A stretch of 64,000 bases of DNA. It comes from a virus. The translations under genes were made by a program, and so were the position numbers. The notes under the pieces are model-generated. The model was not told where the DNA came from. It did not search any database and saw only the letters and a program-made list of their open reading frames with translations. Of the stretch, positions 1-64,000 are shown one piece after another. The number at the start of each line of letters is the position of its first letter. Position 1 is the first letter of the stretch. Location: the IMG/VR virus record IMGVR_UViG_3300033153_009650, positions 1 through 64,000 of that record; one strand, 5' to 3'.

Positions 1-2
1 AT

Positions 3-3000
3 ACTGCTGGGGCAGGTGCAGGAAACTGGGATACAATAGACGAAGTATGGGAATGTCCTTCTACTCAGACAGATTGGAGAATATATCTTAGGGCATCTAA
101 TGCTAATGACAACGTGTATTTCGATAACATCAGCCTGCGAGAAGAAACGGATACCTATTATCTTGTAAGTAATGAATGTAATGCTGGGACACAATACACG
201 TCTTTTCAAGTTATAGATCTTGATACAAAATATTATTTGACAATATATCGTGATGAATCTGTAGGAACTCATGGAACTTTTTATATGGATATCTATACAG
301 ATGAAGCAAGAACAACTCTTTTTGCCTCCAAGTCTTTAACTCTGCACACCTCAAAGAAAGATTTTCGTTATCTTTATGGATTGAATACCTGGAATGCTGG
401 AGCTGGGTCGCGAGATGTTACTGGTTATTCAGAATGCCTTAGAGCTATTAGAGAAGTTGAATCTTCCAACCCCGCCTGGGGTTGTTATGACATGCTTACG
501 AATGAAAGGTACGGAGAGAAGGTTGCTCCTTTAAATATTAATCAAACAAATTGGTTAGCTTGGGTGGCCTGGTGTGATGGATTAGTTTGGAGACATGAAA
601 ACTATTCTACCTTTAAAAGGGTTTTAGATTATGAAGATTATTTTGACTTTACCGAAACAGATAACGGAGATTATCTTAGTATACATCAAAATAAGATTAC
701 TATCACAGATTTACCTTCTAATGTAGACTCAAGGTTATTATATGATTTTATTGCAGTAGGAAGTTGCCCCTTTGTAAATGGAGAGCACAGATTAAAGGTT
801 AATATATCTCATGTAAGTGGTGATGGAGCTTTTGTTGGGCTTTGGAGTGCAGCAGATCATGAAGAAGATTGGGGAACAGCAGAAGGAGCCAGCCATAGTT
901 TTTATGGTGTATATATTGATAGATCCGCTGGCGATTTAAGAATGATATTACAAGAACAAGATGGAGCGGATACGTATACTGATATTGCTTTGGCAGATAT
1001 GCAATTGAATACAGATTATTATGTCAAAATTAGAAGACGCTATGGGGGAGCAAATCCTGATTATGGAAGTATTTATTTAGATATTTATTCAGATGAAGAA
1101 ATGCAAACCACAGCTTTAGGGTCAGCGGAAATTACTCTTCATACAAGTAAGAAGAGCGTTACTATAATGTATGCTCTTAGGTCAACTTCTACAGGTAATG
1201 GAGAAACTATAACAGGTACAGTTGAAAATCTTATATATAGTTATGTTACAGTTGCCAGCGATTCTATTTCTTGGGGTCATGTTAGAGAAATAGATGAAGA
1301 ATGTGTGTACAAAGATTATGGCATTGATCATTTTAATGAAGACTTTGAGCATCGGTTTACAATTAATATTGATTATGCATATAGTACAACTACTGTTATT
1401 TTATGGGCTTTAACGAATGAAGTGGGTTATTGGGATCAGATGATAGCAGCAAACAAAACTTTCATGGGTTTTTATCTCCGCTCTGGAGGTTCAGGAGAAT
1501 TATATCTTGGAATTCAGGAATATGTTAATGGTTCTAATGTTTGGGATAGCGCATCTGGTATAAATTATGATACCAATTATTATATCACAATCAAAAGAGA
1601 TGAGTCAGTAGGAACTTATGGCACTGTCTATTGTTATATCTATTCTGATGAAGCAAGAACAACTTTAGTAGATACATTGACAATCGCTTTGCAGGCCAAG
1701 ATCGATTATAGATATCTGTTTGGGTTTGCATCAGTAGGTGGTTCTGGTAGTGATAAGTATGATTCTACAACAGCGGTTTGTTCAGGTCTTACAACCTCCC
1801 GAAAACGGATTGTTTGTAATGGAATATTTGACAACCAAACTTCTGTTGCAGCGGCTTTAGAAAAGTTTGAGCAAATTGGAAGAGCCAGAGTTTTAAGAAC
1901 CGGTCAGAAGATAGATATTGTTGTTGAAAAACCAGTTGATACAATTGATGAATTATTTTCTTCTGGTAATGTTATAGAAGGAACTTCAGAGTTAGAATTT
2001 ATTGAGAGAGAAAGCAGACCGGATGCATTGAAAATTGAATTTAATGATGCATCTAAAAACTACGAAAGAAGTTCTGTAACTATTAAATGCACTAATTATG
2101 AATCATTGGATAGAGTTCCAAATGAAGAATCATTATTTTTATGGGGTTGTGATAATGAAGAGGAGGCCCGGAGATATGGTCTTCTTAGGATGCAAATGAA
2201 TGAAAAACTAAATAGATTGACTTCTCATGAATCGGATGTTGATGCTATTGGTTGTCAAGTTGGGGATGTAGTTAATAAACAACATGAAAGTAATGAATTG
2301 ATATTTGGTGGTAGACTTGGTGATCAAACAGATATGAATAACTTTTATGTGAAATTGGATCAAGATATAGAAATCGAAAGCGAGTCAAGCGGAGAACATG
2401 AAGATTATAAAATTTGGATTAGGTATTCAAATAATACTTTAGTAGAAAGATATATTCGTGGTCCTTGGGATTCTGAAACAGATAAATTCTATATCGGGGC
2501 TTTGGAAGATTTTGAAGATGATTACACTGAGCTTGATCCTGGTACCGACATTACTGTAAGTGGAAATGATATCACTTTTGCAGGTCTTCCTAATAATGTA
2601 GACGCTTATGTCTACAAGGATTTCACAGCTGCTTATTTTGACGGAGATTTTGAACACCAGTTGGATTCTACCAAATTAATCACCTGTGATGGCCTCAGTG
2701 TATATAGCTTCATCTGGGCCTTAACCAACGATGTTGATGACTGGAAAGGTCTGGTGGATGGCAACAAGGATTCATTAGGAATCGCCTTGAAAGGAACTGG
2801 CGGGTCAAGCGAAGGTGAAATAATTCTTTATGAAAATGATGGGGGAGTTGAATATACTGATTCATATTTAATTTCAACGGATACTTCTTATTATCTAACA
2901 GTTAAAAGGGATGAGAGTATTGGGACTCATGGTACATTATATTGCTATATCTATTCTGATGAGGCAAGGACCACATTATTAGATACCCTAACCCTTACTC

Positions 3001-3281
3001 TCCATACTTCTAAAAAGGATTATAGATATCTGTTTGGTTTAATGTCTTATAATTCTGGCAGTATCAGTGATATGACAGGAGAGGTCAAAAATATTAACAT
3101 CAATGGGCTTTCTGGTGATCAGGCAGAATTTGATATTTTTTCAATAGGACAACCTACGTACGAAGTTATGCAATATAGAATAATGAGTTTAGGAAGAACA
3201 GTTGATACAACTTTCAGAGTTGATGCATTGGAATATGATGAAGATATTTATTCTCACAGTGAATATGATGGCTATATTTAG
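3..3281 (+). CDS. Tail tip/host-specificity protein (lambda J-like), 5'-truncated by the window edge, with four repeated inserted beta-rich domains
   Basis: Frame is open from position 3. J-like segments SNPAWGCYDMLTNERYG, CNGIFD...GRARV and FSSGNV...IEFNDASKNYE...LFLWGCDNEEEARRYG...VGDVV. Motif YYxTxxRDESxGTxGTxYxxIYxDEARTT recurs four times. Confidence 0.75.
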   Translation, partial: TAGAGAGNWDTIDEVWECPSTQTDWRIYLRASNANDNVYFDNISLREETDTYYLVSNECNAGTQYTSFQVIDLDTKYYLTIYRDESVGTHGTFYMDIYTDEARTTLFASKSLTLHTSKKDFRYLYGLNTWNAGAGSRDVTGYSECLRAIREVESSNPAWGCYDMLTNERYGEKVAPLNINQTNWLAWVAWCDGLVWRHENYSTFKRVLDYEDYFDFTETDNGDYLSIHQNKITITDLPSNVDSRLLYDFIAVGSCPFVNGEHRLKVNISHVSGDGAFVGLWSAADHEEDWGTAEGASHSFYGVYIDRSAGDLRMILQEQDGADTYTDIALADMQLNTDYYVKIRRRYGGANPDYGSIYLDIYSDEEMQTTALGSAEITLHTSKKSVTIMYALRSTSTGNGETITGTVENLIYSYVTVASDSISWGHVREIDEECVYKDYGIDHFNEDFEHRFTINIDYAYSTTTVILWALTNEVGYWDQMIAANKTFMGFYLRSGGSGELYLGIQEYVNGSNVWDSASGINYDTNYYITIKRDESVGTYGTVYCYIYSDEARTTLVDTLTIALQAKIDYRYLFGFASVGGSGSDKYDSTTAVCSGLTTSRKRIVCNGIFDNQTSVAAALEKFEQIGRARVLRTGQKIDIVVEKPVDTIDELFSSGNVIEGTSELEFIERESRPDALKIEFNDASKNYERSSVTIKCTNYESLDRVPNEESLFLWGCDNEEEARRYGLLRMQMNEKLNRLTSHESDVDAIGCQVGDVVNKQHESNELIFGGRLGDQTDMNNFYVKLDQDIEIESESSGEHEDYKIWIRYSNNTLVERYIRGPWDSETDKFYIGALEDFEDDYTELDPGTDITVSGNDITFAGLPNNVDAYVYKDFTAAYFDGDFEHQLDSTKLITCDGLSVYSFIWALTNDVDDWKGLVDGNKDSLGIALKGTGGSSEGEIILYENDGGVEYTDSYLISTDTSYYLTVKRDESIGTHGTLYCYIYSDEARTTLLDTLTLTLHTSKKDYRYLFGLMSYNSGSISDMTGEVKNININGLSGDQAEFDIFSIGQPTYEVMQYRIMSLGRTVDTTFRVDALEYDEDIYSHSEYDGYI

Positions 3282-3289
3282 GAGGAAAT

Positions 3290-3637
3290 ATGGCGACTGA
3301 AACATTTCCAACATTAAGCAGAGAACCTGGTTATCCAGCAGAAGAGCAATATAATCAATTGAACTCTTTGACTTCAAAGTCAGAAGCGGGATATATCCAT
3401 GGTCGAAAACGCTATACAAGAAACAGAAAAATTTTCAAGAGAGTTTATCCCGGGTTGACTGCAGCAGATAAAGACCTTCTTGATACTTTCATTGCTCTTG
3501 TGGGAACTGCTATTGATTTTGATTGGACTAATGTTGTTGATAGTACTACATATGAAGTTCGTTTTGTCCAGATTCCTATACTAACTAAGATAGGACCAAA
3601 TACTTGGAAAACTTCATTTCAACTCTTAACTATATAG
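3290..3637 (+). CDS. Minor tail protein (lambda gpM-like)
   Basis: 115 aa, AGGAGG RBS. SEAGYIHGRKRYTRNRKIF...FDWTN pattern. Follows the tail tip gene. Confidence 0.5.
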   Translation: MATETFPTLSREPGYPAEEQYNQLNSLTSKSEAGYIHGRKRYTRNRKIFKRVYPGLTAADKDLLDTFIALVGTAIDFDWTNVVDSTTYEVRFVQIPILTKIGPNTWKTSFQLLTI

Positions 3638-3646
3638 AGGGATATT

Positions 3647-4093
3647 GTGTTTAATCAAAAGAGAAAGAAGGAACATCAAGAATTTTTAAGAAGAGTTGAA
3701 AAGATTTCTCTTGAATTAAAGCAAGAGCAAACGCCTCGTAAAATTCTTATTGTTGATGATGATAATTCTCTTAATGATTTCCTAACCGCCGTGTTATCTA
3801 AAGAGGGTTATAGTATAAGTGTTTCAAATTCTTTGGCTGAATTTGAAACAGAGCTTTTATTAAGAGATTGTATTTATGACATGCTTCTCCTCGATATAGG
3901 GCTTTCAAATGGGGATGGATTGGATTGGATTGAAGAAGTGAGAAATGCGGGTTGTATAACTCCGGTTATTGTTATGACAGCTTATCCTTCCTATGAAAGA
4001 CAAAAAAGGGCATATGAATTGGGAGTGAAATCGTTTATTGAAAAGCCTATTAGAGTTGATCGGTTGCTATCAAGATTGAGAGAGGTATTATAA
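3647..4093 (+). CDS. Stand-alone response regulator receiver (CheY-like REC)
   Basis: KILIVDDD, LLLDIGLSNGDG (phosphoacceptor Asp), PVIVMTA, FIEKP. All canonical REC motifs, no output domain. Confidence 0.9.
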   Translation: MFNQKRKKEHQEFLRRVEKISLELKQEQTPRKILIVDDDNSLNDFLTAVLSKEGYSISVSNSLAEFETELLLRDCIYDMLLLDIGLSNGDGLDWIEEVRNAGCITPVIVMTAYPSYERQKRAYELGVKSFIEKPIRVDRLLSRLREVL

Positions 4094-4264
4094 ATGGCAA
4101 AAGGATGGGCAGAACATTCTGAGTTTTTAATCGAAGGAGTGAAACGATTAACCTTAGATATTATTAGAATTGATGCCAAGACCGATAGAATCTTGTATTT
4201 AATTCTTGGAGGGTTAATCAGTGTTCTTGCTGGATTGGCGGTTTGGTTTCTTAGAACGGGATGA
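4094..4264 (+). CDS. Small single-TM protein, holin/XhlA-like candidate (56 aa, not in ORF track)
   Basis: Hand translation MAKGWAEHSEFLIEGVKRLTLDIIRIDAKTDRILYLILGGLISVLAGLAVWFLRTG. C-terminal TM helix, directly upstream of the endolysin. Confidence 0.55.
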   Translation: MAKGWAEHSEFLIEGVKRLTLDIIRIDAKTDRILYLILGGLISVLAGLAVWFLRTG

Positions 4265-4271
4265 GGTTATA

Positions 4272-4721
4272 ATGGCAGATAATATTGTTTGGAAAAGAGT
4301 TCGACATTTTCAGAGCATAGAATTTAACGATCCAAATCATCCAGGTTCAGGAATTTGGATAAATGGAATTCTATTAATGAGACTTGATGTTCTTCGCCAT
4401 GATACAAATTGGCCTATCATTCCACATGCAGCAGTTGGAGGTTGTGTGGATATGGAAGGTACTCACGAGCATTCTACTAATAGTTATCATTTAAAAAGCA
4501 ATGGATGTAAAGCTTGTGATTTTCATTTCATTACTGATGCTTCTCCTCGTCGTCAATACTATGAAGTTTCACGAATGGGATTTGGGGGTTTAGGGGCTTA
4601 TTATGATTGGAATTGGAAAGGAAGGAAACTGCTTATTGGCTTCCATGTAGATGTAAGGCCATCTGATAAAACCCAAAGATGGAAACGGATAGATGGCCAG
4701 TATATATATTTACTTAATTAA
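4272..4721 (+). CDS. Endolysin, peptidase M15 family (Zn peptidase)
   Basis: SYH...ACDF...FHVDVR Zn-binding pattern of M15 peptidases. Start reassigned to ATG 4272 after GAGGT. Confidence 0.75.
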   Translation: MADNIVWKRVRHFQSIEFNDPNHPGSGIWINGILLMRLDVLRHDTNWPIIPHAAVGGCVDMEGTHEHSTNSYHLKSNGCKACDFHFITDASPRRQYYEVSRMGFGGLGAYYDWNWKGRKLLIGFHVDVRPSDKTQRWKRIDGQYIYLLN

Positions 4722-4742
4722 TTTTTAAACAGGAGAAAGAAA

Positions 4743-4871
4743 ATGGCAGGAGGTACAGGGCCACTAAGAAATAAGGTTGTAGAAAAACTACAAAAAGAAG
4801 TTAAGGAACTTAAAGAGAAGCTCGTTGAGCTTGAAAGGAGGTTAGATGAAGCCCTAAAGAAACCGGATTGA
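4743..4871 (+). CDS. Small coiled-coil protein (42 aa)
   Basis: AGGAG RBS; MAGGTGPLRNKVVEKLQKEVKELKEKLVELERRLDEALKKPD. Confidence 0.5.
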   Translation: MAGGTGPLRNKVVEKLQKEVKELKEKLVELERRLDEALKKPD

Positions 4872-4901
4872 AAAACCCTTTAACCACGAGGAGGAATTGT
4901 T

Positions 4902-5291
4902 ATGGAAAGATTTTTGAGAAGTGGAGGAAGTCCTTTTACGTTTTTGATCTTGATGGTCTTGCTGATATTTTTCTTTTCAGCCTGTGCCGGAATGACAGTA
5001 AAAAAGGATGCATCTCCAAGCGAGAAGTATTTGGCAGCCTTGACAGAGTTTAATAGTGTTGTCAAGGATTATAATTATCAATACAGATTGCAAACCCCAG
5101 CAGTACAGGCTGACTGGAAAAAAGAAATAGATCCTTGGATTAAAAAGTGTTCCATAGCTTTAGACGCCTGGTCAGTGGCTGTTTCAGAAAAGGCTTCTAC
5201 GCAAGATAAGATTGATGCCTTTGAAGAAGTTAAAACAATGTTAATGAAGGTTTTAATAGTAGAGGGAATCAAAATAAATAAGGGAAAGTAG
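4902..5291 (+). CDS. Putative lipoprotein in the lysis region (spanin-like candidate)
   Basis: Hydrophobic signal followed by lipobox-like FSAC. GAGGAGG RBS. Confidence 0.5.
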   Translation: MERFLRSGGSPFTFLILMVLLIFFFSACAGMTVKKDASPSEKYLAALTEFNSVVKDYNYQYRLQTPAVQADWKKEIDPWIKKCSIALDAWSVAVSEKASTQDKIDAFEEVKTMLMKVLIVEGIKINKGK

Positions 5292-5332
5292 TTATGTTTT
5301 AATTTGATCCTAATGAAAGGAGGTAGCAGACT

Positions 5333-5527
5333 ATGCCATTACCAGTAGTTATAGGAGCGGTCCTGGCCAATCCGAAAGCTATACTTTTGTTCAACCTTTT
5401 GCTTAGTAGAGCAATTAGGGCGATTTGGATAAAAGTCGCCAATATGTCCCCTGAAGAAATTGACCAGGAAATTATTAAACAAGAAGAAATAAAAGATGAA
5501 CTTATGGCTGAGATAGACAGCCATTAA
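5333..5527 (+). CDS. Small hypothetical protein (lysis region)
   Basis: Strong RBS, hydrophobic N-terminus, acidic C-terminus. Confidence 0.5.
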   Translation: MPLPVVIGAVLANPKAILLFNLLLSRAIRAIWIKVANMSPEEIDQEIIKQEEIKDELMAEIDSH

Positions 5528-5547
5528 TATCCGGAGGTGATATAAAA

Positions 5548-5739
5548 ATGAAATTTCTTAAATTTATTTGGAAACTTTTAAAGAGTAAAACTATAGATTT
5601 CAATGCTGGATATGCCGCTCTAATTGTTTTGCTTAGCGCCTTGGGCTTTGAAATAGATCCCAAAATTGTGGCAGCGGTTGCAGCATTAATGAATTGGATT
5701 CTTCGCGCTATAACAAAAACAGCTCTTATGGATAAGTAA
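5548..5739 (+). CDS. Holin-like protein with two TM helices
   Basis: LLKSKTIxFN start, two hydrophobic segments, ILRAIT end. Pattern typical of small phage holins. Confidence 0.6.
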   Translation: MKFLKFIWKLLKSKTIDFNAGYAALIVLLSALGFEIDPKIVAAVAALMNWILRAITKTALMDK

Positions 5740-5754
5740 AGGAGGTGATATCGA

Positions 5755-5886
5755 ATGCCGAGGAAAGATAAAACAGGTCCGCCCACAGGAGCAAAAGGGC
5801 CAAAAGATGGTAGAGGAAAAGGAAAAGGTCGCGCTCCTGGAAAGGGGAGAGGAGCTATGACAGGAGGTAAACAAGGAGTAAAGTAA
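5755..5886 (+). CDS. Gly/Lys/Arg-rich peptide (DUF5320-like N-terminus), 43 aa
   Basis: AAGGAGGTG RBS; MPRKDKTGPPTGAKGPKDGRGKGKGRAPGKGRGAMTGGKQGVK. Confidence 0.5.
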   Translation: MPRKDKTGPPTGAKGPKDGRGKGKGRAPGKGRGAMTGGKQGVK

Positions 5887-5906
5887 ATAGGAAGAAAGCA
5901 AAGTTT

Positions 5907-5938
5907 AAAGCCGGGATCTTAATTGGTCCCGGCTTTTT
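5907..5938. terminator. Bidirectional intrinsic terminator between the convergent late and early blocks
   Basis: AAAGCCGGGA-tcttaattgg-TCCCGGCTTT with T-runs on both strands, at the convergence point. Confidence 0.85.
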
Positions 5939-6107
5939 ATTCAACTTCAAGAATAAATTCGTCAAGATTACAAACCTTTTCATCAAAGTAAATATCATAG
6001 ATTTTTCTGCCTATTAATTCTGCAACATTAATAATCCGTCCTGTGCGATAGGCATCCTCAGCATAATCATTATCCTTGCCCACATGAATTATGAATGTAT
6101 CTGACAT
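5937..6107 (-). CDS. Hypothetical protein
   Basis: Start reassigned to MSDTF after AAGGAG RBS. Confidence 0.45.
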   Translation of the reverse strand: MSDTFIIHVGKDNDYAEDAYRTGRIINVAELIGRKIYDIYFDEKVCNLDEFILEVE

Positions 6108-6113
6108 TCTATT

Positions 6114-6248
6114 CTCCTTAAAATGGGGGTTAAAATCCTTCCGAAAACAAGCCTGAATCCAGTCGAGACATAGGTGATAATCAATTTTCTTACTCTTATC
6201 CATATACTGATATGGACTTTTAAAAGAAAACTGTTATTTTGGCGATTT
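6114..6248 (-). repeat. Dispersed ~135-bp element, copy 1 (copy 2 at 22522-22655)
   Basis: Shares AAACTGTTATTTTGGCGATTT, CTCTTATCCATAT and ATAATCAAT blocks and the terminal TTTTAAGGAG RBS with copy 2. Confidence 0.75.
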
Positions 6249-6427
6249 TTTAGCATTTCTTCCAATTCCAAGGCCATATTGAAATTTCGCCACAATTTGG
6301 ACAGGTCGCTCTGGCAAATCTGTAATGATGAGAGCCGTGATAGAAACCTGTAATAGCAAATATTCTAATAATTCTATTACAACCTTTTTGTGTACATATC
6401 ATAAATTTTCCTCTTACAATAAATCAA

Positions 6428-6736
6428 TTATTTATTTAATTGATACAACACAGATGAATGACTACGGTTAAACAAAGCAGCAATAGTTTTCAATGAAGAA
6501 GAAGTTTCATTACGACATCTTTTCATTGCTATCTTTCTTATTCTACATATTTCTTGTGCTCTACTATTTGATAATAAAATGTCAATGGAAATATTATGTC
6601 TGTCTGTTTCTTCTTTAATAATAGATTTTATGAGTTCAACTCCTGGTTGTTTAAATCTGTGGTATTCTGGATGCAAGATACAGGAGCAAATTTCATTTGG
6701 GTTAGGACAAGGATTACATCGTTTCATTGCTGCCAT
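6428..6736 (-). CDS. DnaA C-terminal-like helix-turn-helix protein
   Basis: ISIDILLSNSRAQEICRIRKIAM...SLKTIAALFNRSHSSVLY matches the DnaA domain IV pattern. Confidence 0.7.
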   Translation of the reverse strand: MAAMKRCNPCPNPNEICSCILHPEYHRFKQPGVELIKSIIKEETDRHNISIDILLSNSRAQEICRIRKIAMKRCRNETSSSLKTIAALFNRSHSSVLYQLNK

Positions 6737-7031
6737 TCCTCTCTAACATGAGGAAGTTCAAATACACCAAGTAATTTTGTTCTTTCTTTATTTCTATAAA
6801 GAGCGCATTCAAAATTTCCACGCCATTTACCATTTTCACTCATTTTTTAACAAAACTTCTGTATCATAAAGAGTAAGATTAAAACTTGGGGCTAATTCTA
6901 AAGCCAGTAGAGTCTTATCAAAGGATTTACCAAGTCGGAGATAAGTCAATTGTATATCAGGGAAACAAAAAGGATAATGAGAAGCAAAAACCCTTAAAAT
7001 TTTATTTTCCATTTTATCTAATTGATTTGTT

Positions 7032-7394
7032 TCATAGAGCATTTTTTCTTCCTATAACAGGATTATATTTATAAATTCCTTTATCGTTTTTACTATATGG
7101 TATTAGCTTTTTATCTTTGGTTTTGGTTTCAAGAAAATAGTTTCCTGCTGTATCATAGTTTGTCATTTCTGCTATGAGTATTTCTTTTATCCCACCTTTC
7201 TGCCATTGAAAGTATTCAAGTTCATTTTCGATGTCGGAGGTTTTATCTAACAATTCTTCTATCATAGGTTGTAGATCAAAGAAAGATTCATTGAAAACTT
7301 TGTTGAGAAGAAAAGTAAGGATTAAGTAAGCAAGGATAATAGCTATTGCCATTGATAATACACCTATTAATATATCTCGGAAAAAGGCTTTCAT
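7032..7394 (-). CDS. Hypothetical membrane-anchored protein
   Basis: N-terminal TM helix, RBS present. Confidence 0.5.
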   Translation of the reverse strand: MKAFFRDILIGVLSMAIAIILAYLILTFLLNKVFNESFFDLQPMIEELLDKTSDIENELEYFQWQKGGIKEILIAEMTNYDTAGNYFLETKTKDKKLIPYSKNDKGIYKYNPVIGRKNAL

Positions 7395-7968
7395 CGGTTT
7401 ATTTCTCCCTCTCTTTTCCTTCTCATTGTATATCCTTTTTATTATCCGAAGTTCTTCAAAAGTTTTTGTTCTTTTAAATCCTTTATAACAATTTCCTTTT
7501 CTCTAAGAGAAAAGGCTGCAAGTAAAATACATTCTTTACAGATGCCATCTCCATCTTCTGTTGGATAAATCCAAATATTTTTCTTTTTACAAAATAGACA
7601 TTTCATTTTGTCTACCCCTTTCTGAATCCTATCAAAGCAATATGTCTGCATATTATAAGCTGTCCTTCCTTAGTTTTATAATAACATGATAGTTTCCGCC
7701 ATTATTGTGGTATATATGGGCGCCACAGTTACGAGGTTCATAAATTAATAGCTTTCCATTTTCATTAAACTCTTGGATAGCTTCTCTTACTCGTTCTTCT
7801 TGTTCGCTTGGTAATAATCCTGTTTCTTTCTCTCCTTTATAAACTTTTCATTTATCCTTTATTAAACCTGTTATAAAAATGCCGAGACAGATAACTGTCA
7901 TAGCTGGTGTTGAATAATACCATAGATCTCCCATCCTTTTCGCCTCCTTTCTTCTCTAATATAAAAAT

Positions 7969-8079
7969 TTAGAAAAAGAATAGCGAAAATACTGCTCCAA
8001 ATCCTATAGTAAACGCTATTATTAATTTAGTACTTTTTTCATTGCTTCCCATGTTCCTGTTCCTACAGGGGGTTGCCAT
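7969..8079 (-). CDS. Small TM peptide (36 aa), paralog of 11157-11270
   Basis: AAAGGAGGTG RBS; MATPCRNRNMGSNEKSTKLIIAFTIGFGAVFSLFFF. Confidence 0.5.
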   Translation of the reverse strand: MATPCRNRNMGSNEKSTKLIIAFTIGFGAVFSLFFF

Positions 8080-8098
8080 AATTATCCACCTCCTTTCA

Positions 8099-8124
8099 AA
8101 TGCCCTTGTCCTAAGACAGGTCAG
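8099..8124. repeat. 26-bp direct repeat, copy 1 (copy 2 at 9869-9894)
   Basis: AATGCCCTTGTCCTAAGAC(A/G)GGTCAG, one mismatch. Confidence 0.8.
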
Positions 8125-8544
8125 AATTATCTAAACTTTTCGCAGTGTTGATTGGTTAAACATAAGAGCAACTGTTTATCACTTAATAGTGCAATTAATT
8201 TTTTAATATCTCGCAACCTAAAACCTGTTAACCATGTATCCTTTTCTTCTTCGTTTAAATCATCCATTGACATTAAGTATGCTTCCAATGGTGTCCCGCT
8301 TGCCCCTGAATGTATTTCGTGAAAACCTGATACAAAATTATCATATACAACGTTTTCAATTAACTTTCTCATTTTATCGCCATCTCCTTTACCACTATCT
8401 CAAATTTAGTTCCAGAGGATATTGTTATCATAATCAGTCCTCCTACTTTTTCAACTTTTTTACTCCTTCAGTTTCATTTGAAGAATCTTCTTTTTTGTAT
8501 ATTGCCCCGTCTAACAGAAATAGAAAAGAGAATCAATAACATCT

Positions 8545-9153
8545 TCAATTTTGGTTAGTAACATAGGTTATTCCTTTCTTAATAGACGTTTCAAATACCT
8601 TGTCTGCTCCTTCAATAAGATCAGGGGAATGACTTACCATTATGAATTGTAAATTTAATTTCTCACTAAGTTCTTTTAACATAAGAGAAGCCTTAGGTTG
8701 TAAATCACGTGAAAGGAACCGAAATGGTTCGTCTAAAATCATTATGTTGCGGGTTTTAGGTTGGGATAATGACCAAAGAGCAACTCTTAAAGCAAAGGAA
8801 GCAATGTCAACAACACCTCCTCCTGTAGCTGATAAAGGATCAATTCTTTCTCCATCTTTAATGAAATAAATATCGGCTTCTGTTTTACCTCTTCTAATAA
8901 CAAATTCTAAGATCAATTCATAAGGATCATCAAATACAGCAGACAAAGCTAAGGTAACAAGCTCACTGATATGGTATTGCAGTTCTTCCTGTGTTTGTTT
9001 GGCTACTGTTTGAATAATAACCTGAGCTTTTTCAGAGTAAGAAATTTCTTCTTCTAAATGCTTAACTTCTTTCTCTGTTTTTTTAATTTGAGAATAGAGT
9101 TGTTCCTGATGACCTTTTTTTCTTTCGATAATAATTCTGAATTTTTTTAACAT
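8545..9153 (-). CDS. SbcC/Rad50-like ATPase, C-terminal half (split gene)
   Basis: Coiled coil, then signature-like LSATGGG, Walker B ILDEPF and H-loop VSH. No Walker A. Confidence 0.8.
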   Translation of the reverse strand: MLKKFRIIIERKKGHQEQLYSQIKKTEKEVKHLEEEISYSEKAQVIIQTVAKQTQEELQYHISELVTLALSAVFDDPYELILEFVIRRGKTEADIYFIKDGERIDPLSATGGGVVDIASFALRVALWSLSQPKTRNIMILDEPFRFLSRDLQPKASLMLKELSEKLNLQFIMVSHSPDLIEGADKVFETSIKKGITYVTNQN

Positions 9154-9868
9154 TTTGATCCTTTCCCTTATATAATGTTATCTAAGCGAACAAGATTTAG
9201 AATGATATGAGTAGGATAATTACATTCGGAACATCATATTAATTCCCCTTCCCCGGGCTCGGTTGGGCGGGCTCTTTTTCGCTGAATATTCATTTCTTTT
9301 TGCGCTGCTTCTTCTGGATATAAGCCTTCATTTTGATAATCTTTAATTCGGTCAAAATCAACCATATCTGGATTACCACCTGACATCCATACATCATATA
9401 AAACATCCCCCCTATAATCTTCCATAAATCCTCCTATTCTTGTTCTAAATGATCAATGTCTAATTTCTCACTTTTAAAATATATTTGAATGCCCCACCGA
9501 CATTTACTGCAATAACGATATTCAGCAGAATGGTTACCTGATAAATGACATGGAATTTCAATCTTGGTTCCACATTGGCAGCAGTCAGTGTTAATAATTA
9601 TTTCGTTTGTCAAAACTCCCTCCTTTCCTGATTTAGAGATTGAAACCTGACAGGTGGACTGCTACCACAGTGCAGCGAACACTCCATAGCCTCACGAAGT
9701 ATGGCTGTCAGATAAACTTAACTTTTTCATAATTTCTCCAACAAGTAAGTCTACTTCTGTACTAACAGCATACACAGCCCGAAGTTCATTCCTTAATTCA
9801 GGCTCTTTTTGTAGTCTTACTTTTGCTTCCTCTTGAATTGCATCAACTATATATTGGTAATTTGTCAT

Positions 9869-9894
9869 AATGCCCTTGTCCTAAGACGGGTCAG
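9869..9894. repeat. 26-bp direct repeat, copy 2
   Basis: AATGCCCTTGTCCTAAGACGGGTCAG. Confidence 0.8.
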
Positions 9895-10063
9895 GGTTGT
9901 CGGTATCGACTTTAATTACCTGCCCACAGGTTGAGCAATATTTAGGTGCTTGCCCTGTACCTGCGCAAAGAGGACATTCATAGTATTGAGTTATATTTAC
10001 CCACTCACTTTGGTCATCACATTCTAATTTTCCTTTACCTTTACATTTTGGACATGTCATCAA
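9881..10063 (-). CDS. Small DnaJ-type zinc-finger protein
   Basis: CPKCKGKG...CPLCAGTG...CSTCG. Confidence 0.6.
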   Translation of the reverse strand: MMTCPKCKGKGKLECDDQSEWVNITQYYECPLCAGTGQAPKYCSTCGQVIKVDTDNPDPS

Positions 10064-10227
10064 AACTTCCTCCTTTCCATCTTACGTCTTGATGTTAGCG
10101 GCAGGGTCGGTGAGCCAGAAGGTTTTTTTCGTTTTTTACTCGGAACATCCGAGGTGGTTTTTAAGCCTCTCATAAGCGAGATACTTCTACCTTTAGAACC
10201 ACTTCACTGGGCTTACTCACCATTGTG

Positions 10228-10470
10228 TTACTTTCCCTGTAACCATAAACCAATAGGTTTTGACCATTCAGTCGAGTCTCCTATGAGAATCCAAGATAAT
10301 AAAACAAAAAAGATTGCCCCTGCAACAGCCCATAGAAGTGGTATGGTATTTAAATGTTTTTTAGTAGTTACTACTCCCCCCATATAGCTTATAACTCCAC
10401 AAAATAGTAAACCAGCTACTTGTGTAATTAGCTGTCCAGGAGTATCAATTATCGAGAAAAAAGGTATCAT
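10228..10470 (-). CDS. Small protein with two TM helices
   Basis: Two hydrophobic segments, GAGGAG RBS. Confidence 0.5.
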   Translation of the reverse strand: MIPFFSIIDTPGQLITQVAGLLFCGVISYMGGVVTTKKHLNTIPLLWAVAGAIFFVLLSWILIGDSTEWSKPIGLWLQGK

Positions 10471-11156
10471 AATGCTCTCCTCAAATTAGCAGCTTGAGGT
10501 GGCAAACTGAATCACAACCATGCCAATCCAAGGAAGTAAACTCACCAACCTCTCACCGCCTTTGTGCTGACAGCCAGGAATACCCCACGTTCCTGGTAAA
10601 GGCACCCGATCATTAGTCACCCGTCAATCCTTCCTGAATTGAGTTATCGCCACTGCCAGCACGCTAAAGTTATGAAAGTTCCAAGGTTGCATTGCCAACA
10701 AGACCCCTCTAAAGCCGACCACTCTACGGTTAGGTGTTAATGGCTTGGGCTGCGAGGGGGTTAACAATCTGCTCTTTTAGTGACAGTGCATCCCTCAGAT
10801 ACATGATGAACTTTTCCTGTTTCGATATCTATAAAAATCCAACTATCACCTGTAGCACAAGGAACATGTTCTACTCTCGCACTTGAAGTAAGCGTTACCT
10901 TTGCATTATTGAAATTCACAGAAACAGTATCTCCTTCTTGTATACGATCCATCCATGTTCTCCTTTCATTCCCTCAACCGTCCCTGGTCATGCCTATATG
11001 CTCGATAACCAGATATTTAGGCCAGGCGCGGGGACAGAAGAGAGAAATCGAATAACGAGATTAATTCTTACAAAACATAAATAATTATAATTAATGCTCC
11101 AATTATTAGGCCGATATCTATATATTTATCGTACATTTTTTCTCTTTTTAAGCATC

Positions 11157-11270
11157 TTAGAAGAAGAATAATGAGAATACGGCTCCAAATCCTACGGTAA
11201 ATGCTACGGTGAGTATAGCAGCTTTTTTTACCGCTTCTATTATTGCTATTTCAACTATTCTTGTTTCTAT
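11157..11270 (-). CDS. Small TM peptide with apparent ATA start (or decayed paralog)
   Basis: AAAGGAGG then ATA; ends AFTVGFGAVFSLFFF like 7969-8079. No in-frame ATG/GTG after the upstream stop. Confidence 0.35.
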   Translation of the reverse strand: METRIVEIAIIEAVKKAAILTVAFTVGFGAVFSLFFF

Positions 11271-12403
11271 CTCCCCTCCTTTCGTTTGTGGCTATGAAAG
11301 CATATTATTGATTGTTTTTAATTTGAATCTGAATATTTGGTTTTCCTATTAAATAATAACCCCCTTGCATATCTGAAACATCTATTACTGGAATAATGAT
11401 CTGATCAATACTAACTTGTGAAGGGACTTTAATTGGTTCTGGAAAAGTTTTTTGCAATACTTCTTCCATTTTATCTTCAATTTCTTTTATGTATCGTTCT
11501 AATTCATTGAAGGTCATGTCTCTCATAATCATTTCTTCTTTCGTAATCTCTTTATCCGCTTTTGTTATTAATATTTCACTAAAAATTTCATACCATTCTT
11601 TTCCAAATGATTTCATTCTTTTTCCCCAAATAATTTTTCGATTATTGATCTTAGATTTTCTGCTGCAATAAAACCTTTGTGTCTCCCTGGAACAAAATGA
11701 GGGAAATGATGGTGGGCAACAATCTTATCAATTTCATCTCCGTAGAAGATTGTATCATCAGGAACCATGGAAGAAAAGTGAAATTTAACAATAGGATCGG
11801 GGGAGAAAGTAGCCTGAAAACGAACTGTTGCTTCGGAGTAAGCATCGACAAACTCTCGAAGTTCTTTATTTGTGATAGGTTTTACTTTAATCATTTTTCT
11901 TTCCTACTCTCAGTTTTGCCAATTCTTCAATATATCCATATAAATGTAATCTTTTGCTACCTGCACATATTTCCCCTTGATTCAATTCCAATTTCATCCG
12001 CCATGTATTGAGGATTTCCTAAATAACAATCGTTAGGTTGAGCAACTTGAAGAATAGCTTGATTGGTATTTGGCATTTGTTTTAAAATATCTACAAAATG
12101 TTTTACTTGGAAAGTTATCCTCATTCTAATTTCCAAATTTCCTCAGTAGGTAAATCCGATTCTGCTTCTATTATAATCAGTGGATTTGAATTATCAGAAT
12201 TTAAAAGAACAAATAAATGAGTTTTACATATCCATTTATATCTTTTCTTTCCAATGTTTATACTCATTTGATATTTCATTCCCTGATTCCAGAATTCTGT
12301 GTCAATTTGTCGCCATTCAATCTCAGTAAAATAGGAATAACCCCATACAAGGAATATGATAAGAATTAACCCTAATATTATTCCCATCAATCTTACTTTA
12401 ATT

Positions 12404-12586
12404 TTAGAATGTAACATAACTCCTGTCCCTTATAGCCAGCTGATCTTCTATTTCTTCACTGAGTTCCGGATGTTTATCTATCCAGTCTTGTTCTTGTAAC
12501 CATTCTAAATAATGACGAGGAACATCATCGATGCTTTCTCCTCGATATTTAGACCACTCTGGCATTATGAAATCTTGATCATTCAT
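12404..12586 (-). CDS. DUF3820-like small protein
   Basis: MPxxxKYRGxxIxDVPxxYLxWL pattern. Confidence 0.6.
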   Translation of the reverse strand: MNDQDFIMPEWSKYRGESIDDVPRHYLEWLQEQDWIDKHPELSEEIEDQLAIRDRSYVTF

Positions 12587-13115
12587 GTTTTAATTCTCCT
12601 GTTCCAATAAATTCAATTTTCAACTTTTCTTTACTCCAAGTTTGTTTGAAGACATCTCCAAAGACGGGAATACCTTTATAGGTTCCATGAATAGGTACTT
12701 TTGAATCTTCTAATCCAGAAGCTAATACGGCTTTTTCATAACTTTCAATATTACTGAAATATGCTTCTCCTCCCCATTGTTTTAAAGGAATGGAGCTGTC
12801 TATTTTGCCCTCATCTACCCATATATGGAGATCACATATTATATCAGCATATCTTCTTTTGATATGAAAAAGTATTTGATCCTCCTCTTCTGGCTTTGGA
12901 ACCTCTTCAAGAGCCATTAATGGATGATTCATTTTGGTAAGTTCAGTGCAAGCTTGAAAGAGGGCGTCTCGGATACTTAATAAAGTATCAAGATAAAAAG
13001 GTTGTATAAGAGTAATCAGGCCCTCTACTGGCATTCCTTCTTTTCTTGCTTCTCTCATGGTTTCTTTGTATTTAATAAGCATTTCTTCTTTTGTTTGCAT
13101 AATTATTCTCCCCAC
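12579..13115 (-). CDS. Hypothetical protein
   Basis: 178-aa ORF, co-oriented and overlapping neighbours. Confidence 0.5.
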   Translation of the reverse strand: MGRIIMQTKEEMLIKYKETMREARKEGMPVEGLITLIQPFYLDTLLSIRDALFQACTELTKMNHPLMALEEVPKPEEEDQILFHIKRRYADIICDLHIWVDEGKIDSSIPLKQWGGEAYFSNIESYEKAVLASGLEDSKVPIHGTYKGIPVFGDVFKQTWSKEKLKIEFIGTGELKHE

Positions 13116-13348
13116 TCATAGTCTTGTTCTAATTTAACTATGCCTTTTTCTAATTCTTTTTCTTTCAATTCCAGTTCCTTGTCTATCTTGTCCAGTTTCT
13201 TCTCTGCTGAAGCCAAATCCTTGCATCCGAACTCTTCTTGGAGCCTTTTGCGAAGCCCCTTCAACTGGCCTTCGTACTCTGCGGACTTGGTTTTGGCCTG
13301 TTCGATTTCTTTCTTCATCCCCATTAGTTTCTCGTTTTGATTGGCCAT
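13103..13348 (-). CDS. Small coiled-coil protein (possible SbcCD accessory)
   Basis: AGGAAGGAG RBS before MANQ; heptad-rich sequence near sbcD/sbcC. Confidence 0.55.
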   Translation of the reverse strand: MANQNEKLMGMKKEIEQAKTKSAEYEGQLKGLRKRLQEEFGCKDLASAEKKLDKIDKELELKEKELEKGIVKLEQDYEWGE

Positions 13349-13627
13349 AATATTCTCCTTCCTGTTCATTGATATCAAGGACACAAATCCTTATAATGTT
13401 GCCTCCCTCATCTTTTGCTATAAAATCACTCCGAGTATAGGTTCCATATTTCCCAAAGTGGGCTTCTCCTGCCGGTTCAACTATGCAACCAGGTACTTTT
13501 AAGTTGGCTATTATATCGACAAGCTCAGATTTTATTTTTTTTCGCATGATAGATTAAAGAATCCAGAATTATTTCTCTGATAATAACAGACCCCTTACTG
13601 GGCATTCCTCTACTTCGAGATAATATT

Positions 13628-13795
13628 TCATTTCTTAATCTCCTTCTTTCTTTTTTTCCATTCCTTGATTATTTTGGCAACAGAGGGCTGTGAGATCAAA
13701 AGTTCATTAGCTATTTCATTTTGATCTAATCCCGCTTGGCAAAATTTGATTGCTTTCTTTTTAATTCGTTCAGAGATCTTTTTTCCTTTAGGCAT
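13628..13795 (-). CDS. Small HTH protein (55 aa, not in ORF track)
   Basis: MPKGKKISERIKKKAIKFCQAGLDQNEIANELLISQPSVAKIIKEW; GLDQNEIANELLISQPSV is an HTH. Confidence 0.6.
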   Translation of the reverse strand: MPKGKKISERIKKKAIKFCQAGLDQNEIANELLISQPSVAKIIKEWKKRKKEIKK

Positions 13796-14717
13796 TGAGA
13801 GCACTCCATGCTTTTTCCTTTATTTCTTTTCTTGTTCTATTTTTTTCGAAGAATTCTTCCAGATTTTTCTCGAAAGATAAACCAGTTTCGTAATCTTGTT
13901 TTAGATGAGATACAAAAAAATCAATTCTTTTGTCCCTCTCTTTTTTGATTTCTAAATAATCAATATTCATAACATCTTTTTCAATAGGAAGGTATACAGC
14001 TTCAACTTCATTTGTGTTTGCATACCAAAGGTAAACTCGTGGTTTATGATTTATCTGATTTACTGACATCCTCATCATGCTGCCAGGATTTACAAGCAAT
14101 CTTCCTTGATATTCTTCTACAAAAGCTTGATGGTTATCTCCTGTCAGTATCAAATCATATTCAGGAAACTTTTTTAGAAGAGCGTTGGCTTTTGGCGCAT
14201 CTTGACCCGGCCATAAAGGTTTATCTTTGATTACCATTTGATGGGCAATGGCAACTAATTTATTATCTCCTTCTTTTTCATGATGAGAAATTGGACTTCC
14301 ATAAGGAAAGGCCATAACATTTGCATTCATTATTCCTGGAATATGAGTAGGCCTGTCTCGGATTAAATAGTAAATCGTTCCAGCCGCATCTAATACTCCG
14401 AGCCCCCCTTCTGACCATTTATCTAATCTATGATACGGAAGATCATGTTGTCCAGGGATGATGTATATTTCGCTTCCGCAAGCCATAATTATATTAGTTA
14501 GTAATGAATTAGGCCATTGGGGTTTATTACCAAAATCGCCTGCCACCACTATTGGAATTTTATATTTCTCTGCTAAGGCAATAATAAATTCTATCTTTAT
14601 ATTTTGTGCTACGAGATAATCATCTGTTCGGCAGATAGGAACATCTGTTCTCAAATGCCAATCGGCAGTTAAGATTGCCGATGGTTTCTTATTTATTTTT
14701 CTTCGTTTTCTTTCCAT
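13788..14717 (-). CDS. SbcD/Mre11-like metallophosphoesterase nuclease
   Basis: TADWH, AGD, GQHD, AH, GDNH, NPGS calcineurin-like motifs; adjacent to SbcC. Confidence 0.85.
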   Translation of the reverse strand: MERKRRKINKKPSAILTADWHLRTDVPICRTDDYLVAQNIKIEFIIALAEKYKIPIVVAGDFGNKPQWPNSLLTNIIMACGSEIYIIPGQHDLPYHRLDKWSEGGLGVLDAAGTIYYLIRDRPTHIPGIMNANVMAFPYGSPISHHEKEGDNKLVAIAHQMVIKDKPLWPGQDAPKANALLKKFPEYDLILTGDNHQAFVEEYQGRLLVNPGSMMRMSVNQINHKPRVYLWYANTNEVEAVYLPIEKDVMNIDYLEIKKERDKRIDFFVSHLKQDYETGLSFEKNLEEFFEKNRTRKEIKEKAWSALNA

Positions 14718-14799
14718 TTATTTTTTTCTGTTTCTCCTTCGAGACTTTTTTGCCTGTTTATTTTTCCTTCTGTTTTTTCCAAAGGATTTGTAAAGGGGC

Positions 14800-15882
14800 T
14801 CATTTTCTTTTCCCTCTGATATTAGATTTTAATTCACTTCCACACAATGGACATACTGATGGCATTAATTTATGAAATTCTTCTTCTTGTTTTTTAAGTT
14901 TAATTTGAAGTTCTTTTTGCTCTGTTTCTATATCTTCAATTTCTTTGGAAATATCCTCAAGTTTAAAATATTGATTGCTTTCTGTCATTATCTCATTATC
15001 AAGAGTCAAAAGGAGGTTTAAATCGGGCTGTAAATCCGCCAGAATACGGGCGGAACATAAATGAGAATCAATTTTCTCCAGTTCTTTATATAAAAATATA
15101 AGGTTTTCTTTTGAAAGCCGTATTTTAGAGATTTCGGTCTCAATGATAAATTGTTTTTCCAAGAAATTTTCAGCGTCAAGAATAATTTCAGTCTGCTCTT
15201 TTTCTCTATTTATATTTGAAACCTCTTCAATCAAAATCTTTAAGGTATAAACTTCCTTTTGTCCTCTGTTTATTTCCTTTTCTAAATTTTCCAGAACAAT
15301 CAAATTTCCATCCGCCTGATTCACCCAATCATATTGTTGAATTTGTTCATTCAATTCTGATAAGTGAAAAGTTCCTTGTTTTAAATTTTGGGTTTCACCT
15401 CTGAGTTGTTTGGCGATATTTTTGAGAGCAATATCTATTTTATCCAGATTAACAATTTCGTTTAAATAGCGAGCAATTTCTCCTGGACTTTGGCTAAGAA
15501 GAAATATAGAATCATATTGAAATTGACAATTGATTGATTTTATATTAAGAAGCAATTGTATCTCATCCGGAACAGATTGACCCATTGCTTTAAATTCTTT
15601 TGGCTGTTTTCCTTGAGAAGATATAGTATATAAATTTTTTTTTCCTTTCTCTCTGCTAATTATTTCTTCTTCCATTTCAATATCAACAATGGTATCTCCT
15701 CCCCATGTAGATCGGAAAGCATCTCCGCTTGGCCTGTTGTTAAATACCCAGTTGAGACTTCGAAGAATAACAGACTTACCCGAGTCCGTTACGCCAATTA
15801 TTGCATTAACACCCGGATCAAATTCTAACTGAGTATTTTTGTGGGATTGGAAATTCAAGATTGATAATTTTTGAATGCTCAT
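14800..15882 (-). CDS. SbcC/Rad50-like ATPase, N-terminal half ending at the Zn-hook
   Basis: LSILNFQSH, Walker A GVTDSGKS, Q-loop region FQYDS, long coiled coil, CPLC hook followed by stop. Confidence 0.85.
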   Translation of the reverse strand: MSIQKLSILNFQSHKNTQLEFDPGVNAIIGVTDSGKSVILRSLNWVFNNRPSGDAFRSTWGGDTIVDIEMEEEIISREKGKKNLYTISSQGKQPKEFKAMGQSVPDEIQLLLNIKSINCQFQYDSIFLLSQSPGEIARYLNEIVNLDKIDIALKNIAKQLRGETQNLKQGTFHLSELNEQIQQYDWVNQADGNLIVLENLEKEINRGQKEVYTLKILIEEVSNINREKEQTEIILDAENFLEKQFIIETEISKIRLSKENLIFLYKELEKIDSHLCSARILADLQPDLNLLLTLDNEIMTESNQYFKLEDISKEIEDIETEQKELQIKLKKQEEEFHKLMPSVCPLCGSELKSNIRGKRK

Positions 15883-15883
15883 T

Positions 15884-16309
15884 TCAAAATCCTTTTCTTC
15901 CTTTTCTTCCTTTAATATGTCTGAGTAATTGAAAAAACACAAAAGCATCTAAAATGACCACAGGATCTTTATGAGAACGTTTGGCAACTATGAGCCAATC
16001 AGTCCCTGCCATTTGATTCTTTTGAGCTTGCTCGATCCAATTATGAATTGACCAAGATTCCTGTCGTTTACATTCAACAGACCAAGGAAACTGTTCTCTG
16101 GCGTCTGCTATTAATCTAATATCGGGACCAGATTGGCCCATCTCTCGTGAGGCAATCATTTCATCTTTACCCCAAGGAAAATGAATTAGATCAGAAATCA
16201 TCTTTGCCACCCATTGCTGAAGATCTCTTCCTTTGGCTTTCGCACTTGAAATTTTGATTCTTTTTTTAGTCATCAAACCTCCTTTTAATATCAACTTCTC
16301 CTTCTCCAA
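15884..16309 (-). CDS. PD-(D/E)xK nuclease / Holliday junction resolvase-like
   Basis: SAKAKGR...GPDI...SVECKRQE...WIEQA pattern. Confidence 0.7.
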   Translation of the reverse strand: MEKEKLILKGGLMTKKRIKISSAKAKGRDLQQWVAKMISDLIHFPWGKDEMIASREMGQSGPDIRLIADAREQFPWSVECKRQESWSIHNWIEQAQKNQMAGTDWLIVAKRSHKDPVVILDAFVFFQLLRHIKGRKGRKGF

Positions 16310-16773
16310 TCAGCAATCATGAGGGCGTCGTCTGCCCTGCCATCTTTTGCTCCTCCTTGAGGACCATAAAGTTCTGCCTTTGGAAATAATCTGGCTGCAG
16401 CAACACAACTCCCTTTTCCTTTGCCAAGCATTTTGTCATCTTTTGATACCAATCCTTTTTGCCATTTCTGAGGAGTCACCAGAATAAAAGGAATAGCAAG
16501 CATGGCAAGAGCCATTCTCCATATCCCAAAGTTGGTTCCAAATTTGAAACTTGAGCTTATTCCTTGGCCTGGCATTGAGTGGACTCGCTCTATTGCTGCT
16601 ACGATTTCATATTTCTTTTCAGGATATCTTTCACTGATTGCCCACATAAGTCCAGCTGTCATATTTTCATCCCCTGGCCAATCTTCCAATTCCAGTATTT
16701 TGCATTGGGCGGTAATCAAGGCTATTGCCCCGCTTTTCCCTGGATCTATTCCAATGTATAAAGGAATTTTCAT
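16291..16773 (-). CDS. RuvC-like Holliday junction resolvase
   Basis: IGIDPGKSGA, AIERV, SSFKFG, PQKWQK, GRADDALMIA. Confidence 0.8.
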   Translation of the reverse strand: MKIPLYIGIDPGKSGAIALITAQCKILELEDWPGDENMTAGLMWAISERYPEKKYEIVAAIERVHSMPGQGISSSFKFGTNFGIWRMALAMLAIPFILVTPQKWQKGLVSKDDKMLGKGKGSCVAAARLFPKAELYGPQGGAKDGRADDALMIADWRRRS

Positions 16774-17862
16774 TTAGTCAAATCTCTTCTTTCTTTTAGG
16801 TTTTATTTCTTCCTCGATTTCAAACCAGTCTTGTTCTACAAGATCAACTAATTTATCATATAAAATATGATCTCCTTCAATTAATTCGAGCAATTCACTT
16901 TTTTTGATCTTGCCTTTATCCCATTTAATTTCTTTTTCTTCAGGGCCATATAAATAATCCAGCATGGTCCCAATATCATCTAAACCATAATCAAATAAAA
17001 TTGTAAATTCAGCCTCTCTATATGGAGTGGCGGTTTTGTTCCTTTCCCATTTAGCTCTTATTCTGATACCATAATCTTTTTTCTGAGTACGAAAAGTACG
17101 ATGAAGCTTTCCTTTCTCATATAACCAGGCAACCTGATGAGTATAGAAGTCGAGGGCCTTACCTCCCGTTCTATAAAGTTTTTTTCCGAATGTGATACCA
17201 ATTTTTTCTCTTACCTGTGAAACAAGAACCAGCGTCGCATCTTTCTTTTCCATAATACTACATAAATGATTGAAAAAGGCTGAACTGAAATATTTTGCCT
17301 TTTCTGTTCCATAGCTTCCTTCTTCTTTTGTATCTTTTTTGATAGCCGCTTGAATTCTATCCTTTGCTGTTTGGGGAATAGTAGCATCAATAGAGTCAAG
17401 AACATATAAAAGAAATTCTCCTGATTTGAGATTTTGAACTCTTCTCTGATAATCTCTTCCAAATTCTTCACAGGTTTCAGATTGAATCCATTCAACCTCA
17501 TCATAAAACTTCTGCCCGTACATTTTAGCAATAGGAAAATCCATTACTCCTTCGATGTTGTTATATACGATAATGACTTTTCTGACTGGTTTGAAATGTT
17601 GAGATTTGACCTTTTGAATATTGTAAAATGCATCAGCGCAAGCTTCCAATGCTAATAGTGTCTTTCCACTTGAGCCGTCTCCGACTATGTTATTGATTCT
17701 GCCTCGGGCCCAACCTCCTCTTCTGCCTTTTTGGGAAGCCGCAAGATTAAGAATAATAGAGCCAGATGAAATAAATTCAACAGGAGTTTTCTTTTCAACT
17801 GGCCTTTTGGCTGAATCTATTATTTGGTCAGTTAAAGGTTTTCTTCTTCGTCTGGGTTCCAT
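16774..17862 (-). CDS. recA: RecA/UvsX-like recombinase
   Basis: ISSGSIILN, Walker A GDGSSGKT, VLDS, SQVREKIG, TGGKALDFY, KxxRNK. Confidence 0.85.
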   Translation of the reverse strand: MEPRRRRKPLTDQIIDSAKRPVEKKTPVEFISSGSIILNLAASQKGRRGGWARGRINNIVGDGSSGKTLLALEACADAFYNIQKVKSQHFKPVRKVIIVYNNIEGVMDFPIAKMYGQKFYDEVEWIQSETCEEFGRDYQRRVQNLKSGEFLLYVLDSIDATIPQTAKDRIQAAIKKDTKEEGSYGTEKAKYFSSAFFNHLCSIMEKKDATLVLVSQVREKIGITFGKKLYRTGGKALDFYTHQVAWLYEKGKLHRTFRTQKKDYGIRIRAKWERNKTATPYREAEFTILFDYGLDDIGTMLDYLYGPEEKEIKWDKGKIKKSELLELIEGDHILYDKLVDLVEQDWFEIEEEIKPKRKKRFD

Positions 17863-18098
17863 ATTATCTCCTTCTTAATATTCTTTATAATTCCAGATAT
17901 CATCGTTTTTATCATTACAAATAAAAACAAGATTTTTATCTATATGGTCTTGAAGGAACGTTTTCAATGCTATCATTATCTCTTTGTTTCCCGAATAGAG
18001 AGTTGTCATTTTTCCCCAACCTTGACCAATCCAAACTTTACTTTTTGTTTCATGACAGATAAGAGAATAAGTTTGGCTCATTTCGCATCTCCTTTTCT

Positions 18099-18491
18099 TC
18101 AAAACTTCATACACTCTGGATATGGTTCTTTTGGATTACGTTCAGCATTCATAGTCTTGAATATCAAAGCATCTCGCATTGTAGTGAATCTTTCGCATAC
18201 TGGACCATCTGGCGACATAGTTAGAAAAATACAGCATTCTTTTCCTTTTCCTGCTCCGCATCTATTCATGTCTGGAATAGGAGGCTCTTCCGTTACTTCT
18301 TCCAATATTGCTCTGTCTGTCCCCAATCCAGTATTTGTTCTATCATACACAATCAAATCTTCTTCATTACTGCAACATCCAAAACTGTCTTGGATTACAT
18401 GTCCAAATTTCCCGGTTTCTATATTTCTCACTTTAGTTCTTATTTTCATCTTCTTTTTCTCCTCTCGGTTCAAAACAAATTCCGCGTACAT
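18099..18491 (-). CDS. Cys-rich hypothetical protein
   Basis: 130-aa ORF with CGAGKGKECCIFL...CERF. Confidence 0.5.
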   Translation of the reverse strand: MYAEFVLNREEKKKMKIRTKVRNIETGKFGHVIQDSFGCCSNEEDLIVYDRTNTGLGTDRAILEEVTEEPPIPDMNRCGAGKGKECCIFLTMSPDGPVCERFTTMRDALIFKTMNAERNPKEPYPECMKF

Positions 18492-18911
18492 TTTTTCTGC
18501 TTCTTGATTGGGTTAAATTATATACTCATTAGTCAAATGTTCTTCCTTCTAAATTAGCGGTTTGGGGCCGACGAGTAAAAGGTGATAACCCGTATCAGAC
18601 ACTATAATGTTGCTCTTGCCTTCAGGACCAATTTACTCACCAGTGCTGGCAGATAGGTAAGATGGTAGGTTGCCCACCCGGAGAATCAACCATTTTACTT
18701 ACCCTTGCCAGCAAACCCATCAATTCTGAACCAATTCTTTCTCTCGGATATAGGCGGATACAAGTCGCATAACATCCGGTCTGGCAATGGGTTTTTTCCG
18801 AATACTTCTTCCATGGTATCATGGCATCCTTTGAAATTAATGTTCTTTTTCATAATACCTTTTCCTTCTACTTTTTTTCCTGGCATATTATCTCTCCTTT
18901 TGTTAAAAGAT

Positions 18912-19103
18912 TTAAAATCCTTTCTTTAACAGCCTATCTAACTTGATCTGTTCAACCACCCATCGTCCGCCAAACTTTCGCCCGATGCCTCTTTTCCTAC
19001 ACCAATCTCGAATTGTTTGGCCGGAGATAGGGCCATACCCTAATGATTGGATATAGGATATGGCCGTGTTTATCGTTAGAAGTTTTTCTGGTTGATCGTT
19101 CAT
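18912..19103 (-). CDS. Excisionase/MerR-type winged HTH protein
   Basis: LLTINTA...ISGQTIRDWCRK..IGRKFGGRWVV. Confidence 0.7.
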   Translation of the reverse strand: MNDQPEKLLTINTAISYIQSLGYGPISGQTIRDWCRKRGIGRKFGGRWVVEQIKLDRLLKKGF

Positions 19104-20317
19104 TATTTACGTCTCTGTCTCCGACGAGAGGTCGGTTTTTCTTCTGTTTTCTTTTCCTCTTTCTTTGTAGTCCTTCGACGTCGAGGAGTAGGCTCTGGTT
19201 TTTCTTCCTGTTTTTCTTCTGTCTCCTGTCCTGTTGTTTGAGCTTCTGCATCATGTCCTTCCTGGGCATCAGCACAGGCATTGAATATTTCTTCAGGGCA
19301 GTCTTGACACGCCTCTCTTTCATTGCAATCTATACCAAAGATTCCTCCATCAGGGCAGCTTCCTGCTGGAGTTTCTTCTGGAGTCTCTTCTGGAATTTCT
19401 TCTGGAGTTTCTTCTGGAGTTTCTTCTGGAGTCTCTTCTTTCTTTGGTTTCCGCTCAGTTTTTCTACTACGAGATCTCCTGGCTGGTGGTTTTTCTTCAT
19501 CTGGAGGATTATCATCTTTTTCTGATTGAGTTTCCTCTTCTTCATCCAGTCCAAGGAATACTCTATTCACTTCATCATAAGTTGGAATAATAAGCAATTT
19601 ATCCAAAGACAAAGTTTCATCCAGAATACTTTCCTCATAGGCATCACGATCCTTGAATTCAATTGACTGAGCCTCGATAAATTTGCTCTCACCAAGGCTC
19701 TTTTCTTTGCCTTTGAATTCGATAGACTTTCCTCGTTCCAAATCACTGAAGGTAATATATTCTTCTCCGTCAAGAGCATCTTCGAGAAAGTTCTTCTCAA
19801 ACAAATGATAGCTTGCATCTGCCCAAAGTTGAAGGTCTTTATCTGGCTCACTATAATCATAAATATTATAATAACAACGCCATGATGGAGTTAATGCCCG
19901 AATGACATCCTCACTTTGTTCGGATTTAGGTTTATCATATTCTACTCTCAATTCCTCGCATATTGGACATTTCTTCCCAAATGCCAATCGTCGACAGAGA
20001 AATTGCCTATTGTCCACTCCTATTCGACTGTGAACAGGAACTTCTAATTTATAATCCTCAAGCCCTGGCTCTAATCCTGTTGGACGGCCGCTTTTAGTCC
20101 GAAGATCAGGATACCAATCTTGAGTGATTTCAAAAGGGAGAATGTCAATAAAATTTTTCTCCTGTCCGGATTTGGGTTTAAAAAGGTTTAAGGATTCAAT
20201 CCCTGAAATATCAAGGACCGTAGAACCTCCGAGACCTGTCTTGTTTCTTTCATTTCCCGATTGTTGAGTTCGGCGCCTTAACGCCTCTCTTCGTTCCTTT
20301 GCTGATTTTCTTGCCAT
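19103..20317 (-). CDS. Single-stranded DNA-binding protein (T4 gp32-like) with acidic low-complexity tail
   Basis: H...C...CPICE Zn ligands, YYNIYD, long acidic tail with PEET repeats; in the recombination cluster. Confidence 0.65.
   Translation of the reverse strand: MARKSAKERREALRRRTQQSGNERNKTGLGGSTVLDISGIESLNLFKPKSGQEKNFIDILPFEITQDWYPDLRTKSGRPTGLEPGLEDYKLEVPVHSRIGVDNRQFLCRRLAFGKKCPICEELRVEYDKPKSEQSEDVIRALTPSWRCYYNIYDYSEPDKDLQLWADASYHLFEKNFLEDALDGEEYITFSDLERGKSIEFKGKEKSLGESKFIEAQSIEFKDRDAYEESILDETLSLDKLLIIPTYDEVNRVFLGLDEEEETQSEKDDNPPDEEKPPARRSRSRKTERKPKKEETPEETPEETPEEIPEETPEETPAGSCPDGGIFGIDCNEREACQDCPEEIFNACADAQEGHDAEAQTTGQETEEKQEEKPEPTPRRRRTTKKEEKKTEEKPTSRRRQRRK
19365..19438. repeat. 12-bp coding tandem repeat (PEET) in the SSB tail
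   Basis: CTGGAGTTTCTT-like units encoding ETPE repeats. Confidence 0.8.
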
Positions 20318-20431
20318 GCTTTTGTTCCTCCTGTCTTTTAGTGGTTAATATCGCCTTTGTAATTATCTTTGTCAAAAGATAAACTCCGATAATTAACAAG
20401 GGAATTCCTCCGAATATAATTAAAAACTCTT

Positions 20432-20950
20432 TCATTGTTTTCTCGTTCTTCTCCTTCGATTAATTCCTTCTCTCTGTTTTTCTGAAGCCTTATCCCTTGC
20501 CCTATCCACCATTCGTTTTCCTGACGGAAGATCCCGAGGCTCCTTTGGCCCTGCGAAATAACTTGCCATATAGAGCGTGACAAGATTTTCCAAAGCTTTC
20601 TTTCTGTGATCAAAAGATCTGACTGCCGCTTGAAGCAGATTAACTTCAAGATTTGCATCTGTAAGAAGATCTTGAACCTCTGTGAATCGAGCCTCCATAA
20701 GAATTGCTCCAGCAACCACAGTTTCTGTTATCTTTGAAATTCCATAGTCATCAGGTTTTTTTCTGATATCCCGATCTACCTGCGCCCTTGTTACATCAAG
20801 TTTTTCTTTGATCTTATCTCGCGACTTTTGTGCTTGAGCTAATGCCTCAGAATATTTCATATAGAGATTGGGATGTAATAACCATTCATCATCAAGTGCA
20901 TGAGGATCAATTGCCAGATCGTTTTCATAGTTAAAATTTTCTTTATCCAT
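20432..20950 (-). CDS. UvsY-like recombination mediator candidate (coiled coil)
   Basis: Helical 172-aa protein (DLAIDPHALDDEW...KKALENLVTL) next to SSB and RecA; assigned from context. Confidence 0.45.
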   Translation of the reverse strand: MDKENFNYENDLAIDPHALDDEWLLHPNLYMKYSEALAQAQKSRDKIKEKLDVTRAQVDRDIRKKPDDYGISKITETVVAGAILMEARFTEVQDLLTDANLEVNLLQAAVRSFDHRKKALENLVTLYMASYFAGPKEPRDLPSGKRMVDRARDKASEKQREGINRRRRTRKQ

Positions 20951-20960
20951 TTTTATTCAC

Positions 20961-21015
20961 CTCCTTTCTAAGTATTATATATTATTTTTAAGCTTTTTTA
21001 ATATTTTATTTTTTT
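20961..21015 (-). promoter_or_regulatory. Conserved phage promoter box (copy 1) with RBS
   Basis: Minus strand AAAATAAAATATTAAAAAAGCTTAAAAATAATATATAATACTTAGAAAGGAG, with TATAAT -10. Near-identical copies at 21185, 36648, 42690, 46398. Confidence 0.75.
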
Positions 21016-21029
21016 GCGCTCATAATCCA

Positions 21030-21165
21030 TGGTTTTCTCAAAAAGCCTGGCTCGCTCTCTTTCCTTGGTTTTCTCAACATTAATGGCTCGCTCGTTTATT
21101 GTGGTTTTCTCAGAACAGATGGCTCGCTCTTCATTAGTGGTTTTCTCAACATTAATGGCTCGCTC
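21030..21165 (-). ncRNA. TIGR-like dual-repeat guide-RNA array, 4 units of 36 bp
   Basis: Minus strand alternation of GAGCGAGCCA-N7-TGAGAAAACCA-N8 with exact 36-nt period, plus a partial terminal repeat GAGCGC. Own promoter box immediately upstream. Confidence 0.7.
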
Positions 21166-21184
21166 TTTTTTCACCTACTTTTAT

Positions 21185-21228
21185 AGTATTATATAATATT
21201 TTCAGGCTTTTTTAATATTTTATTTTTT
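21185..21228 (-). promoter_or_regulatory. Conserved phage promoter box (copy 2), upstream of the 36-bp array
   Basis: AAAATAAAATATTAAAAAAGCCTGAAAATATTATATAATACT; unlike the other copies it lacks the AAAGGAG RBS. Confidence 0.7.
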
Positions 21229-21324
21229 GTCCTTCCGACTTCTTTTCAATTCAAGGAATTTAATAACCCCCACATTTCCTTTAGTTTTTCTCCTGTACTT
21301 TTTATTTCCATTTTTTATCCTTTC

Positions 21325-22248
21325 CTAAAAAGGAACATTTCGTTTTTCGTCATCAAGACATTCCCAACACGCCAAAGTTAATAAAGCTTTTCCTCCATAA
21401 AAGAAATTTTCTTTGAAACAATCGATTACCAATGCTCCTAATCCATTACCATTTAGCAGTACAGAATTCATATAGCCTAAAACCGCCTGCCTAACTTTTT
21501 CTGGCTCTATTTTAATTCCTTTCAAAATTTCTGCAATCACAGGCCAATCATTTCCTTTAATCAATGCCCTGCATAAATCAATAACCTGCTTATCCCCAAT
21601 GGCGGCTATTTTAACAACTTCTTCCTGTTCATCTGGAGGAAGATCTATGATCTGATCCAAAATAATCAATGCGCTTCGAGGACATCCATCAACAGATTCA
21701 ATTATTAAATCTTTGGCTGACTTATCAATTTCTAAATCTTCCTCTTTCAAGACCCAGTCAAGCAATTCATCAATCTGATCTTCAGTTAGTTTATCAACAT
21801 CAAAAACGGAACATCTATTTCTAATTGTCTTTAAAAGTTTTCCAGGATCGGTTGTACAAAGAATAAAATAAACATGATCAGGAGTATCCTCCAAGGGTTT
21901 GAGCAAGGCAGTCTGAAAATCTTTGGTTCCCATATGGACTTCGTCCATGAGAATTACTCTCACCGGTCCTGCTATTGGCATATAAGAAATTGTTTGAATG
22001 ATTTCTCGGGCGGTATCGATACCTCTGCTATTAGCGGCATTGATCTCAATAAAATCTTGATCATCGCATTTTAATTCTTCCTTCATTATTCTTGCTAAGG
22101 TTGTTTTTCCACATCCGCTTGGGCCTTGAAAGAGAAATGTATGAGGGCAATCTTCTCTTCCTAATACTGATCTCAATTTTTTTACAGTTTCTTCGTTTCC
22201 AATTATTTCTCCGAAATTTCTGGGCCGATAATCTATATGTAATGGCAT
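21325..22248 (-). CDS. dnaX: Clamp loader AAA+ subunit (DnaX gamma/tau-like)
   Basis: YRPRNFGEIIG, GPSGCGKTT, EINAA, DEVH, LLKPLED, TIRNRC. Confidence 0.85.
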   Translation of the reverse strand: MPLHIDYRPRNFGEIIGNEETVKKLRSVLGREDCPHTFLFQGPSGCGKTTLARIMKEELKCDDQDFIEINAANSRGIDTAREIIQTISYMPIAGPVRVILMDEVHMGTKDFQTALLKPLEDTPDHVYFILCTTDPGKLLKTIRNRCSVFDVDKLTEDQIDELLDWVLKEEDLEIDKSAKDLIIESVDGCPRSALIILDQIIDLPPDEQEEVVKIAAIGDKQVIDLCRALIKGNDWPVIAEILKGIKIEPEKVRQAVLGYMNSVLLNGNGLGALVIDCFKENFFYGGKALLTLACWECLDDEKRNVPF

Positions 22249-22266
22249 TTATTTTCTCCTTTCATA

Positions 22267-22512
22267 TCATAAAGATTTCTTAAATTTAGTACAGAGCGGT
22301 CGTCCTTTCTTAAATATCCATTCTTTAGGGTAATTAGGCTCATCGACATCAAAAACCGTTGTGTTTGCAATTATTTCACACAGAGGTTCATCAGGATAAT
22401 TGTCATGTATACATTGATCACAAAAGTACGCCATGAATATTTCGCCCTCTGTTCCATTGCTTGGTCTGTACGGTGAACCATCTTTCCGTTTCCAAGTTGC
22501 ATCTCTTCTCAT
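22267..22512 (-). CDS. Conserved phage hypothetical protein
   Basis: YRPSNGTEG...FCDQC...CEII...YPKEW pattern, RBS. Confidence 0.55.
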   Translation of the reverse strand: MRRDATWKRKDGSPYRPSNGTEGEIFMAYFCDQCIHDNYPDEPLCEIIANTTVFDVDEPNYPKEWIFKKGRPLCTKFKKSL

Positions 22513-22521
22513 TGTAAAACC

Positions 22522-22655
22522 CTCCTTAAAATTAGGTTAAAATCTCTTCTAAAATAACCCGAAACCCTTATGAAATACAGCCTATAATCAATCTTCTTGC
22601 TCTTATCCATATCAGTATATAGGTTTTTAAAAAGAAACTGTTATTTTGGCGATTT
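22522..22655 (-). repeat. Dispersed ~135-bp element, copy 2
   Basis: Diverged homolog of 6114-6248, starting at the dnaE stop codon. Confidence 0.75.
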
Positions 22656-25600
22656 CAATATCTCTAATGTCCTAATGAAATTTTCAATTCCTTCTTCAAA
22701 TTTTGGTTTATTCCCAGGGTTATGTTTGACTGATGCGGGATGTAAACACCAACAAATCCATAAACCCATTTTTTCATTCCATTCAGTTCTTCCACACATA
22801 TCTGTTATACCCGAATCTTTATCTGTAAAAGCTTTGATGCAGGTATTGCCAAAAGCAAGTATCAATCTGCATTTTATTTTTCTTAATTCCTCTTGTAACC
22901 AATCTGAACAATATTCAATATGCTTCTTGGTAGGAGTTTTGATTTTTCTTCCTGGATAACATTTAACACAATTTGTCACATGAAAGAAAGATCTCTTGTA
23001 TCCATATTTTGCAATTTCCTTCCATAACAATTCTCCAGCGGGAGCTTTTTCATAAAAACCTCTTCCTTCTTTATTTTCTTGAGGCCCAGGACCTTCTCCT
23101 ATTATAGCGGCATTATAAATTCCTTGTGATGGAAGAACGGGAGCAAGAGCCTGAAAGTGAAGTTCGCATCCTGTACATTTTAATAATTCCATGTTTCTGA
23201 ATCTTTTGCGTTTAATAATATTGCGGAAAGAGACTTGATGTTCATCCTTGAACTTCAAGGACAAATAATATTGCAAATCCTCATCAGGAAAACTATATCC
23301 TAAAGTAGAATGTAATTTTGGATAAAGGTCTTTTTTATCTCCTGATAAATTAAATGAAAATAATTCTTGTGCTTCTTTTGGATATCCTTCTTTAGTATAC
23401 GCCCCAATTTGTTTGAGTATTTTATCCAGAGAACTACCCGGTTTCGCCACGGGATTTACTTCTTCCTGATCGAAAAAGCCCCTTTGTCTTCGTTGAATAG
23501 TTTTCTTTTCTGTACATTGAATAGCCGCTTTATCTCCAATACCTTTCACCTCAATAAAAGGAACATATAAATTGCCATTTTTCGCTATCCATTTATGAGA
23601 GTCAGATATTCCTATTTTAGGAGGAATTATATCTCTGCCTAAATTACGGGCTTCATTCATTAAATCTTCTTTGCTTCCTTCAGTCCCAAAAGATAGATAG
23701 GCACAAATAAATTCTGTAGAATAATGTACCTTGCAGTATCCGGTCCAATATCCAAGCAAAGCATATTCAATAGAATGGGCTTTATTAAATCCATAACTTG
23801 CCCATTTTTGAAGTCCATCCCAAAATTCTTCTGCCTCTGCTTCATCCATTGTTCTTTGTTTTAAACAGCCTTTTAAAAACATTTCCCAATATTTTTTAAA
23901 TTCTTTCGGATCTCTTTTCTTACCAATTACTTTACGGATTTTATCTGCTATGGTATATGATAAACCCGCTACTTCAGATATGACTTTCATTACCTGTTCT
24001 TGATAGACAAGAATTCCATAAGTGTCTTTTGTAATTTCCTCATAAATATGATGTTTATGTTTCCACAATATTCCTTTTGGAAGTTTCTTTTTTCTTTGGA
24101 TATATTCCCCTGTCATTCCAGAGTTGAAAGGTCCAGGGCGAACAAGGGCGATAATAGTAGCAATATCTTCAAATTTTTGGATCTTAATTTCTTTGGCAAG
24201 ATCGGTTGTTGGTTTCGCAGATAACTGAAACATTCCAAAAGTATTTCCTTTATTAATTTCGGAAAAGACTTTTTTATCGTCAAGAGAAATATCCTCAAAA
24301 ATAATATCTTTATTTTGTGAAATTTTAATCAGTCTTTTACATTCATTCAAAACAGTTAAAGTATTGAGGCCTAAAATGTCTAATTTCATTAATCCTACAT
24401 ATTCAGAATCTTCCATATTCCAATTGCACATAATTCGATCATTACGAATACAGAGATTACATCTGTCTCCTTGTCTTAAATCATCAGCAGAAATAATCAC
24501 AGCGGCGGCATGTTGACCAGAATTTCGGATTTGCCCTTCCAATTTGATTGCCAATTTTGTTACTTCAGGATACCTTTTTTTGAATTTTCTTCCTTCATCT
24601 GTTTCTTTGGAGGCTATATCAACAAAACTATCCTCTTGCTGTTTTTCTGTGATATTTATTGCTTTAGCAAATTCATCAACCTCTTTATAAGGGACATCAA
24701 ATACTCGGGCAACGTCTCTTATCACTCCTCTGGCTTTCATTTTGGAGAAGGTAGATATGCCAGATACATTATATTTACCATATAAATCTTCAAGATGTTG
24801 GATAACTTCTTCCCTTCGGATATCCTCAAAGTCAAGATCAATATCAGGATAGTCGATTCTATCTTCTGCAATAAATCTTTCAAAAAGAAGATCATATTCA
24901 ATAGGATCGACTTTTGTTATACCAGTTAAATAAGCAACAAGAGATCCTCCGACTGAACCTCTGCCAGGCCCAACCATAATTTTTTGTTTTTTACACCATG
25001 TAATAAGCTCTAAAACAATTAAAAAATATCTTGCAAACCTCTTTCGGTTAATCAGTTCTAATTCCATTTCCATTCTTGGTCTGTATTCATCTCTTTGAAG
25101 TTCATTGATTCCTAAATTATCCAATCCTTCGTGAGCCAAACGCTTTAATTCTTTACCATGTTCTTTTGGTCCCCAATCTGGTTGTATCGGAGGCAAGGAA
25201 ATATCTTGCTTTGAAATTCTAAATTCACAACATTGTTTGGCTACTTTTATGGTATTCCTCATAGCAATTAAATATTCTGAACGAGAGAAATGATTTTGTT
25301 TTCTAAAAGCTTCTGCCATTTCGTCTGCTGTCCGAAGATGCAATCCTTTGAAGTTAAATTTAAAACGATTTTCATCATCCCATTTTGCCTTGGTTTGTAT
25401 AGCAAGAAGAACTTCCTGGACTTTCCATTCATCCTCATTTATATAATGGCAGTCATTTGTAGCTATAAAGGGAATGTTTTTATATTCTTCAAGAAGACGA
25501 TAAGCTTTTATGGTATCGTGAATTTCTTTTTGAACTTCGATATTGTGAGGCATTATTTCAAAATATAAATCATCACAATATTGATGTAATTTGTAAAGAA

Positions 25601-26066
25601 ATTCCGTTGCTCCTTCTAAATGAAGAAATGAACCTGCACAAGCTGTCATAATTACAAAATCCGATAGTTCGCATCCTAATAAATAATTATAATCGATTCT
25701 TGGAATAGTTCTCCCATACACACTTCTTGCTCCAGTTAGATTGGCATAGGTGAGGAGCCGGCAGAGACTTTCAAATCCATTTTGATTTTTAACAAGGAGC
25801 GTTATATGTCCTCTTTTTTCTTTTTGAGGTTTAATAGCTGCATTGGGAACGATATAAGCTTCACAGCCCAGTATTGGTTTAATACCTTGTTTATTACATT
25901 CCCTTTGGAAGTTGAGAAGGCCGTCGATGTTACCATGATCTGTGCAAGCTAAAAATTTGAATCCTAATTCCTTGGCTTTTTTAACATAATTTTTTACTGT
26001 ACCAAATCCATCTAACTGAGAATATTCAGTATGTACATGAAGGTGAGCAAACGTTTTGTTTAGCAT
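22641..26066 (-). CDS. dnaE: DNA polymerase III alpha (PHP + polymerase core + HhH) fused to C-terminal family-4 uracil-DNA glycosylase
   Basis: HLHVHTEYSQLDG, TDHG, TNDCHY, GRGSVGGS, PDIDLD, KLDILGL, YGFNKAH. C-terminus CTGCEL, IIGEGPG, VTNCVKC, HPA (UDG family 4). Confidence 0.92.
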   Translation of the reverse strand: MLNKTFAHLHVHTEYSQLDGFGTVKNYVKKAKELGFKFLACTDHGNIDGLLNFQRECNKQGIKPILGCEAYIVPNAAIKPQKEKRGHITLLVKNQNGFESLCRLLTYANLTGARSVYGRTIPRIDYNYLLGCELSDFVIMTACAGSFLHLEGATEFLYKLHQYCDDLYFEIMPHNIEVQKEIHDTIKAYRLLEEYKNIPFIATNDCHYINEDEWKVQEVLLAIQTKAKWDDENRFKFNFKGLHLRTADEMAEAFRKQNHFSRSEYLIAMRNTIKVAKQCCEFRISKQDISLPPIQPDWGPKEHGKELKRLAHEGLDNLGINELQRDEYRPRMEMELELINRKRFARYFLIVLELITWCKKQKIMVGPGRGSVGGSLVAYLTGITKVDPIEYDLLFERFIAEDRIDYPDIDLDFEDIRREEVIQHLEDLYGKYNVSGISTFSKMKARGVIRDVARVFDVPYKEVDEFAKAINITEKQQEDSFVDIASKETDEGRKFKKRYPEVTKLAIKLEGQIRNSGQHAAAVIISADDLRQGDRCNLCIRNDRIMCNWNMEDSEYVGLMKLDILGLNTLTVLNECKRLIKISQNKDIIFEDISLDDKKVFSEINKGNTFGMFQLSAKPTTDLAKEIKIQKFEDIATIIALVRPGPFNSGMTGEYIQRKKKLPKGILWKHKHHIYEEITKDTYGILVYQEQVMKVISEVAGLSYTIADKIRKVIGKKRDPKEFKKYWEMFLKGCLKQRTMDEAEAEEFWDGLQKWASYGFNKAHSIEYALLGYWTGYCKVHYSTEFICAYLSFGTEGSKEDLMNEARNLGRDIIPPKIGISDSHKWIAKNGNLYVPFIEVKGIGDKAAIQCTEKKTIQRRQRGFFDQEEVNPVAKPGSSLDKILKQIGAYTKEGYPKEAQELFSFNLSGDKKDLYPKLHSTLGYSFPDEDLQYYLSLKFKDEHQVSFRNIIKRKRFRNMELLKCTGCELHFQALAPVLPSQGIYNAAIIGEGPGPQENKEGRGFYEKAPAGELLWKEIAKYGYKRSFFHVTNCVKCYPGRKIKTPTKKHIEYCSDWLQEELRKIKCRLILAFGNTCIKAFTDKDSGITDMCGRTEWNEKMGLWICWCLHPASVKHNPGNKPKFEEGIENFIRTLEILKSPK

Positions 26067-26103
26067 ATATAATCCTCGTTTCTTTATTTCCTGAATTAAC
26101 TTT

Positions 26104-26457
26104 TTATTTTTGTCTTCCTAAATTATAATATGGCTGTGTTAGAAAAATTTTCTTTCCAATAGATTTAGCATATCTTTTTTCTTTTTCAATGCCCCTTGAT
26201 TGAGGCCAATATGGCAAATTAGCAATTACCATCTCATCACACCAATCGATCCATAATCTATTGAGCTTTTCCCAATAATTAGAGCTGATTGGTAAGGATC
26301 CATATATTGCTATTGGATGAGAATGTGCAATAGGGCAAAATACAGCATTTCCTTCGTTTATCAATTTTGCGGCTATTTTGCAGACCTCTTTAAATCTCTG
26401 TTCCCGTATGTTTGGATTTCTATGCGAATATGGACTTGCCAAATATATTTTTTTCAT
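26104..26457 (-). CDS. DUF1937 / nucleoside 2-deoxyribosyltransferase-like protein
   Basis: IYLASPYSH...FCPIAHSH...CDEM...SRGIEKE. Confidence 0.75.
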   Translation of the reverse strand: MKKIYLASPYSHRNPNIREQRFKEVCKIAAKLINEGNAVFCPIAHSHPIAIYGSLPISSNYWEKLNRLWIDWCDEMVIANLPYWPQSRGIEKEKRYAKSIGKKIFLTQPYYNLGRQK

Positions 26458-28760
26458 TATTTTGCCTGCGCGATATTAAATCCCCTATTTCTTTTTCCAA
26501 CTGATTTCAAATTTCTTATTGCCACGTCATAATATCCTTTCTTGAGCTCGCATCCCTTGAATTTCCGTTCAAGTTTTAAAGCAACATATCCCGTTGAACC
26601 AATTCCTGCGAACGGGTCATATATAATATCCCCTGGATTGCTCCATAATTTGATCGCCCTTTCGATTACCCCAAGTTGCAAAGGGGCCAAATGTTTTTCG
26701 TCTTTGTTATTCTTTGCATCTCGATAATTTCTCAAAACATCTGTTTGTCTTATACCACCAGGATATTGAGGAGTTTGTCTATACCAAACAGGAGCAGCCC
26801 ACTCAATCCACTCTTCTTGAGTAATCCATCCTTGTTCTTTATTTTTTCCTGCTTTTATAGGATTAATATTTTCTCCAGGCTTTCTGAATTGTAATAAGTA
26901 ATCCGCTAAGGCACAATGCAAATGAGAAGCGTCAGATCTCAATGTTTTAAAAAGCAAGCCCCTATCTTTAGTCCTGATAGCTGTTACTTGAGGATTCTTA
27001 TCGATGCAAACTTCTCCATAATAAATCCAACCTTCTTTTTCCATCATTTGTATCACTTTACCTCGGAAATCCTTAATACCAATATACCCATCTCTACTTT
27101 GAAAAGCAACTCCTTGGCATAGATGGATACAACAATGACGACCAGGCATAGTAATTCTCAAGAGATGATCTTTATTAATGACAAATCGGAATTGCTCAAT
27201 TAACTCCTCAATAGATTTTGTATTACCAATATCATGTTGGCTATTGGTATATACATACATTCCAGGAAACGGAGGACTGAAAACAGATAGCCCAATCGAA
27301 TCCGTCTTAATATTTTTCATTGTCAACACACTATCTCCCAATTGTAATTCCCACCCTTCCCTTTTCTTGATTTTTTCCATGTAAATCATTTCCTCTCTTT
27401 TTGTTCCAAGCTGTCCTGACAGATTCATATTTAAGATTAACTCATTAAACATTTTTGTAGAATCTTTTTCCTTTCGTTTGATATTCTTTACCACTCCCCC
27501 TTCAATTTCCGTAGTAATAACATAAACATTTACAGGATGCTTTTGACCAAATCGCCAGCATCTCCTCATCGCTTGATAAAACTTTTCATAAGAATCGCTT
27601 AATCCGACAAATGCCATATTGTGACAAGATTGAAAATTCATTCCAAATCCAGCAATAGAAGGCTTTGTCACAAGACATTTGATTTTTCCATCCTGAAAAT
27701 CAAGTAGCGACTGTTCCTTATGTTGTGATGAATCAGATCCTTTAACTTCTACCGAGTTATTAATCTGCTTGGAAAGTAAATTTGACTCTTTATTAAGATC
27801 GCACCAAATTAACCATGTTTCATTTGATTTGTTTATTATTTCAGAACATAGTTCGATTCTACTTTCAATACTATTTTGTCTTGCAATTTGTCTGTCCCTC
27901 AAACCTCTTGCCTCAGTCGCAAATAATTCTCCTGGTTTGATATCTCTGTTTGTTGCAGGAATTGTTTTTTGAATTATCCTTAATTCCGGCAAGATAAATC
28001 CATCGTTGTCATAGCCTAAATCAGAAGGAGAACGCAGGGCTACAGACCACGATGCAAGCCACTTCCAAAATGCTTGTTTTGCATGGCCTTTGAGAACCCA
28101 TTTTTGGACCATATCCTGAGCCCGATTGGTAAAGAATAACGATTTAATCTCTTTCTCTGTCATTATCCCAAGGAACTCGGCATGATTGATTATTTCAAGC
28201 AGATCATTTGGCGCTGGGGTAGCCGTACAAGCGAATCGAAAAGGAACTTGAGAACCAAACTCTGTAATTGCCTTTCTGAATTTGCCATCAAATCCCTTCA
28301 AAATTGAACTCTCGTCCAATACAATCCCTCCGAGATTATCAGAATTGAAATTCTTCAACATTTCATAGTTAGTAATATTGATTCCCTTTTTAATATTAGC
28401 TTGCCTACGACAAATATTCACAGGGACATGGAATTTTATTCCTTCTCTTTGTGTCTGCTTTGACACGGCAAGAGGAGCGAATATCAAGACTGGAAGTTTG
28501 GTTTTTTTCACAACATGGTTTGCCCAATCCAACTGGATAGGGGTCTTGCCCAATCCACAATCCGCAAAACAGGCAGAGCGGCCTCTCATCAATGCCCATT
28601 TTGTGATATCTTTTTGAAAGTTAAACAACATCGGATTCAACTTATTGGAAGAAAGTCGAAATCCCGAGTTGATATCCTCTATAGTTTTCTGTTCGAGAAA
28701 TTTTTGGTATTTAAGATCTTCCATTTTTTGATTTTTTGATTGGTTAGTAAAATTCTCCAA
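26457..28760 (-). CDS. SF2 helicase fused to amino (N4-C/N6-A) DNA methyltransferase
   Basis: DCGLGKT, DESS, TATP, GFGMNFQ, QAMRRCWRFGQ; then SPPF (motif IV) and DPFAGIGST (motif I), beta-class order. Confidence 0.88.
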   Translation of the reverse strand: MENFTNQSKNQKMEDLKYQKFLEQKTIEDINSGFRLSSNKLNPMLFNFQKDITKWALMRGRSACFADCGLGKTPIQLDWANHVVKKTKLPVLIFAPLAVSKQTQREGIKFHVPVNICRRQANIKKGINITNYEMLKNFNSDNLGGIVLDESSILKGFDGKFRKAITEFGSQVPFRFACTATPAPNDLLEIINHAEFLGIMTEKEIKSLFFTNRAQDMVQKWVLKGHAKQAFWKWLASWSVALRSPSDLGYDNDGFILPELRIIQKTIPATNRDIKPGELFATEARGLRDRQIARQNSIESRIELCSEIINKSNETWLIWCDLNKESNLLSKQINNSVEVKGSDSSQHKEQSLLDFQDGKIKCLVTKPSIAGFGMNFQSCHNMAFVGLSDSYEKFYQAMRRCWRFGQKHPVNVYVITTEIEGGVVKNIKRKEKDSTKMFNELILNMNLSGQLGTKREEMIYMEKIKKREGWELQLGDSVLTMKNIKTDSIGLSVFSPPFPGMYVYTNSQHDIGNTKSIEELIEQFRFVINKDHLLRITMPGRHCCIHLCQGVAFQSRDGYIGIKDFRGKVIQMMEKEGWIYYGEVCIDKNPQVTAIRTKDRGLLFKTLRSDASHLHCALADYLLQFRKPGENINPIKAGKNKEQGWITQEEWIEWAAPVWYRQTPQYPGGIRQTDVLRNYRDAKNNKDEKHLAPLQLGVIERAIKLWSNPGDIIYDPFAGIGSTGYVALKLERKFKGCELKKGYYDVAIRNLKSVGKRNRGFNIAQAK

Positions 28761-28842
28761 AACGATTCGAGGTTATGTCTGACTTTGGGAAGTCTTTTGT
28801 AAGAGACGGTTTCTCTCATAATGGTATCTGCAAAATAAATTT

Positions 28843-29841
28843 TCATTTAGAAGCCAAAGAAATAACATGTTGAAAATTATCGCCTTCAAAAAGAAGAGAC
28901 ATTTCTCCAATGGTAACTTCTTTGAGTCTATTCAAAATTTCTCTAAGAAATACCGGATGTATGAAAAGTTTAATTTCTTCTCCTGTGTATCTAATACGAT
29001 GTTCTTCTTCAATAAAACCAAGAGGACCTTGCCCTTTACATATTAAAGTTGATTTTTTAAGAGTCAAGGAAATGATCAAATCCTGTTCAAATTCTGTTTT
29101 GGCCAGAATTTCTGCCCTATCAATAGATTCGGCAAGACTGACAGGGAATTTTACTTTCTCTCCTTCCACTTTCAAAAAAGATTCTATATCAGGATATTCA
29201 ACATCCATGATTCGAGTACTGAAGATTGTTTTTTCTTCATTAATAAAATGAAGCCATTCCTTTTGTAGAGAATATTTTATTGGAGAATAGTTGATAAGAT
29301 GAGTGGCTGCATTCCCCGGGAGAAAAAATTCTTTTTTAATGGACTGATTCATAATTCTTTTTGTAATCCGAAATTTATCAGTAGATAAAATTTTGTTTTT
29401 AATAATTCTAAGATTAGTAAGTTCCGGTCTGGTCATATCTTTACTCACGGAAAACAAACAGAACTTAACTGCATTGGAAAAATCATCTGATAAAGGAAGC
29501 CATGTTTGAATATCATCGAAGAAAAGAGGAAGCTTGTGTTCTTGTGTAATATTGATATGGGCTTTGCTTCTCTTTCCTTTAATAATAAATTTATCTTCTT
29601 CCATTTGAATGTCTAATTCTTCGTCAGGTAATTTACTGATTAAAGCAAAAAATTCATTGGCTTTGACTGCCCCTTGTAATCCTGTCTTCATCATTTGTAG
29701 AATAGAAATTTGATCATTGTAAGTTTGGATTGTCGTTTCATTGAAAACAAAATGAGTCGTGAATTCAATGATTTCTTTATTTGCCAATCCAGGTTTAACT
29801 TTAACCAAAGCTTCTACTAACTCTTGTCTATTAATTTTCAT
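28843..29841 (-). CDS. dnaN: DNA polymerase sliding clamp (beta subunit-like)
   Basis: MKINRQEL..., FSVSKDMTRPELT, STDKFRI, YPD, FxHPxFL; 332 aa. Confidence 0.75.
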   Translation of the reverse strand: MKINRQELVEALVKVKPGLANKEIIEFTTHFVFNETTIQTYNDQISILQMMKTGLQGAVKANEFFALISKLPDEELDIQMEEDKFIIKGKRSKAHINITQEHKLPLFFDDIQTWLPLSDDFSNAVKFCLFSVSKDMTRPELTNLRIIKNKILSTDKFRITKRIMNQSIKKEFFLPGNAATHLINYSPIKYSLQKEWLHFINEEKTIFSTRIMDVEYPDIESFLKVEGEKVKFPVSLAESIDRAEILAKTEFEQDLIISLTLKKSTLICKGQGPLGFIEEEHRIRYTGEEIKLFIHPVFLREILNRLKEVTIGEMSLLFEGDNFQHVISLASK

Positions 29842-29980
29842 AATGTCTCCTTTTTAATTTTTTTAATCCACATTATTAATGATTCTTTCTGAAAAGCCAG
29901 TTCCTCAATAACATAGTAAAATGAAATAAGCCGTTTATGAATATAATATATAATTCTGTTCCCGCAAAGTATATTTTCAT
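29838..29980 (-). pseudogene. Frameshifted small ORF resembling the N-terminal strands of DpdA/TGT-like proteins
   Basis: MKIYFAGTELYII in one frame. HKRLISFYY...KETL* continues in the -1 frame after a TA-rich run and ends ATGA-coupled to the clamp gene. Confidence 0.4.
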
Positions 29981-30129
29981 TTTTTAGTCATGTATTTCTT
30001 AATTTCCTGATTAATATTTTCCCTTTTACTTAGGAAATAATATGAAAGTAATCTGTTATAAGCTTTAAGTTTATTTAATGCTTCCTCTTGGCTTTTTTCT
30101 TCCAACCAGGTAGCAAGAATAATTTTCAT
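29977..30129 (-). CDS. Small dpdA-coupled protein (50 aa, not in ORF track)
   Basis: ATGA-coupled to dpdA; MKIILATWLEEKSQEEALNKLKAYNRLLSYYFLSKRENINQEIKKYMTKK. Confidence 0.55.
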   Translation of the reverse strand: MKIILATWLEEKSQEEALNKLKAYNRLLSYYFLSKRENINQEIKKYMTKK

Positions 30130-31073
30130 ATCTCAAAACCTCCTGATGGTCTTTTTTTGAAGGGCCAAGGCCATTCTGGCATTGATTTTTCCAAGTCCAA
30201 AAAATAAATAATATTTAATTCATCTCTTTGTTTATAATCATTACTAAGTCCTGGTTCAATCACTGTTTCAACTATTTTGTCCTTTGACCAGCCAAAAGTG
30301 ACTCTTCCATCCTTGAGCCCATGAATTCCTCTTTGGGCATCAGCATCTTGTTTACCAAACCATCTTTCTCCATCCTTGAGTTTATAATTATTATCTACCT
30401 TTTTCAAATCTGACTTTCCTAATTTATATCCTTTTTCCTCGAAGTATTGAAAAATGATGTCCTGCTGTTTAGGAGAAAAAGTATTAAAATGTTTATTTAC
30501 TTCTTTTTGGGAAGGAGACTTACTTGATATAGCTACCTTCCAGGAATCCTCATCATAAATCCATTCTCCTTGTTTATATTTTGGAATGTAAATTGATCCT
30601 GTTCGACTTGTCATTACCCAGGACGTACTGTCTACACTGTACCAGGGATATCTAAGCATAAGTTTGAGAGAAGTTAAACCAAAGCCATGTATTTTATGAG
30701 TAGGTAAATAAGAATTGCTTTCAGGACATATTATAGAAAAGATGTAATCGTAAAATCTTGCCCTGACTGGAGTAGCTACTAAAGCGGCTCCTCCTAAACC
30801 AAAATATTCATATTCCAAAACTTTTCGTAAATATTTTTCATCTTCTTTAAAGTGATAAACTGGTAAGGGAGAGAGTCCTTGTCTTTCCATCTCTTTTTGA
30901 TTTTCCCAAGTTTTTTCGGGACTGTTTAAATCATCAAGATTAACATACACTTCTAAATATTGTTTATGCTCATAAATAAAATCTATATACTTTTGCAAAG
31001 AAATTTTTGCTCCTTTACTCCATGCACTGTAAGCCCCAGAGTCAAGAAATAAGTTTATTTTTTCCTTTCTCAT
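30126..31073 (-). CDS. dpdA: DpdA-like DNA 7-deazaguanine transglycosylase (TGT fold)
   Basis: LFLDSGAYS, NLD, PVYH, GLGG, KIHGFG, YSVDSTSW; clustered with folE/queCDE. Confidence 0.8.
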   Translation of the reverse strand: MRKEKINLFLDSGAYSAWSKGAKISLQKYIDFIYEHKQYLEVYVNLDDLNSPEKTWENQKEMERQGLSPLPVYHFKEDEKYLRKVLEYEYFGLGGAALVATPVRARFYDYIFSIICPESNSYLPTHKIHGFGLTSLKLMLRYPWYSVDSTSWVMTSRTGSIYIPKYKQGEWIYDEDSWKVAISSKSPSQKEVNKHFNTFSPKQQDIIFQYFEEKGYKLGKSDLKKVDNNYKLKDGERWFGKQDADAQRGIHGLKDGRVTFGWSKDKIVETVIEPGLSNDYKQRDELNIIYFLDLEKSMPEWPWPFKKRPSGGFEI

Positions 31074-31087
31074 AATGGTCTCCTCAA

Positions 31088-31765
31088 CTATATTTTTTCA
31101 AGAATGACATATATCCAATTTTGGGGTGCTTTGAAATATCTGATAATTTTAAAACCAAAGTCCTTTGTTAAAATTTCAAAGGCTTTTCTTGTTAACATAC
31201 AAGTATGCTCAAGATGATAAAACATTGGTATATGGGCATCAAATGAATCCCCATCGTTTGTGCTTATAAAGAATCTACCACCAAGTGTCAACATCTTATA
31301 AATAAGTCCAAAGGTTTCTCTAATGTCATTTATGTGCTCAACAACATCTACTAAGAAGACATTGAGATAAAAAAGATTCCTTCTATAACTCTCAATTGAA
31401 CCTATGTATTTACTAATATTACAATCTGAATATTCCATTCTCAATAAATCTTTTATTTCCGAGTAAAAGACCCTATATTTGGAATCTACTTTTCTTCTAA
31501 CTAAGTAAGTAAAATCACCGTCCGCTGCTCCAAACTCTATTGAGTCCCCATTAAGAATATAATCCTCGAACCAAGCATATCTGGCTCTTTGATGTAATTT
31601 TAATCCCTCATCCCCTTTATACCAATAGTCAGATTCATGATAAAACTCTATATTTACATTAGTAGATCGAAAGGTACAACCACAGTTAGTACATTTCAAA
31701 ATACCTTGTGGATAGATTAAATTTTTACATGATCCAGAACCACATATCTTACATCTTATATTCAT
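31088..31765 (-). CDS. Class I SAM methyltransferase with N-terminal Zn-binding domain
   Basis: CKICGS...CTNCG, IEFGAADG, DVVEH, GGRFFIST. Confidence 0.75.
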   Translation of the reverse strand: MNIRCKICGSGSCKNLIYPQGILKCTNCGCTFRSTNVNIEFYHESDYWYKGDEGLKLHQRARYAWFEDYILNGDSIEFGAADGDFTYLVRRKVDSKYRVFYSEIKDLLRMEYSDCNISKYIGSIESYRRNLFYLNVFLVDVVEHINDIRETFGLIYKMLTLGGRFFISTNDGDSFDAHIPMFYHLEHTCMLTRKAFEILTKDFGFKIIRYFKAPQNWIYVILEKI

Positions 31766-32397
31766 ATCTTCTCCAGGCTTTTACAATAAGATAAGGTTTT
31801 TTCACAATTACAAATTAAATCATTATCCACAAAACCACTTAGTTTTATTTTTCCATCAAATTCAGGTAAATTACAACAATATTTTTCATGTATTCTAATC
31901 AAGGTTATATAAGTTAGTAATGGAATATTACAAAGGCACTTTCCACATTTAGGACAAGGCATTATTCCACATTTAGGACAATCCATTACAGAAATATCAA
32001 TTTGAAAACCACAGAAGAAACAAGGATGTTTTTCGTCCGGAGAAATAAATCCATGTTTAAATCTCCAACATGAGTTATGAAAGTTGTAACTTAAATATTT
32101 TTCAAGATCTTCAGGAATTGTTGGAATGGCTTTATCATCAATCATTACATTACATACTGGTTTTCTTCCATACATTATATTAGTGTATTTTACATTGTAT
32201 TTTACTAACCATTCCTCAGTCATTTGTTTATCTTCAACATATCGGGCAGTAAAGAGAGTAATCATGTGTCCTAAGTCCACAAGTCGATTAATCTTACCTA
32301 TTGCCTTAAAGTTAGGGGTCCTGTAAGGATAATAATCTTTTCCCCATCCTTCTGACTCTAAAGTTAATACTCCATCAATGTCAACTAAGATAAGCAT
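31762..32397 (-). CDS. HAD-family phosphatase with Cys-rich C-terminal domain
   Basis: VDIDGVL, FTAR, KP, IDDKA; C-terminal CFFC, CPKC, CPKCGKCLC. Confidence 0.75.
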   Translation of the reverse strand: MLILVDIDGVLTLESEGWGKDYYPYRTPNFKAIGKINRLVDLGHMITLFTARYVEDKQMTEEWLVKYNVKYTNIMYGRKPVCNVMIDDKAIPTIPEDLEKYLSYNFHNSCWRFKHGFISPDEKHPCFFCGFQIDISVMDCPKCGIMPCPKCGKCLCNIPLLTYITLIRIHEKYCCNLPEFDGKIKLSGFVDNDLICNCEKTLSYCKSLEKI

Positions 32398-32977
32398 CTA
32401 TTTCCCACCATTTTTCACCTCTTGGATTTTCCATCCAAATATAAACATGATTATTTTTAATTTTATTAACACGTCTATAGTCCACTGAATTTAACTTTTT
32501 ATTAGAACATCCCCATTTGTGATTTGCGAGATTATTGATATCTTTATAATCGTTATTTTTTTTTGGTTTTGGAAATCCTACAATAATTACTTTACCATAT
32601 AATTTCAATTTATCTAAACATTTGAGAGCATCTTTCTCTCTCAAATGTTCAAAAATTTGCTGACCTAAAATAATATCAAACTTCTGGTTAAAACAACGCT
32701 TCCTTAGAATATAATCTACAACATCTATTTTATAAATCTCATTATAAATCTCATTATTTAGTTGGTCAAATCTTTTGAAGCTTCCAAGATCAATACCAAC
32801 CAACTGTATGTTCCAACCATAGACCATTCTCATTAGACTACCATATAATCCTTTGCCACATCCAATATCTAAAAAAGAAAAAGCTTTATAATTTAAACCG
32901 ATCATATAGTCTATTAATCCAAATAATTCACTCACTTGTTTTATATTACTAACGCCGTGTCCAAAAGGTCTTCCCAT
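32381..32977 (-). CDS. Class I SAM methyltransferase
   Basis: FLDIGCGKGLYG, VGID, FDIIL..IFEHL. Confidence 0.8.
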   Translation of the reverse strand: MGRPFGHGVSNIKQVSELFGLIDYMIGLNYKAFSFLDIGCGKGLYGSLMRMVYGWNIQLVGIDLGSFKRFDQLNNEIYNEIYKIDVVDYILRKRCFNQKFDIILGQQIFEHLREKDALKCLDKLKLYGKVIIVGFPKPKKNNDYKDINNLANHKWGCSNKKLNSVDYRRVNKIKNNHVYIWMENPRGEKWWEIDAYLS

Positions 32978-32989
32978 GTGTTCTCCTTT

Positions 32990-33643
32990 TTAAGTGAGAT
33001 AGGCATCCACTTCTCTTATAATTGCTACATTCCTCTCTGGTAAGTATTGTCCTTTTTTAGCCGCTTGATAATAATTTAACATTAGTATTCGATCTACAAA
33101 TTCAATATCAACTCCATGACTTCGGAGGACAGTCCATTTTCTAAAACAAGAAGGACAAGCTCCACAATAATTACTTACTTCAGTTGATGAGTAACAAGAA
33201 ATGGTATCGAGTAATAATTCCGGCTTACCAACATTCTTTATAAACCACTTGACAACTTCCGCTTTCGACATTAGCCAGAACGGACTGAATACTAAAATAC
33301 CTGGGTTCATAATAGATAGTAGCCGACTAAATTCTTTAAAGATAAATTCATTTTTGTCTGATACGACATCATCTTTAACTCCAGCAATACAAATCTCTTG
33401 ATCATACTTCACTGCAAGCATTGCTAAATACAAGTTTCTAAAAGGGATGTACGCTTTTGAACCGACCTGTCTACTGTTAAGATTAAGTGTATTGTCGATA
33501 ATTGTATCAGGTATCAGTTTTTTAATTACCCGTAACTCTCTATGAGTATAGGGAGTTCCTAAATCGAAATAAACAGTTTGAGGTTTATTTAAATAATGAT
33601 AAGCAACAAAGGAGTCTATACCACCAGAAAACAGTAAAATCAT
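32990..33643 (-). CDS. queC: 7-cyano-7-deazaguanine synthase QueC
   Basis: LFSGGIDS PP-loop, YIPFRN, TISCY...CGACPSCFRK Zn site. Confidence 0.82.
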   Translation of the reverse strand: MILLFSGGIDSFVAYHYLNKPQTVYFDLGTPYTHRELRVIKKLIPDTIIDNTLNLNSRQVGSKAYIPFRNLYLAMLAVKYDQEICIAGVKDDVVSDKNEFIFKEFSRLLSIMNPGILVFSPFWLMSKAEVVKWFIKNVGKPELLLDTISCYSSTEVSNYCGACPSCFRKWTVLRSHGVDIEFVDRILMLNYYQAAKKGQYLPERNVAIIREVDAYLT

Positions 33644-33652
33644 TTTATCTCC

Positions 33653-33994
33653 TTATTTTTGTTTTTCATTACAAAATTTTTTGTATCCAACTACAGAAAA
33701 AATATTAATTCTATCTTGCATATGTTCTTTAGAATTTTTTCCTACTCGTTCCTCGGAATGCCAGTAATCACCGAAAACTTCTATAATAAGTTTTCTTCCA
33801 TTTACATTTACAAAGTCTGGACATTTGCCTCGAATGATAAGACTTCCATCTCCGGCATATTTCCACTCGTTTGGAAAGTTTTCTTTATATTGGGCTATGG
33901 AAATATTATGTTTGAATAATAGATGTTTGTTAGAAATTACTTTGTATTTTTTCTTACATAATTGACAAATTACATAATCTTTATTTTCTATCAC
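33653..33994 (-). pseudogene. Degenerate homing-endonuclease-like ORF (Zn finger + Vsr/DUF559-type nuclease fragment)
   Basis: CQLC...HLLFKHNIS finger joined directly to PDFVN...IIEVFGDYWH; short, with truncated C-terminus. Confidence 0.55.
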
Positions 33995-34997
33995 TTGAAT
34001 AATCTCCTATATGTACATAACTATCGAATGGTAGTTTCCCAGCCTTGATATAATGGGCATCAATATGTGTCCCCCATAAACAGCCAGGACAATTTTCCTT
34101 TACAATAGGTTTCCATATGTCTTGAAATTCTTGCCAGCGATTGTACAACTCAGTTACACAAATTTTTTTACCCGATCCAAGATCAGGTTGAAAGTCATCG
34201 CAAGGGTAAACAAAGCCATCACAATCTACAGTAACCCATGAAGGAAATTCCTTATAATTAGCACAATTCCATGAGTAGTCTGTTAGTAGATTAGGATTGT
34301 CCCTTAATAAGTCAATGAACAGCCTACTTGTATGACATAATTCTCCCTGTTCCTTTAATTCGTATAACTCATTTAAGAAGGAGATAAACTGAACTATGTC
34401 TTCATTACGGAAAAGTAGTTCTTGCATTTCTGGATAATTTTTGCATTTGCTTCCAGGCTGTCCCCTATCCTGATGTATAAGGTCAAAAAAACTCCAGATT
34501 TTTTTCTGACTCATTTTTTTCACTGAATCAATAAATAGTTTATAGTTATTTCTTGTCAATGTTGTAATAGCCGCAACATCCCGAACTCGCCCTAACTGGA
34601 GAAATTGAGTTAAGGCGGGAACGGCGAGATCGTTTTTGAGAGAACTTGATTTGTCTATTCCTTCAATATCAAAACTCATTGATAAAGATTTTGCCCCAGA
34701 CAAATAAAGTTGTTCTACCTTGTTCCAAAAATTAGGTACCATTCCTGAAGTTATAACAGTTGTATGAATTCCTAAAGATTCGGTATATCCTACAACTTCT
34801 GGTAATTTTTCAAAATCGTATAAAGGCTCAGCCCCATAGAATGCAATGAATCCACATCCTATTTTTTTCAAATTATCAATTCCTTTTAACCAACTTTCAC
34901 AAGATAGGGAATTACTTTTTCCAGTAACCATCCCACAATAACTACATCTAAGAGGACAGATTCTGGTCCATAAAATTTCAGCTTTTACTATTTCCAT
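33981..34997 (-). CDS. Radical SAM enzyme with SPASM/twitch-type C-terminal cysteines
   Basis: CPLRCSYC, FYGAEP, DGFVYPCD, CPGCLW; TAATG-coupled to folE. Confidence 0.88.
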   Translation of the reverse strand: MEIVKAEILWTRICPLRCSYCGMVTGKSNSLSCESWLKGIDNLKKIGCGFIAFYGAEPLYDFEKLPEVVGYTESLGIHTTVITSGMVPNFWNKVEQLYLSGAKSLSMSFDIEGIDKSSSLKNDLAVPALTQFLQLGRVRDVAAITTLTRNNYKLFIDSVKKMSQKKIWSFFDLIHQDRGQPGSKCKNYPEMQELLFRNEDIVQFISFLNELYELKEQGELCHTSRLFIDLLRDNPNLLTDYSWNCANYKEFPSWVTVDCDGFVYPCDDFQPDLGSGKKICVTELYNRWQEFQDIWKPIVKENCPGCLWGTHIDAHYIKAGKLPFDSYVHIGDYSSDRK

Positions 34998-35560
34998 TAT
35001 CTGGTCCACAATGACATTAATTCACTTCTGGCAGCGAAACCTTTGTTAGAATCCTCCAAAAATATTCCTTTCAAAGAGCTGTATCCCATAATAGAATTTT
35101 GTTTTTCAACTCCTCTACAAGCAATACAAAGGTGTTTTGCCTCGGTTAGACACGCTGCTCCAAGAGGATTTAAATATTTCATTAAAGTATTAGTAACTTG
35201 TTCACCAATTCTTTCCTGTATTTGAAGTCGATGAGAAAAAATATCTAAAAGACGGGCCATCTTAGATACTCCAATAACAGGTCCATTAGGAATGTAAGCA
35301 ATAAAAGCATTACCATAAAATGGAAGTATATGATGTTCGCACATACTATAAAATTCGATATCCTTCAAATAAATAAGTCCTCCGAATTGTTCCTCTTCAT
35401 CTTCAAAGGTCTTGATTACATCTTCTGGACTTTCACTATATCCTGAGAATAAATGTTTAAATGATTCAATAACTCTCTCAGGGGTTTCAATCAGTCCTTC
35501 TCTACTTGGATCGTCTCCTGTTAACTTTAGGAGTTCGGTTACTATTTGTTTTTCTTTCAT
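34997..35560 (-). CDS. folE: GTP cyclohydrolase I
   Basis: REGLIETPERV, SMCEHHILPF, GVSKMAR, RLQIQER, HLCIACRG. Confidence 0.95.
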   Translation of the reverse strand: MKEKQIVTELLKLTGDDPSREGLIETPERVIESFKHLFSGYSESPEDVIKTFEDEEEQFGGLIYLKDIEFYSMCEHHILPFYGNAFIAYIPNGPVIGVSKMARLLDIFSHRLQIQERIGEQVTNTLMKYLNPLGAACLTEAKHLCIACRGVEKQNSIMGYSSLKGIFLEDSNKGFAARSELMSLWTR

Positions 35561-35585
35561 AAAGGCTCCTTAAAACAAAAAGGTT

Positions 35586-35632
35586 CTGGTGGGAATATTC
35601 TCAAGTTCTTCTCTGAAGATTTTTCCCACCAG
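35586..35632 (-). terminator. Hairpin/terminator immediately upstream of folE
   Basis: CTGGTGGGAA...TTCCCACCAG 10-bp stem, followed on the minus strand by AACCTTTTTGTTTT. Confidence 0.55.
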
Positions 35633-35663
35633 TCCTTATATCTTTAAATTTTTCCTTTCCTCT

Positions 35664-36155
35664 TTATGAGACCACTTTGAAAACGCCCTTGTTCTCTTTG
35701 ACTTCAAGTCCTTTATCCTTTTTGAGATGTTGGAGATGACCTTTAACCCTGCCTTCTTTTACTCCTAATTTCTCAGCGGCTTTCTCAATGGTAGTTCCTT
35801 TGAAAAAGAGTTCATCCAATGCGGCTGACTGAGAGCCAAGCTTATGGCCATATCTGCTTTTCTCTTTGACAGATTTTGCTTTCTTTTCTTTCGGAGGTTT
35901 TGATTCCGATGGTTTTGATTCTGGAGGTTTTGGCATTTCAAATCCCAGGACCTTTAAAGTAGCAATTGATTCTTTTGTCAACTTGTCACCAGGCTCCAGC
36001 ATTTTTGTGACCTTTTTGATCTCATTTATCAATTTATCTTTCGTGGTTTTCTGCGCTGTTGGTAAGGCTGGTTCAAGATCCATAAGGTTGTTCAGGTCCT
36101 TTGCCAATTCAATCAATTCCTTTACTGTGGGTTCATTATTTTTCTTTTTCGCCAT
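35664..36155 (-). CDS. Lys-rich DNA-binding protein with C-terminal winged HTH
   Basis: TTIEKAAEKLGVKEGRVKGHLQHLKK; basic composition. Confidence 0.55.
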   Translation of the reverse strand: MAKKKNNEPTVKELIELAKDLNNLMDLEPALPTAQKTTKDKLINEIKKVTKMLEPGDKLTKESIATLKVLGFEMPKPPESKPSESKPPKEKKAKSVKEKSRYGHKLGSQSAALDELFFKGTTIEKAAEKLGVKEGRVKGHLQHLKKDKGLEVKENKGVFKVVS

Positions 36156-36201
36156 TTTCTTTTCTCCTTTCCTTTTTTTTGATTAAATGGTTAATGACTG
36201 T

Positions 36202-36639
36202 CTATCTCTCTTTCCTTATAAGATTCCCTCCTTTAAGAATACTATGGATTTCAGGATTCCCAGACAGGTTGTCTCCAAAACGGTTAGTAAATCCAAATCC
36301 ATGTAATGTCCCTAAACCTTCATTTATCAAGCACGATTCATATATCTTTCGTAGAAGATCTGGTTGATTTTTTGGAAAATATTTTTTTACAGAATTTACT
36401 TGTTTAAGGAATTTTGTTGTTTTTGTTTTTGCTGATCCTTTTACAGATTTGATTATTGGATGATAAAAATTAACAAGCATATCCATTATACTCAAGTATA
36501 AACTTTTCAAGGAAGGATAGGGCCAGTAGTTAAGATTTGGCATACTTAACAAAATATCCGACATTATCTCGTTAGGATTGGCGTCATAAGGATAAGATCT
36601 TTTCTTGCCATTGATAATTATTAAAATAGATTCTTTCAC
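36202..36639 (-). CDS. Hypothetical protein
   Basis: GTG start after promoter box and AAAGGAGGTG. Confidence 0.55.
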   Translation of the reverse strand: MKESILIIINGKKRSYPYDANPNEIMSDILLSMPNLNYWPYPSLKSLYLSIMDMLVNFYHPIIKSVKGSAKTKTTKFLKQVNSVKKYFPKNQPDLLRKIYESCLINEGLGTLHGFGFTNRFGDNLSGNPEIHSILKGGNLIRKER

Positions 36640-36647
36640 TCTTTCAC

Positions 36648-36698
36648 CTCCTTTCTAAGTATTATATATTATTTTCAGATGTTTTTAATATTTTTTTT
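36648..36698 (-). promoter_or_regulatory. Conserved phage promoter box (copy 3) with RBS
   Basis: AATATTAAAAACATCTGAAAATAATATATAATACTTAGAAAGGAG. Confidence 0.75.
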
Positions 36699-36701
36699 GT
36701 T

Positions 36702-37373
36702 TTAAATCCCTCTTTTTTCAGAATCCCAAATGATTTTATGTAGTTGCACATTCACAGTCACGTCCCAAAACTTATCCTTTTTAATCATTGAGATTAAATC
36801 TGCCGGACTAAACTTTCCAAATACTGTGCTCAATGCCACATTAGCTTGACTCCCCAAATCTCTTAATCTGGAAACTGTTTCCTTTGCCAGATAGTATTCT
36901 TCTGGGCTTTGAAGAACCAACTTAATCCAATCACAAGAAGTCAAACGAGTAAAGTTTTTTGTAATCATCTTTTCCCAACACCATAACTTGTAATCAACAA
37001 TCCAACCAAAATTTTCGTCATATAAATCTTGGGGAAGCTCAATACTTCCATTTGTTTCTACTGTGACTTTATGCCCTTTATACAGAAGCTCTTTAATTAA
37101 AGGAATTAATTCTCTCACCTGCAATAAGGGCTCTCCTCCAGTAATCGTAATTTTTTTACAACCAATAGTCTTAACAAGATTAAAAATAGCGGCTTGTTCA
37201 TATATTTCCCCAGCATTTGCTTTCTGAGCATACTTGGTATCACAGTAAGGACATTTTAAATTGCATCCGGCAAAACGAATAAATGTTGACATTGTTCCTT
37301 GATGAAAAGTGCTAACTTCTCCGTCGATACTGGTAAAGATTTCGTTTATAATCATTTTCTTTCTCCTTTCCAA
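36702..37373 (-). CDS. queE: 7-carboxy-7-deazaguanine synthase QueE (radical SAM)
   Basis: INEIFTSIDGE, FIRFAGCNLKCPYCDT, ITGGEP, VETNG, QLHKIIW. Confidence 0.92.
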   Translation of the reverse strand: MERRKKMIINEIFTSIDGEVSTFHQGTMSTFIRFAGCNLKCPYCDTKYAQKANAGEIYEQAAIFNLVKTIGCKKITITGGEPLLQVRELIPLIKELLYKGHKVTVETNGSIELPQDLYDENFGWIVDYKLWCWEKMITKNFTRLTSCDWIKLVLQSPEEYYLAKETVSRLRDLGSQANVALSTVFGKFSPADLISMIKKDKFWDVTVNVQLHKIIWDSEKRGI

Positions 37374-37483
37374 AATAACGTTTCATTATAAGTTTCCATG
37401 TTATTTTTCTGAATGGAATTGATCCTACAGCTATATCATAATATGAGCAGTATGCTTATCTCCGGCAGCTAAGTAAATTTTCA

Positions 37484-37891
37484 TTAAGCCGTCACCTCTG
37501 CGTATGATGTTGGGGTTTCATAGAGACGAACAAAAGATATCTTTCCCTCTATCCTCATCTCCTCCCACCTATTCTGTAAACGACTCAGTATCCAAATAAC
37601 CATATTCTCCGCTGTTGGCATTTCCCAAGGGAAGTTAATCCCAAGTTGCCCGGGTTCTGATTTTAAATCATTGAGCAAAACATGATCAACATGATCAAGA
37701 ATCTCCTGTTTTACTATGATTTTTAAATGGGTAAAATCAATCACCATTCCCGAGTCATAGTCTATCTTTCCTTTAACTCCGACTAAAAGTCGGTATCCAT
37801 GGCCGTGAAGACTTTTACATTTTCCCTTATATCCCGGCAGACGATGAGCCGCATCAAAAGTAAATTCCTTAATCACTGTTACCTGATTCAT
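37484..37891 (-). CDS. queD: 6-carboxytetrahydropterin synthase QueD
   Basis: FTFDAAH, CKSLHGHGY, GMVIDF, DHVLLN, PTAEN, LYETP; start reassigned to MNQV. Confidence 0.92.
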   Translation of the reverse strand: MNQVTVIKEFTFDAAHRLPGYKGKCKSLHGHGYRLLVGVKGKIDYDSGMVIDFTHLKIIVKQEILDHVDHVLLNDLKSEPGQLGINFPWEMPTAENMVIWILSRLQNRWEEMRIEGKISFVRLYETPTSYAEVTA

Positions 37892-37997
37892 TTTTCCTCT
37901 CCTTTCGTTTATAGTTTTTAGCCATTTATATAATTCATCTCCGATAGCTTCTCTTAAGTTTTTTTCTTGATGTTTTGCTATATTTTTTATTCTTGAT

Positions 37998-38582
37998 CTA
38001 TACATCTCTCACTCTCTGGATTATGGCAATTTTGCCTTCTTCAAACTGAAATCCATTGCAGATTTCCTTAAGAATTATAGGAGTCTGTTTGTTTCTGCTA
38101 AATCCAATATTAACCCATCGACCGTTAAATGAAGTCAAGGCATTAATAATATATTTTGGATTAATCTTTATTTCAATCTTTTGTTTGATAGATTTATCTG
38201 TATCAATTTTTCCTTCCATTTTTCCTATGTCAAGATTTAAAACTTTTATTTTAAGACTACGTCCAAAAATAAGACTCATAGCGATATATCTTTTGTCTGT
38301 CAATATTTTGGCATATCTTGCCAGATGTAATAATTCAATTCGATTAATTCTTATTATATGATCAAAATCTTTCTGTAATATATTGCTAATATCTGGATAT
38401 TTCAGATTTTCACTGATGGGAGATAAAATTATAATATTCTCTTTCTTTTCTAAACTATATAACCCTTCCTCTCTCTGTTGACCAAAATAACCTATATGAA
38501 GACTATATCCATCACTGGCAAACAAATTTCCTTGTTTCACATATAAATAACCAAGAGATTTAAATATTACAGTTTCTTTCAT
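37998..38582 (-). CDS. Second, partial beta-clamp-like protein
   Basis: ASDGYSL, YPDIS, INPKYIINAL, TPIIL patterns of DnaN middle and C-terminal domains; only 194 aa. Confidence 0.55.
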   Translation of the reverse strand: MKETVIFKSLGYLYVKQGNLFASDGYSLHIGYFGQQREEGLYSLEKKENIIILSPISENLKYPDISNILQKDFDHIIRINRIELLHLARYAKILTDKRYIAMSLIFGRSLKIKVLNLDIGKMEGKIDTDKSIKQKIEIKINPKYIINALTSFNGRWVNIGFSRNKQTPIILKEICNGFQFEEGKIAIIQRVRDV

Positions 38583-38661
38583 AACCTTGGCACAAAATGT
38601 AACTGTATCAAAGTCAGATCTATTCCTTTTCCTGTCAATTCTAATTTGTTTTATTTTTTTT

Positions 38662-40125
38662 TCATATTAAGCAACTATCCAAGTAAGGTTTTCCAATTTT
38701 GAGTTGTTGAAGAACTATGCACTGTTGAGAAACGCTGAAATCATCATCTCTTATTTTCATTGGAGAGATTCTCATAATCCCCAACTCTTTTTCTTCTGGA
38801 GTTTGATTTAAAGAAAAAGCAATATCTACTTCTGCCTTTTTTCTAATATCCTCAGCAAAGTCTCCCGATCTTACAACTTTTGAATCGTCTCTTCCTGTAT
38901 TACTCTGACTACCAGTTACAATTAAACAGTGCTTTTCCATAGCAAGAGCTTTATGCATTAATACCGTTTCGTATATCCTGTGACGGTATTCATTGGTCTT
39001 TGAATTCTCAGGAGCAAACTTGTCTGCATAATCAGTCACGATTATATCAGGAACCCATCCTTCATAGTATTCCCAATTATCAAGCATTCCTCTAAGTTTT
39101 GAAATATTCAGAGAGTTAGGAGGAGGGGTTATTAACTTAAATCTGTTGCCTCTTAAAAAAGTTTTCTTCAAAGCCTGCCCTTTATCAATTCCATCTTTAG
39201 CCGTTAGTTCTTCTTTTCTTTTCACAATATGATAAACAGCTGGTTTAAATTCTTCTGTTCCTCTACACTTGGTACAATATTTTCCTAAATCTGTTTTTCT
39301 ACATTTTTTATTTTGTCTTAATTCACAATCAAATACAGGAATTGAAATTTTGCCCGCCCATCTGGATTTAGGGAGTCCTGTCAAATTATGCTGAATTCTT
39401 CTTGTCATTTGTTTTTCCGACATTTCCAAACTAATGAACAAAACATTAAACCCTATGAACAATCCTCTCAATGCAATTTCTTGAAGCCACCATGTTTTTC
39501 CTCTTCCCATTGGACCAACGACCATTATTAACATATCCCTTTCAAAAGATCCAAACATCTTACCTAAATCGCCAGGCAGAGCAAACATCCTATCTCCTAC
39601 ATCTTTATCAAATGCTTTCTTAATTACCTTTGGGTCTGTGATAGGATCTATTCCGATTGTTTCCGATCTGGCTATTCTACTAAAATTGGCAATGAGAGTT
39701 TCTGCTTCTTCCACATTATCATTAACAAGATCGCTTGACAATTGCTGTCTTAGAATTTCTAAGGATGACTTTCTGAAATGAATTTCTGACTTATCGAGGA
39801 TATAATCTATATTGAATGTCTGACTACTTTCATATTCTCCTGAGATGCTGGCAAGGAAATCTCTTATCAAGGCAATCTGATCAGGATCATTTTCTCTTTT
39901 TTCATAGGTTAAAAATAGATCCTGAATTTGTTTCCCTGGGGCTTGCTTATATTGACCATAATATTTTTTGCACCATTCTGCAATAGTTTTGGCATAAGGC
40001 AAAAGAAGAAAATCAGGACGATAGATATCCAACACTTGCGTCAAAAAGTTAGTACTGATTATCATTCCTGTTATGATTTGCCGTTCTATACGACTATCGA
40101 TTATGGGTTTACGTCTGGTGATCAT
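38662..40125 (-). CDS. DnaB-like replicative helicase with Cys-rich insert
   Basis: GPMGRGKT, FISLEMS, IVTDYAD, TGSQSN, AEDIRK. Confidence 0.85.
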   Translation of the reverse strand: MITRRKPIIDSRIERQIITGMIISTNFLTQVLDIYRPDFLLLPYAKTIAEWCKKYYGQYKQAPGKQIQDLFLTYEKRENDPDQIALIRDFLASISGEYESSQTFNIDYILDKSEIHFRKSSLEILRQQLSSDLVNDNVEEAETLIANFSRIARSETIGIDPITDPKVIKKAFDKDVGDRMFALPGDLGKMFGSFERDMLIMVVGPMGRGKTWWLQEIALRGLFIGFNVLFISLEMSEKQMTRRIQHNLTGLPKSRWAGKISIPVFDCELRQNKKCRKTDLGKYCTKCRGTEEFKPAVYHIVKRKEELTAKDGIDKGQALKKTFLRGNRFKLITPPPNSLNISKLRGMLDNWEYYEGWVPDIIVTDYADKFAPENSKTNEYRHRIYETVLMHKALAMEKHCLIVTGSQSNTGRDDSKVVRSGDFAEDIRKKAEVDIAFSLNQTPEEKELGIMRISPMKIRDDDFSVSQQCIVLQQLKIGKPYLDSCLI

Positions 40126-41039
40126 GAATAGTAAAATTCCTCCTTAGGAGTTTTTCGGATTGTCCCTGTAGGTTCTTTTTTCTTTCTTAATACTTTTGGT
40201 TTATGTTTTTCAGGTTGGGATTGTAAATATGCAGACATGATGTTTTCAAATTTGGTTAAACCATTTTTAGATTTATGACGAAGAACAACAAGACTCCTTA
40301 AATTTGCTTTCCAAAAATTATTATTCAGAACCCATTTTATTACAGGAGTAATTTCTTTTTGGAAGTTGAATCCATCAATACGAACCAACTTGTCTAAAGT
40401 ATCAACAGAATTAGAAATGACAGAACCTTTTGGAGAGGATTTGTTTGTATCCCAAATACTATGCATATCCTTACCTCCTGTTATGGAGGCTCTTTCCTTT
40501 AGAAACCAGTTGGAAAGATTTTTGTAAAGTCTGTGATTTTTGATTTTGGGGTAAATATTTTTCTTATTACTATATATCTTATTACTATATATCTTATTAC
40601 TATACCCTTGGTTTTCTATTTCTGGATTATCTATTTCATGGAAATCTAAAACAAGCTTTTCAAGTTTATCTTCATTTATTATCGTCGGAGTTGAAAAACA
40701 AATATGGACCCAATTAGTTATTCTCTTTTTTTCATCCCTCATAGAAGTTCTGTATAAATAATGATTTTTAATTAATTCGTTAATGGAAGATCTTATGGCG
40801 GTTTCTCCGTCTGTAGAAGTAGATGTTAGACTACTAATCCATAATTTCCAATTGTCAGGTCGGGTCATTATGTAGGCATGAAGACCTTTTGCTTTAAAAG
40901 ATAAATTCTTGTCCAATAAGGAAGTTAGATTAATAGTTTTGTGGTATTCGTCTTGCTTGCCTGCTTTGACGATTATTAACATGCCTTTTTGAGGATCGTT
41001 TCTTTTATATTCCAAAGACAACCTCCCAGGTGTTGGCAA
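40122..41039 (-). CDS. Replication initiator-like HTH protein
   Basis: LSFKAKGLHAYIMTRPDNW...DGETAIRSSINELIKNHYL; internal tandem repeat; upstream of the helicase. Confidence 0.7.
   Translation of the reverse strand: MPTPGRLSLEYKRNDPQKGMLIIVKAGKQDEYHKTINLTSLLDKNLSFKAKGLHAYIMTRPDNWKLWISSLTSTSTDGETAIRSSINELIKNHYLYRTSMRDEKKRITNWVHICFSTPTIINEDKLEKLVLDFHEIDNPEIENQGYSNKIYSNKIYSNKKNIYPKIKNHRLYKNLSNWFLKERASITGGKDMHSIWDTNKSSPKGSVISNSVDTLDKLVRIDGFNFQKEITPVIKWVLNNNFWKANLRSLVVLRHKSKNGLTKFENIMSAYLQSQPEKHKPKVLRKKKEPTGTIRKTPKEEFYYS
40563..40604. repeat. 15-bp tandem repeats inside the initiator gene (iteron/origin candidate)
   Basis: CTTATTACTATATAT x2 + CTTATTACTATA. Confidence 0.6.
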
Positions 41040-41077
41040 CAGTCGTATGTTGCGAAGGTTAATAAGAAAAGAGGGTA

Positions 41078-41105
41078 TGTCGGGGACACACCACTATCCC
41101 CGACA
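41078..41105 (-). promoter_or_regulatory. GC-rich hairpin in the initiator leader
   Basis: TGTCGGGGA-10 nt-TCCCCGACA. Confidence 0.5.
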
Positions 41106-41171
41106 CAAAACCTTGTTGGCCTCAAGGCACCCTGCACCGGACCGACTGGAAAAAATATCCAATCTGAGGGT

Positions 41172-41200
41172 ATAATATAATAGTAAATTAAAGAAATCAA
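41172..41200 (-). promoter_or_regulatory. Sigma70-like promoter for the initiator/helicase operon
   Basis: Minus strand TTGATT-17 nt-TATTAT, preceded by an A-rich UP element. Confidence 0.55.
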
Positions 41201-41234
41201 GTATTTTTTTATTTTTTTTATTTTCCTAAATATT

Positions 41235-42140
41235 TCAATTAGATAACAGTTCTGATTTCAATTGTCGCGCGTCTTTTTGCGACATGTTTGCAGGGTCGTC
41301 TTCTGTGGATATAATTTCTACATCTTTTCCAAATCCATTTAAAATGATAGCTAATTTATCTGCTTGCGCTTGTGCTTGTGGATCATCATCAAAGAAAACG
41401 AAATAAGATTCAAATTGATTTAGAAGCATTCTGACTTGGCTCTTAGTAAATTCAATTCCAAAGGTTCCGACCGCTCCAGGACCAAATCTCCAAACATCGG
41501 TAATCCCTTCGACTATGATCACTGATTTATTTTTGGTTTTATCAATTCCATAGAGTGTATGTTTGTGGTGAAGAATTTCATTTTCCATTTCACAGGCTTT
41601 ATACTTTGCTTCTTGTCTATCTGTAATATCTCTACCTTGATAGCTAACGAATTGATTTTGAAAATAAATAGGGGCTATAATTCTAAATCTATAATCTCCA
41701 AGATGACTTGTTCCTTTAAGATTCCATTCATGGATAAGGTCGTCAGGATCAAAATTTCTGGATAATAGGTATTTTCTGTGAAAATCACTAAGAGACTGGC
41801 AATTTGGAGGAAAAGTCATGCCTTTATATTGGGGAGAGGGTAAACGTCGAGTCTCACCTATGTCTCGACTGGATTCAGGCTTGTTTTTATATTTTTTAAG
41901 GTAGGTTTTGGCTGCGGGAAAAGAACATCCTAATAATTCCATGATAATATCGGGAAGAGATCTCCATCCGCAGCGCCAACAATTATAATATTCCTTTTCG
42001 ATATTAAAACCTCCGTGCCAACCTTCATGTCCTGAACAGAATGGACATTTGATTTGTATCCATTTTGTCCTGGCGTGTTTGCCTCGGTCAGTATTTGGGA
42101 TTCCAAAATCGTCAAGGAATTGTTTAATGTTGAATATCAT
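41235..42140 (-). CDS. DNA primase (Zn finger + TOPRIM)
   Basis: CPFC...CWRC, YQGR, IVEGITDV, FFDDD. Confidence 0.85.
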   Translation of the reverse strand: MIFNIKQFLDDFGIPNTDRGKHARTKWIQIKCPFCSGHEGWHGGFNIEKEYYNCWRCGWRSLPDIIMELLGCSFPAAKTYLKKYKNKPESSRDIGETRRLPSPQYKGMTFPPNCQSLSDFHRKYLLSRNFDPDDLIHEWNLKGTSHLGDYRFRIIAPIYFQNQFVSYQGRDITDRQEAKYKACEMENEILHHKHTLYGIDKTKNKSVIIVEGITDVWRFGPGAVGTFGIEFTKSQVRMLLNQFESYFVFFDDDPQAQAQADKLAIILNGFGKDVEIISTEDDPANMSQKDARQLKSELLSN

Positions 42141-42689
42141 TAACGGTCCTTTGTCTGTTGAATTTTTTGATTATCGACAAGTATGCTTAAACATATAGGA
42201 CATATGGACCAAAACGTGGTTGCTGGATCATAAGGATCTCCGTCTCTATCTGTTAGAGCTTCGCAATCATCGATATTTCTATCACATTCAGGACAATACA
42301 TTATTATCTCCTTATTTTAGGTTATTGGTCGTTACATAAGCTCCTCAATATAATCAGGTTCCAGACCAAACCAATCCTCGCATATATCATAAGGTATTTC
42401 TCCTGCTTCTAATCTTTCAGCAAGATCTGTTTTGGCTTCATCAATTAAATCTTCTGCTTCTTCCTCTGTCATGCGATCCCTTTTCATAAGAATGTCTTTA
42501 ATTTTTTCCATTACGTTCCTTCTCTATTTCTCTTAAAAGTCCATCTCGTTGTCGACAACGAATGCATCCTTCTTCTTTTCTTTCTCCTCTGGCAATACAC
42601 ATTGTTAATAACATCCAATTAGCTTGTTTATAACACCAAAAGAAATTTTTCTTTGCTGGTTTCCTTCGAATATATTCTGTCATTTAGTT

Positions 42690-42742
42690 CTCCTTTCTAA
42701 GTATTATATATTATTTTTAGACTTTTTTAATATTTTATTTTT
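42690..42742 (-). promoter_or_regulatory. Conserved phage promoter box (copy 4) with RBS
   Basis: AAAATAAAATATTAAAAAAGTCTAAAAATAATATATAATACTTAGAAAGGAG. Confidence 0.75.
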
Positions 42743-44781
42743 GTCATTATCTTGTTAAGCAGTTCTGTTAATAATGAGCTTTCTTCAACTTTCTTTCCAT
42801 CAAGAACCTGGGATAAAATTTTTCTTTTATTATCGATCAATTCTATGATTTCTTCTTCAAGGGTATCATAGGCAATTAAATAATAAGAGCTGACAGAATC
42901 CGCTTCTTGTCCTATTCTGTGAATTCTGTCCTCTGCTTGATCGTGTTCTCCGGGAGTCCAGCCTAATTCTATGAAGCAGGTTGAACTGGCGGCAGTGAGT
43001 GTTATTGCAACTCCAGCAGCTTTTATATTGCCAATGAAGAGTCTAATTTTATCATTAGATTGAAATTCATTGACAGCTTTCTTTTTAGCTGCTTCAGAAT
43101 CTCTGCCATCTAATCTGACCGCTTGAGGCCCATAAGCTTCTGTCAAGATATCAACCGTTTGTTGATGAGTACAGAAGATAACCAATTTTTGCTCCGAGTC
43201 CAGAAAATTATCAATCCAATCAATAATGGCCTTCATTTTGCCCTCAATTATTATTTGTTTTAATGTTTCAATTTTAGTGAGGGCTTGGGCTTTGTCTGCT
43301 TTAATCGCTTTTTCTTTTCCATAATGTATTCTAATCCAATCAATGAAGTCTCTTTCTGCCTCTATGTATTTTTCCTTATTATTAATTTCTAAGGGAATAA
43401 CAGTTCGAATTTTAGCTGGCAATTCTTTGAGGACGTCTTTTTTCAAACGTCTGATCATTATGGATTTGGTGACTTTTTCATGAAGTTCTTCTGTGTTGGA
43501 AGAGCCGGTAAAATCCCAACCAAAGCCGTTATTTTTTGCTCCACAGTATCGGTGGGCATATCGCCAATAGGAAGTAAATCGTTCTGGAGCAATCATGTTT
43601 AAGCAGTTAAAAAATTCAATTGGCCTGTTAATGATTGGAGTTCCTGATAATCCTATAATATATTTTGATCTTTTAGCCAATTTTCTAATTGCTTTAGTTC
43701 TTTGGGCTTTACTGTTTTTTGTATAATGGACTTCATCTAAAATCAAAGTCTTTCCTTTATATCCCTCTTGTTTTAGAATAGATTCCCATCCTTGGGATCT
43801 TTCTATAACTTTGCCATCCTTATTTTTTCTCACTCTGTCTGCAATGATGTCATAATTAATGATTGAGATTCCTTTTTGCAAGGTAAGAGAATCAAAGACT
43901 TTTGACCTTCCAGAAAGAACTTGAACAGGAATATCAGGTATACATATTTTATGCTCTTTTTGCCAAACAAATTTGGCGGTTGCAGGAGTTATGATTAAGG
44001 CAGGTAAAGATGTTTCTTCATTAAGTTGAAGCCAAGCTAAGGCTTGAGAGGTTTTGCCTAATCCCATTTCGTCTCCAATTAAAGCCCTTCCGTTTCTGCT
44101 CTGTACAAATTCAACCCCTTCCATTTGGAAAGGATAAAGTTTTCTTTTTAATCCAGGAATATTAAGAATGGTTTTAGTTTTTTTGTATTGCATTTTGTTA
44201 TGCCATTCTTTTAGTTTAGGGGCAATTTCAAAACCCCATTCTATCAATTTTTCAAGACTGTCAACAGTACAAGGGCAAGTCCAAGGTTTGTCATCTAAAT
44301 CAGGATTCCATTTTCTTCCTTCTAAAGTTTTGACCTGATCTAATGTTTCTCTGAATTGAGGATCTCCTCTTGGAAATTGAAATTTGATTAGAATTTTCTT
44401 TCTTCCATCTAATTGACCCGCCCATTTAAGTGATTCAATATTTTCTTCTTTTTTCTTTTCTATTTTTTTGATAGGCATTGGTTTGACTTCTAAAAAGGAA
44501 AGTTGTCTGTGATATTTCATAATGGTTCTTCTGACAAATGAAATTTGTTTAGATGTCAGATATCCTCTGGTTTCATAAAATTCTGCAATATCACTGAGTA
44601 CTCCGGCATCTAAGGCGTTGAATCCTACACTGTTTTGCCAGTTAGTTCTTTTCATTAATTGTTCATCAGCTTCTTGTTTTCCATAAAGAGCCAGAAGCGC
44701 CCCTATTACATACTCATCTTTTTCTTGGATGAGCATTATGATGTCCGGTCGCTCGTTTTGAGCTTTGTCGGATGTTGCCAT
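42727..44781 (-). CDS. SNF2-family helicase (SMARCAL1/HARP-like)
   Basis: LYPFQ, GDEMGLGKT, DEVH, SGTP, QAEDRIHRIGQ. Confidence 0.9.
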   Translation of the reverse strand: MATSDKAQNERPDIIMLIQEKDEYVIGALLALYGKQEADEQLMKRTNWQNSVGFNALDAGVLSDIAEFYETRGYLTSKQISFVRRTIMKYHRQLSFLEVKPMPIKKIEKKKEENIESLKWAGQLDGRKKILIKFQFPRGDPQFRETLDQVKTLEGRKWNPDLDDKPWTCPCTVDSLEKLIEWGFEIAPKLKEWHNKMQYKKTKTILNIPGLKRKLYPFQMEGVEFVQSRNGRALIGDEMGLGKTSQALAWLQLNEETSLPALIITPATAKFVWQKEHKICIPDIPVQVLSGRSKVFDSLTLQKGISIINYDIIADRVRKNKDGKVIERSQGWESILKQEGYKGKTLILDEVHYTKNSKAQRTKAIRKLAKRSKYIIGLSGTPIINRPIEFFNCLNMIAPERFTSYWRYAHRYCGAKNNGFGWDFTGSSNTEELHEKVTKSIMIRRLKKDVLKELPAKIRTVIPLEINNKEKYIEAERDFIDWIRIHYGKEKAIKADKAQALTKIETLKQIIIEGKMKAIIDWIDNFLDSEQKLVIFCTHQQTVDILTEAYGPQAVRLDGRDSEAAKKKAVNEFQSNDKIRLFIGNIKAAGVAITLTAASSTCFIELGWTPGEHDQAEDRIHRIGQEADSVSSYYLIAYDTLEEEIIELIDNKRKILSQVLDGKKVEESSLLTELLNKIMTKIKY

Positions 44782-45380
44782 TTTCTTTTGTCTCCTTTCA
44801 GTATATTGGTATATTGTTTAAATCAATTTTGATGATATATTCAGACCATAATCTTTGCCAGTCTCCCCAAGAATTTTTGATTTCTTTTCTTAGTTTAATG
44901 GAAGTAAACTTGAACCTTTTCGTTTTGTTGTCATTATAGAAGAGATTGGGATAGCTTTTTGATTGTTTAAATCCTTTTTCGGTTAGTAATTCTTTGATTA
45001 TTGCAATTTTTACTATTCTTTGTTTTGGTGTCATTTTATTCTCCTTTTTATTAAATGGTTGTTATTAGAAGATTAAATCATTTATTACCTGCTCCAAATG
45101 AGTCGCCTATGAAGCTTCATCGTTTCTGATCCATCAAGTGGTCTAACGGCTTTTCATAGGTCTTACTTTAAAAATCTTCTTCTTGGGGCAGGGATAAAAA
45201 AGTTAATCCTTTTTTACCAGTACAAAGGTTTTTGTTTATAGAAGCGGCAGTCTTTACCATTTCTTCTTACACTTACGGTTTCTCTTAATCCAAAAAGACG
45301 TAGTATATATATTTTCTTTGTCCTGGCAACAATTTCCTTTACTTCAAATAAGGTATTTTTAATCGTTATATACATTTAGT

Positions 45381-45728
45381 TTATCTCCTTAGCATCTTTA
45401 AAATTCTCCGAAACTGCGGCACGGTATGAAATTCTGTTGGTCTAAATTCTTCCCGCATCCAGAACCTTATATACCCACGCCTTAAAGAAATCCATTGCTT
45501 TTCACCATTGATTAGGGTATATGCCTGGGCATGGTGTAATGATCTCCCTATACTTGGTCCAATAGCCACCATAGCCATATGCCCTGAATATAATTGGTAT
45601 ATCTCCGCGCAGATCAGAGCTTTTTCCCCACAGATGAACTTGATTTTTGTTATGTCCGGCCCGTATTTATTTTGATGTGTGGCGCAACCGATCAAAAGCA
45701 AGGGTATAATCAACCATAGCTTTTTCAT
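45381..45728 (-). CDS. Putative lipoprotein
   Basis: MKK + hydrophobic stretch + LIGC lipobox. Confidence 0.6.
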   Translation of the reverse strand: MKKLWLIIPLLLIGCATHQNKYGPDITKIKFICGEKALICAEIYQLYSGHMAMVAIGPSIGRSLHHAQAYTLINGEKQWISLRRGYIRFWMREEFRPTEFHTVPQFRRILKMLRR

Positions 45729-45746
45729 GCTAACTCCTTTCCCCGA

Positions 45747-46097
45747 TTAATTGTTATCAGGATTGCCAATGTCACGATCAACATATGTCAATAAATGCTG
45801 TAGCTCATGGCCCAGTAAACACTCAGACCACGGCCGGATTTTACTATTTTTTCTAACTGCTAAAATCCAGATTGACTGGGTGTTCGGGTCATAAAATCCG
45901 TCAATATTCTGTTCGCCCGTAATCGCTTGTTGCCATTTATATGTGTGGTTTTTTAGGAACATACTCCGGTCCGAGCAGAAATGTATTGTATGTGCTGGTA
46001 CAGTCACCACCCGGTAAAATGATTCGGGTTTTGATGTTACGCATGATATTGCTAATAAAATCATTGCTAAGATTAGCCCGGATAATTTTCTATTCAT
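45747..46097 (-). CDS. Putative lipoprotein with HExxH metallopeptidase motif
   Basis: LAISC lipobox; GFYDP...LGHELQH. Confidence 0.6.
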   Translation of the reverse strand: MNRKLSGLILAMILLAISCVTSKPESFYRVVTVPAHTIHFCSDRSMFLKNHTYKWQQAITGEQNIDGFYDPNTQSIWILAVRKNSKIRPWSECLLGHELQHLLTYVDRDIGNPDNN

Positions 46098-46397
46098 AGC
46101 CGCCTCCTAATGAATTGCCATCCAGCACCAGTAGTAACCAAATGCCACTCCAAAAAGCCAGATAAAAAAGTATTTTAGATATTTATTCATTTAATCACAC
46201 CTCCTCGATTTTAAAATTATCTACTTGTCCATTAAATCTATCCGTTACTGCTCGTAGGATTTGGCCGGAATCCTTTACTATTCTCATCATGAATAATCTT
46301 TTTGCTTGAGCAGATGAAAATGCACGACAGTAATAGATCAAGGGTTGTCCACTAAAATTAAAGGTTCCCCGATAATGTTTTTTTTGTTTCATTATTT

Positions 46398-46440
46398 CCT
46401 CCTTTCTTTGTATTATATAATATTTTTTAACATTTTCAAA
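46398..46440 (-). promoter_or_regulatory. Phage promoter box (copy 5, diverged) with RBS
   Basis: TTGAAA-16 nt-TATAAT-ACAAAGAAAGGAGG. Confidence 0.65.
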
Positions 46441-46442
46441 AT

Positions 46443-46471
46443 AAAAGGCAATATCCTCAAGATTGCCTTTT
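46443..46471 (-). terminator. Intrinsic terminator
   Basis: AAAAGGCAAT-9 nt-ATTGCCTTTT, followed by ATTTT on the minus strand. Confidence 0.65.
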
Positions 46472-46880
46472 CGATCAAAATGTTAAGTGCTACATTTCAT
46501 CCTCATCAAATAATGGCATTTCTAACATCTTATAGCAGACTCTTTTGTGGCCAGGAACTTGCGGTTCATTTGTCATATAGTGGCAAAACCATTGACCGTC
46601 TGGAAGGTTAATGAGAGAAATTATCTCAGTATTAGACGGTTGTATTTCCTTGCCCTTTTCAAAGCTCTTTCGATATTTATGTTAAGAGGCATAACTTTTT
46701 CTCCTTTCGTAAAAATGTTAAAAACTGTATTGACCAGATCGTCGTCAATATCTACATCAATCATTAACTCAACGTTTAATTCCATCATGTATGCTCGAAT
46801 TTCATCTTTTCCTGGTTTTTGTCCTTCAAAATGGATTACAATCATTTCCCATGCATCACCTGTTTTTTCATTCATCATTT

Positions 46881-47372
46881 TTATCTCCTCCTTTTGTATT
46901 GAATTCCTTGCGCCATCTGAATTTGTTCTTTTAGGTTTGCTCTGGCTTCTTCAATTTCTTTTGCCTGTTCTGAGGTTGAAATTATTTTATTCTCTTTTCC
47001 TCCATCTAATTCCCTCAAGCCTAATCGGATTTCGTTGAATGCATTTTTTATGGCAGGAACAACCCACCCCTGATGTCGTAAATATTTGAATATAGCGTGG
47101 CGAGTTATGCCTCTTCCTGTTTCTAATGCAATTTCTATTAATTCAGTTGGAGTATTGAAAATTAGTTCAGTTACTTCTTTTGCCTCTTCAGATAGAATAC
47201 TGAGAAGTTCTCTGAAGAGAAATTCTCTTTCTGGAGTTTCTGAGATTTCAATATTTTCTGATGCAATTAATTCATTTTCCCATTGTTCGTAATTCAACCA
47301 GGGAAGTTGTTCGAAAAGTAGAGCCTTTCTGGCAGGATTGAGTTTTCTTTCATCTGGATTCCAATGTTGCAT
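46881..47372 (-). CDS. Hypothetical protein, sigma region-4-like
   Basis: TPEREFLFRELLSILSEEAKEV resembles the segment preceding sigma region 4. Confidence 0.35.
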   Translation of the reverse strand: MQHWNPDERKLNPARKALLFEQLPWLNYEQWENELIASENIEISETPEREFLFRELLSILSEEAKEVTELIFNTPTELIEIALETGRGITRHAIFKYLRHQGWVVPAIKNAFNEIRLGLRELDGGKENKIISTSEQAKEIEEARANLKEQIQMAQGIQYKRRR

Positions 47373-47614
47373 TTTTATTCCTCCTCCTCAAGTTTTAAAC
47401 AGTCCAGTGGCTTGGGCACTCTTCCTTTCTTATCATAGTATAAAGGACCAAAACCAAAGTTGCATACGGGAAGAGCCTCTTTATTGCTGAAATGTGTGCA
47501 TATACTGTCACCATTCCAGCAGTATTCGCCTTCAGGAACATTAATTGGCATAAGTACCGTCTTATATCTTTTTTCATATTGTATCATTTTTTTTCTCCTA
47601 TTTATATGTTGTCT

Positions 47615-48130
47615 TCATATTTTTTCAATATCATTTCTATATCTGCAAAATTCGTTGTAGTATGGCCGTAATACTCTCAGCGCTTTCTGCGCTTTTTTAG
47701 ATACATTTTTTGTGTCTAATCGGCCTATATGAGCTATTAATTGCCAAACAAATCGAGTATTGACTTTCATTCCAAAACTACCACACCACAAGGGCAAACA
47801 GCTAAAATCAAGGTCGGCTCCCCGAAGGTCAGCTCCCTGAAGGTGAGCTCCCTGAAGTTGGGCTCCCCGAAGGTCAGCTCCCTGAAGGTGAGCTCTCCAA
47901 AGGTCGGATCCCCGAAGGTCAGCTCTCCGAAGGTCGGCTTCCTGAAGGTCGGTTCCCTGAAGTTGGGTTCTCCAAAGGTCGGATCCCCGAAGGTCAGCTC
48001 TCCGAAGGTCGGCTTCCTGAAGGTCGGCTCTCCGAAGGTCGGCGTCCTGAAGTTGGGCTCCCTGAAGGTCGGCTTCAAAAGTTGTTTCAATTTCCAACAT
48101 AACCTGTCCAAAACGATTTTTAATTTTCAT
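47615..48130 (-). CDS. Pentapeptide repeat protein
   Basis: About 17 A(D/Q/H)Lxx repeats, then LPLWCGS. Confidence 0.92.
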   Translation of the reverse strand: MKIKNRFGQVMLEIETTFEADLQGAQLQDADLRRADLQEADLRRADLRGSDLWRTQLQGTDLQEADLRRADLRGSDLWRAHLQGADLRGAQLQGAHLQGADLRGADLDFSCLPLWCGSFGMKVNTRFVWQLIAHIGRLDTKNVSKKAQKALRVLRPYYNEFCRYRNDIEKI

Positions 48131-48470
48131 CTCTCTCTTCCTCCCGTTTATAGTATTTAACCTCTGTTAATCCGCCGTCTCAGTGTATCCACAGCTTCCT
48201 CGGCAACAGCATGTTTTCCTTTCGCAGAGAGCGTGTAAAACTCGCCCAGCGAGTCAGCATAGGCTGCCAAATTGTGCCGATTGTCGATGATAATTGTCAC
48301 GTCCATAATGCCCTGTGCATGCATTGTTGGCCCTGAGTAACGCAGTAAATTGTCAATTTGTTTACCGGTCAGATTCGCTGTTTTGACTATATTAGTGACC
48401 CATTTGTTTTGTTTTTCCGAACCATTAAATTTAATTTCCATTTTCCTATCTCCTGTGTTTGGGGTTAGTG

Positions 48471-48977
48471 TTAGTCATCCCAAAAATGACCAAAAAAGCC
48501 ATTTCCGTTGATTTCCCAGTGGGGGTTCCCCCATGCATCCTGCATAAGAGTCACGTCCCCGTTGACCAGATCGGCAACCTGATCGGCGGCGCGGTCGAGA
48601 GCGCCGTAAATGGAGCTACTATTTTTCGTCCAAGTGCGCTCCATTGGTTTTGGTTCGGCATCCAAGCGGACACAAAGCCATCTGATCTCAAAATCATCTG
48701 GGAGTGTAGTTGCTCCCTCTGGGAGTCGTCCACCAACTAATTGACCGACATACAATATGTCAGTGTCAGTCAACGTGATGGACTGCCTGTTTTGGGCAAT
48801 CTCAATGCCTAATAGATCGGAAAACACCCGTGCAGTATCGGCATGACCGACAATCGACACAGGTTTCGACAGTCTTTTGGCGATGGATGGCAGGTTGACA
48901 GGTTTCACCCTGATTGTCCCGCCGTCCGGTGTCATTGACAGTGCAAAAGCGTTTGAAATATAGATTGTCATTTTCAT
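48471..48977 (-). CDS. DUF1874/STIV B116-family protein (AcrIII-1-like cA4 ring nuclease) with C-terminal extension
   Basis: YISNAFALSM, SIVGHADTA (catalytic GH), NRQSITL, VGQLVGGRLPEGATTLP. Confidence 0.8.
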   Translation of the reverse strand: MKMTIYISNAFALSMTPDGGTIRVKPVNLPSIAKRLSKPVSIVGHADTARVFSDLLGIEIAQNRQSITLTDTDILYVGQLVGGRLPEGATTLPDDFEIRWLCVRLDAEPKPMERTWTKNSSSIYGALDRAADQVADLVNGDVTLMQDAWGNPHWEINGNGFFGHFWDD

Positions 48978-49140
48978 TCTCCTTTCGCGCCCTATCTCTC
49001 AGGCGCATGGTTAATAATCGTCCTCTCGTCCGTAGCAGGTTTTGCAGATCGAATCAAACACATTCCCTACTGCACCACAATTAGGGCAGACCCACCTATT
49101 ACCAGGGCAGTCTGTCCACCTACATTCTCCGATGTTCGGG

Positions 49141-49503
49141 TCAATTTTTCGGCCGCAGTCGGAACAAATCAATTCCTCTGTCATTTTTTTCTCCTCCTTC
49201 TCTTAGGTCAAGAGTCATGGTACCATGGCCCTGGTCAATAAATCCCACACGACTATACACTCGTCTGCGTGTAGGCCCCCTGCCGTCCTCGCATGTGGGC
49301 TCGCACCAGAGGAAAGTCACCTTCCGCGAGGCGCACCACGTGAGGATACACTCCCACACGTGGCGGAGCTCGTTGAGATTACCGCGCCCGCGCCCTGACA
49401 CAGCAGCAGAGCCACTGGTCATAGGTTTAGACAGCTCCACCTCACCCGTGGCATCAACATATGCCTCGATGTGGGTGGTCCGCAATCTTAACACTTTTTT
49501 CAC
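49141..49503 (-). CDS. Hypothetical protein (GC-rich segment)
   Basis: GTG start after AAGGAG; possible GNAT-like end (RRVYSRVGF). Confidence 0.4.
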   Translation of the reverse strand: MKKVLRLRTTHIEAYVDATGEVELSKPMTSGSAAVSGRGRGNLNELRHVWECILTWCASRKVTFLWCEPTCEDGRGPTRRRVYSRVGFIDQGHGTMTLDLREGGEKNDRGIDLFRLRPKN

Positions 49504-49903
49504 TTTCTCTTCTCCTTTTGTTTGGGGTTATCGTTTAACCTCTCAGTATACCCGCTAGTCTCGATTGATTCCCTTATTATCAATGGATTAAAACCTTTTT
49601 ACTATTCTTTGAAAAGATCTCTCTTTGCCATCCTCGCATAAAAGAATATAAGCAGGATTTCTATACGGCCCATTTACTGTTACATAACAACGAACAAGAA
49701 TTCCTGTTAATCCATTTGAACTACTGCCTTCTCGACAGCCAATGTATTCTTCTCCAATGATATGTTTTCTTGGAGTCATTGAAGCGTGATTGCTTTTCAT
49801 TGTGAATCTCATTTTCTCTCTCCTTGTATTAAAGGGTTAATTAAAGAGGCCAATTGCCAAAAGGAAAATGTTCTAATCTTTGTAGTTAATAAATTAAAAT
49901 TTC

Positions 49904-50191
49904 TTATAACTTTTCCGCTGGAACCTCTGCCAATTTAGCAATTCGAGTGATCAAATTAAGGTTCTGTTCTTCAGGATTTTCTCCGTCTTTTCTTATCCAA
50001 TGGAGAATTTGTATCATGCCATATAAAATTTCTTTTCTCTGTCTTTGTTCTTTATTTCTTCTTTCTATCTCTCCATTGGCATTTATTACTCGACCTAACA
50101 TCCTTTCAATTTCTTTTTCTGTTCTCATTTTCTCCTCCTTTTGTTCTGATTTTGTTTCTACTTCTTTTTCCCATTCCTTTATTGTTGTCAT
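49904..50191 (-). CDS. Hypothetical protein, first ORF of the early transcript
   Basis: ORF track; internal AAGGAGGAG RBS before MRTEKE. Confidence 0.5.
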   Translation of the reverse strand: MTTIKEWEKEVETKSEQKEEKMRTEKEIERMLGRVINANGEIERRNKEQRQRKEILYGMIQILHWIRKDGENPEEQNLNLITRIAKLAEVPAEKL

Positions 50192-50329
50192 TTCTCATTC
50201 TTCTTGTATTAAAGGGTTAATAATTTTGGTTCCTATTAAAAACCACAACCAATCAGGTATCCAAATAAATTAGTTGTGGTTTCTATAAAAATCAAAATCA
50301 TCAATTCTCGATGAAAAATTAGTTGGCTA

Positions 50330-50930
50330 TCTAATTTTTTTTTAGCTGTCTTGAACTATTCCCTGAGGGAATTTTCTAAAGGCTCGGCTGTTCTGGTCTC
50401 TTCTATCATGACAGAGACAATGGCATTTAACATGACCATTTCAGCTATGAGTTATACATGACCAAGTTCCTCTTGATCGGAGTCCAATTCGTTTATGGTC
50501 AATTGGGAACCCGTGGCGATGAGGTAGAAAAATAGATGATTAAATTTTTAGAGTGGTATGTTGGAAGGTTTGTGGAAGGTTTGTTATTTTGCAATTTTGT
50601 TTTTCATTGAGTAAAGGGAGTCTGCAAATCTTCCTCAGTTTCAAATTTATTTTCCTTTATGGAAATTTCCGTCTAAACTGTAAAACGGGCAATTTTTTAT
50701 CTGGGGTTGCAACCCATTTTTGAAAAAATCCAGCCATCAAAATTTAGGAAAAAATATTGAGAGATTTTTTTTCTTAATTTCCGAGTTTCGAATTTTTTAT
50801 CTTGAATTCCGGCAGCCGGTTCATCCTTTCGGTCAAGATCCCTTTCGGGCTTTTTTCATTTCCTTGGTTAAGACGGAAATCCTGGATTTGTTTTGATCAC
50901 CTCCTTTTGTATAATTTATAATGCTCATGC
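50330..50930 (-). ncRNA. Candidate large structured leader/ncRNA
   Basis: No ORF >=60 aa. Several GNRA-capped hairpins and a 10-bp long-range inverted repeat. Lies directly downstream of a consensus promoter. Confidence 0.4.
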
Positions 50931-50935
50931 TGAAC

Positions 50936-50964
50936 ATTATAATCCATCAAAACAAAGAAATCAA
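50936..50964 (-). promoter_or_regulatory. Strong sigma70-type early promoter
   Basis: Minus strand TTGATT-17 nt-TATAAT. Confidence 0.75.
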
Positions 50965-50988
50965 GTTTTTCAAGAAAAAAAAGACTAA

Positions 50989-51098
50989 TGATATCAATAG
51001 GTTATATAGGGTCAAATCCTGATTATTTAATGATATCAATGGGTTAGTCATGATTTGCATTTTTCTTAAAAAAAATATGCCCTGATATCAATGGGTTA
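50989..51098 (+). promoter_or_regulatory. Three 16-bp direct repeats matching the IHF consensus WATCAANNNNTTR
   Basis: TGATATCAAT(A/G)GGTTA at 50989, 51031 and 51083. Confidence 0.7.
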
Positions 51099-51197
51099 AC
51101 ATTTTTCTTGGAATTTTTTACACTGAAATCCATTTTTTTCTTTATTTTTCCCTATTTTTCCTTTACTATTATATAAATAAAAATTGAGGATTTATAA

Positions 51198-52046
51198 ATG
51201 GCAAAAGGATGGAGTAAGCAATATTCTTGTTGTATGAATTGTGCGAAAGATAAGATCCCTCATAAAGCAGATGGATTATGTCGAGAATGCTATGCTAAAA
51301 GAAAGAAGGGAAAAGAAATTTCAGAAGAGACTTGGAAATATTATACTTTTTGTTCAAATTGTAAAACCACTAAAACCCCACATAAGGCAAAAGGATTATG
51401 TAGAAGATGCTATGATGATTGGTTTGAGAGAATAAATAGGCCTAAAAGATGGCATTGTGTTGAATGTGGTTTGACCACAAATCCTCGTGGATCACATGGA
51501 TTATGTATAAACTGTTATAGTATATGGAGAGGAAAACAACCTGCTCTTTATGACACCTATGCTCATCAAATTAATTGTTGTGAAGAGACAAGGAGAGATC
51601 CTGACAACTCTAAATATCTCCAAGTCAGATGTACGGAAAGTGATTGCAGAAAATGGTTTACTCCTATCATCCGTGAAGCCGCAAGTAGATTAGCTGCTAT
51701 AAATTCAGTAGGAGGAGGCAATAATTTTTATTGTTCAGAAGAATGCAAACATAATTGTTCACTATATGGTAGAAGTAAATATCGTAAAGGAGAAGGTCCG
51801 GATAATTCAAGACCCGATCAAGCTGAATGGGTAAAGCTGGTTTTAGAAAGAGATGATTATACTTGTCAAAGATGTGGAGCTACTGAAAATTTAGAAGCTC
51901 ATCATTTGGAAGGTATATATCAAAATCCTTTAATGTCGGCCGATGTTGATACGGGTATTACTTTATGTGATGTATGTCATAAATCAGTGCATGCAGAAAT
52001 GGGATGCCGATATGTAGATTTAACAAGACGAAGCTTGTGTGTGTAG
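51198..52046 (+). CDS. HNH endonuclease with N-terminal repeated Zn fingers
   Basis: Three CxxC...GLCxxCY modules; VLERDDYTCQRCG...LEAHH...GITLCDVCHKSVH; upstream of terS. Confidence 0.85.
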   Translation: MAKGWSKQYSCCMNCAKDKIPHKADGLCRECYAKRKKGKEISEETWKYYTFCSNCKTTKTPHKAKGLCRRCYDDWFERINRPKRWHCVECGLTTNPRGSHGLCINCYSIWRGKQPALYDTYAHQINCCEETRRDPDNSKYLQVRCTESDCRKWFTPIIREAASRLAAINSVGGGNNFYCSEECKHNCSLYGRSKYRKGEGPDNSRPDQAEWVKLVLERDDYTCQRCGATENLEAHHLEGIYQNPLMSADVDTGITLCDVCHKSVHAEMGCRYVDLTRRSLCV

Positions 52047-52058
52047 AGAGAATATAAA

Positions 52059-52823
52059 ATGGAATATAGAAGAAGAAAAAATGGTAATGGGAAAAATAAT
52101 AAAAGGAATTCAAGTACAGGTCTTCAAGTAGGTACAATGGCTACCCCTGGAAGGACTGTCCGCAATGGGGGCCTTACTGAAATGCAAGAATTATTTTGTC
52201 GCGAGTTTATTGTTGATATGAATATTTCCCAAGCAGGAGTAAGAGCTGGTTATTCTGAAAAGGTAAAAGGAGTTGCTGGATGGCAAGTTTTCCAATTAAA
52301 AAAGGTTAGGCGGCGTATTAATGAATTGATGAAAGATCGATTAGATAAACTTAATAAACGGTTTAAAGATTTAGATCTGACCGCTGAAAGGCTTCTTTTA
52401 GAATTAGCATCCATTTCCTTTTTTAATGTACAGGATCTTTATGAGGATGATGGAACATTGAAGCCTATTAGCGAATGGACAGAAAGACAAGCGGCTGCAA
52501 TAGCAAGTATTAAAACAACAGAATTATTTGATGGTCAGGGAGAAGATAGGCGTCAAATAGGAGTATTAAAAGAAATAAAAACCCATCCTAAAGTAGAAGC
52601 CATTAAACTTGGAATGAAATATTTTGGATTGCTTCATGAATATCTTCATGTTAAAGAGGAGAAAATCAAAACTCACAGAATAGAAATTGATGTAAAATCA
52701 GAGCAGATCAGATCTTTAAATTTAGGGAGGGAAGAACTTGAACAGTTTGCCTCTTTCCTTAGTCAGCTCAACCCAGGGACAACAATACCTGGAATTGGAA
52801 GCAGTGAACAAGATTCTGGCTGA
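52059..52823 (+). CDS. Terminase small subunit
   Basis: LTEMQELFCREFIVDMNISQAGVRAGYS...KVEAIKLGMKYFG. Confidence 0.88.
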   Translation: MEYRRRKNGNGKNNKRNSSTGLQVGTMATPGRTVRNGGLTEMQELFCREFIVDMNISQAGVRAGYSEKVKGVAGWQVFQLKKVRRRINELMKDRLDKLNKRFKDLDLTAERLLLELASISFFNVQDLYEDDGTLKPISEWTERQAAAIASIKTTELFDGQGEDRRQIGVLKEIKTHPKVEAIKLGMKYFGLLHEYLHVKEEKIKTHRIEIDVKSEQIRSLNLGREELEQFASFLSQLNPGTTIPGIGSSEQDSG

Positions 52824-54198
52824 GGATTATTTAAATCATTTTATAAAACAAGCCTGGCATATAGTGGAGCCAAAGAACGACCTTATATGGGGTTGGCATT
52901 TGGATGCTATTTGTGAGCATTTAATGGCTGTCACTAATCATCAAATACAAAACCTTATAATCAATATTCCTCCAAGACATACCAAATCAATATCAGCCTC
53001 AGTAATGTGGCCAGCATGGGAATGGACAAAACGTCCTGAAACCAGATGGCTTTATTCTTCATACGCTGAAGCTCTGTCAATACGGGATTCCAGAAAATGT
53101 AGAAATGTAATCCAATCAAATTGGTATCAACAAAGATGGGGGGATAAGTTTGAAATAGTAACAGATCAGAATCAGAAAGTAAGATTTGATAATGATAAAA
53201 CAGGATATAGAATAGCAACATCGGTAGGAGGGGTAGGAACAGGGGAGGGAGGGAGTCGTATTGTAAGTGATGATCCCCATAATATTAAGGAAGCCGAATC
53301 GGAGGCTGTGAGAGGAGGAACGATTTTATGGTGGGACGAATCAATGAGTACAAGGCTTGATAATCCCAAAACAGGATCAAAAGTAATTATAATGCAAAGA
53401 ACCCATGAAGCTGATTTGTCGGGTCATGTATTAGAGAAGGAAATAGGATATGTTCATCTTTGTTTGCCTGCCAGGTATGAATTGGAAAGGAAGAAATTAT
53501 TTACTAAAACCCCTTTGTCGTTCAAAGATCCTCGGACAAAAGAGGGAGAGCCTTTATGTCCAGAGCGGTATGGAGAAAAGGAATTAGAGAAACTTGAAAA
53601 GGAATTAGGAACGTATGCAACGGCGGGTCAACTCCAACAAAGACCTCATCCTCGGGGCGGCGGTTTATTTGAAGTCGCTAACTTTGTTTTGGTTCATGCT
53701 CTTCCCCCGGCTATTAGTTCTGTCCGGTATTGGGATAAGGCGGGAACAGAAGGTGGAGGAGCAAGAACAGCAGGTGTTCTTTTTCTTAAATTTGCCGATG
53801 GAACATTTGGAGTATCTGATGTAGTGAAAGGGCAATGGGCGGCTCCTAAAAGAGAAAGGGTGATTAAACAGACGGCTGAGTTAGATGGCCCTAATGTTGT
53901 CATTTGGGTTGAGCAAGAACCGGGATCGGGGGGGAAAGAATCGGCGGAGAGTACTGTTCTTAATTTAGCGGGTTTTAAAATACATACAGAAAGGGCGACA
54001 GGAGCAAAAGAAGTAAGGGCGGAACCTTATGCTGTTCAAGTAGAAGCTGGTAATGTGAAAGTGTTGATTGCTGACTGGACAAAGGATTTTATTAATGAAC
54101 ATGAGAAAGCCCCTACAGGCAAATTTAAAGATCAGTGGGATGCGGCAGCTGGAGCTTTTAATAAATTGGTTAGAACTAAAAAGGCGGGAACGTGGTAA
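52738..54198 (+). CDS. Terminase large subunit
   Basis: INIPPRHTKS, DDPHN, MQRTHE, YWDKA, EQEPG, DQWDA; true start may be slightly downstream. Confidence 0.92.
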   Translation: MNSLPLSLVSSTQGQQYLELEAVNKILAEDYLNHFIKQAWHIVEPKNDLIWGWHLDAICEHLMAVTNHQIQNLIINIPPRHTKSISASVMWPAWEWTKRPETRWLYSSYAEALSIRDSRKCRNVIQSNWYQQRWGDKFEIVTDQNQKVRFDNDKTGYRIATSVGGVGTGEGGSRIVSDDPHNIKEAESEAVRGGTILWWDESMSTRLDNPKTGSKVIIMQRTHEADLSGHVLEKEIGYVHLCLPARYELERKKLFTKTPLSFKDPRTKEGEPLCPERYGEKELEKLEKELGTYATAGQLQQRPHPRGGGLFEVANFVLVHALPPAISSVRYWDKAGTEGGGARTAGVLFLKFADGTFGVSDVVKGQWAAPKRERVIKQTAELDGPNVVIWVEQEPGSGGKESAESTVLNLAGFKIHTERATGAKEVRAEPYAVQVEAGNVKVLIADWTKDFINEHEKAPTGKFKDQWDAAAGAFNKLVRTKKAGTW

Positions 54199-54199
54199 C

Positions 54200-54418
54200 A
54201 TGAATAAATATCCAAAATTAAAGAAGTCTTGCTTAATTCAGTTACACCATCAGTTTAGAGATGGTAGCACAAAAATATGCGCTCAAAGAGAGATAGAGGA
54301 TTATAACCAGATGGGAGTATTTCTTGATGAAACAAAAGCGAGTCATCCATTACCTGCGAACGCTCAATGGTTGGCTTGTACTATAGAATCGAAACATTTT
54401 GTAATGGTTCCCACTTAG
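54200..54418 (+). CDS. Hypothetical protein
   Basis: ATG directly after the terL stop. Confidence 0.5.
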   Translation: MNKYPKLKKSCLIQLHHQFRDGSTKICAQREIEDYNQMGVFLDETKASHPLPANAQWLACTIESKHFVMVPT

Positions 54419-54427
54419 GAGGGGCTT

Positions 54428-55801
54428 ATGGTCGCCAAAATTACAAGTATAAAAGAAGGAACAGATGATGGAGGATGGAGCTTCAGGTCATTGGCTTCCG
54501 CTCTTGTAGAAAGAGCAAAGTATGCATCCCAGTTGGGAATGTCTTTTGGTTCAAATCGAGATCTTTATGAAGCTCTTGGCTATGTCAAATCTCCAACATT
54601 TGATCATTATAATGCAAGATATCAGAGACAGGATATTGCAAAACGTATTGTAGAAGCTTATCCTGATGCTTGTTGGAAAAAGAAACCTGTCATATCAGAA
54701 AAGACGGATGAGGAAACGCCTTTCGATAAAGAATGGATTACCCTTGTCAAGGATTTTAAGGTATGGCATTATCTTTTAAGGGCAGACAGAATCAGTGGTA
54801 TAGGGGAGTATGGAGTTTTGTTGATGGGGTTTAAAGACGGAAAGAAATTGATAGAACCGGTTGATACAGCAACAGAGCTTCTTTATTTAATTCCTTATAC
54901 ACAGGAGAATGCTATTATTAAAACTTGGGTAGGAGATAAGCAAGATATAAGATATGGTTTGCCGGAGACCTATGTTATTAAAATGAAACAGTCGGGAAGT
55001 ACTGCTGGGACAAAGGATATTCCTGTTCATAATAGTAGGGTTATTCATATTGCAGAAGGGTTGACTAATGATGATGTTCATGGAACACCAAGACTAAAAT
55101 CTGTTTTAAATAGATTGCAAGATTTGGAGTTGATAGCAGGGGGTTCGGCTGAAATGTTTTGGAGGGGGGCATTTCCCGGATACGGATTAAAAGCGGATTC
55201 AGATGCTACTTTTGGGCCACAGGAGAAAGCTGATCTTGAAGATGAGATTCAAAACTATATGCATAATCTTCAACGATACATAAGATTGCAGGGTATTACT
55301 ATCGAATCATTAACACAACAAGTAGCTGATCCAAGTAAGCATTTTCAGATTTTGATTAGTTTGATTGCAGGCGGGAAAGCCATACCCCAAAGAATCTTAT
55401 TGGGTTCGGAAAGAGGAAATCTTGCAAGCACCCAGGATGAAACTGCTTGGAATAGTAGGGTTGCAGAAAGGAGGGAAGATTTCTGTGAGCCTATGATACT
55501 AAGGCCCTTCGTTGATAAAATGATTGAGGTTAAAGTTCTTACAGCTCCAAAGGAAGAATATACTGTGGAGTGGCCAGATGTTTCAGCTCCAACAGAAAAG
55601 GACAGGGCTGAAGTAATTAAATTGAAGATGGATGCATTAGAGAAGTATATTACTTCTGGGGCGGATGCATATATGCCATTTGAAATGTTCTTAAGAAAGT
55701 TTATGGATTTTACTGCTGAAGATATAGAACAGGTTGAGGAGTCGTTTGAAGGTCAAGAGGAAGAAATCGATGAAGAGGAATTGGAAGAGGAAGAAGAGTA
55801 A
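54428..55801 (+). CDS. Portal protein (DUF1073-type)
   Basis: IAKRIVEAYPD, VHNSRVIH, IPQRILLG; follows terL. Confidence 0.85.
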   Translation: MVAKITSIKEGTDDGGWSFRSLASALVERAKYASQLGMSFGSNRDLYEALGYVKSPTFDHYNARYQRQDIAKRIVEAYPDACWKKKPVISEKTDEETPFDKEWITLVKDFKVWHYLLRADRISGIGEYGVLLMGFKDGKKLIEPVDTATELLYLIPYTQENAIIKTWVGDKQDIRYGLPETYVIKMKQSGSTAGTKDIPVHNSRVIHIAEGLTNDDVHGTPRLKSVLNRLQDLELIAGGSAEMFWRGAFPGYGLKADSDATFGPQEKADLEDEIQNYMHNLQRYIRLQGITIESLTQQVADPSKHFQILISLIAGGKAIPQRILLGSERGNLASTQDETAWNSRVAERREDFCEPMILRPFVDKMIEVKVLTAPKEEYTVEWPDVSAPTEKDRAEVIKLKMDALEKYITSGADAYMPFEMFLRKFMDFTAEDIEQVEESFEGQEEEIDEEELEEEEE

Positions 55802-56050
55802 TAAATGGAAATGTGTAAAAGTTTAATTTACAATTTTTTGCATCCAAAGCCAAGGCTGATTTGTATTTGTAATAATTTCAGATGGACGGGTGAAGAAGAT
55901 AAGGAAAATGATAAGAAACTAACTTTAGGCGAACTTCTTAATTGTGTTGGGGCTTCTCTCCATGCCCGTTGTTCTGATATAGTTTGAAGAAAGAAATTGG
56001 GAGTTTTCAATGACAGATTTATTTTTTGCAGTTGAGGAGGTAAAGGACTA

Positions 56051-56662
56051 ATGAATATTGAAATAAGAGCTGGAGATCTATTCTGTACTCGTTGTCCTGC
56101 CTCGTTAGGTAGAGCAATCAATACTGTTCAAGCAATAGTGTCAAGGGATGGTAAGAGTTATTATTCCCATGCAGGTATTCTTATTGATCATAAGGGAACT
56201 ACCTTTGAAGCTATTGGCTGGAGGATTAAAAGACAAAACCTGTTTGAAGCTTATGCGGGTCAGGAAGTTTTAATTGCTCGATGGCAAGGTATGACGCAGA
56301 TAATATTTGATCGGGTCTTTGAAACATTGCGAAAGGATGAAGGCAAGATATATCCGGGCTGGAGGCTACCTTTAAATATTGTTCCCTTTATTGGTAAGTA
56401 TACATCCTTTGGCAAACGATTCTTGGTATGCAGCGAGGAGGTTGGTAAATTTCTTTATCTGGTATTTCAAGATTATGGTTTTGTTAGCAGAGGTGGTTAT
56501 TGCTGGCCTCGCCATAAATGGTATACCGGAACCAGCCCGGATACTTTGGCCGATGAATGGCATCGGTGGAAGCAATTTCGGATTGTATTTGAAGATAGGT
56601 TGCCAACTATTATAAGAGGTATAGGGGGAAATATTTTAAAGCGTTGTGTGGATGAAAAATGA
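56051..56662 (+). CDS. Permuted papain-like (NlpC/P60, YiiX-type) amidase
   Basis: GDLF, YSHAGI (His before Cys), LVCSEEV, SPDTL. Confidence 0.7.
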   Translation: MNIEIRAGDLFCTRCPASLGRAINTVQAIVSRDGKSYYSHAGILIDHKGTTFEAIGWRIKRQNLFEAYAGQEVLIARWQGMTQIIFDRVFETLRKDEGKIYPGWRLPLNIVPFIGKYTSFGKRFLVCSEEVGKFLYLVFQDYGFVSRGGYCWPRHKWYTGTSPDTLADEWHRWKQFRIVFEDRLPTIIRGIGGNILKRCVDEK

Positions 56663-57208
56663 ATCTTGACGAAATTAGTTATGATGAAAGGTCAGATGTA
56701 ACCAAGGCAAGGTGGGAGATTATGGAAAATATGCAAGAGGCCAATCCTCACTTCTGGTTTGGATGGGATGGCATTATAGTAATTGTCTGTTGGGTTTGAA
56801 GGGAAAATAAGTAATGTCTGAAGAAGTAACTTCTGATATTTTAAAGGATGTTCTTGCAATGAAGAAACAGATAATGGAGAGGGGCGATTATGATATACCT
56901 CAATATGTTATCCAACACATAATTGATCAGGGAGCAGCAGGATTATATGATGAGGAGGAATAACCAATGGCAAAATTAAATGCTGTTTTTGGTGTTGATC
57001 TGTTTCTAACTGATACAAGGGTAAGAACTTGTATAAATGCAGATTGTAGATTTCATACTACTAATGAATTTACATATGCAACCGAGTCAGGAGATTCCAA
57101 AGAGAAAAATGGTTGTACCCTGAAACGAATTGAAATTGGTGGAGATGGAAAGTGTGATAAATTCGAATCAATAGAGGCATAACCAAAATTCGATAGGAGA
57201 GATAATCA

Positions 57209-57424
57209 ATGCCAATCGACAAATTTGATGCGGCAAGAACAACATTTGGTAAGGAAAAGGTAGACAACTTCTTGGCAGCGTTTGGCCTTGGGCCAAAGTA
57301 TGTACCTAAAGAACCTAAGAAGTATAAGAGTAATGTTTACTATGAGGTTGATATTTCTTTCTCTTTAAATCAAACACCTGAAGAAAAAAGAAGCTCCGAT
57401 TGCAAAACCATTATAGAGGAGTAA
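57209..57424 (+). CDS. Small hypothetical protein carrying a 15-aa segment shared with the phage helicase
   Basis: AGGAG RBS; EVDISFSLNQTPEEK. Confidence 0.55.
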   Translation: MPIDKFDAARTTFGKEKVDNFLAAFGLGPKYVPKEPKKYKSNVYYEVDISFSLNQTPEEKRSSDCKTIIEE

Positions 57425-57428
57425 TCTA

Positions 57429-57860
57429 ATGAAGAAAAATTTTTGCACAGATAAAGGTATTAATGTAAAGGTTAACCAAGATTTGGAAATACCAAAAACA
57501 TTGGATAATGCAAATGATTATCGAAAGTTTGTTAAATCTCTTGCGGGCGAGGTCGTGCCTATTCCTGGTAAAAGTATTTTTTCTTTTGAGGCATTAGGAA
57601 TAAAGGCAGGTCCTTTCCCTCAGAGTGTGATCATTTATAATGTAAAAACAGGAGAAGAGCTTCCTGGCGTTTATTCTGTTGATATTAACCTTTGCCTTGA
57701 TGATATAGCAACAGCCAAAGTTGAGATGCATGTTTCTAAAGTTAAGATGGAAGGTGTTTGTCTGGAACAAGTGAGATTTTTTGAAATTTTAACAGGTAAG
57801 AAATATAAGTTGGTAGAGGTAAGTAATGGCAGAAAAACCAGAAAAGATATCTCGATATGA
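57429..57860 (+). CDS. Hypothetical protein
   Basis: GAGGAG RBS, 143 aa. Confidence 0.5.
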   Translation: MKKNFCTDKGINVKVNQDLEIPKTLDNANDYRKFVKSLAGEVVPIPGKSIFSFEALGIKAGPFPQSVIIYNVKTGEELPGVYSVDINLCLDDIATAKVEMHVSKVKMEGVCLEQVRFFEILTGKKYKLVEVSNGRKTRKDISI

Positions 57861-57980
57861 ATGGTCGATATATTATAAACGCTTCCTGAAGAAAATTACT
57901 AAGAGAAGAAGGAGAAGAATTGGGAAGTTTTTATTAGATGAAACTCCAATTAAAAACGAATATTGTGGATGGAGTGTTTA

Positions 57981-58469
57981 ATGGAAGTTGATCAAGCAAT
58001 ATCGATTGCACGAAGTTTGAGTAATAGGTTTTATCATACTCATAATATGATTCCTCATCTGGAGCAGGAGGATTATACACAAGATTGTCTTGTAGCTTGG
58101 TTAAGATATAAGAATATGAATTTTGCTTGTATAGATACTTTCCGAGATCATGCTCCCCTGAGTAGAAAGTATGCAAGAGAGGGAAAGCCTGTTCCTATTC
58201 ATATTAATAGAGAAATTTTAGATTATGATAGTTACTCAGAAGTGGAAGGAAATCTTGATTTATATTTTATTCAGAGGGCAATGAGAAAGCTACCTGATAG
58301 GATATATCAGGTATTGGATATGTATTATTTCCAACATATGTCTTTGTTGGAAATAGGTTTATTAATGGGATTTACTGAAAGTCGAGCATTGCAAATCAAG
58401 GCTGAAGGAATTAAAATATTGAAAAGGAAACTTAATGGGAATGGTTGCAAGACAACAATTAGTCACTGA
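57981..58469 (+). CDS. Phage RNA polymerase sigma factor (sigma70 family, FliA-like region 4)
   Basis: LPDRIYQVLDMYYFQHMSLLEIGLLMGFTESRALQIKAEGIKILK; region-2-like EQEDYTQD. Confidence 0.75.
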   Translation: MEVDQAISIARSLSNRFYHTHNMIPHLEQEDYTQDCLVAWLRYKNMNFACIDTFRDHAPLSRKYAREGKPVPIHINREILDYDSYSEVEGNLDLYFIQRAMRKLPDRIYQVLDMYYFQHMSLLEIGLLMGFTESRALQIKAEGIKILKRKLNGNGCKTTISH

Positions 58470-59478
58470 TGTAATAATGAACGAGGTCATTCAGCCAAGA
58501 GTGACTATCAATACTGTCTTGAATATAGATCCTTCGAGAACATTAACTCTGAGGAAGGCGTTTGAGAAGGACGCTATTCGTCGGTTTAAGTTTATCCAAA
58601 GAGTTATAAAAAGAGCCATTGTAGATCTGGATTGTTTTGGATTAAGTAAAGAGAATCCTATTCTTATTCTTGCCAAAACGGCAGAAGGTATTAGGACATG
58701 GCAAGTGTCAAGAATGCAACGACAAGCAATTATGACTGTTGATGAGGCAATGAAGTCGATGGCAGCCAGGCAATTTGCCTTTCGAACTTCCGCTGGTAAA
58801 GTAGAAGGATTTATGTCCTGGTTAAATGAGATGGAAGAAAGAAGCGTTCTTCAAGTCGTTCGTAGACCAGGGCTAAGACAAGGAACAGGCGCTTGGTCGG
58901 ATATGTATATTCAATCAGCATATCAGAAAGGGATATTGAGAGGACGTCATGAGTTGAGAAACGCCGGGTTAAAAGATATTCCTCGATATAGTTCTCAGGA
59001 AGCAGTGAGTGCGATGTTTAATAAGCCATTTCATGCTGAGAGAGTGGGTTTGTTGATGACCAGAACCTTTAATGAACTTAAAGGTATTACTCAAGCAATG
59101 GATATGGATATAAGCCGAACTTTAGCTCAAGGTATGGCGGAAGGAAGAAATCCTCGAGCTATTGCTTATGATCTTGCTGGTAAGAAAGGAATAGTAAAAA
59201 AGATTGGGATTAACCGAGCAAGAACATTAGCCAGAACAGAAATAATCAGAGCTCATCATTCTGCTAATGTCCAGGAGTATAGAGATGCACAAATAGAAGG
59301 AGTTCGGGTTAAAGCGGAGTGGAGCACAGCGGGTGTTGGTGTATGCCCTATATGCACATCAATGGAGGGTGAGATATTTACTATTGATCGAATTGAAACG
59401 ATGATTCCCGCACATCCAAATTGCAGATGCGTAGCGTTACCTGTGGTCAAGTTGCCAAAAGGTAGAGTATATAAATAA
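58435..59478 (+). CDS. Head morphogenesis protein (Mu gpF/SPP1 gp7 family)
   Basis: RARTLARTEIIRAH...VCPIC...IPAHPNCRC. Confidence 0.88.
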   Translation: MGMVARQQLVTDVIMNEVIQPRVTINTVLNIDPSRTLTLRKAFEKDAIRRFKFIQRVIKRAIVDLDCFGLSKENPILILAKTAEGIRTWQVSRMQRQAIMTVDEAMKSMAARQFAFRTSAGKVEGFMSWLNEMEERSVLQVVRRPGLRQGTGAWSDMYIQSAYQKGILRGRHELRNAGLKDIPRYSSQEAVSAMFNKPFHAERVGLLMTRTFNELKGITQAMDMDISRTLAQGMAEGRNPRAIAYDLAGKKGIVKKIGINRARTLARTEIIRAHHSANVQEYRDAQIEGVRVKAEWSTAGVGVCPICTSMEGEIFTIDRIETMIPAHPNCRCVALPVVKLPKGRVYK

Positions 59479-59488
59479 AAGGATAAAT

Positions 59489-59620
59489 ATGAATCTCCCT
59501 TGGGTGCGATGTAAAAGATGTAAAAGAAAACTCTTTCGAGGAGAAGTAGTTAAAATTGAAATCAAATGTTCCAAGTGTGGTTGTGTTCAGATAATTCGAG
59601 GAGGAAAAGAAAACACTTGA
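59489..59620 (+). CDS. Mu Com-like zinc-ribbon regulator (43 aa, not in ORF track)
   Basis: MNLPWVRCKRCKRKLFRGEVVKIEIKCSKCGCVQIIRGGKENT fits the Com pattern RCxxCxxxL...IEIKCxxC. Confidence 0.7.
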   Translation: MNLPWVRCKRCKRKLFRGEVVKIEIKCSKCGCVQIIRGGKENT

Positions 59621-59645
59621 TTTATTGAAAAAACTTTATTAATAT
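59617..59645 (+). promoter_or_regulatory. Putative promoter of the head operon
   Basis: TTGATT-17 nt-TAATAT, with the same -35 as the promoters at 41172 and 50936. Confidence 0.5.
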
Positions 59646-59693
59646 ACAGAAAATTAGAGAGTGGTTCAACCGCCTTAAGACCCAGAGGCTTAC

Positions 59694-59741
59694 AAAGCCC
59701 AGTTTCCTGAGATATTATTTCTTAGGAGTTTGGGCTTTTTT
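59694..59741 (+). terminator. Terminator/attenuator hairpin in the head-operon leader
   Basis: AAAGCCCAGTTTCCTGAGA...TCTTAGGAGTTTGGGCTTTTTT. Confidence 0.65.
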
Positions 59742-59800
59742 ATTGGGGGAATAAAATGCTTACAGAAAATACAGTTAAGAAAATTGGAAGTCAATGGTGA

Positions 59801-61507
59801 GTGGTTCATGGGCACCCGAAGAAACCCGGGAGCAAGACTGATAAACCAAAAGGAACTATCATTAAATGTTTTCCAACAAAGAAGGAGGCGGATGCAATGC
59901 ACAAAGCTATAATGGCAAATACTAAATTACAAATTCTTGAATCATTTACTATTAACATGCCCTTACGAAAAGAGATGTTTGAAGATCGGGAACATCTGGT
60001 AGCTCCTGTTATCGCTATTGTTGAGGGTGTTCATAATGGTCTGTATTATCCAGAAGAAGAGATAGGAAAGTTTGCAGAAGCCTGGAATGGAATTCCCCTT
60101 CTTGTTGGTCATCCAAAAGATGTTGATGGGCATTCTGTTTCTGCCAATACACCTGAAATTATAGAAGAGAATGCCGTTGGTAGATTTTTCAATGTCTATA
60201 TGGAAGAAGGAAAGTTAAAGGGCGAAATCTGGCTTGATGTTAAAAAGACGAAGGAAGTCAATCCAGCTGTATTAGATATTATTAATGGAGACGGACAACT
60301 TGAAGTGTCAACTGGTTTATGGACTGAAGATGAAAACACAAGTGGTGAATGGAAGGGTGAAAAGTATGAGGCGATTATGAGGGGCCATCGCCCAGATCAT
60401 TTAGCTCTCCTTCCTGGAGGAGAAGGGGCTTGTAATTGGGAAGATGGTTGTGGCGTTCGCGTAAATACTAAGGAAGGAGGTGAAGAAGTGGATGATAAAG
60501 AATTATTCGAGAAGTTAGAGGCTGAGGGCAAGAAGTCTGGTGAAGCTCCAAATAAGTTTAAATTAATGTTCATCAAACTTGCTAACAAATTGGGTTATAA
60601 AACTTCAGAGGTTTCACATAACGAAATCTATGGCCGGTTATCAGATATGATTGGTAGTAGTAATATGGAGGTAGGATCAAAAGGGCCTTATCGTTATGTG
60701 AATAGTGTTTTCGATAATTATTTTATTTACGAAGAACACATGGAAGGGGAGGCTTCTAAATTGTTCAGGCAGGATTATAGAATCAATGCGGATGACGAGA
60801 TTAAGTTCGTTGATGAGCCTGTACAAGTGAAGAAGGAAATTAAGTATGTTAAACTTTCAACAGAGAAAGGAGGAACAAAGACTATGGAGAAAAATGAAAA
60901 CTGCTGCAAGGAATTAATTGATTCTTTGATAGCAAACGATGCGGTTCAATTTGTGGAAGATGATCGCAAGTGGTTGGAAACTCTTGAGGAAGATCAACTG
61001 AAGAAATTTGAGCCGGTGGTTGATGAGGACGCTGTGGCCAAAGCCAAGAGAGATCAAGATCTTGCGATTCAGGCAGCCAAGGAAGAGGGTATTGCAGAAG
61101 GGAAGGCTTTGAAGGATAATGAACCTAATCCTAATGCAAATCCGGACTCTAAACCGGGCGGAGAATCTACTCCTGATCCACAGACTGCCGAGGAGTTCAT
61201 TGAGAATGCTCCTGAAGGCATTCGAGAAACCTTGCAGCGTTCCTATAAACGGGACCAGGAATTGAAAGCCAATTTGGTTAAAAGCTTGCTCGCCATTAAG
61301 AGAAATACCTTCACAGAGGAACAGCTCAATAGCAAGACAATGGATGAATTGGAGAGTTTGGCAAAGTTAGCCGATGTTCCGGCTGATTATTCAGGTAAGG
61401 GTGGAGCCCCTGTGGAGAATGAAGTAAAGGACAATGAGAGACATGAAGATGGCACCGGTGTTCCGGATATGCCTACCTTGCAATTGGGTAATTCGGCAAA
61501 TGTTTAA
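59801..61507 (+). CDS. Prohead protease/scaffold (DUF2213-like)
   Basis: WNGIPLLVGHP, LEVSTG, PDHLALL...GACNWEDGCG; acidic coiled-coil C-terminus; precedes capsid genes. Confidence 0.8.
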   Translation: MVHGHPKKPGSKTDKPKGTIIKCFPTKKEADAMHKAIMANTKLQILESFTINMPLRKEMFEDREHLVAPVIAIVEGVHNGLYYPEEEIGKFAEAWNGIPLLVGHPKDVDGHSVSANTPEIIEENAVGRFFNVYMEEGKLKGEIWLDVKKTKEVNPAVLDIINGDGQLEVSTGLWTEDENTSGEWKGEKYEAIMRGHRPDHLALLPGGEGACNWEDGCGVRVNTKEGGEEVDDKELFEKLEAEGKKSGEAPNKFKLMFIKLANKLGYKTSEVSHNEIYGRLSDMIGSSNMEVGSKGPYRYVNSVFDNYFIYEEHMEGEASKLFRQDYRINADDEIKFVDEPVQVKKEIKYVKLSTEKGGTKTMEKNENCCKELIDSLIANDAVQFVEDDRKWLETLEEDQLKKFEPVVDEDAVAKAKRDQDLAIQAAKEEGIAEGKALKDNEPNPNANPDSKPGGESTPDPQTAEEFIENAPEGIRETLQRSYKRDQELKANLVKSLLAIKRNTFTEEQLNSKTMDELESLAKLADVPADYSGKGGAPVENEVKDNERHEDGTGVPDMPTLQLGNSANV

Positions 61508-61525
61508 TAATGTTTGGTTGGTAAC

Positions 61526-61571
61526 TTTTTAACACAATAAAATTTAAATGAAGGAGGTAACTTAGTTATGG
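61526..61571 (+). repeat. 46-bp identical leader/RBS repeat, copy 1
   Basis: TTTTTAACACAATAAAATTTAAATGAAGGAGGTAACTTAGTTATGG, also at 62031-62076. Confidence 0.9.
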
Positions 61572-62020
61572 CAAGTAAAACGATTTTGTTAAAAGGAGAT
61601 CCTCTGCGGAAGGAATATGAATGCGGAGGGACAATTACTCCAGGCCATCTTTGCAAACTGAATACCGACGGAGATGCGGTGGTTCATTCGGATGCGGGAA
61701 AAACAGCTTCTAAATTGTTTGCGATTGAGAACGCTCTTCAAGGAGACGAAATTGGAGATGATTATTCTGATGGCGATCGCGGTCAGTTTGTTGCTGCACG
61801 GCAAGGAGACGAGATTTATGCCTGGCTGGCAGATGGAGAAACAGCGGTTATTGAAAGCTATCTGGAGTCAGCGGGAGATGGAACTCTCCAAGTATATGCA
61901 GCCAGTTCTGCTGGAGCTGTTGAATATCCAAATAGCATCGTAGGTAAAGCTCTTGAAGCTTTGGATCTTTCAGCCTCGGCAATATCTGCTGCTGCCAGGA
62001 TTAAAATCGAGGTCATGTAA
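61568..62020 (+). CDS. Capsid decoration/cement protein
   Basis: 150 aa, ITPGHL...LESAGDGTL...VGKALEA; between scaffold and MCP. Confidence 0.7.
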   Translation: MASKTILLKGDPLRKEYECGGTITPGHLCKLNTDGDAVVHSDAGKTASKLFAIENALQGDEIGDDYSDGDRGQFVAARQGDEIYAWLADGETAVIESYLESAGDGTLQVYAASSAGAVEYPNSIVGKALEALDLSASAISAAARIKIEVM

Positions 62021-62030
62021 ACAAGTTCAT

Positions 62031-62076
62031 TTTTTAACACAATAAAATTTAAATGAAGGAGGTAACTTAGTTATGG
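62031..62076 (+). repeat. 46-bp identical leader/RBS repeat, copy 2
   Basis: Identical to 61526-61571. Confidence 0.9.
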
Positions 62077-63044
62077 ATCTTATTTATAAAGGAAAGGCTG
62101 TTGGTGATGTGGCAATGAAATTGCTACAGTCAAATTTCAACATCAACGCTTTAAGAACAAATGATGTCTTGCTCTATGACGAATGGAAGGTTATTGATAA
62201 GGCGGTTTTAAAAGCGGCAACGCAAAGACTGCTTGGTATTGGCGATCTTCAGAGTCGTGGACTGACATATGACATTCCAAATGGTCTGGCAAAGACGGTT
62301 TTGGCGTGGCAGGATTCGTCTGATCTTGAAGATGCATCCATGAGTATGGATGGTATTACCAGAGGTCAAAGAGATCGGCCGGAATTTGATATCAACTATA
62401 TTCCTCTGCCAATTATCCATTATGATTTTTCTTACTCAGTTAGGGAAATTCAACAGAGCAGAGATGGTAGTATGCCTTTGGATACCACCACGTCAGAGTT
62501 GGCGGCAAGAAAGGTAATTGAGAAAGCCGAAACAATTTTATTCCAAGGCTCAAGTTCCTACAAGTTTGGCGGAGGAACCATTTATGGTTATCAGGATGCT
62601 CCCCAAAGGAATACCGGTAGCTTGACTGCTAATTGGGATGACAGTGCAGCTTCCGGAGCAACCATTCTGGCTGACGTTCTTGCCATGAAGCAGGCTTCCA
62701 TAGATGCGTATCATTTCGGACCCTGGGTACTTTATATTCCCACAAATTTTGAGTCGGCAATTGATGATGATTTCAAAGCCAATTCCGATAAGTCCATTCG
62801 GACAAGGTTACTTGAAATTGCAGGGTTGTCCGATATCAAAGTTGCAGACTTCTTGAGTTCCGATAATGTGGTTCTGGTGCAAATGACTACTGATGTTGTC
62901 AGGCTTGTTAATGGTCTGGCTATTACCACAGTACAATGGGATTCTGAAGGTGGGATGCAAGCCAATTTTAAGGTTATGATGATCATGGTTCCTCAGATCC
63001 GTAATGACCAGAATAACAGGTCCGGTATTGTACACTATACCTAA
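62073..63044 (+). CDS. Major capsid protein (HK97 fold, encapsulin/Linocin-M18-like)
   Basis: LLYDEWKVIDKAV, PLPIIHYDF, LDTT...AARKV, GPWVLYIP; position in the head module. Confidence 0.82.
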   Translation: MDLIYKGKAVGDVAMKLLQSNFNINALRTNDVLLYDEWKVIDKAVLKAATQRLLGIGDLQSRGLTYDIPNGLAKTVLAWQDSSDLEDASMSMDGITRGQRDRPEFDINYIPLPIIHYDFSYSVREIQQSRDGSMPLDTTTSELAARKVIEKAETILFQGSSSYKFGGGTIYGYQDAPQRNTGSLTANWDDSAASGATILADVLAMKQASIDAYHFGPWVLYIPTNFESAIDDDFKANSDKSIRTRLLEIAGLSDIKVADFLSSDNVVLVQMTTDVVRLVNGLAITTVQWDSEGGMQANFKVMMIMVPQIRNDQNNRSGIVHYT

Positions 63045-63083
63045 ACAACGAAAACCCTTTAACCATAAGGGAGGTTTTATCTT

Positions 63084-63704
63084 ATGGCTTTATATAGATT
63101 AAAAAGAGGATGCGGACCTCATCGTAAAAAGGTTGAGGGCGTGATGAAGAAGCTCGTTCCTGGAGACGAAGTTGAATTGACTTCTCAAGAGGTTGTTGCG
63201 TTTAAAGATAAGTTCGAGCTTGTAGGCCCGCCGCCCCCAGATCCTGAAGATCAGATTCCTTTGGTTGGATTAACTCTTCAGCATCAAGGGGGAGGGAAGT
63301 ACAATGTTTTTAATGAGGCAACAAAAGAGTTTATCAATGATGAACTTCTGACAAAGAAAGAGGCGGAATCTCTTATCTCTGATGTTGCTAAAGCAGAGGA
63401 AGGAATTGAACCGGGGAAAGATTCTGTGCTTGGCAAATTGCTTTTTAACCTTCGTAATAAAGAAGAGAAAGAAGATACTCCTAATCTTGACGAAGAGAAT
63501 ATGCCGGTAGATAAAGAAAATCAAGAACAAAAGAAAGACGAGGAGACGGTAGAAGATGGCCCGGAACCAAAAAATGATAAGGAAACAAAGAAGGATGAAT
63601 CCACCAAAGTGGAAAGTCCCAAAGATTTGGCCGGGAAGAACCGTGTTCCTCGTAGGCGGAGGTCCGTCTCTAAAAAAGGTAAATCTAAGTCTAATAAAAA
63701 ATGA
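63084..63704 (+). CDS. Hypothetical head-associated protein
   Basis: PGDEVEL...FKDKFE; HQGGGKYNV; acidic/basic tail. Confidence 0.55.
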   Translation: MALYRLKRGCGPHRKKVEGVMKKLVPGDEVELTSQEVVAFKDKFELVGPPPPDPEDQIPLVGLTLQHQGGGKYNVFNEATKEFINDELLTKKEAESLISDVAKAEEGIEPGKDSVLGKLLFNLRNKEEKEDTPNLDEENMPVDKENQEQKKDEETVEDGPEPKNDKETKKDESTKVESPKDLAGKNRVPRRRRSVSKKGKSKSNKK

Positions 63705-64000
63705 AAGAGTGATAGGTATTAATAACGCCTATCAATTAGGATCTTGGGTAGATGTGTGTTGGTTTACCGATTCAAGATGGTTCGATTGGCATAAAGAGAA
63801 ACTTCTTAATTTTGCTGGTTTGAAAGTCCACTGTGTCAATCGTCTAAAATATGTTGGTTGGCTTAAACGTTTGCTTAGAGGGAAACCAATGGGAATAGAA
63901 AAGAATCCCGGAGTAGTTTCCTGGAATAAATGTAGTGGATCAAGTGCAATAAATCTTGCATATCATTTTGGGGCTAAGAGAGTTGTATTGATCGGGTATG
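63556..64000 (+). CDS. DUF115/MptE-like (Maf/GT-type) transferase-fold protein, 3'-truncated by the window edge
   Basis: Hand translation from ATG 63556: WPGRTVFLVGGGPSL...VIGINNAY...SGSSAINLAYHFGAKRVVLIGY. Confidence 0.65.
   Translation, partial: MARNQKMIRKQRRMNPPKWKVPKIWPGRTVFLVGGGPSLKKVNLSLIKNERVIGINNAYQLGSWVDVCWFTDSRWFDWHKEKLLNFAGLKVHCVNRLKYVGWLKRLLRGKPMGIEKNPGVVSWNKCSGSSAINLAYHFGAKRVVLIGY

Follow-up and report, generated by a model that had tools for sequence, protein, structure and literature searches.

Between a clamp-loader gene and a UvsY-like gene, the phage record IMGVR_UViG_3300033153_009650 carries a short tract in which two different repeats alternate with brief variable segments. 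A sequence-only reading took this tract for a TIGR guide-RNA array and saw no tas gene in view, which raises the question of whether it is a guide array at all and, if so, what such an array could do in a genome with no protein to use it. The window analyzed here is the 64,000-nucleotide stretch at positions 1 to 64,000 of that record, and the whole phage genome comprises 89,129 bp. We find that the window holds a genuine dual-repeat TIGR array, whose repeats are of the SpTasH/TasA type and which encodes four complete tigRNA units of 36 nt, and we file the locus as a TIGR array rather than as a complete TIGR-Tas system.

Anatomy of the array and its flanks

On the minus strand each unit is exactly 36 nt long (starts at 21165, 21129, 21093, and 21057) and consists of an edge repeat GAGCGAGCCA, an 8-nt spacer A, a loop repeat GAGAAAACCA, and an 8-nt spacer B. 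The first edge repeat is full length, while the last is truncated at its 3' end, reading GAGCG at 21021-21017 and then C. The repeats are perfect in 8 of 8 instances; each of the two 10-mers has four exact copies, all on the minus strand of the array, and the 89,129-bp genome contains no others. Tandem Repeats Finder, which reported a period of 36 (4.0 copies, score 123) and a period of 72 (score 206) across 21026-21170, agrees with the minus-strand reading of two alternating repeats, both ending in CCA, at an exact 36-nt period. The 9+9+9+9 parse proposed at the outset is valid alongside a 10+8+10+8 parse, since members of the repeat family differ in the first base of each repeat (about 1.1-1.2 bits). 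The eight spacers comprise seven distinct sequences; as had been noticed, spacer A TTAATGTT is common to units 1 and 3, and their spacer B sequences are unlike one another.

Table 1. Coordinates of the features at the array locus, numbered from the first base of the window.
Feature	Position	Strand	Details
UvsY-like recombination mediator gene, 172 aa	20432..20950	-	Downstream flank; 98% identical in sister contig
Promoter box copy 2 (P2)	20974..21014	-	-35 at 20996-21001; -10 at 20974-20979; then AAAGGAGGTG and ATG of the UvsY-like gene
58-aa ORF, GTG start	20998..21174	-	Overlaps array; judged not a gene
Dual-repeat TIGR array	21017..21165	-	Four 36-nt units plus terminal 3'-truncated edge repeat
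Promoter box copy 1 (P1)	21188..21228	-	-35 TTAAAA 21215-21210; -10 TATAAT 21193-21188
21-codon remnant of 67-aa ORF	21246..21311	-	ORF intact in sister contig
Clamp-loader/DnaX-like AAA+ gene, 307 aa	21325..22248	-	Upstream flank; Pfam DNA_pol3_delta2 E=4.1e-22; 99% identical in sister contig

The array sits between two copies of a promoter box, P1 and P2 (Table 1), both of which contain TTAAAA-16-TATAAT. A 21-nt word of this box is present at 20992-21012, 21206-21226 (0 mismatches), and 42721-42741 (1 mismatch), where shuffled sequences give an expectation of 0.07. Behind the copies at 21001 and 42730 stands AGAAAGGAG, whereas the copy heading the array instead reads AAAAGTAGGTG, a degraded RBS-like word, so that the array's copy is, as had been observed, the only one of the three without an intact RBS word. 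P1, a predicted promoter-like site that aligns at 92% with the box heading the tasA cassette of a sister contig described below, would begin a transcript ~15-20 nt ahead of the first edge repeat, and we propose that the array would be transcribed from this duplicated phage promoter. No terminator-like site was detected in 20300-22400, including the interval between the array and P2, and an array transcript would therefore run on into the UvsY-like gene. Assignment of that gene rests on matches to Pfam UvsY (E=4.8e-4, under the curated cut-off) and phrog_231 (E=2.6e-4), with which synteny agrees. Comparison of orf265 with the PDB gave nothing above noise.

The array overlaps a 58-aa ORF with a 12-residue ERA..EKT.. 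repeat, and the sequence-only reading recognized that a real coding frame here would undermine a guide-RNA interpretation, since the repeats might then encode a small repetitive protein. The frame does stay open across the whole array from its GTG start, and array 2 of the sister contig is open in the same frame. However, among 67 family arrays this frame is open in only 8 and no sense frame is open in 45, chance alone leaves some sense frame open in 116 of 213 four-unit windows, and array 3 of the sister contig is open in a different frame. Family arrays vary block-wise, with ~2.0 bits at all spacer positions against 0-0.6 at most repeat positions, and show neither a codon-wise pattern nor 3-nt periodicity. 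No RBS precedes the ORF, and its GTG lies within the degraded RBS word. A repeat-encoded protein is thus scarcely credible: the ORF is spurious and the array is noncoding, and the failure of this frame as a gene favors reading the array as RNA.

Other classes of element were also considered. An Rfam search of 20800-21400 at E<=10 gave no match on the array and two chance-level matches (E=2.1 and 9.6) far under their gathering scores, and a box C/D sRNA or another Rfam family was rejected for want of a covariance-model match on the array. Riboswitch, attenuator, and terminator readings were dropped because folding yielded no stable structure for the array RNA (z=+0.47), and a CRISPR array was rejected because the tract has two different 10-nt repeats and 8-nt spacers rather than a single repeat of ~25-36 nt with similar-sized spacers.

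TIGR identity and the cassette of a sister phage

Where Faure et al. (2025, PMC12045711) set out array structure, dual-repeat TIGR arrays are described as having two repeats of 8-12 nt, spacers of ~8-9 nt (up to 12), a 36-nt unit, CCA as box C, an A-rich loop, and a 3'-truncated last edge; box D motifs may diverge but covary between edge and loop, and the array-end features are termed typical rather than obligatory. The window's array has two distinct alternating repeats of this size (GAGCGAGCCA and GAGAAAACCA) at a period of 36, with spacers of 8+8 nt (9+9 when the variable first repeat base is counted); SpTIGR likewise has 16 variable nt. CCA closes both repeats, the loop is A-rich (GAG-AAAA-CCA), and edge and loop both begin with (G/A)AG rather than with the UG of TasR arrays, a box D variant that the validated SpTIGR array (AAG...) also has. 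The truncated last edge GAGCG recurs in other family arrays, and over 569 units the repeats are conserved and the spacers hypervariable (0-0.6 bits at most repeat positions, 1.9-2.0 at spacer positions). The SpTIGR control array, AAGCGAGCCA-N8-AAGACAACCA-N8, is a near match to the window's repeats.

A search by array pattern alone found the same repeat pair in 52 viral contigs. A Tas profile matched 38 of the 52 array loci, with the Tas gene adjoining the array, together with both controls (the sister contig, L001, and L002 at E=8e-61). The association with Nop-domain genes in relatives that had been looked to as a check is therefore present both across these 38 loci and in the sister contig, where a tas gene lies at the same locus, and with the near match to the SpTasH array it upholds the TIGR architecture originally assigned to the tract. 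Across the wider lineage, just 3 of 32 clamp-loader loci (2 phages) contain a TIGR element, which indicates that the element is accessory, and a metagenome scan with the UvsY-like protein recovered 3 distant loci (38% identity) carrying neither array nor Tas.

No close DNA relatives were found among GenBank phages. The sister contig, IMGVR_UViG_3300033148_006664, has 97.9% nucleotide identity to the window over 7,998 nt, with flanking genes at 97-99% amino acid identity and the same promoter boxes, and between these boxes it carries a cassette of array 1, tasA (324 aa), array 2, a ParB-like ORF, and array 3. The cassette has edge and loop repeats identical to those of the window. The earlier suggestion that related phages be examined here for tas is answered directly, as tasA lies between the same junctions: window 21253-21166 aligns with L001 7134-7221 and window 21021-20900 with L001 9585-9706, the window having 144 bp where the sister has 2,363 bp. 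These clean junctions fit the proposal of a promoter-bracketed cassette prone to recombination. A second indel lies beside the cassette, with 136 bp (L001 6998-7133) missing from the window at the remnant of the 67-aa ORF. The three sister arrays contain 11 canonical units as parsed, against only four in the window, and none of the window's eight spacers recurs in them, so that the window's array is not a simple internal deletion of the present sister cassette. The summed minimum Hamming distance from the window's spacers to those of the sister is 20. Spacers drawn at random from the family give 26.6, with 0.7% of these controls reaching so low a value, and composition-matched permutations give 25.0-25.3, with 1.4-4% doing so; the result is no more than suggestive of kinship between the two sets.

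With phmmer, the 324-aa ORF of the sister matched TasH chains (E=2e-14) and chain 9mty_A (E=2.8e-8), a TIGR-TasR by its Foldseek hit title. An AF2 model of the protein (pLDDT 80.9) places a globular domain after helices at 2-45 and 64-92, and its top 10 Foldseek matches are all TasH or TasR (E=4.6e-8 to 1.7e-6), with IS110-type recombinases next. The protein is of the TasA type, with a coiled coil and a Nop domain and neither HNH nor RuvC. The cutting of pre-tigRNA in dual-repeat systems is ascribed, in the account given for SpTasH, to a Y289/H296 dyad on a C-terminal loop (NAR 2026, PMC13421893); Y289 aligns with Y312 of the sister protein, a residue nearly invariant in alignment A1, and the residue opposite H296 is K319, two positions ahead of a His (H321), the family consensus being LGHxH. 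This protein is the cognate TasA for the window's repeats, and the unknown effector that had been entertained as a partner is not needed.

Absence of tas and origin of the array-only form

That the 64 kb encode no Nop-domain protein, as first reported, is borne out and now extends to the whole 89,129-bp genome by profile, tblastn, and alignment searches. Six-frame searches for Tas or Nop with PF01798, the sister Tas query, tblastn, a jackhmmer profile, alignment A1, and phrog_4285 all came back empty, the jackhmmer Tas profile reaching at best E=0.77 under --max, against E=8e-61 or better for the controls. The Nop-domain tas gene that stands beside the array in the sister is thus lacking from the window's genome.

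Since Tas itself cuts dual-repeat precursors into guides, according to the processing described for these systems (Faure et al., PMC12045711; Xu et al., 10.64898/2026.09.09.750476; PMC13421893), the window's array could not make or use guides alone. On balance, and with slightly better than even confidence, we regard it as a relic or array-only allele of the TIGR-TasA cassette, non-autonomous, whose tas was lost or never gained. The window would then represent the array-only allele of a mobile cassette, with the array either the remainder after loss of tasA and the ParB-like gene or standing where they never arrived, so that the event may have been a loss or a partial gain. Such cassette change would come about by recombination between copies of the promoter box and of the arrays at this intergenic hotspot, and the array would be inert unless a TasA recognizing the same repeats were supplied in trans. 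Perfect repeats and an intact P1 could instead mean maintenance, a point of little weight at ~2% divergence.

Another counterpoint is that the record is linear and without terminal repeats, and that its CheckV completeness of 100% is an estimate about which the tool itself warns, so that an effector at a missing end, or an extremely divergent one, is conceivable. The array would in that case be the remote array of a complete TIGR-Tas system, a layout known in the family, where arrays lie at least 25 kb (G005) and ~59 kb (G007) from tas. We consider this unlikely given the empty six-frame searches and the CheckV rating, and because repeats identical to those of the sister's TasA imply a cognate protein near enough to detect. 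An assembly artefact, in which a cassette-bearing phage was collapsed across its repeats, is more improbable still: the promoter boxes do share an exact 21-mer and the arrays are repetitive, but no identical stretch inside an array exceeds 10 nt, and a jump from one promoter box to the other would delete the array rather than keep it. With seven distinct spacers absent from the sister cassette, the array cannot be a collapse of that sequence.

The most probable alternative is that the array is a maintained orphan acting in trans, its guides loaded onto a TasA that comes from a kin phage in the same infected cell, from a prophage, or from the host. The guides would either steer that TasA to targets of benefit to this phage or serve as a decoy for it; we hold this to be possible, though the less probable account. 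Virus-borne mini-CRISPR arrays and RNA anti-CRISPRs offer analogies. Beyond the intact promoter and perfect repeats, the array's complete spacer turnover relative to a sister only 2% diverged is consistent with such a role, as is the ability of family arrays to work far from tas in G005 and G007. One sample series (3300033148, 3300033150, and 3300033153) yielded contigs both with and without Tas whose repeats are identical, although co-infection with a TasA carrier is assumed. Array-only states recur independently. A distant syntenic relative (contigs L025/L049, ~47% amino acid identity) has a promoter box, a mini-array, and a promoter box at the same site, together with a second mini-array, and no Tas within 27.8-31.3 kb, but these contigs are only 30-33% complete and tas may lie elsewhere. 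Intact arrays are also found in two complete Tas-less genomes, one of 80 kb with terminal repeats and 100% completeness (G003) and one of 63 kb with terminal repeats (G008). Such independent recurrence fits a selected role better than accident, and we tentatively suggest that, for Tas-less phages, promoter-driven TIGR mini-arrays may be weapons or decoys that act in trans: processed and loaded by a foreign TasA during co-infection or in a TasA-making host or prophage, the guides would re-aim or titrate that protein to the advantage of the array's carrier.

Target searches do not lend weight to a trans-acting role. In line with the earlier suggestion of a search for adjacent 9-mer pairs in phage sequence, we compared the window's four guides with their own genome and 14.9 kb of the sister (8+8 nt with <=2 mismatches; 9+9 nt with <=3) and obtained 0-3 matches per geometry, equal to letter-permuted controls. 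A family-wide search of 548 guides against 586,693 bases covered four geometries, two of them opposite-strand and two same-strand. It gave 0-1 exact matches in each, where re-paired controls averaged 0.1-0.4, and 9, 19, 2, and 7 matches at <=1 mismatch against control means of 11-12 (maximum 17-19), which is at chance.

By our own estimate, chance alone would produce many occurrences of any 16-nt word in large sequence collections. A false-positive problem in target searching is raised likewise by Xu et al. (10.64898/2026.09.09.750476).

Whichever account holds, the window and its sister form a natural near-isogenic pair at ~2% divergence, one with tasA, a ParB-like gene, and three arrays and the other with a lone four-guide array of different spacers. 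Together with the complete Tas-less genomes, this pair makes testable the action of guides in trans, the pace of spacer turnover, and the movement of TIGR cassettes, in this instance within a replication module, at an intergenic hotspot bracketed by duplicated promoter boxes. If the array is only a relic, it still records the loss of TIGR-Tas systems; if its guides do act in trans, it would parasitize the RNA-guided effector of another element by means of guide RNA alone, and no natural role would have been proposed before for Tas-less TIGR arrays.

Comparison with known systems

The first description of TIGR-Tas dates from as late as 2025, and the discussions of Faure et al. (PMC12045711) and Xu et al. 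(10.64898/2026.09.09.750476) present the natural function, targets, and spacer origin of these systems as open. Published catalogues were built outward from tas genes, so that arrays in tas-less genomes could not be found in this way. In the literature searched, we found no report of such arrays, and the word "orphan" does not occur in Faure et al., Xu et al., or Guan et al., although the supplements (Faure et al., table S1 and fig. S4) and TIGRSafari may already list the sister contig or similar loci.

The closest characterized system is SpTIGR-TasH of Salicola phage CGphi29 (NC_020844; PMC12045711, PMC13421893), which shares the 10+8+10+8=36 nt unit, an edge repeat identical save for the variable first base, a loop repeat differing at 2 of 10 positions, CCA at the end of both repeats, and a truncated final edge. 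There, tasH immediately precedes the array, which is closed by a terminator hairpin, whereas the window's phage has no tas in its genome, and its array comprises just four units, lacks a terminator, and has a dedicated promoter that is duplicated.

Nuclease-less TasA systems are presented as RNA-guided transcriptional repressors in the preprint of Xu et al. (2026, 10.64898/2026.09.09.750476), and the sister's cognate protein is likewise of the TasA type, with a coiled coil and Nop domain but no HNH or RuvC. The TasA proteins treated there use stem-loop guides and are encoded beside their arrays, unlike the dual-repeat guides of the window, whose protein is absent from the genome. By analogy, if the window's guides were ever loaded, the expected output would be DNA binding or repression, not cleavage. 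Orphan CRISPR arrays and virus-borne mini-CRISPR arrays likewise place a guide array on a genome without the effector gene, with the effector possibly supplied in trans. They belong to another RNA class and serve another effector family; the window's array has 10-nt repeats and 8-nt spacers, and the two spacers of a TIGR unit, unlike those of orphan CRISPR arrays, pair with opposite strands.

Architecture of the array and its promoter boxes

Each of the four units of the array, all exactly 36 nt long, consists of the edge repeat GAGCGAGCCA, 8 variable nt, the loop repeat GAGAAAACCA and a further 8 variable nt, and direct re-reading of the minus strand agrees in every detail with the sequence-only reading of this stretch. 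Tandem Repeats Finder recovers periods of 36 (4.0 copies, score 123) and 72 (score 206), and the exact 10-mers GAGCGAGCCA and GAGAAAACCA each occur four times on the array strand and are absent from the rest of the 89,129-bp genome. A 21-nt promoter-box word (0.07 occurrences expected from shuffles) flanks the array on both sides, with TTAAAA-16-TATAAT in both of these copies, and the genome contains just three boxes of this family. The claim that the box upstream of the array lacks the AAAGGAG RBS also holds: AGAAAGGAG comes after the copies at 21001 and 42730, and the array's own copy has the degraded word AAAAGTAGGTG instead.

A 58-aa ORF, whose GTG start falls within this degraded RBS word, was considered as a protein and rejected: among 67 family arrays with four or more units, its frame is open in just 8 (duplicates L023 and L049 dropped; runs ended at any unit whose spacer was not 8 nt). 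No sense frame at all is open in 45 of the 67, and by chance some sense frame is open in 116 of 213 four-unit windows. Family variation is block-wise without 3-nt periodicity, and arrays 2 and 3 of a sister phage are open in differing frames. The synonymous variation that the sequence-only reading had set against an RNA is not what these arrays display.

Coordinates of features in the window, the sister contig and other viral contigs
Feature	Record	Positions	Strand	Remarks
Dual-repeat array	window	21017-21165	minus	four units, then GAGCG
Promoter-box word heading the array (P1)	window	21206-21226
Promoter-box word before the UvsY-like gene (P2)	window	20992-21012
Third promoter-box word	window	42721-42741
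Third promoter-box copy, ~55 nt	window	42700-42741	minus	with AAAGGAG RBS; upstream of small ORF
Upstream junction	window / sister	21253-21166 / 7134-7221		92%; ends at first edge repeat
Downstream junction	window / sister	21021-20900 / 9585-9706		96%; starts at last truncated edge repeat
265-aa ORF	sister (L001)	8605-9402		between arrays 2 and 3
404-aa gene	window	19103-20317
12-nt tandem repeat in 404-aa gene	window	19366-19439		6.2 copies; encodes PEET-like repeats
15-nt tandem repeat AAGGTCGGCTCCCCG	window	47810-48074		17.7 copies, 76% matches
171-aa ORF containing the 15-nt repeat	window	47615-48130	minus
Tas match with 2 in-frame TGA codons	G005:C1 (L055), terminally redundant 54-kb phage	28975-29775
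57-aa C-terminal Tas fragment	L033	5653-5823		E=2e-13; adjoins 12-repeat array
Second mini-array	L025 / L049	7194-7257 / 4695-4758		~1.5 units

A sister phage with a full cassette at the same site

One close relative was recovered through its clamp-loader protein (IMGVR_UViG_3300033148_006664; 99% amino acid identity), and its contig is 97.9% identical to the window over 7,998 nt. The clamp-loader (dnaX)/UvsY-like locus of related phages had been proposed as a place to look for tas, and the sister carries tasA there, in the order promoter box, array 1, 324-aa ORF, array 2, 265-aa ORF, array 3, promoter box. Among chains of solved structure, the 324-aa protein scores E=2e-14 with TasH and E=2.8e-8 with 9mty_A, a TIGR-TasR by its entry title; it is assigned to phrog_4285 'transposase' (E=1.8e-32) and has no match in Pfam. 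Its AlphaFold2 model (pLDDT 80.9) consists of a long coiled coil and then a globular domain, and has no nuclease domain. Foldseek against the PDB places only TasH or TasR chains in the first ten ranks (E=4.6e-8 to 1.7e-6), with IS110-family bridge-RNA recombinases next. These matches and the nuclease-free fold mark the protein as TasA-type. The catalytic Tyr289 described for SpTasH (PMC13421893) aligns with Tyr312 of the sister, a residue that hardly varies in the family, and the catalytic His296 with Lys319; a His stands two residues further on. The 265-aa ORF resembles ParB only weakly (phrog_1033, E=9e-6), and its relatives adjoin Tas in three other loci (L004, L011 and L026; tblastn, E=1e-8 to 1e-12). 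An accessory gene that recurs in TIGR loci is one possible reading of it.

The junction alignments indicate that the window's 144-bp array occupies the place of 2,363 bp in the sister; the window also lacks 136 bp within a small upstream ORF. The two alleles agree in site, in repeats and in the promoters on either side. Not one of the 8 window spacers was found in the sister arrays or any other locus compared, and window-sister spacer similarity is at best weakly above composition-matched chance; the alleles therefore differ in guide content, and the window array did not arise by simple internal deletion from the sister's present cassette. The 404-aa gene is the least conserved flank (88% amino acid identity versus 97-100% in its neighbours), and its repeat number differs.

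The observation that the 64 kb encode no Nop-domain protein can be extended to the whole 89,129-bp genome. Six-frame searches with Pfam Nop PF01798 (which did match control genomes), the sister Tas, the Tas family alignment A1 and phrog_4285 returned no match, nor did tblastn for Tas, and the best hit of a jackhmmer Tas profile with filters off was E=0.77 over 875 stop-to-stop frames. The record is 100% complete by CheckV, yet linear without terminal repeats, which leaves a small risk of a missed Tas.

Arrays with and without Tas in other genomes

Searching the collections for the pattern GAGCGAGCCA-N8-GAGAAAACCA alone, we found it in 52 viral contigs and in 25 contigs assigned to prokaryotic MAGs that span many phyla. 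The MAG contigs (L058-L082), with the identical repeat pair, carry the labels Dehalococcoidia, Spirochaetes, Patescibacteria, Omnitrophota, Halobacteriota and Aenigmatarchaeota, among others; the pair is thus conserved across very distant hosts, though some of these may be misbinned phage contigs. The jackhmmer profile, started from the sister's 324-aa protein, matches both controls (the sister and, at E=8e-61, Salicola TasH), 38 of the 52 viral loci and 12 of the 25 MAG loci. Among the 14 viral loci without a match, four span the whole of a short contig (5-10 kb) and have the array in or close to a terminal position. For the remaining ten, A1 was run against the entire record: two (G005 and G007) carry Tas at least 25 kb and ~59 kb from the found array, with additional arrays adjoining the tas gene, and no Tas was found in eight. 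Among these eight are G003, an 80,025-bp record with direct terminal repeats that is 100% complete, and G008, a 63,240-bp one with terminal repeats that CheckV puts at 75%. Dual-repeat arrays are therefore also found remote from tas (G005, G007) and in Tas-less records (G003, G008). The arrays of G003, G004 and G006 appear intact, ending in truncated GAGCG as in the window; that of G008 ends in a divergent GAAGCG. The interrupted Tas match in L055 may be a pseudogene or contain recoded TGA, and the tas gene of L033 looks decayed or truncated, a possible intermediate towards an orphan array.

In an alignment-based survey of 32 loci with clamp-loader relatives (99-28% identity), a UvsY-like or 404-aa homologue lies downstream of the clamp loader in 26. 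Just three of the loci, from two phages (the sister and L025/L049), contain TIGR units, and Tas is present in the sister only. In L025/L049, Pol III alpha and the clamp loader are ~47% identical at the amino acid level and gene order is the same; the corresponding intergenic site holds a promoter box, a 2.5-unit array and a further promoter box ahead of the UvsY-like gene. These contigs (27.8 kb and 31.3 kb, only 30-33% complete) yielded no Tas. Their second array is squeezed between the stop codon of the 404-aa homologue and the start of the next gene and lacks its own promoter, so its guides would be embedded in mRNA. The distance from clamp loader to UvsY-like gene varies among the remaining relatives, and this gap behaves as an insertion hotspot, the TIGR element being accessory. 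Several relatives (L084, L085, L090, L095, L107) have gaps ~0.5-2.2 kb larger without arrays or Tas, and other cargo appears to occupy the same hotspot.

Possible function and relation to known TIGR systems

Transcription from P1 would begin shortly before the first edge repeat and, because no terminator-like site lies within 20300-22400, would read on through P2 into the UvsY-like gene. Tas itself is described as cutting the dual-repeat precursor into 36-nt guides with a Tyr/His dyad of the Nop domain (Xu et al., 10.64898/2026.09.09.750476; PMC13421893), and 36-nt RNAs are described as lost without TasR (Faure et al., PMC12045711). An array without Tas could therefore be only an unprocessed leader, and guides would form only where a TasA recognising these repeats shares the cell. 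As the TasA proteins studied so far are described as RNA-guided repressors (Xu et al.), the expected output would be repression and not cleavage.

We lean slightly towards an array-only allele that is inert alone, most likely from loss or incomplete gain of the cassette, the two genomes being compatible with either direction. Array-only states recur, complete genomes included, the window's promoter is intact and its repeats are perfect, and in one sample series Tas-bearing and Tas-less contigs with identical repeats co-occur. These observations would fit an array maintained to act in trans or as a decoy through its predicted guides; we regard this as the less likely reading. Against it, no targets were found for the window guides (own genome and 14.9 kb of the sister) or for family guides (548 guides, 586,693 bases).

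Our literature search found no report of Tas-less TIGR arrays, and published catalogues are described as built from tas loci (Xu et al.). What sets the locus apart is its setting: the array is promoter-driven, the phage genome around it is apparently complete and Tas-less, and a sister phage has the full cassette as an allele. The array itself belongs to the already known dual-repeat TIGR kind, for which Faure et al. 2025 (PMC12045711) describe 36-nt tigRNAs, spacers of ~9 nt (16 variable nt in SpTIGR) and two alternating repeats of 8-12 nt. In that description both repeats finish with CCA (box C) and share a covarying motif at the 5' end (box D), the loop repeat is A-rich, and the final edge repeat is truncated at its 3' end. 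The window array RNA has no stable fold (z=+0.47), in keeping with what is known of dual-repeat arrays, and matches no Rfam family. A consensus drawn from 569 family units reads nAGCGAGCCA-N8-nAGAAAnCCA-N8; in both repeats the opening base is variable (about 1.1-1.2 bits). The guide-array architecture proposed from sequence is upheld by the Tas linkage of the pattern and by its near-match to the validated array of Salicola phage CGphi29, our positive control (accession confirmed by the methods of PMC13421893), which reads AAGCGAGCCA-N8-AAGACAACCA-N8: the window edge repeat equals that of SpTIGR save for the first base, and the loop repeat differs at two positions.
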